Positions 1-11,716 of a stretch of DNA of 11,716 bases are shown one piece after another; the stretch's first letter is position 1, and each line of letters begins with the position of its first letter. Source of the DNA: Dehalococcoidia bacterium (GTDB lineage Bacteria > Chloroflexota > Dehalococcoidia > GIF9 > UBA5629); assembly GCA_050011565.1 (NCBI GenBank), contig JBEKIW010000008.1, positions 1 through 11,716 of the forward strand. Direction: 5' to 3'. Position numbers and translations under genes: made by a program. The notes under the pieces were generated by a model that saw only the letters and a program-made list of their open reading frames with translations, was not told the origin of the DNA and made no database searches.

Positions 1-356
1 AACACGTACTCTTGCGAATCTGGCCAGTTGAAATAGGTGTTGAAGGCATCTGGCTTGCCGTCGGTTCTAAAGACGCGGTTGTAGCCACTCGTCAGGACCA
101 GCAGGGTCTTTTTATCCGGACTCACCAGGGTAGTAGCCGCCTGCCCGGCCAGCCAGTTTGGATTGTCGGCCAGACCGGGATTCAACGGTTCAAATGTGGA
201 ACCCTGGGGTGCCAGCGGCGAAATCTGTTGGCCCATATTGGGTAGGAACTGGATGCCCTTCGGGGTTGGTTGGGGCACTGGAACGCACGAACTCAGGACA
301 GTGGCGGCAATAACCAGCACAGCCACCCACAAATAAGCCATACGACGGATTTTCAT
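1..356 (-). CDS. 5' part of an exported lipoprotein, probably YncE-like beta-propeller / alkaline-phosphatase (phosphoesterase) family; runs off the window edge and is absent from the ORF track
   Basis: ATG at 356 with AGGAGGGG SD at 363-370. Frame is open to the window edge: MKIRRMAYLWVAVLVIAATVLSSC|VPVPQPTPKGIQFLPNMGQQISPLAPQGSTFEPLNPGLADNPNWLAGQAATTLVSPDKKTLLVLTSGYNR...SQEYV. Basic N-region, hydrophobic core and LSSC lipobox. SPDxKTLLVLTSGYN looks like a propeller blade; family assignment is from recall. Confidence 0.75.
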   Translation of the reverse strand, partial: MKIRRMAYLWVAVLVIAATVLSSCVPVPQPTPKGIQFLPNMGQQISPLAPQGSTFEPLNPGLADNPNWLAGQAATTLVSPDKKTLLVLTSGYNRVFRTDGKPDAFNTYFNWPDSQEYV

Positions 357-603
357 TTCTTTCCCCTCCTTGGTGTTTAGTCACAAAAGATCACTTACAT
401 TAACCACTTTTGTGAAGGTATGTTGTTTGGTTAAACCGGGGCTATAGTGCTGTCAATGATTACCTGAAATATGTCTTGCCGATTTTTCAGGTATTCCTCC
501 CTAGATATTGTTTTTATGTTATAACGCTTCTGCATTATTCCACTTATTACCTTTGGTTTTTCCTGTCACCTTTCCTGTATAAAAGTGCCGTAAAATACAA
601 AGA

Positions 604-663
604 CCCATTTCAAATCGCAACTAAGCGATTATCAACCATTATCCTTCCCTTGTCATGATCATA
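604..663 (-). repeat. Copy 1 of a conserved promoter-proximal element (candidate leader RNA or operator)
   Basis: 604-639 matches 1889-1924 at 30/36 positions ungapped; contains inverted repeat AATCGC-N6-GCGATT. Confidence 0.8.
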
Positions 664-686
664 TTTCCTTTCTACGTGGTTGTTAA
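658..686 (-). promoter_or_regulatory. Sigma70-type promoter for the lipoprotein gene ending at the left edge
   Basis: Minus strand TTAACA (686-681) - 17 nt - TATGAT (663-658). The -10 aligns with the TATAAT of repeat copy 2. Confidence 0.55.
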
Positions 687-790
687 TGCCACTATATCTC
701 ATACAGCAGAGATGGATATTCGACAGTCCCCTATAACAATCAACTAACTGTACCAAAATAACTATCAAACTCATTTTAATTTGAAAACGT

Positions 791-1822
791 CTACTGTTTG
801 CCTAAGAACTTATTAACTCTGTTTTGAGCATTCGCGCGAAGATTGTAGTAGTAAAAAGGAATATCAAAGCTATGGTAAACCCCACTAGGGAATGCTCCTG
901 GATTTTTAGTTGATGGTCCCGGAGACCAGAGACTTGCATCAGCAGTACTGCAAATCAAAACACCGTTAGTTTTATCGATCCTGGCATCAGCGTACTGCGG
1001 CTCTTGCTGCCAGGATACAAAATTCGGCGGAATTGGCATGAATGATCCCTGGCCTTCGCCAGTGGTTGCTAATGTTTCGTCTGTCTTCCAATTGATCGGA
1101 TTTATGACACGACCAACCATGCCATATAAGACTGGATTGATTCCACCTATCACAGGAGCTTGAGTGTTATATGAAATTATCACTCCAGTGTCATCAGGAC
1201 CTGTGGCAAATTTCAGGTGCTTATTATTATCAAGGTATGCCTGAGTTACTGGATGGCCGATAACGTATGCAGCAACCATATTTTTATTTACCTCCGGGTG
1301 ATCTTTCATGTATCCGGACAACAGGTTGCTTATTACAGTTGCGCCTTGCGAATGTCCGACTAAAATAAACGGACGGCCGTTGTTGTAGTGCTTGATATAG
1401 TAGTCGAAGGCCGCAACTGCATCCAATGTCGGTATGCCTGCTATAACGTTTAATCGATCGGTTGACGACAAGTTATCTTGTCTATAGTATGGCGCGTAAA
1501 TATTACCTACGGTTTCAAAAGCAGTAGCTTGTCGTGCAAATGCTGCGGGTGCCTGTGTTAACATGGTTGGTTCGTCGATAGCACAAATCTGTGGATTATT
1601 AGGATCAGTACTCGTCCAGGCTGTTGGGTAAAGGTAAAATACATCTACTGCTTTGACTGTAGCAGGTAAAGACAACCAATGCGCAGTTTGTGAGTAATCA
1701 GTAGCTGGTTCCTTACAGCTTGCCGAAAGCAGTCCTGCCGCGACTGCGCCCAGCGCCAACACGACGATCCCCGCTGTTTTGATGAAACCGCGACGCGTAA
1801 AGCCCCAATTAGTATCAGACAT
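791..1822 (-). CDS. DUF3089-family alpha/beta hydrolase (putative esterase) with Tat-lipoprotein signal
   Basis: 343 aa; AAGGAG SD; TRRGFIK twin-arginine motif and LSASC lipobox; VDVFYLYPT, IYAPYYRQ, RPFILVGHSQG nucleophile elbow, INPINW, YHSFDIPFYYYNLRANAQNR motifs. Confidence 0.88.
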   Translation of the reverse strand: MSDTNWGFTRRGFIKTAGIVVLALGAVAAGLLSASCKEPATDYSQTAHWLSLPATVKAVDVFYLYPTAWTSTDPNNPQICAIDEPTMLTQAPAAFARQATAFETVGNIYAPYYRQDNLSSTDRLNVIAGIPTLDAVAAFDYYIKHYNNGRPFILVGHSQGATVISNLLSGYMKDHPEVNKNMVAAYVIGHPVTQAYLDNNKHLKFATGPDDTGVIISYNTQAPVIGGINPVLYGMVGRVINPINWKTDETLATTGEGQGSFMPIPPNFVSWQQEPQYADARIDKTNGVLICSTADASLWSPGPSTKNPGAFPSGVYHSFDIPFYYYNLRANAQNRVNKFLGKQ

Positions 1823-1888
1823 ACTTGTCCTCTCCTTTTAGCAGGTTCAAATTTTCTTTACTTCAGTTTTACTCATTAACCGGGATTT

Positions 1889-1947
1889 CCCATATCAATC
1901 CGCAACCAAGCGATTATCATCCGTCATTGCCCGGGGTCATTATTATA
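1889..1947 (-). repeat. Copy 2 of the conserved promoter-proximal element
   Basis: Matches 604-663; lies 67 nt upstream of the DUF3089 start codon. Confidence 0.8.
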
Positions 1948-1950
1948 GCA
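1942..1950 (-). promoter_or_regulatory. Extended -10 promoter for the DUF3089 gene
   Basis: Minus strand TG-C-TATAAT with AT-rich upstream DNA. Confidence 0.6.
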
Positions 1951-2051
1951 GATAATTTTAAAGAAAAATGTTAAACTGAGTGAGAAACTAAGAATAATTG
2001 AACAGTTGCCTGTAATGTGCAATTTGGTTTTACCCCTTTGTCGCTGATTTG

Positions 2052-2163
2052 TATAAACACATTAGGGCAAAGTGTTTATAGCTGCTAGACAAGATAAAAG
2101 CCATGCCCTACGAAACAGCCGTGCCCTCAAAGGACAAACACTTTCCCAGAAATGTTAGTCCTT
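2052..2163. repeat. Composite palindrome / direct-repeat site (candidate recombinase binding or recombination site)
   Basis: TATAAACAC-N11-GTGTTTATA (2052-2080); direct repeats AAAAGCCATGCCCT (2096-2109) and AACAGCCGTGCCCT (2114-2127); AAGGACAAACA-N12-TGTTAGTCCTT (2130-2163, one mismatch). Confidence 0.65.
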
Positions 2164-2298
2164 CACCCCCACCCCCTCTCGATGCCGCACTTCTCCTTCA
2201 TTGGAGTATAGCTAGTGGAACTGGCGTGTCCGGAGGTTGACCATAGCTGTGCGCAGGTCGGGCCAAACATGCCGATGGAATGTGTCCTCTCAGGGTAG

Positions 2299-2982
2299 TC
2301 ACGAAGGTTTTGCCCATAGATTCTCATACCATCGGCGATGTTCTTCACCCGCAACCTTCCGATATCTCGCTGTGGTATTGAAACTGGCGTGGCCCAGGTG
2401 CTCCTGAAGCAGGCGCAGTGCGTCGCCGGAGTCGTCGAGCTTCATTGCGTGAACGCTGAAGGCATCCCTTAGGCGGTGAGGGCTAATGCCCCTCACCCTT
2501 CCTGTTTCAGGATTCACCAAATCCGGAAGCCCTGCTTTACTAGCACAGTCCCTGACTATCTGCCAGGCTCGATGCCGGTTCAAACGGAAGATCATCTCCG
2601 AAGTACCACTGCTGGCTGGCCGATTACTAATGTAGTGCTTCAACATCAGCATGGTGCAATTGTCAACAGGTAACGTTCTCATGCGTCGTTTCTCTTGCTG
2701 ACGCTTAGTAGCCTCATTGACTTCCTCCCCGCAGCTAGGGCAGAATTGATGTCTCTTGGCTAGTCTCGCCTTGCACTTCGGACAGGACAGCCTGATGCGC
2801 GTCTTGAGATGCAGGATTGTCACAGTACCTTCCCCGAAATCAATGTCGCCTGCCTTAAGCGCCAATGCCTCTGAAACTCGACAACCCAAGCGAAACAGAA
2901 GCCTGATAAGCAACCTATCGCGCAGGTGGCTGGCAGCTCGCTCCAACAGTTCTACGTCAGTAAGGTCAAGATAAGTTTTCAT
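2299..2982 (-). CDS. Tyrosine recombinase/integrase, catalytic domain only, with inserted C4 zinc ribbon
   Basis: Catalytic residues R (LGCRVSE), K (HLK), HxxR (SPHRLRD), H (LGH), Y (TTARY); CPKC-x10-CPSC insertion. Preferred start MKTYLD at 2982 (227 aa); upstream in-frame ATGs at 3006 and 3051 are possible. Confidence 0.92.
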   Translation of the reverse strand: MKTYLDLTDVELLERAASHLRDRLLIRLLFRLGCRVSEALALKAGDIDFGEGTVTILHLKTRIRLSCPKCKARLAKRHQFCPSCGEEVNEATKRQQEKRRMRTLPVDNCTMLMLKHYISNRPASSGTSEMIFRLNRHRAWQIVRDCASKAGLPDLVNPETGRVRGISPHRLRDAFSVHAMKLDDSGDALRLLQEHLGHASFNTTARYRKVAGEEHRRWYENLWAKPS

Positions 2983-3114
2983 CTCCTGATTCCGTTGGCA
3001 AATCATCTCTCTTGTTTTCCTTGGTATGACTCGGCCCTCTGAAAGGAGCATCTATAACCTGTAGCCTGAATGGGATGACTGAATATGCCGTAAGCGACGG
3101 TAAAAATTGCTGTA

Positions 3115-4608
3115 GTGGTAGGTCTCGATGCTCAGTTGTTTGAGGTTGAAACGGATATTTCGATTCGTGTTTCAACATTGACCATCGTCGGCCTGCCCGA
3201 TACCGCAGTACAGGAAGCCAGAGAACGCGTCCGGGCGGCCATACGTAACTCCGGCTGCACTTTCCCCATGAGGCGTATAACGGTGAATCTTGCCCCTGCT
3301 GATTTAAAGAAAGCCGGTCCCGCCTACGACTTGCCCATCGCTGTCGGCATATTGCTCAGCTCCGACCAGATATCTGCCGATGTCTCCAAAACGCTTTTCC
3401 TGGGCGAGCTTTCCCTTGATGGCAGCGTGCGCCATACCCAGGGCATACTGCCCATGGTGGCTCTGGCTCAAGAAAAAGGTGTACCGGAAGTCTTCGTGCC
3501 GGCGGATGATGCCAACGAGGCTTCAATGTTAGACGGCATTAAGGTCATGCCATCCATCTCATTAGCCCAATTAGTCAGCCACCTTCGCGGAGAGCTATCG
3601 ATTCCTCAGTACCAGCCGGATAAAGACTGGAGACACGTTACCTCTGATTTCGCCCATAGCGACCTGGCCCATATAAAAGGCCAGGAGCATGCCAAACGTG
3701 CTCTGGAGGTAGCGGCGACCGGCGGCCACAATGTAATTATGTCCGGTCCGCCGGGCAGCGGCAAGACCATGCTGGCCCGCTCATTGCCCTCCATTATGCC
3801 CATGATGACCTTAGCCGAAGCCTTGGAAGTCACTAAAATCTACAGCGTCAGCGGTCTTCTCTCTCAGGACACGCCGCTTATAAACCAGCGTCCCTTCCGT
3901 TCGCCTCATTACACCATCTCCCACGCCGGACTGGTCGGCGGCGGACACTGGCCTCGACCCGGCGAAATAAGCCTGAGCCATCGCGGCGTGCTCTTCCTCG
4001 ACGAGTTCCCCGAGTTCAGCCACATGTCTCTGGAATCGCTGCGCCAGCCGGTTGAGGACAAGGTGATTACCATCAGCCGTGCCCAGGGCAGCGTCACCTT
4101 TCCCGCCAACTTCATGCTGGTAGCTGCCATGAACCCATGTCCCTGTGGCTATTTCGGTGACCCGGTAAAAGACTGTAAATGCTCCTCCGGCGAAATCTCG
4201 AGCTACCAGAAGCGGCTCAGCGGCCCGCTTCTCGACCGCATCGACATCTTCATCGAAGTTCCCCGTGTCGAATACGAAAAGCTCACCGATGATTCCGTAG
4301 GCGAAGGCTCGGATAAAGTTCGTAGCCGCGTTGAGACCGCCAGGCAGATTCAGCAAAAGCGCTTTCAAGGCACCAAGCTTACCTGCAATGCCGAGATGAC
4401 TCCCGTAGAGGTCAGGGAATTCTGCCGTGTCGAGCCGCCGGCTCAGAGCCTACTGCGGACAGCCATGAAACAGCTCCACCTTACCGCCCGTTCTTTCCAC
4501 TGCGTCCTCAAACTAGCCCGCACCATCGCTGACCTCGACGCCGCCGACATTATCAAAGCCAACCACCTCGCCGAAGCCCTCCAGTACCGCCAGCGAAGCA
4601 CAGGATAG
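3115..4608 (+). CDS. comM: YifB/ComM family Mg-chelatase-like AAA+ ATPase; 5' end apparently disrupted or replaced
   Basis: TIVGLPDTAVQEARERVRAAIRNSG, ITVNLAPADLKK, GPPGSGKT Walker A, RPFRSPHYT, LFLDEFPEF Walker B, AAMNPCPCG, SGPLLDRID, ARTIADL. GTG start lacks an evident SD; upstream in-frame ATG at 3085 is followed by TAA at 3091. Confidence 0.93.
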   Translation: MVGLDAQLFEVETDISIRVSTLTIVGLPDTAVQEARERVRAAIRNSGCTFPMRRITVNLAPADLKKAGPAYDLPIAVGILLSSDQISADVSKTLFLGELSLDGSVRHTQGILPMVALAQEKGVPEVFVPADDANEASMLDGIKVMPSISLAQLVSHLRGELSIPQYQPDKDWRHVTSDFAHSDLAHIKGQEHAKRALEVAATGGHNVIMSGPPGSGKTMLARSLPSIMPMMTLAEALEVTKIYSVSGLLSQDTPLINQRPFRSPHYTISHAGLVGGGHWPRPGEISLSHRGVLFLDEFPEFSHMSLESLRQPVEDKVITISRAQGSVTFPANFMLVAAMNPCPCGYFGDPVKDCKCSSGEISSYQKRLSGPLLDRIDIFIEVPRVEYEKLTDDSVGEGSDKVRSRVETARQIQQKRFQGTKLTCNAEMTPVEVREFCRVEPPAQSLLRTAMKQLHLTARSFHCVLKLARTIADLDAADIIKANHLAEALQYRQRSTG

Positions 4609-4666
4609 GTAACAATACAGGCTTTTGTTACATCATTGAGGCTTATCGGAATGGTGGCGTCCTCAA
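4609..4666. terminator. Weak hairpins between convergent comM and oxidoreductase genes
   Basis: GTAACAA-N9-TTGTTAC (4609-4631) and TTGAGG...CCTCAA (4636-4666); no clear U-tract. Confidence 0.25.
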
Positions 4667-4695
4667 CACGTGGGAATATGCGAGTAGGCGCCGGC

Positions 4696-6240
4696 TCAAC
4701 GGAAGACCGGCGGCAGTAGCTGCAGGTAATCCTTGCCGGTTATGGCGCTGGCACAGATAAACCCGGAGTGAGCAGCGCCCTCTATACCTCCTTCGTTAAG
4801 ATGCTTGCCGTATGTATCCCCGGCAAAATACAGCCCCTCAAGGGATGGGCACCTTACATCAACCCACTCATCTTCCGGATGCCGCCACAGTATGCAGGTA
4901 TCACCAACGGTAAACAACATAAACTCCAGCGATTTTCGCCAGCCTGGAAATGCCGTATCCGCAAACTTCAACATCCGGTCAATCACCATATCCACCTTCT
5001 TCTTATCGTGTGCCTCTTCAGCCAGGATGCTGCTGGCCATACCCGCCAGGTGCTTTCCTTCGGGGGCCGTTGTCGGTGCCATTGTGGACATGGACACTAT
5101 ATCAAGTGGAACATTGCCCCGGAACATCCCTTCGCTTTCGGGAATCAACATGGAGGTATGATAGAAAGACCTGGGGTCTACCTCGAGCTCACAGAAAGCA
5201 CTCAGCGGCTTTGTCATGCCGAACTGGCCGGCAACCATAGAAGTATGTATTATATTTTTAGTTAATTTAACAAAATCCACTGGCAGCAAATTTTCAGGCA
5301 GGATTTTTAGCAATACCTTCGGCGGGACAGTGCAGATTACCGCCGTGGATTTTATTTCCATCTCTTCACCATCAATTTCAGCTAACACGCCGGCCACTGT
5401 TCCATTCCGGATGATAACCTCTTTGACCATAGCATTGGTAACTATGTCGCCTCCTACGTCTATGACTGCGGCAGCAAAACCCTCGGTAATAAAGCGGTGC
5501 CCCGGTGCGCCGGCGAAACCCCAGGAACCATTGGTTATATGCACCCCGGTTTCCTGTACCTGTAAAAATACCTTGAGATTCTCTCCGGCAGCATTTAGTG
5601 CCGGGTCATTAATGATGGTCTGAAAAGTCCCCATGGAATAGTGGAATTCTTGCGCCAGCTCACTTTTAGTTATTCCTTCCACCCAATCTTTCAAGGTTAC
5701 ATGGTCGAGTTTTTCAGCCTCAGCTATGGTACGTACCTGGAACTTGTGCTTATGGACCTTAACCATTTCAGCATAATCTTCATTTGTCATCCAGCCGTAC
5801 TTCTCTCTCCTGCCCACGATATAAGGCTTCCAATCGTGGTCATACCACACAAAGCCGGAATTGGAGTAGAAAATCGAAGCCTTGTTAAACAGTGCCAGGG
5901 CATGGCTTACACGCCCCCGGTTAGTGTACCAGGCACCCCTGCCCCCAGCTTCCAGGATGTACCCATTGAGCAGCTTCTTCTTTATCAGTGTGGGTAAATC
6001 AGGCTCTGTCCTATCACTAGTCCATGAATGAGCCGACAATGCCAGTGTCTTACGGAACTCATCAGCATCCCTGATACCTTCTCCGCGGAATGATATGGCA
6101 CGCCCGCCAATCTGCGACGAAGACTCAAGAATGAGAACCTTCTTTCGTTCCATGTTGGATAATATTGCACCTACAAGCGACCCAGCTATCCCGCAGCCGA
6201 CTATTATGACGTCATAATCCTTTGATATTTTGGTAAACAT
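4696..6240 (-). CDS. FAD-dependent oxidoreductase, phytoene desaturase / amine oxidase-like family
   Basis: 514 aa; DVIIVGCGIAG dinucleotide motif, ILE...IGGRA, APEGKHL, C-terminal GLYFAGD...GGIEGAAHSG; GGAG SD. Confidence 0.88.
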   Translation of the reverse strand: MFTKISKDYDVIIVGCGIAGSLVGAILSNMERKKVLILESSSQIGGRAISFRGEGIRDADEFRKTLALSAHSWTSDRTEPDLPTLIKKKLLNGYILEAGGRGAWYTNRGRVSHALALFNKASIFYSNSGFVWYDHDWKPYIVGRREKYGWMTNEDYAEMVKVHKHKFQVRTIAEAEKLDHVTLKDWVEGITKSELAQEFHYSMGTFQTIINDPALNAAGENLKVFLQVQETGVHITNGSWGFAGAPGHRFITEGFAAAVIDVGGDIVTNAMVKEVIIRNGTVAGVLAEIDGEEMEIKSTAVICTVPPKVLLKILPENLLPVDFVKLTKNIIHTSMVAGQFGMTKPLSAFCELEVDPRSFYHTSMLIPESEGMFRGNVPLDIVSMSTMAPTTAPEGKHLAGMASSILAEEAHDKKKVDMVIDRMLKFADTAFPGWRKSLEFMLFTVGDTCILWRHPEDEWVDVRCPSLEGLYFAGDTYGKHLNEGGIEGAAHSGFICASAITGKDYLQLLPPVFR

Positions 6241-6406
6241 TTTTGTCTCCCATTTTAGGCAAATTTAGGACATACGACTCACCAAAGTTCTCCTTTGGGA
6301 AGATAGCTAAAACCCGTGTGAGAGCGCCGAATGATTTGATGAGGTGGTAATTCAGGACTTCGTTAGGTTGCAAATGTCGTGGAGCATTGAAGACGATACT
6401 CGCCAT
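6212..6406 (-). CDS. Possible 64-aa hypothetical protein or gene remnant overlapping the oxidoreductase start
   Basis: Very strong SD AGGAGGAGGT just before ATG 6406, downstream of a consensus promoter; no recognisable motif. Confidence 0.4.
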   Translation of the reverse strand: MASIVFNAPRHLQPNEVLNYHLIKSFGALTRVLAIFPKENFGESYVLNLPKMGDKNVYQNIKGL

Positions 6407-6447
6407 GACTACCTCCTCCTACAACTTGTTCAGTCTGTTCATTTGGG

Positions 6448-6476
6448 AATATACTACTAGGTAATGCCCTTGTCAA
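6448..6476 (-). promoter_or_regulatory. Sigma70-type promoter for the small ORF / oxidoreductase unit
   Basis: Minus strand TTGACA (6476-6471) - 17 nt - TATATT (6453-6448). Confidence 0.75.
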
Positions 6477-6711
6477 TACATTCACAGAGCAAAGCAAAGC
6501 TGACATTCTCCCATTGCACAAACTGCCCAAATGTGACATTGTTGATCTGCCCCCAATTATTGTACCACTCTATACGTTATAGCTGTCATATAAGCCTTTC
6601 TGACCACCGACCGCTGCTCGCATTTTCAGCTGGATTAATCACCTGAGTAATTCAGTGCTGCGAATCTGAAGCTCGGACGTAGGCGTGAACGGCGGTTAGG
6701 GCAAGCGTTGA

Positions 6712-9114
6712 CTAATCAACGCCATAACGACTGGATCCTTGCAGTTTCACTATGGTTACCCCACCGCCACCCTCTTCCTTGCCTGCTTGCCCAAAGGACT
6801 TTACCAGAGGATGCCTCCTGATGAAATCGTGAACTATCTGCCGCACGGTGCCGGTGCCAAAGCCGTGTATGATGCGCACCTGGCTCAAGCCTGAAACAAA
6901 AGCATCATTAAGATAGATGTCGAGTTTCGGCTCTACTTCATCAGCTCGCTTACCCCGAAGGTCAAGCTCGAGTGAGCTTCGCTTCTTTTCACTGCTTGTT
7001 TTCACCACCGACGATGGAAATGCTGCTGCAGTCGGCAAAGGTGAAACCTTCTCCACGCCTTCCGACTTCATCTTTAGCTTGATGTCCCCTGCTTGAATCT
7101 CAAGCACACGCCTGTTTTCCAGAACTGAAAGGACTACCCCCTCCAGCCCAGTCTCGATGAGTCTTACCCGGTCACCCACCGCAATGGCGGAGGTCTCCTC
7201 CATAATAGGACGACTTCGCTGAGTTTGCCAGGCGTGGCTTTCCAGGTCTTGGTGTACTCCAGCCAGCACCTTTTTTGCCCGCTCGATATTTGTTTTTGTT
7301 TTCGCTTTCTGAATTGCCTTAATAGCCTCACGTATGTTTTTCTCCAGCGAGGCGGCTTCCTTCAGGAGGTTGTCCTTGATTTGGCGTAGCGTATTCCGCT
7401 CCTCCACCTTAAGCCTCTGAAGCTCGCTCTTAAGCTCCTCTCTCAATCCATCGATTTTGCTTCTGTCACTTTCCAGACTGTTGCGTAGCTCTTCAACTCT
7501 TCTCTTTTCATCCCCCAGGCCTGAAAGCAGGCTCTCCATCTCCAAGTGCCCTTCAGGCATGAATTTTTTGGCGGTAGCGATAATCTCCGGCTCCATGCCT
7601 AGTTGGGAAGCTATAGACAGGGCATTGCTGCCGCCGGGCACGCCCATAGTGAGGTGATAAGTGGGTTTCAAGGTAAGCGGGTCAAAATCGAGCGAAGCGT
7701 TTTTCAATCCTGCGGTCTGGTGAGCGAAAACCTTGAGTCCGGAATAATGAGTGGTAGCCACGACCAGGTTCTTATTCGACAGGAAATTCAGCAGTATTGA
7801 CTGGGCTAGGGCAACTCCTTCAACCGGGTCGGTGCTTGTCCCTAACTCGTCCAGCAGCACCAAGCTGTTTCTGGTGGAATCCCGAAGTATTCGGACGATA
7901 TTGCCCATATGCCAGCTAAAGGTAGACAGCATCTGTTCGATGCTCTGCTCATCGCCGATATCGGCAAAGATGCCGTCGAAGACAGGGATGCAACTTTCAG
8001 GCGCTGCCGGTATAGGTATACCAGCTTGTGCCATCAAGGTTAGCAGCCCGACGGTCTTCAGAGCTACAGTCTTGCCCCCGGCATTGGGGCCACTGATGAC
8101 GAGGATAGAGAAGTCGTTACCTATCTCAATAGACAGAGGCACTGCTTTTTCCTCAAGTAGAGGGTGACGAGCACCAATCAGATAGAGCCTGTTCGTTTTA
8201 GTTATTGCATCCGGGCTATCCTCGCCGGTAGCGGCAATAATGGGTTCGGTGGCATTGACCTTTTCCGCATATCTCGCCTTGGCCAGAGCCAGGTCTATTT
8301 CAGCTGCCAGAGCCACGTTCCTGGAGATTTCAGCACAATGGATGCCCACCTTGCTGCTCAAATCTGTGAGAATCCTCTCTACCTCCTGCTCTTCACCTAG
8401 CGCAACCTCCCGCAACTGGTTGCCCATCTCTACGGTTGCCAACGGCTCGACAAATACTGTGGCACCGGTGTTGGAGATGTCATGTACTATGCCTTTGATC
8501 TCCTTCCTCAGCTCTGCCTTGACCGGAACAACGTAGCGGTCGTGGCGCATCATGATCAGTGACTCTTGGAGGAATCTCTGGCTGTGGCGGGATTTGATTA
8601 TGGAGTCCAGGCGGCCTAAAAGCTCTTCACGTGTCCTTTTAAGCTGTTGCCTCAGGCTCGATAGTTTGTCCGAAGCTGAATCCAATATCTCGCCTGTCGG
8701 TGTCAGGCATCTTCCTATTTCAGCTTCCAGGTGAGACAGGTCTGTAATACCGTTGGCAATGTCCCATAAAGCGGGGAGCTTATCTTTTAGCTTGCCGATA
8801 ACCGCGCGAAGAGAACGGGTTTCTTGCAGACTGTCTTTAACACCTACTAGAGTGGACGTAGCGAGAATCTTGCCCCGGCTTGCCATTTCCGCCTCTACAC
8901 GGAAATCAACGATGCTGCCGATGGAGCCGCCGGAATTTAAAGCCAGAAGTCGCCGAGCTTCAGCTGATTGCGTCAACAAAAGGGAGACAAGCTGTGGCTC
9001 CACTGATGGCATCAAATTGAGGGCAAGCTCCTGACTTGCCGAAAAAGAGGTGAAGCTCGCCAGAATTTCCCTCACTTTGGGAAATTCCAATAACTCAAGG
9101 CTGGTTTGGTCCAC
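6712..9114 (-). CDS. mutS2: Endonuclease MutS2
   Basis: 800 aa; LELLEF N-terminus, GIVHDISNTGATVFVEP, GARHPLL, GPNAGGKT Walker A, ADIGDEQSIEQMLSTFSWHM, LDELGTSTDP, coiled coil, C-terminal Smr domain (LDLRG...IIHGFGTG); AGGAG SD before GTG. Confidence 0.96.
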   Translation of the reverse strand: MDQTSLELLEFPKVREILASFTSFSASQELALNLMPSVEPQLVSLLLTQSAEARRLLALNSGGSIGSIVDFRVEAEMASRGKILATSTLVGVKDSLQETRSLRAVIGKLKDKLPALWDIANGITDLSHLEAEIGRCLTPTGEILDSASDKLSSLRQQLKRTREELLGRLDSIIKSRHSQRFLQESLIMMRHDRYVVPVKAELRKEIKGIVHDISNTGATVFVEPLATVEMGNQLREVALGEEQEVERILTDLSSKVGIHCAEISRNVALAAEIDLALAKARYAEKVNATEPIIAATGEDSPDAITKTNRLYLIGARHPLLEEKAVPLSIEIGNDFSILVISGPNAGGKTVALKTVGLLTLMAQAGIPIPAAPESCIPVFDGIFADIGDEQSIEQMLSTFSWHMGNIVRILRDSTRNSLVLLDELGTSTDPVEGVALAQSILLNFLSNKNLVVATTHYSGLKVFAHQTAGLKNASLDFDPLTLKPTYHLTMGVPGGSNALSIASQLGMEPEIIATAKKFMPEGHLEMESLLSGLGDEKRRVEELRNSLESDRSKIDGLREELKSELQRLKVEERNTLRQIKDNLLKEAASLEKNIREAIKAIQKAKTKTNIERAKKVLAGVHQDLESHAWQTQRSRPIMEETSAIAVGDRVRLIETGLEGVVLSVLENRRVLEIQAGDIKLKMKSEGVEKVSPLPTAAAFPSSVVKTSSEKKRSSLELDLRGKRADEVEPKLDIYLNDAFVSGLSQVRIIHGFGTGTVRQIVHDFIRRHPLVKSFGQAGKEEGGGGVTIVKLQGSSRYGVD

Positions 9115-9329
9115 GTAGGCTACTCCTGGCTATAAGTCTATCACTAAACAACCGAATCTGAAAATGGAGATATGCGACAATGTTGGGCAACCTTTGTCAA
9201 AGTTGTTACACAATGTTAACAAAAGCGTTCCTTTTAAGGTGGCTTTGTTGCGGTAGCTTAGAAGAAACAATACGCTAAAAGGTGCAGCGGCAACAAAATA
9301 CTATAAAGTGACTAACACTATTAACAAGG

Positions 9330-9338
9330 TGCTATAAT
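9330..9338 (+). promoter_or_regulatory. Extended -10 promoter for the ABC exporter operon
   Basis: TG-C-TATAAT ending 25 nt before the GTG start; AAGGAG SD at 9350-9355. Confidence 0.65.
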
Positions 9339-9363
9339 GCGAAGTTGAGAAGGAGTTGCTCCT

Positions 9364-10260
9364 GTGCCTGCAGTTGAAGTCAATCATATAATCAAGTCCT
9401 ACGCAGATAAGGCGGCGGTTAACGACCTAGCCTTTTCTGTGAATCAGGGTGAGATATTCGGCCTGATTGGTCCTAACGGTGCAGGCAAGACTACCACCAT
9501 CAGGATGCTTATGGACATCATCAAGCCAGACTCGGGCGACGTGACAATCCTCGGAGAGAAGTTGAGTGAAGCCAGCAAGAATAAGCTTGGCTACATGCCT
9601 GAGGAAAGAGGCCTGTATAGAAAGCTAAGTGTCATTGACTCTATCATCTATCTTGCCTCGCTGAAGGGTATGCACAGGCACTCAGCCGAGGAAAAAGCTA
9701 ACGAGTTGCTCAACCAAACAGGAATGCTTCCCAACAAGAGGAAGAAGATTGAGGAGTTGAGCAAGGGCATGGGACAGATTATCCAGTTCATCGTTACTAT
9801 CATCCACGACCCAGAACTGGTTATTCTGGATGAACCCTTTGCCGGTCTCGACCCGGTTAACACTGAGTTGTTGAAAAAGATGTTTGTTGGTCTGAGAACT
9901 CAGGGTAAAGCCGTAATTCTGAGCACACACCAGATGAATCAAGTAGAGGAGCTTTGCGACCGAGTATTAATGATAAACGACGGACGGGCCGTCCTTTACG
10001 GGAATCTGACTGAAATCAAATCAAGGTACAGAAGTCATTCGGTTATTCTTGATTTTGAAGGTGAACTGGGGCAGGTACCGGGAGTCGCCGAGAAGCGCAT
10101 GCACAAGGGCTACGTCGAGCTGGTCCTTGATGGAAATACAGCGCCTAAACAAGTCCTGGAACGATTGGTAAGCACAGGCATAGTAATCAATCGCTTTGAG
10201 GTAGCTACTCCTTCATTGAATGAGATATTCCTTGAGGTGGCAGCTAAGGATCATGAATAA
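9364..10260 (+). CDS. ABC-2 type transporter ATP-binding protein (YhaQ/NatA-like)
   Basis: GPNGAGKT, GYMPEERGLY, LSKGM signature, ILDEPFAGLDP, STH switch, C-terminal PSLNEIFL. Confidence 0.93.
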   Translation: MPAVEVNHIIKSYADKAAVNDLAFSVNQGEIFGLIGPNGAGKTTTIRMLMDIIKPDSGDVTILGEKLSEASKNKLGYMPEERGLYRKLSVIDSIIYLASLKGMHRHSAEEKANELLNQTGMLPNKRKKIEELSKGMGQIIQFIVTIIHDPELVILDEPFAGLDPVNTELLKKMFVGLRTQGKAVILSTHQMNQVEELCDRVLMINDGRAVLYGNLTEIKSRYRSHSVILDFEGELGQVPGVAEKRMHKGYVELVLDGNTAPKQVLERLVSTGIVINRFEVATPSLNEIFLEVAAKDHE

Positions 10261-11467
10261 GACGTACTTGATATTCAGGCATGAATTCCTCCACACAATA
10301 AAGCGGACCGGGTTTCTTATTCTTACCCTCGCCCTACCGGTACTGGCTCTACTGGGCATAGGAGTTTTCCATATTGTATCAGGAATTACAAAGCCTCCCA
10401 CAGAAGTGGCCAAAGTCGGATACGTCGATGAAGCCGGAGGATTTGACCAGTTTACAACACAGGGGAAAATAACCCTGGTCCGTTTTGATACCCAGGAAGC
10501 AGCCACGCAAGCATTGACTAAAAAGGATATAAGCGAATTTTTCGTTATTCCTCCAGATTATATCTCCGCGGGGATAATTGATCGTTATACTGTGCAGAAA
10601 GAGGTAACTCCCCCTTCTGCCACCGAAACCGCGATCAAGAATTTTCTAACGAGTAATCTGTTAGCGGGGAAGGTGCCCGTAGCAACTATAGCCAGGATTG
10701 AGGCGCCCTTGAACCTGGTCACCACTACTCTCACCGGTGCCGGAAACGTCGCCACGGAGCAAGGTGGATTGGGAAACCTTATCATCCCTGGTGTTTTCGG
10801 CTTTCTTCTGGCGCTCGCTTTGATTTTCTCCTCCATTTATGTACTTCAAGCACTTGGCGAGGAGAAAGAAAATCGCCTTATGGAGATATTGTTATCCTCT
10901 GTTTCTACACGGCAGTTGATGACCGGCAAAGTTCTAGGAATTGGTTTGGCGGGGTTGGCGCAGGTTGCAGTCTGGGTGGTTTCAATTCCATTGTTGCTGG
11001 GTCTGGCTTCATCATCTATCGGGGGCTTTATCAGCACGATACGAATACCCGCTAATTTTCTGGTGCTAGGTGTAACATATTTTTTCTTGGGCTACTTGCT
11101 GTTCGCGGTGCTGTCGGCTGGTGTCGCAGCCATAAGTGCCACTGTACGAGAAGCCCAGGGATTAGCCGGGATCTTTACCATTTTCGCAATGGCCCCATTC
11201 TGGTTTTTCAGCCTGATCCTGTTGTTTCCGAACAGCCCCATCTGGGTTGTGTTCAGCATCTTCCCCTTCTCAGCCCCAGTGTTGGTAATGTTACGGCTTG
11301 GCATGACAGGCGTCCCTGCATGGCAACTTACCGTCAGTATAGCTGTGTTGGTCTTATCCATCGTTGGGGGGCTGTTGCTGACCGCCAAGCTCTTAAGGAC
11401 TTACTTACTGATGTACGGGAAAAGACCAAACCTCGGCGAAATTTTCCGAAATCTCATGATTGGATAG
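10253..11467 (+). CDS. ABC-2 type transporter permease (YhaP/NatB-like)
   Basis: Start MNKTYLIFRHEF at 10253 overlaps the ATPase stop (ATGAATAA); one N-terminal TM, extracytoplasmic domain, EEKENRLMEILLSSV...GKVLG motif, several C-terminal TMs; 404 aa. Confidence 0.92.
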   Translation: MNKTYLIFRHEFLHTIKRTGFLILTLALPVLALLGIGVFHIVSGITKPPTEVAKVGYVDEAGGFDQFTTQGKITLVRFDTQEAATQALTKKDISEFFVIPPDYISAGIIDRYTVQKEVTPPSATETAIKNFLTSNLLAGKVPVATIARIEAPLNLVTTTLTGAGNVATEQGGLGNLIIPGVFGFLLALALIFSSIYVLQALGEEKENRLMEILLSSVSTRQLMTGKVLGIGLAGLAQVAVWVVSIPLLLGLASSSIGGFISTIRIPANFLVLGVTYFFLGYLLFAVLSAGVAAISATVREAQGLAGIFTIFAMAPFWFFSLILLFPNSPIWVVFSIFPFSAPVLVMLRLGMTGVPAWQLTVSIAVLVLSIVGGLLLTAKLLRTYLLMYGKRPNLGEIFRNLMIG

Positions 11468-11532
11468 GCCATGTAGGACGAAAGCCAGCTCAATGCCCTG
11501 CTTCTATCTATCGTACAGTATTTCCCATCATG

Positions 11533-11572
11533 TCACATTCTGAGTTTTTGTTAACAGAACCGAGAAGTGTGA
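11533..11572. terminator. Imperfect 40-bp palindrome between convergent genes, possible bidirectional terminator
   Basis: TCACATTCTGAGTTTTTGTT|AACAGAACCGAGAAGTGTGA. Confidence 0.35.
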
Positions 11573-11599
11573 AATGAAGTGCCAGCTTCTGCTCCTGTC

Positions 11600-11716
11600 T
11601 TATCGATTCCGTGGGGATAGCCAAACGATTGCAATACCCACCACAAACAAAATAAGTAAGTTGACAGCACTTTGTTCACTCGCTACCGCGAATGTAAAGA
11701 TTGGATCCACGAAAAA
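11600..11716 (-). CDS. 3' end of a membrane protein resembling DUF4118 (KdpD-type TM domain); absent from the ORF track
   Basis: Reads FFVDPIFTFAVASEQSAVNLLILFVVGIAIVWLSPRNR* from the window edge to TAA at 11602-11600; FFxxPxxTF followed by a TM helix resembles the end of DUF4118. Confidence 0.6.
   Translation of the reverse strand, partial: FFVDPIFTFAVASEQSAVNLLILFVVGIAIVWLSPRNR

Follow-up and report, generated by a model that had tools for sequence, protein, structure and literature searches.

The window analysed here, the 11,716 nucleotides that begin contig C8 (JBEKIW010000008.1) of a Dehalococcoidia genome (G000), very probably carries the right end (attR) of a ~21.6 kb genomic island that was inserted into codon 32 of comM (YifB family) by a large serine recombinase (LSR) and is probably now locked in place. 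As judged from sequence, a locked insertion, and not a working switch, is the most likely state. The LSR would have placed the island in codon 32 of the host gene, with the left junction (attL) on a second contig, C6, and the right junction at 3181-3182 of the window. The features at the comM end of the island are:
3085-3156, plus strand: surrogate 5' end (codons 1-24) derived from comM, in phase with the host gene, with a TAA at 3091-3093
3157-3180: P arm (element half-site) of attP, encoding ISIRVSTL in the comM frame
3181-3182: crossover dinucleotide AC of attR, with its attL counterpart at C6:75407-75408
3115-4608, plus strand: longest open reading frame (ORF) of the chimeric comM, 497 aa from GTG3115, missing about 10 N-terminal residues
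3183-4608, plus strand: host part of comM, beginning at base 3 of codon 32, running to the stop codon and otherwise intact

The missing 5' half of the gene was found on C6, where comM codons 1-32 lie orphaned at 75314-75408, adjoining cinA and ending at the TIV codons, as had been predicted by the sequence-only reading, which placed the host 5' end at the far end of the island. When this 5' end was joined to the window from position 3183 onward, the computed attB product was a comM of 506 codons with no stop, identical to that of the closest relative at 468/506 positions. Both halves are intact and can be joined in frame, and the proposal that excision would restore comM holds in sequence terms, with attL x attR recombination at the AC predicted to give 506 uninterrupted codons. 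No LSR, tyrosine recombinase or DUF3089 gene was detected at the comM loci of 29 relatives (0/29), and cinA stood directly beside an intact comM in 13 of the 29; relatives lacking the island show a normal comM N-terminus with cinA directly upstream. An alignment of attL, attR and attB from six elements and seven empty sites placed the exchange at the AC, attL following attB up to this dinucleotide and attR following it from there on in all elements compared, which identifies 3181-3182 as attR and bears out the earlier claim of an att junction. The attB matches the empty sites, the crossover spans 2 bp and attP is an imperfect dyad, the P arm and the P' arm (on C6) showing symmetry at 13/26 positions, a value reached by 116/10000 shuffles.

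Reading across the junction, the comM frame runs in phase from ATG (3085-3087) through CCG and TAA (3091-3093) to GTG3115 and into the comM ORF, with the translation MP*ATVKIAVVVGLDAQLFEVETDISIRVSTL followed by TIVGLPD, and the GC content rises from 25/60 in 3121-3180 to 41/60 in 3181-3240; these sequence statements were all correct when re-read. TAA3091 and the junction were reproduced in a second assembly, possibly built from the same reads, in which a Logan contig of run X1, perhaps the source sample, spans 2035-4095 with zero differences. The ORF at 3115-4608 belongs to the YifB/ComM family by both family model and architecture, scoring 605 bits against TIGR00368 (cut-off 362) and containing all three ComM domains (PF13541, PF01078 and PF13335 in Pfam). 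It covers positions 7-499 of 499 in TIGR00368 and 1-120 of 121 in Pfam ChlI, and its match to the solved ComM chain PDB 8rxd begins at residue 12 (E=3.4e-114 for the comM remainder). This remainder carries 8 private changes (1-9 in relatives) and deviates, by an Arg to Ser change, at one of 190 columns invariant in 28 relatives; such a near-absence of decay fits a recent insertion and equally a gene that is still used. The native N-terminus, some 31 residues conserved in relatives, is replaced by the diverged surrogate with its stop at codon 3 and by residues encoded by the attP arm; the chimeric ORF lacks the initial ~10 residues and the first GLP motif, both of which 29/29 relatives possess.

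The origin of the surrogate was assessed with a profile of the ComM N-terminus (24 residues, 29 relatives) searched against every piece of the six-frame translation of the 2.0 Mb genome, which ranked the C6 orphan first (E=3e-16), 3094-3156 second (E=0.005) and a third piece at E=0.76. The likeness of 3094-3156 to the ComM N-terminus exceeds chance, and the view of the surrogate as a comM-derived 5' end that is now broken was upheld. Its extent had to be redrawn: the comM-like part stands, and the last ~25 nt before the AC (ISIRVSTL) represent the attP arm of the element, not decayed comM. At the DNA level the surrogate is at most 69% identical to the comM 5' end of any relative and 58% identical to the host's own, and no comM-like surrogate was found at the attR junctions of five other elements (0/5), making it an unusual feature among comM islands. 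We propose that the island holds an old, diverged comM 5' copy just inside attR, consisting of a ribosome-binding region and 24 codons and joined in frame, by way of the attP arm, to what remains of the host comM, and that this copy presumably once let the lysogen go on making a ComM-like protein.

It could be argued that comM is still active, the chimeric gene giving a working ComM from GTG3115, TTG3178 or elsewhere, in which case the island would be a neutral passenger and excision irrelevant. The near full-length match of the 497-aa ORF to TIGR00368 and Pfam ChlI, the conservation of the comM remainder and the in-frame ATG or TTG found directly before the crossover in the P arms of 6/6 elements are in line with this, and GTG3115 or the in-frame TTG3178 could be the start of a shortened protein. 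However, GTG3115 has no Shine-Dalgarno-like sequence before it (as judged by eye), a simple and weak scan of the interval separating recombinase and surrogate gave no promoter-like site in 2983-3085, some 10 N-terminal residues and the first GLP motif are gone, and an otherwise invariant Arg is a Ser, so that continued activity is considered unlikely.

The enzyme held responsible for the insertion is encoded at C6:75405-76922, convergent with and following cinA and comM codons 1-32 at attL, its stop codon in G000 being partly made of comM bases. The LSR comprises the three recombinase domains (Resolvase PF00239, Recombinase PF07508 and Zn_ribbon_recom PF13408) and keeps all 72 invariant columns of a 12-LSR alignment, including the catalytic R8 and S10; the closest solved LSR by sequence is SprA (YokA; 9dxh, E=4.8e-19). 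The gene is interrupted in G000 by an in-frame TAA at codon 191 (C6:76350-76352), which is also present in a separate metagenome contig 100% identical over 12,729 nt. In a survey of 80 Chloroflexota loci, 12/15 full-length LSR homologues with at least 43% identity abutted comM codons 1-32, as did the seven best LSR homologue loci, from genomes that overlap this survey. Related recombinases thus use the same target site, and other LSR clades abut comM at codon ~49, ~220 or ~345. P arms homologous to that of G000 were present in five further elements (G186, G120, G103, G204 and G203). A metagenome scan returned no intact LSR twin, L059 being the same sequence, TAA included; L060 is a 56% homologue also located at comM, and further LSR matches showed 25-46% identity. 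These comparisons point to the LSR at the far end, and not the tyrosine recombinase, as the island integrase.

The tyrosine recombinase lies next to the surrogate:
2299-3051, minus strand: small tyrosine recombinase (PF00589, E=1.7e-19) with a zinc-ribbon insert, divergent to comM

Its likely start, taken from homologues of 227-229 aa, is at 2982 (227 aa), 103 nt from ATG3085; the protein is XerA-like, below the cut-off, and no N-terminal core-binding domain was detected in it. In the sequence-only reading this enzyme was taken to have brought the element, with its surrogate 5' end, into comM, as its divergent position 34-103 nt from the surrogate might suggest. The family is multi-copy and present in 57/202 genomes of the order, with a 72% identical paralogue on contig C4, around which no inverted repeats (a hint of an invertase role) were found. 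None of 24 homologue loci had comM within ~1.5 kb or carried a comM fragment, and the resemblance to the closest homologue (91% aa) does not extend beyond the gene; the adjacent enzyme was rejected as the comM integrase on these grounds. Nor does it occur in the relatives' comM islands examined, with only zinc-ribbon matches in G186 and G016 and no match in G120, G188 and G103. Tyrosine recombinase sites are expected to share an identical 6-8 bp stretch at attL and attR. The two junctions show scattered shared bases only, with no such stretch, and the junction coincides with the conserved site of the LSR family. The earlier mechanism is therefore regarded as extremely improbable, the conserved enzyme being the LSR, and the tyrosine recombinase appears to be cargo or an independent unit with no part in comM targeting.

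Metabolic and other genes form the cargo of the island, and its part in the window comprises a phosphoesterase/DUF3089 module in addition to the tyrosine recombinase, with no recognisable phage genes on the island in Pfam scans:
1-356, minus strand: 5' part of a phosphoesterase gene, 118 codons with a lipoprotein-type signal, island cargo running off the left end of the contig
791-1822, minus strand: DUF3089 (alpha/beta-hydrolase-like) cargo gene (PF11288, E=1.6e-43)
1998-2080: 83-nt repeat, its other copy inverted at C6:78182-78264 in the left part of the island

As attL and attR lie on separate contigs of a metagenome-assembled genome, the extent of the island depends on how these are joined. 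The right end of C6 is probably contiguous with the left end of C8, because in G189, which belongs to a different genus, the phosphoesterase part seen in the window, a 1992-nt middle and a 3' part like the C6 right end are joined in one stretch, giving a gene of ~1000 aa (homologues 997-1024 aa) with a 92% identical DUF3089 copy upstream of it. The same junction is suggested by the 83-nt repeat, whose two copies (91.6% identity) are the only ones in the 2.0 Mb genome and are limited to these two parts of the island, and by the copy of the phosphoesterase 3' end at the left end of C6, which is 98% identical to a chromosomal copy in G010 at the same distance of ~73-75 kb from comM. Both C6 ends are inverted copies of this 3' end with 96.6% identity; a link from C8 to the opposite end of C6 is therefore conceivable and would imply an inversion, and the bin could also mix strains.

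Serine-recombinase gene-integrity switches include the Listeria comK prophage (A118-type), B. subtilis skin/sigK (SpoIVCA) and SPbeta/spsM (SprA), with excision restoring comK in the Listeria prophages and sigK in the Bacillus skin element. The present locus resembles these in that the host gene is split, an LSR lies at one end of the element and precise excision would make the gene whole again. In contrast to them, the LSR of G000 is interrupted, no recombination directionality factor was recognised on the island, excision was not seen and the element is an island of cargo genes in which Pfam scans recognise no phage genes. A MerR-like gene beside the LSR was rejected as a directionality factor, having no homologue in the relatives' islands. 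No restored comM or excised form of the G000 strain was present in the Logan contigs of runs X1, X3, X4 and X9, which drop rare variants; a loose end in X1 at 3183 proved to be another organism's intact comM, and loose ends in X4 at 3173, which keep the inner attP arm, suggest other islands at the same site. The excision-controlled switch put forward in the sequence-only reading was not supported as an operating system, given the TAA at codon 191 of the LSR and the lack of an excised form in assembled contigs, the only data searched.

A switch that does work would require the LSR TAA to be an artefact of assembly or population, or to be bypassed, with conditional excision restoring comM. Both comM halves are intact with a clean join, the two att arms have survived, no invariant residue of the LSR is lost apart from one codon, and comEC and dprA are present in the genome, so that transformation may matter to the organism. 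Set against this are the occurrence of the LSR TAA in two assemblies, the low identity (23-25%) to the comM-island LSR of the other LSRs in the genome, the Logan contigs, which show neither a restored nor a circular form though rare variants are dropped there, and the decay in place of relatives' islands, G016 lacking comM codons ~33-209 and G103 having a TGA in comM; a functioning switch is accordingly thought very unlikely. The TAA in the surrogate (codon 3) and that in the LSR (codon 191), which both rest on assemblies possibly sharing reads, point instead to a locked island as the likeliest present state, with comM predicted to be inactivated or N-terminally crippled.

A further peculiarity concerns the reading frame of the integrase in the excised form:
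2966-3180, minus strand: antisense open frame (ORF 2966-3178) that in the computed attP form is fused to the LSR gene, adding 71 residues

In five other elements the computed attP-form LSR tails are conserved and 19-24 aa long. Integration would swap such a tail for a stop codon made of the comM Phe31 codon and the crossover base, and in G000 the surrogate overlaps the LSR tail on the opposite strand, which would have rewritten the tail to 71 aa instead of ~20. Tentatively, and with doubt, the position of attP inside the LSR frame could mean that "free" and "integrated" forms of the enzyme set directionality without a separate factor, the opposite-strand surrogate of G000 being a rare attempt to preserve the target that rewrote the tail and perhaps aided immobilisation. 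The one precedent found for attP inside an integrase frame, as described in the preprint, is the SPbeta-like Bacillus phage Goe14, in which attP lies in the LSR 3' coding region and integration truncates the integrase (bioRxiv 10.1101/2021.11.22.469490). As in that description, the comM-island attP falls within the LSR frame, with a junction-made stop in the integrated form and a longer attP form, whereas the lost tail is 19-24 aa (71 in G000) instead of 131 aa, the target is comM instead of spoVK and the host belongs to a different phylum.

The targeting of the comM/yifB family by LSRs is already published, and the insertion is an event of a common kind: 12.4% of the LSRs predicted to be site-specific target homologues of this Mg-chelatase-like/ATP-dependent-protease gene, and LSR targets are enriched in competence genes (Durrant et al. 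2022, PMC10083194). The island shares with the elements described there the same three LSR domains, site-specific insertion within the comM coding sequence and the convergence of many diverged LSR clusters on one common target gene, and differs from that description in its comM 5' surrogate and nonsense-mutated LSR. In A. baumannii, comM is interrupted by AbaR/Tn7-like islands and other mobile elements (PMC11472951). By that account comM is likewise the target and competence the function expected to be lost, whereas insertion there falls within the Mg-chelatase domain, for AbaR by way of a Tn7-like transposition backbone, and in G000 at codon 32 through a serine recombinase.

The analysis indicates that the missing half of a split gene, located on another contig, could be predicted from sequence alone, with the mechanism corrected from the adjoining tyrosine recombinase to a serine recombinase integrase. 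Two small oddities open to testing are the surrogate 5' end and the dependence of the integrase tail on integration, and the att sites defined in G000 could serve as recombinase/landing-pad pairs to try. More broadly, LSRs have landed repeatedly in the comM gene of uncultured Dehalococcoidia, at four or more sites (codons ~32, ~49, ~220 and ~345), and some comM islands decay in place, which bears on how mobile elements may curb or tolerate natural transformation among environmental bacteria.

The comM frame in the window opens with ATG3085-CCG-TAA3091 and continues in the same frame from GTG3115 as a 497-aa ORF of the YifB/ComM family, with all three Pfam domains, a score of 605 bits against TIGR00368 (cut-off 362) and a match to the solved ComM 8rxd (E=3.4e-114) from chain residue 12 onward. 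The GTG, which begins the longest ORF left in this chimeric comM, has by eye no recognisable ribosome-binding site before it, and GC steps from 25/60 to 41/60 at 3181. The frame, the stop, the GC step and the divergent recombinase, as described in the sequence-only reading, were confirmed on re-reading. Beyond the junction, the comM remainder is by alignment barely decayed, differing (Arg to Ser) at 1 of the 190 positions that 28 relatives share without variation (0/189 for eight controls) and carrying 8 private changes (1–9 in relatives). The host genome (G000) is a 2.0 Mb metagenome assembly of 8 contigs, of which the window is all of C8; since 182 nt at its right end (11535-11716) are shared with the left end of contig C2, inverted and at 98.9% identity, C8 probably runs on into C2.

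The same reading had predicted that the host 5' end of comM lies elsewhere. A tblastn search of the whole G000 genome with the comM frame gave a weak match on contig C6 which, when read out, was a perfect ComM N-terminus from a start codon at C6:75314 to codon 32, directly downstream of cinA and followed by unrelated sequence with stops. All 29 relatives with a near-full-length comM share this N-terminus, and 13 of these 29 loci, all from the same family, have an intact comM with cinA immediately upstream. A large serine recombinase (LSR), the tyrosine recombinase and DUF3089 were absent from all 29 loci, and those with cinA beside intact comM are, by gene order, empty sites. The expectation that comM could be restored in sequence also held: C6:75314-75408 and window 3183-4608, joined by slicing, give 506 codons without a stop, 468 of the 506 residues being identical to the closest relative's 506-aa ComM.

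Eight elements contributed attL and four attR to an alignment with seven empty sites (attB). In it, attL corresponds to attB as far as an AC dinucleotide, and attR corresponds to attB from this AC onward; two further attR junctions agreed. The exchange thus falls at window 3181-3182 (attR) and C6:75407-75408 (attL), in support of the proposed att junction. Over the ~25 nt preceding 3181 the window is homologous to the P arms in other elements; this stretch codes in the comM frame for ISIRVSTL in G000 and YCVPTL or similar elsewhere, and is a predicted recombinase binding site rather than decayed comM, which would account for the missing first GLP motif. Between the P and P' arms, 13/26 positions are dyad-symmetric, and 116 of 10000 shuffles scored at least as high. 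Serine integrases cross over at 2 bp, with no longer core common to the sites, which also explains why no long core could be found at first reading. An in-frame TTG or ATG directly precedes the crossover in every element's P arm (window 3178-3180, L054, L055, L058, L187, L188), from which translation of a ComM without residues 1–31 could in principle begin in any integrated element.

The enzyme named in the sequence-only reading was the recombinase adjacent to comM:

Window 2299-3051, (-) strand, divergent, upstream of comM: tyrosine recombinase ORF with a zinc-ribbon insert, 250 aa; by comparison with homologues the gene is probably 2299-2982, 227 aa

Of the order's 202 genomes, 57 have members of its family, often several copies (up to 7), and at none of 24 homologue loci did a comM fragment lie beside the gene. 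For the closest homologue (91% aa identity), DNA similarity stops at the gene borders. It was therefore rejected as the comM integrase and is better read as cargo or an independent unit. Members of the family, ~227 aa long, carry the zinc ribbon inside the catalytic domain, and no N-terminal domain was detected in them. Different copies have unrelated flanks, a paralogue lies at C4:161740-162426 of G000, and NCBIfam gave weak matches to XerA-like recombinases and invertases, all below cut-off.

It is homologues of an LSR that abut comM. On C6, immediately right of the junction and convergent on it, lies a 505-codon LSR gene with Resolvase, Recombinase and Zn_ribbon_recom domains. Homologues (E<=1e-40) occur in 25 of the order's 202 genomes, G000 counted; at the seven best loci (44–50% identity) comM codons 1–32 abut the 3' end of the gene in the same arrangement, and at an eighth (G188) comM codon ~345 does. 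The scan was widened to 80 loci from species-representative genomes, mostly Chloroflexota metagenome assemblies partly overlapping the 202-genome set. Here comM was adjacent in 18 loci, codons 1–32 were abutted in 12 of 15 full-length homologues of at least 43% identity, and more distant clades abutted codon ~49 (one locus), ~220 (two) and ~345–353 (three). Taken as a whole, the reading of an LSR island in comM is likely to be correct.

Elsewhere in G000, 94 nt of internal comM (codons ~314-344) recur on their own at C1:499446-499539 (cf. window 4024-4117, 96% identical). This copy stops about 4–5 nt short of the point where the second LSR clade (codon ~345; G188 among others) crosses over, and the sequence following it faintly resembles the 3' end of that clade's LSR. 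The copy resembles a relic attL, left by a site-2 element and moved into an apparent defence-gene region.

Upstream of the P arm, window 3085-3156 (+) corresponds colinearly to comM codons 1–24 and keeps the comM frame. When a 24-residue profile of relatives' N-termini was compared with every six-frame piece of the G000 genome, the C6 orphan ranked first (E=3e-16) and this surrogate second (E=0.005), the next match being at 0.76. Its DNA identity is at best 69% to any relative's 5' end (from a different family of the order) and 58% to the host's own, and the copy reads as old. No comM-like sequence was found upstream of the P arm at five other attR junctions (G186, G120, G103, G204, G203), so that such a surrogate appears unusual among the comM islands compared. 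Our inference is that the host formerly kept a ComM-like protein by means of a 5' end that the element provided as a replacement. It is now broken by the TAA at codon 3, in agreement with the decayed surrogate first proposed.

The part of the island on C6 carries varied cargo besides the LSR.

Island on C6 and its cargo
C6:75409 to contig end 91847: island, C6 part, 16.4 kb
MerR-like protein
273-aa ORF, no Pfam match
GNAT acetyltransferase
Nitroreductase
Enoyl-CoA hydratase
Lrp-type regulator
Carboxyltransferase
Thiolase
Zinc-ribbon protein
TPR protein
Hydrolase
Phosphoesterase gene, 3' end

The only 5' end of this phosphoesterase gene in G000 is at the left end of the window (homologues are ~1000 aa). 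The assembly is broken because there are two copies of this gene, and the C6-C8 join is ambiguous because both C6 ends carry inverted copies of its 3' end, 96.6% identical to each other. Several observations favour joining the right end of C6 to the left end of C8. In the relative G189, a 3' part like the C6 right end (95.8%), a 1992-nt middle, C8:1-469 (96.2%) and DUF3089 are contiguous. The chromosomal copy of G010, another relative, better matches the C6 left end (98%, reaching beyond the repeat) and, like it, lies ~73 kb upstream of comM. X1, a public sequencing run and possible source sample, contains a second variant of the phosphoesterase 5' end diverging at the same point as that of G010. 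Finally, an 83-nt repeat has only two copies in the genome, one in each proposed island part. Joined in this way, the island would be ~16.4 + 2.0 + 3.2 = 21.6 kb. The two repeat copies (window 1998-2080 and C6:78182-78264, inverted, 91.6% identical) bracket about 17.6 kb of cargo; they may stem from duplication of a promoter region or mark the two ends of a nested unit. The phosphoesterase and DUF3089 module (window 1-1877; C6:1-814, 91034-91847; L080; L081) is 92–97% identical across genera and patchy (12 of 77 genomes of the family, G000 counted), which suggests recent horizontal spread.

In the attR junctions of the window (2966-3180, (-) strand), L054, L055, L058, L187 and L188, attP is internal to the frame of the LSR gene. 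The integrated LSR stop, which on C6 overlaps comM-derived bases, therefore consists of the crossover A and two bases of the comM Phe31 codon. Computed for the excised form, the LSRs of five other elements gain a tail of 19–24 residues with the shared motif S-[ML]-x-[GR]-H ... I-P-F, in the sole frame open in all five; in tail codons 9–19, beyond the P arm, 17 of 31 changed codons over four pairs are synonymous. In G000 the computed tail extends to 71 residues, passing through the comM surrogate on the antisense strand. Integration would thus swap a conserved LSR tail for a junction-made stop codon. The LSR of phage Goe14, likewise truncated by integration, is a precedent, and its authors speculate on a regulatory role (bioRxiv 10.1101/2021.11.22.469490).

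In relatives, comM is deleted over codons ~33–209 beside an LSR island in G016 (L057), carries an internal TGA in G103 (L058) and is split into adjacent pieces in G007, G012 and G014, which suggests that it is often dispensable in this group. In G016 and G103 the same kind of island has decayed in place.

Gene-integrity switches run by LSRs are known for comK, sigK and spsM. The G000 LSR has an in-frame TAA at codon 191, a column with G, S, R or H in relatives, and keeps all 72 invariant alignment columns. A metagenome contig assembled separately, 100% identical over 12,729 nt, also has this TAA. The other LSRs of G000 are only 23–25% identical to that of the comM island and are therefore unlikely to help in trans. 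In the X1 Logan contigs, a single contig covers 2035-4095 with zero differences, and depth is alike on both sides of the junction (33–46). No restored comM of this strain was found among assembled contigs of public runs matching the window, a type of data that drops rare variants. The LSR TAA, the lack of a restored contig, the little-decayed comM and the decayed islands of relatives together speak for an insertion that was locked recently, and against a working switch, and the element in its present form is probably immobile. Four points of the earlier interpretation stand: the att junction, the host 5' end on another contig, the decay of the surrogate and the possibility of restoring comM in sequence. 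The recombinase it named is the wrong one, and a working excision-controlled switch is not supported.

Homologues of the Mg-chelatase/ATP-dependent-protease gene are reported as the target of 12.4% of predicted site-specific LSRs, and competence genes as enriched among LSR targets (Durrant et al. 2022, PMC10083194); elements interrupting comM are well known in Acinetobacter (PMC11472951). The G000 island thus belongs to an already known kind of LSR/comM insertion, with two minor peculiarities, the surrogate 5' end and its overlap with the integrase tail. The role of ComM in transformation is taken from other bacteria (PMC11472951). Both comEC and dprA are present in G000, and loss of ComM could therefore matter for transformation in this organism.
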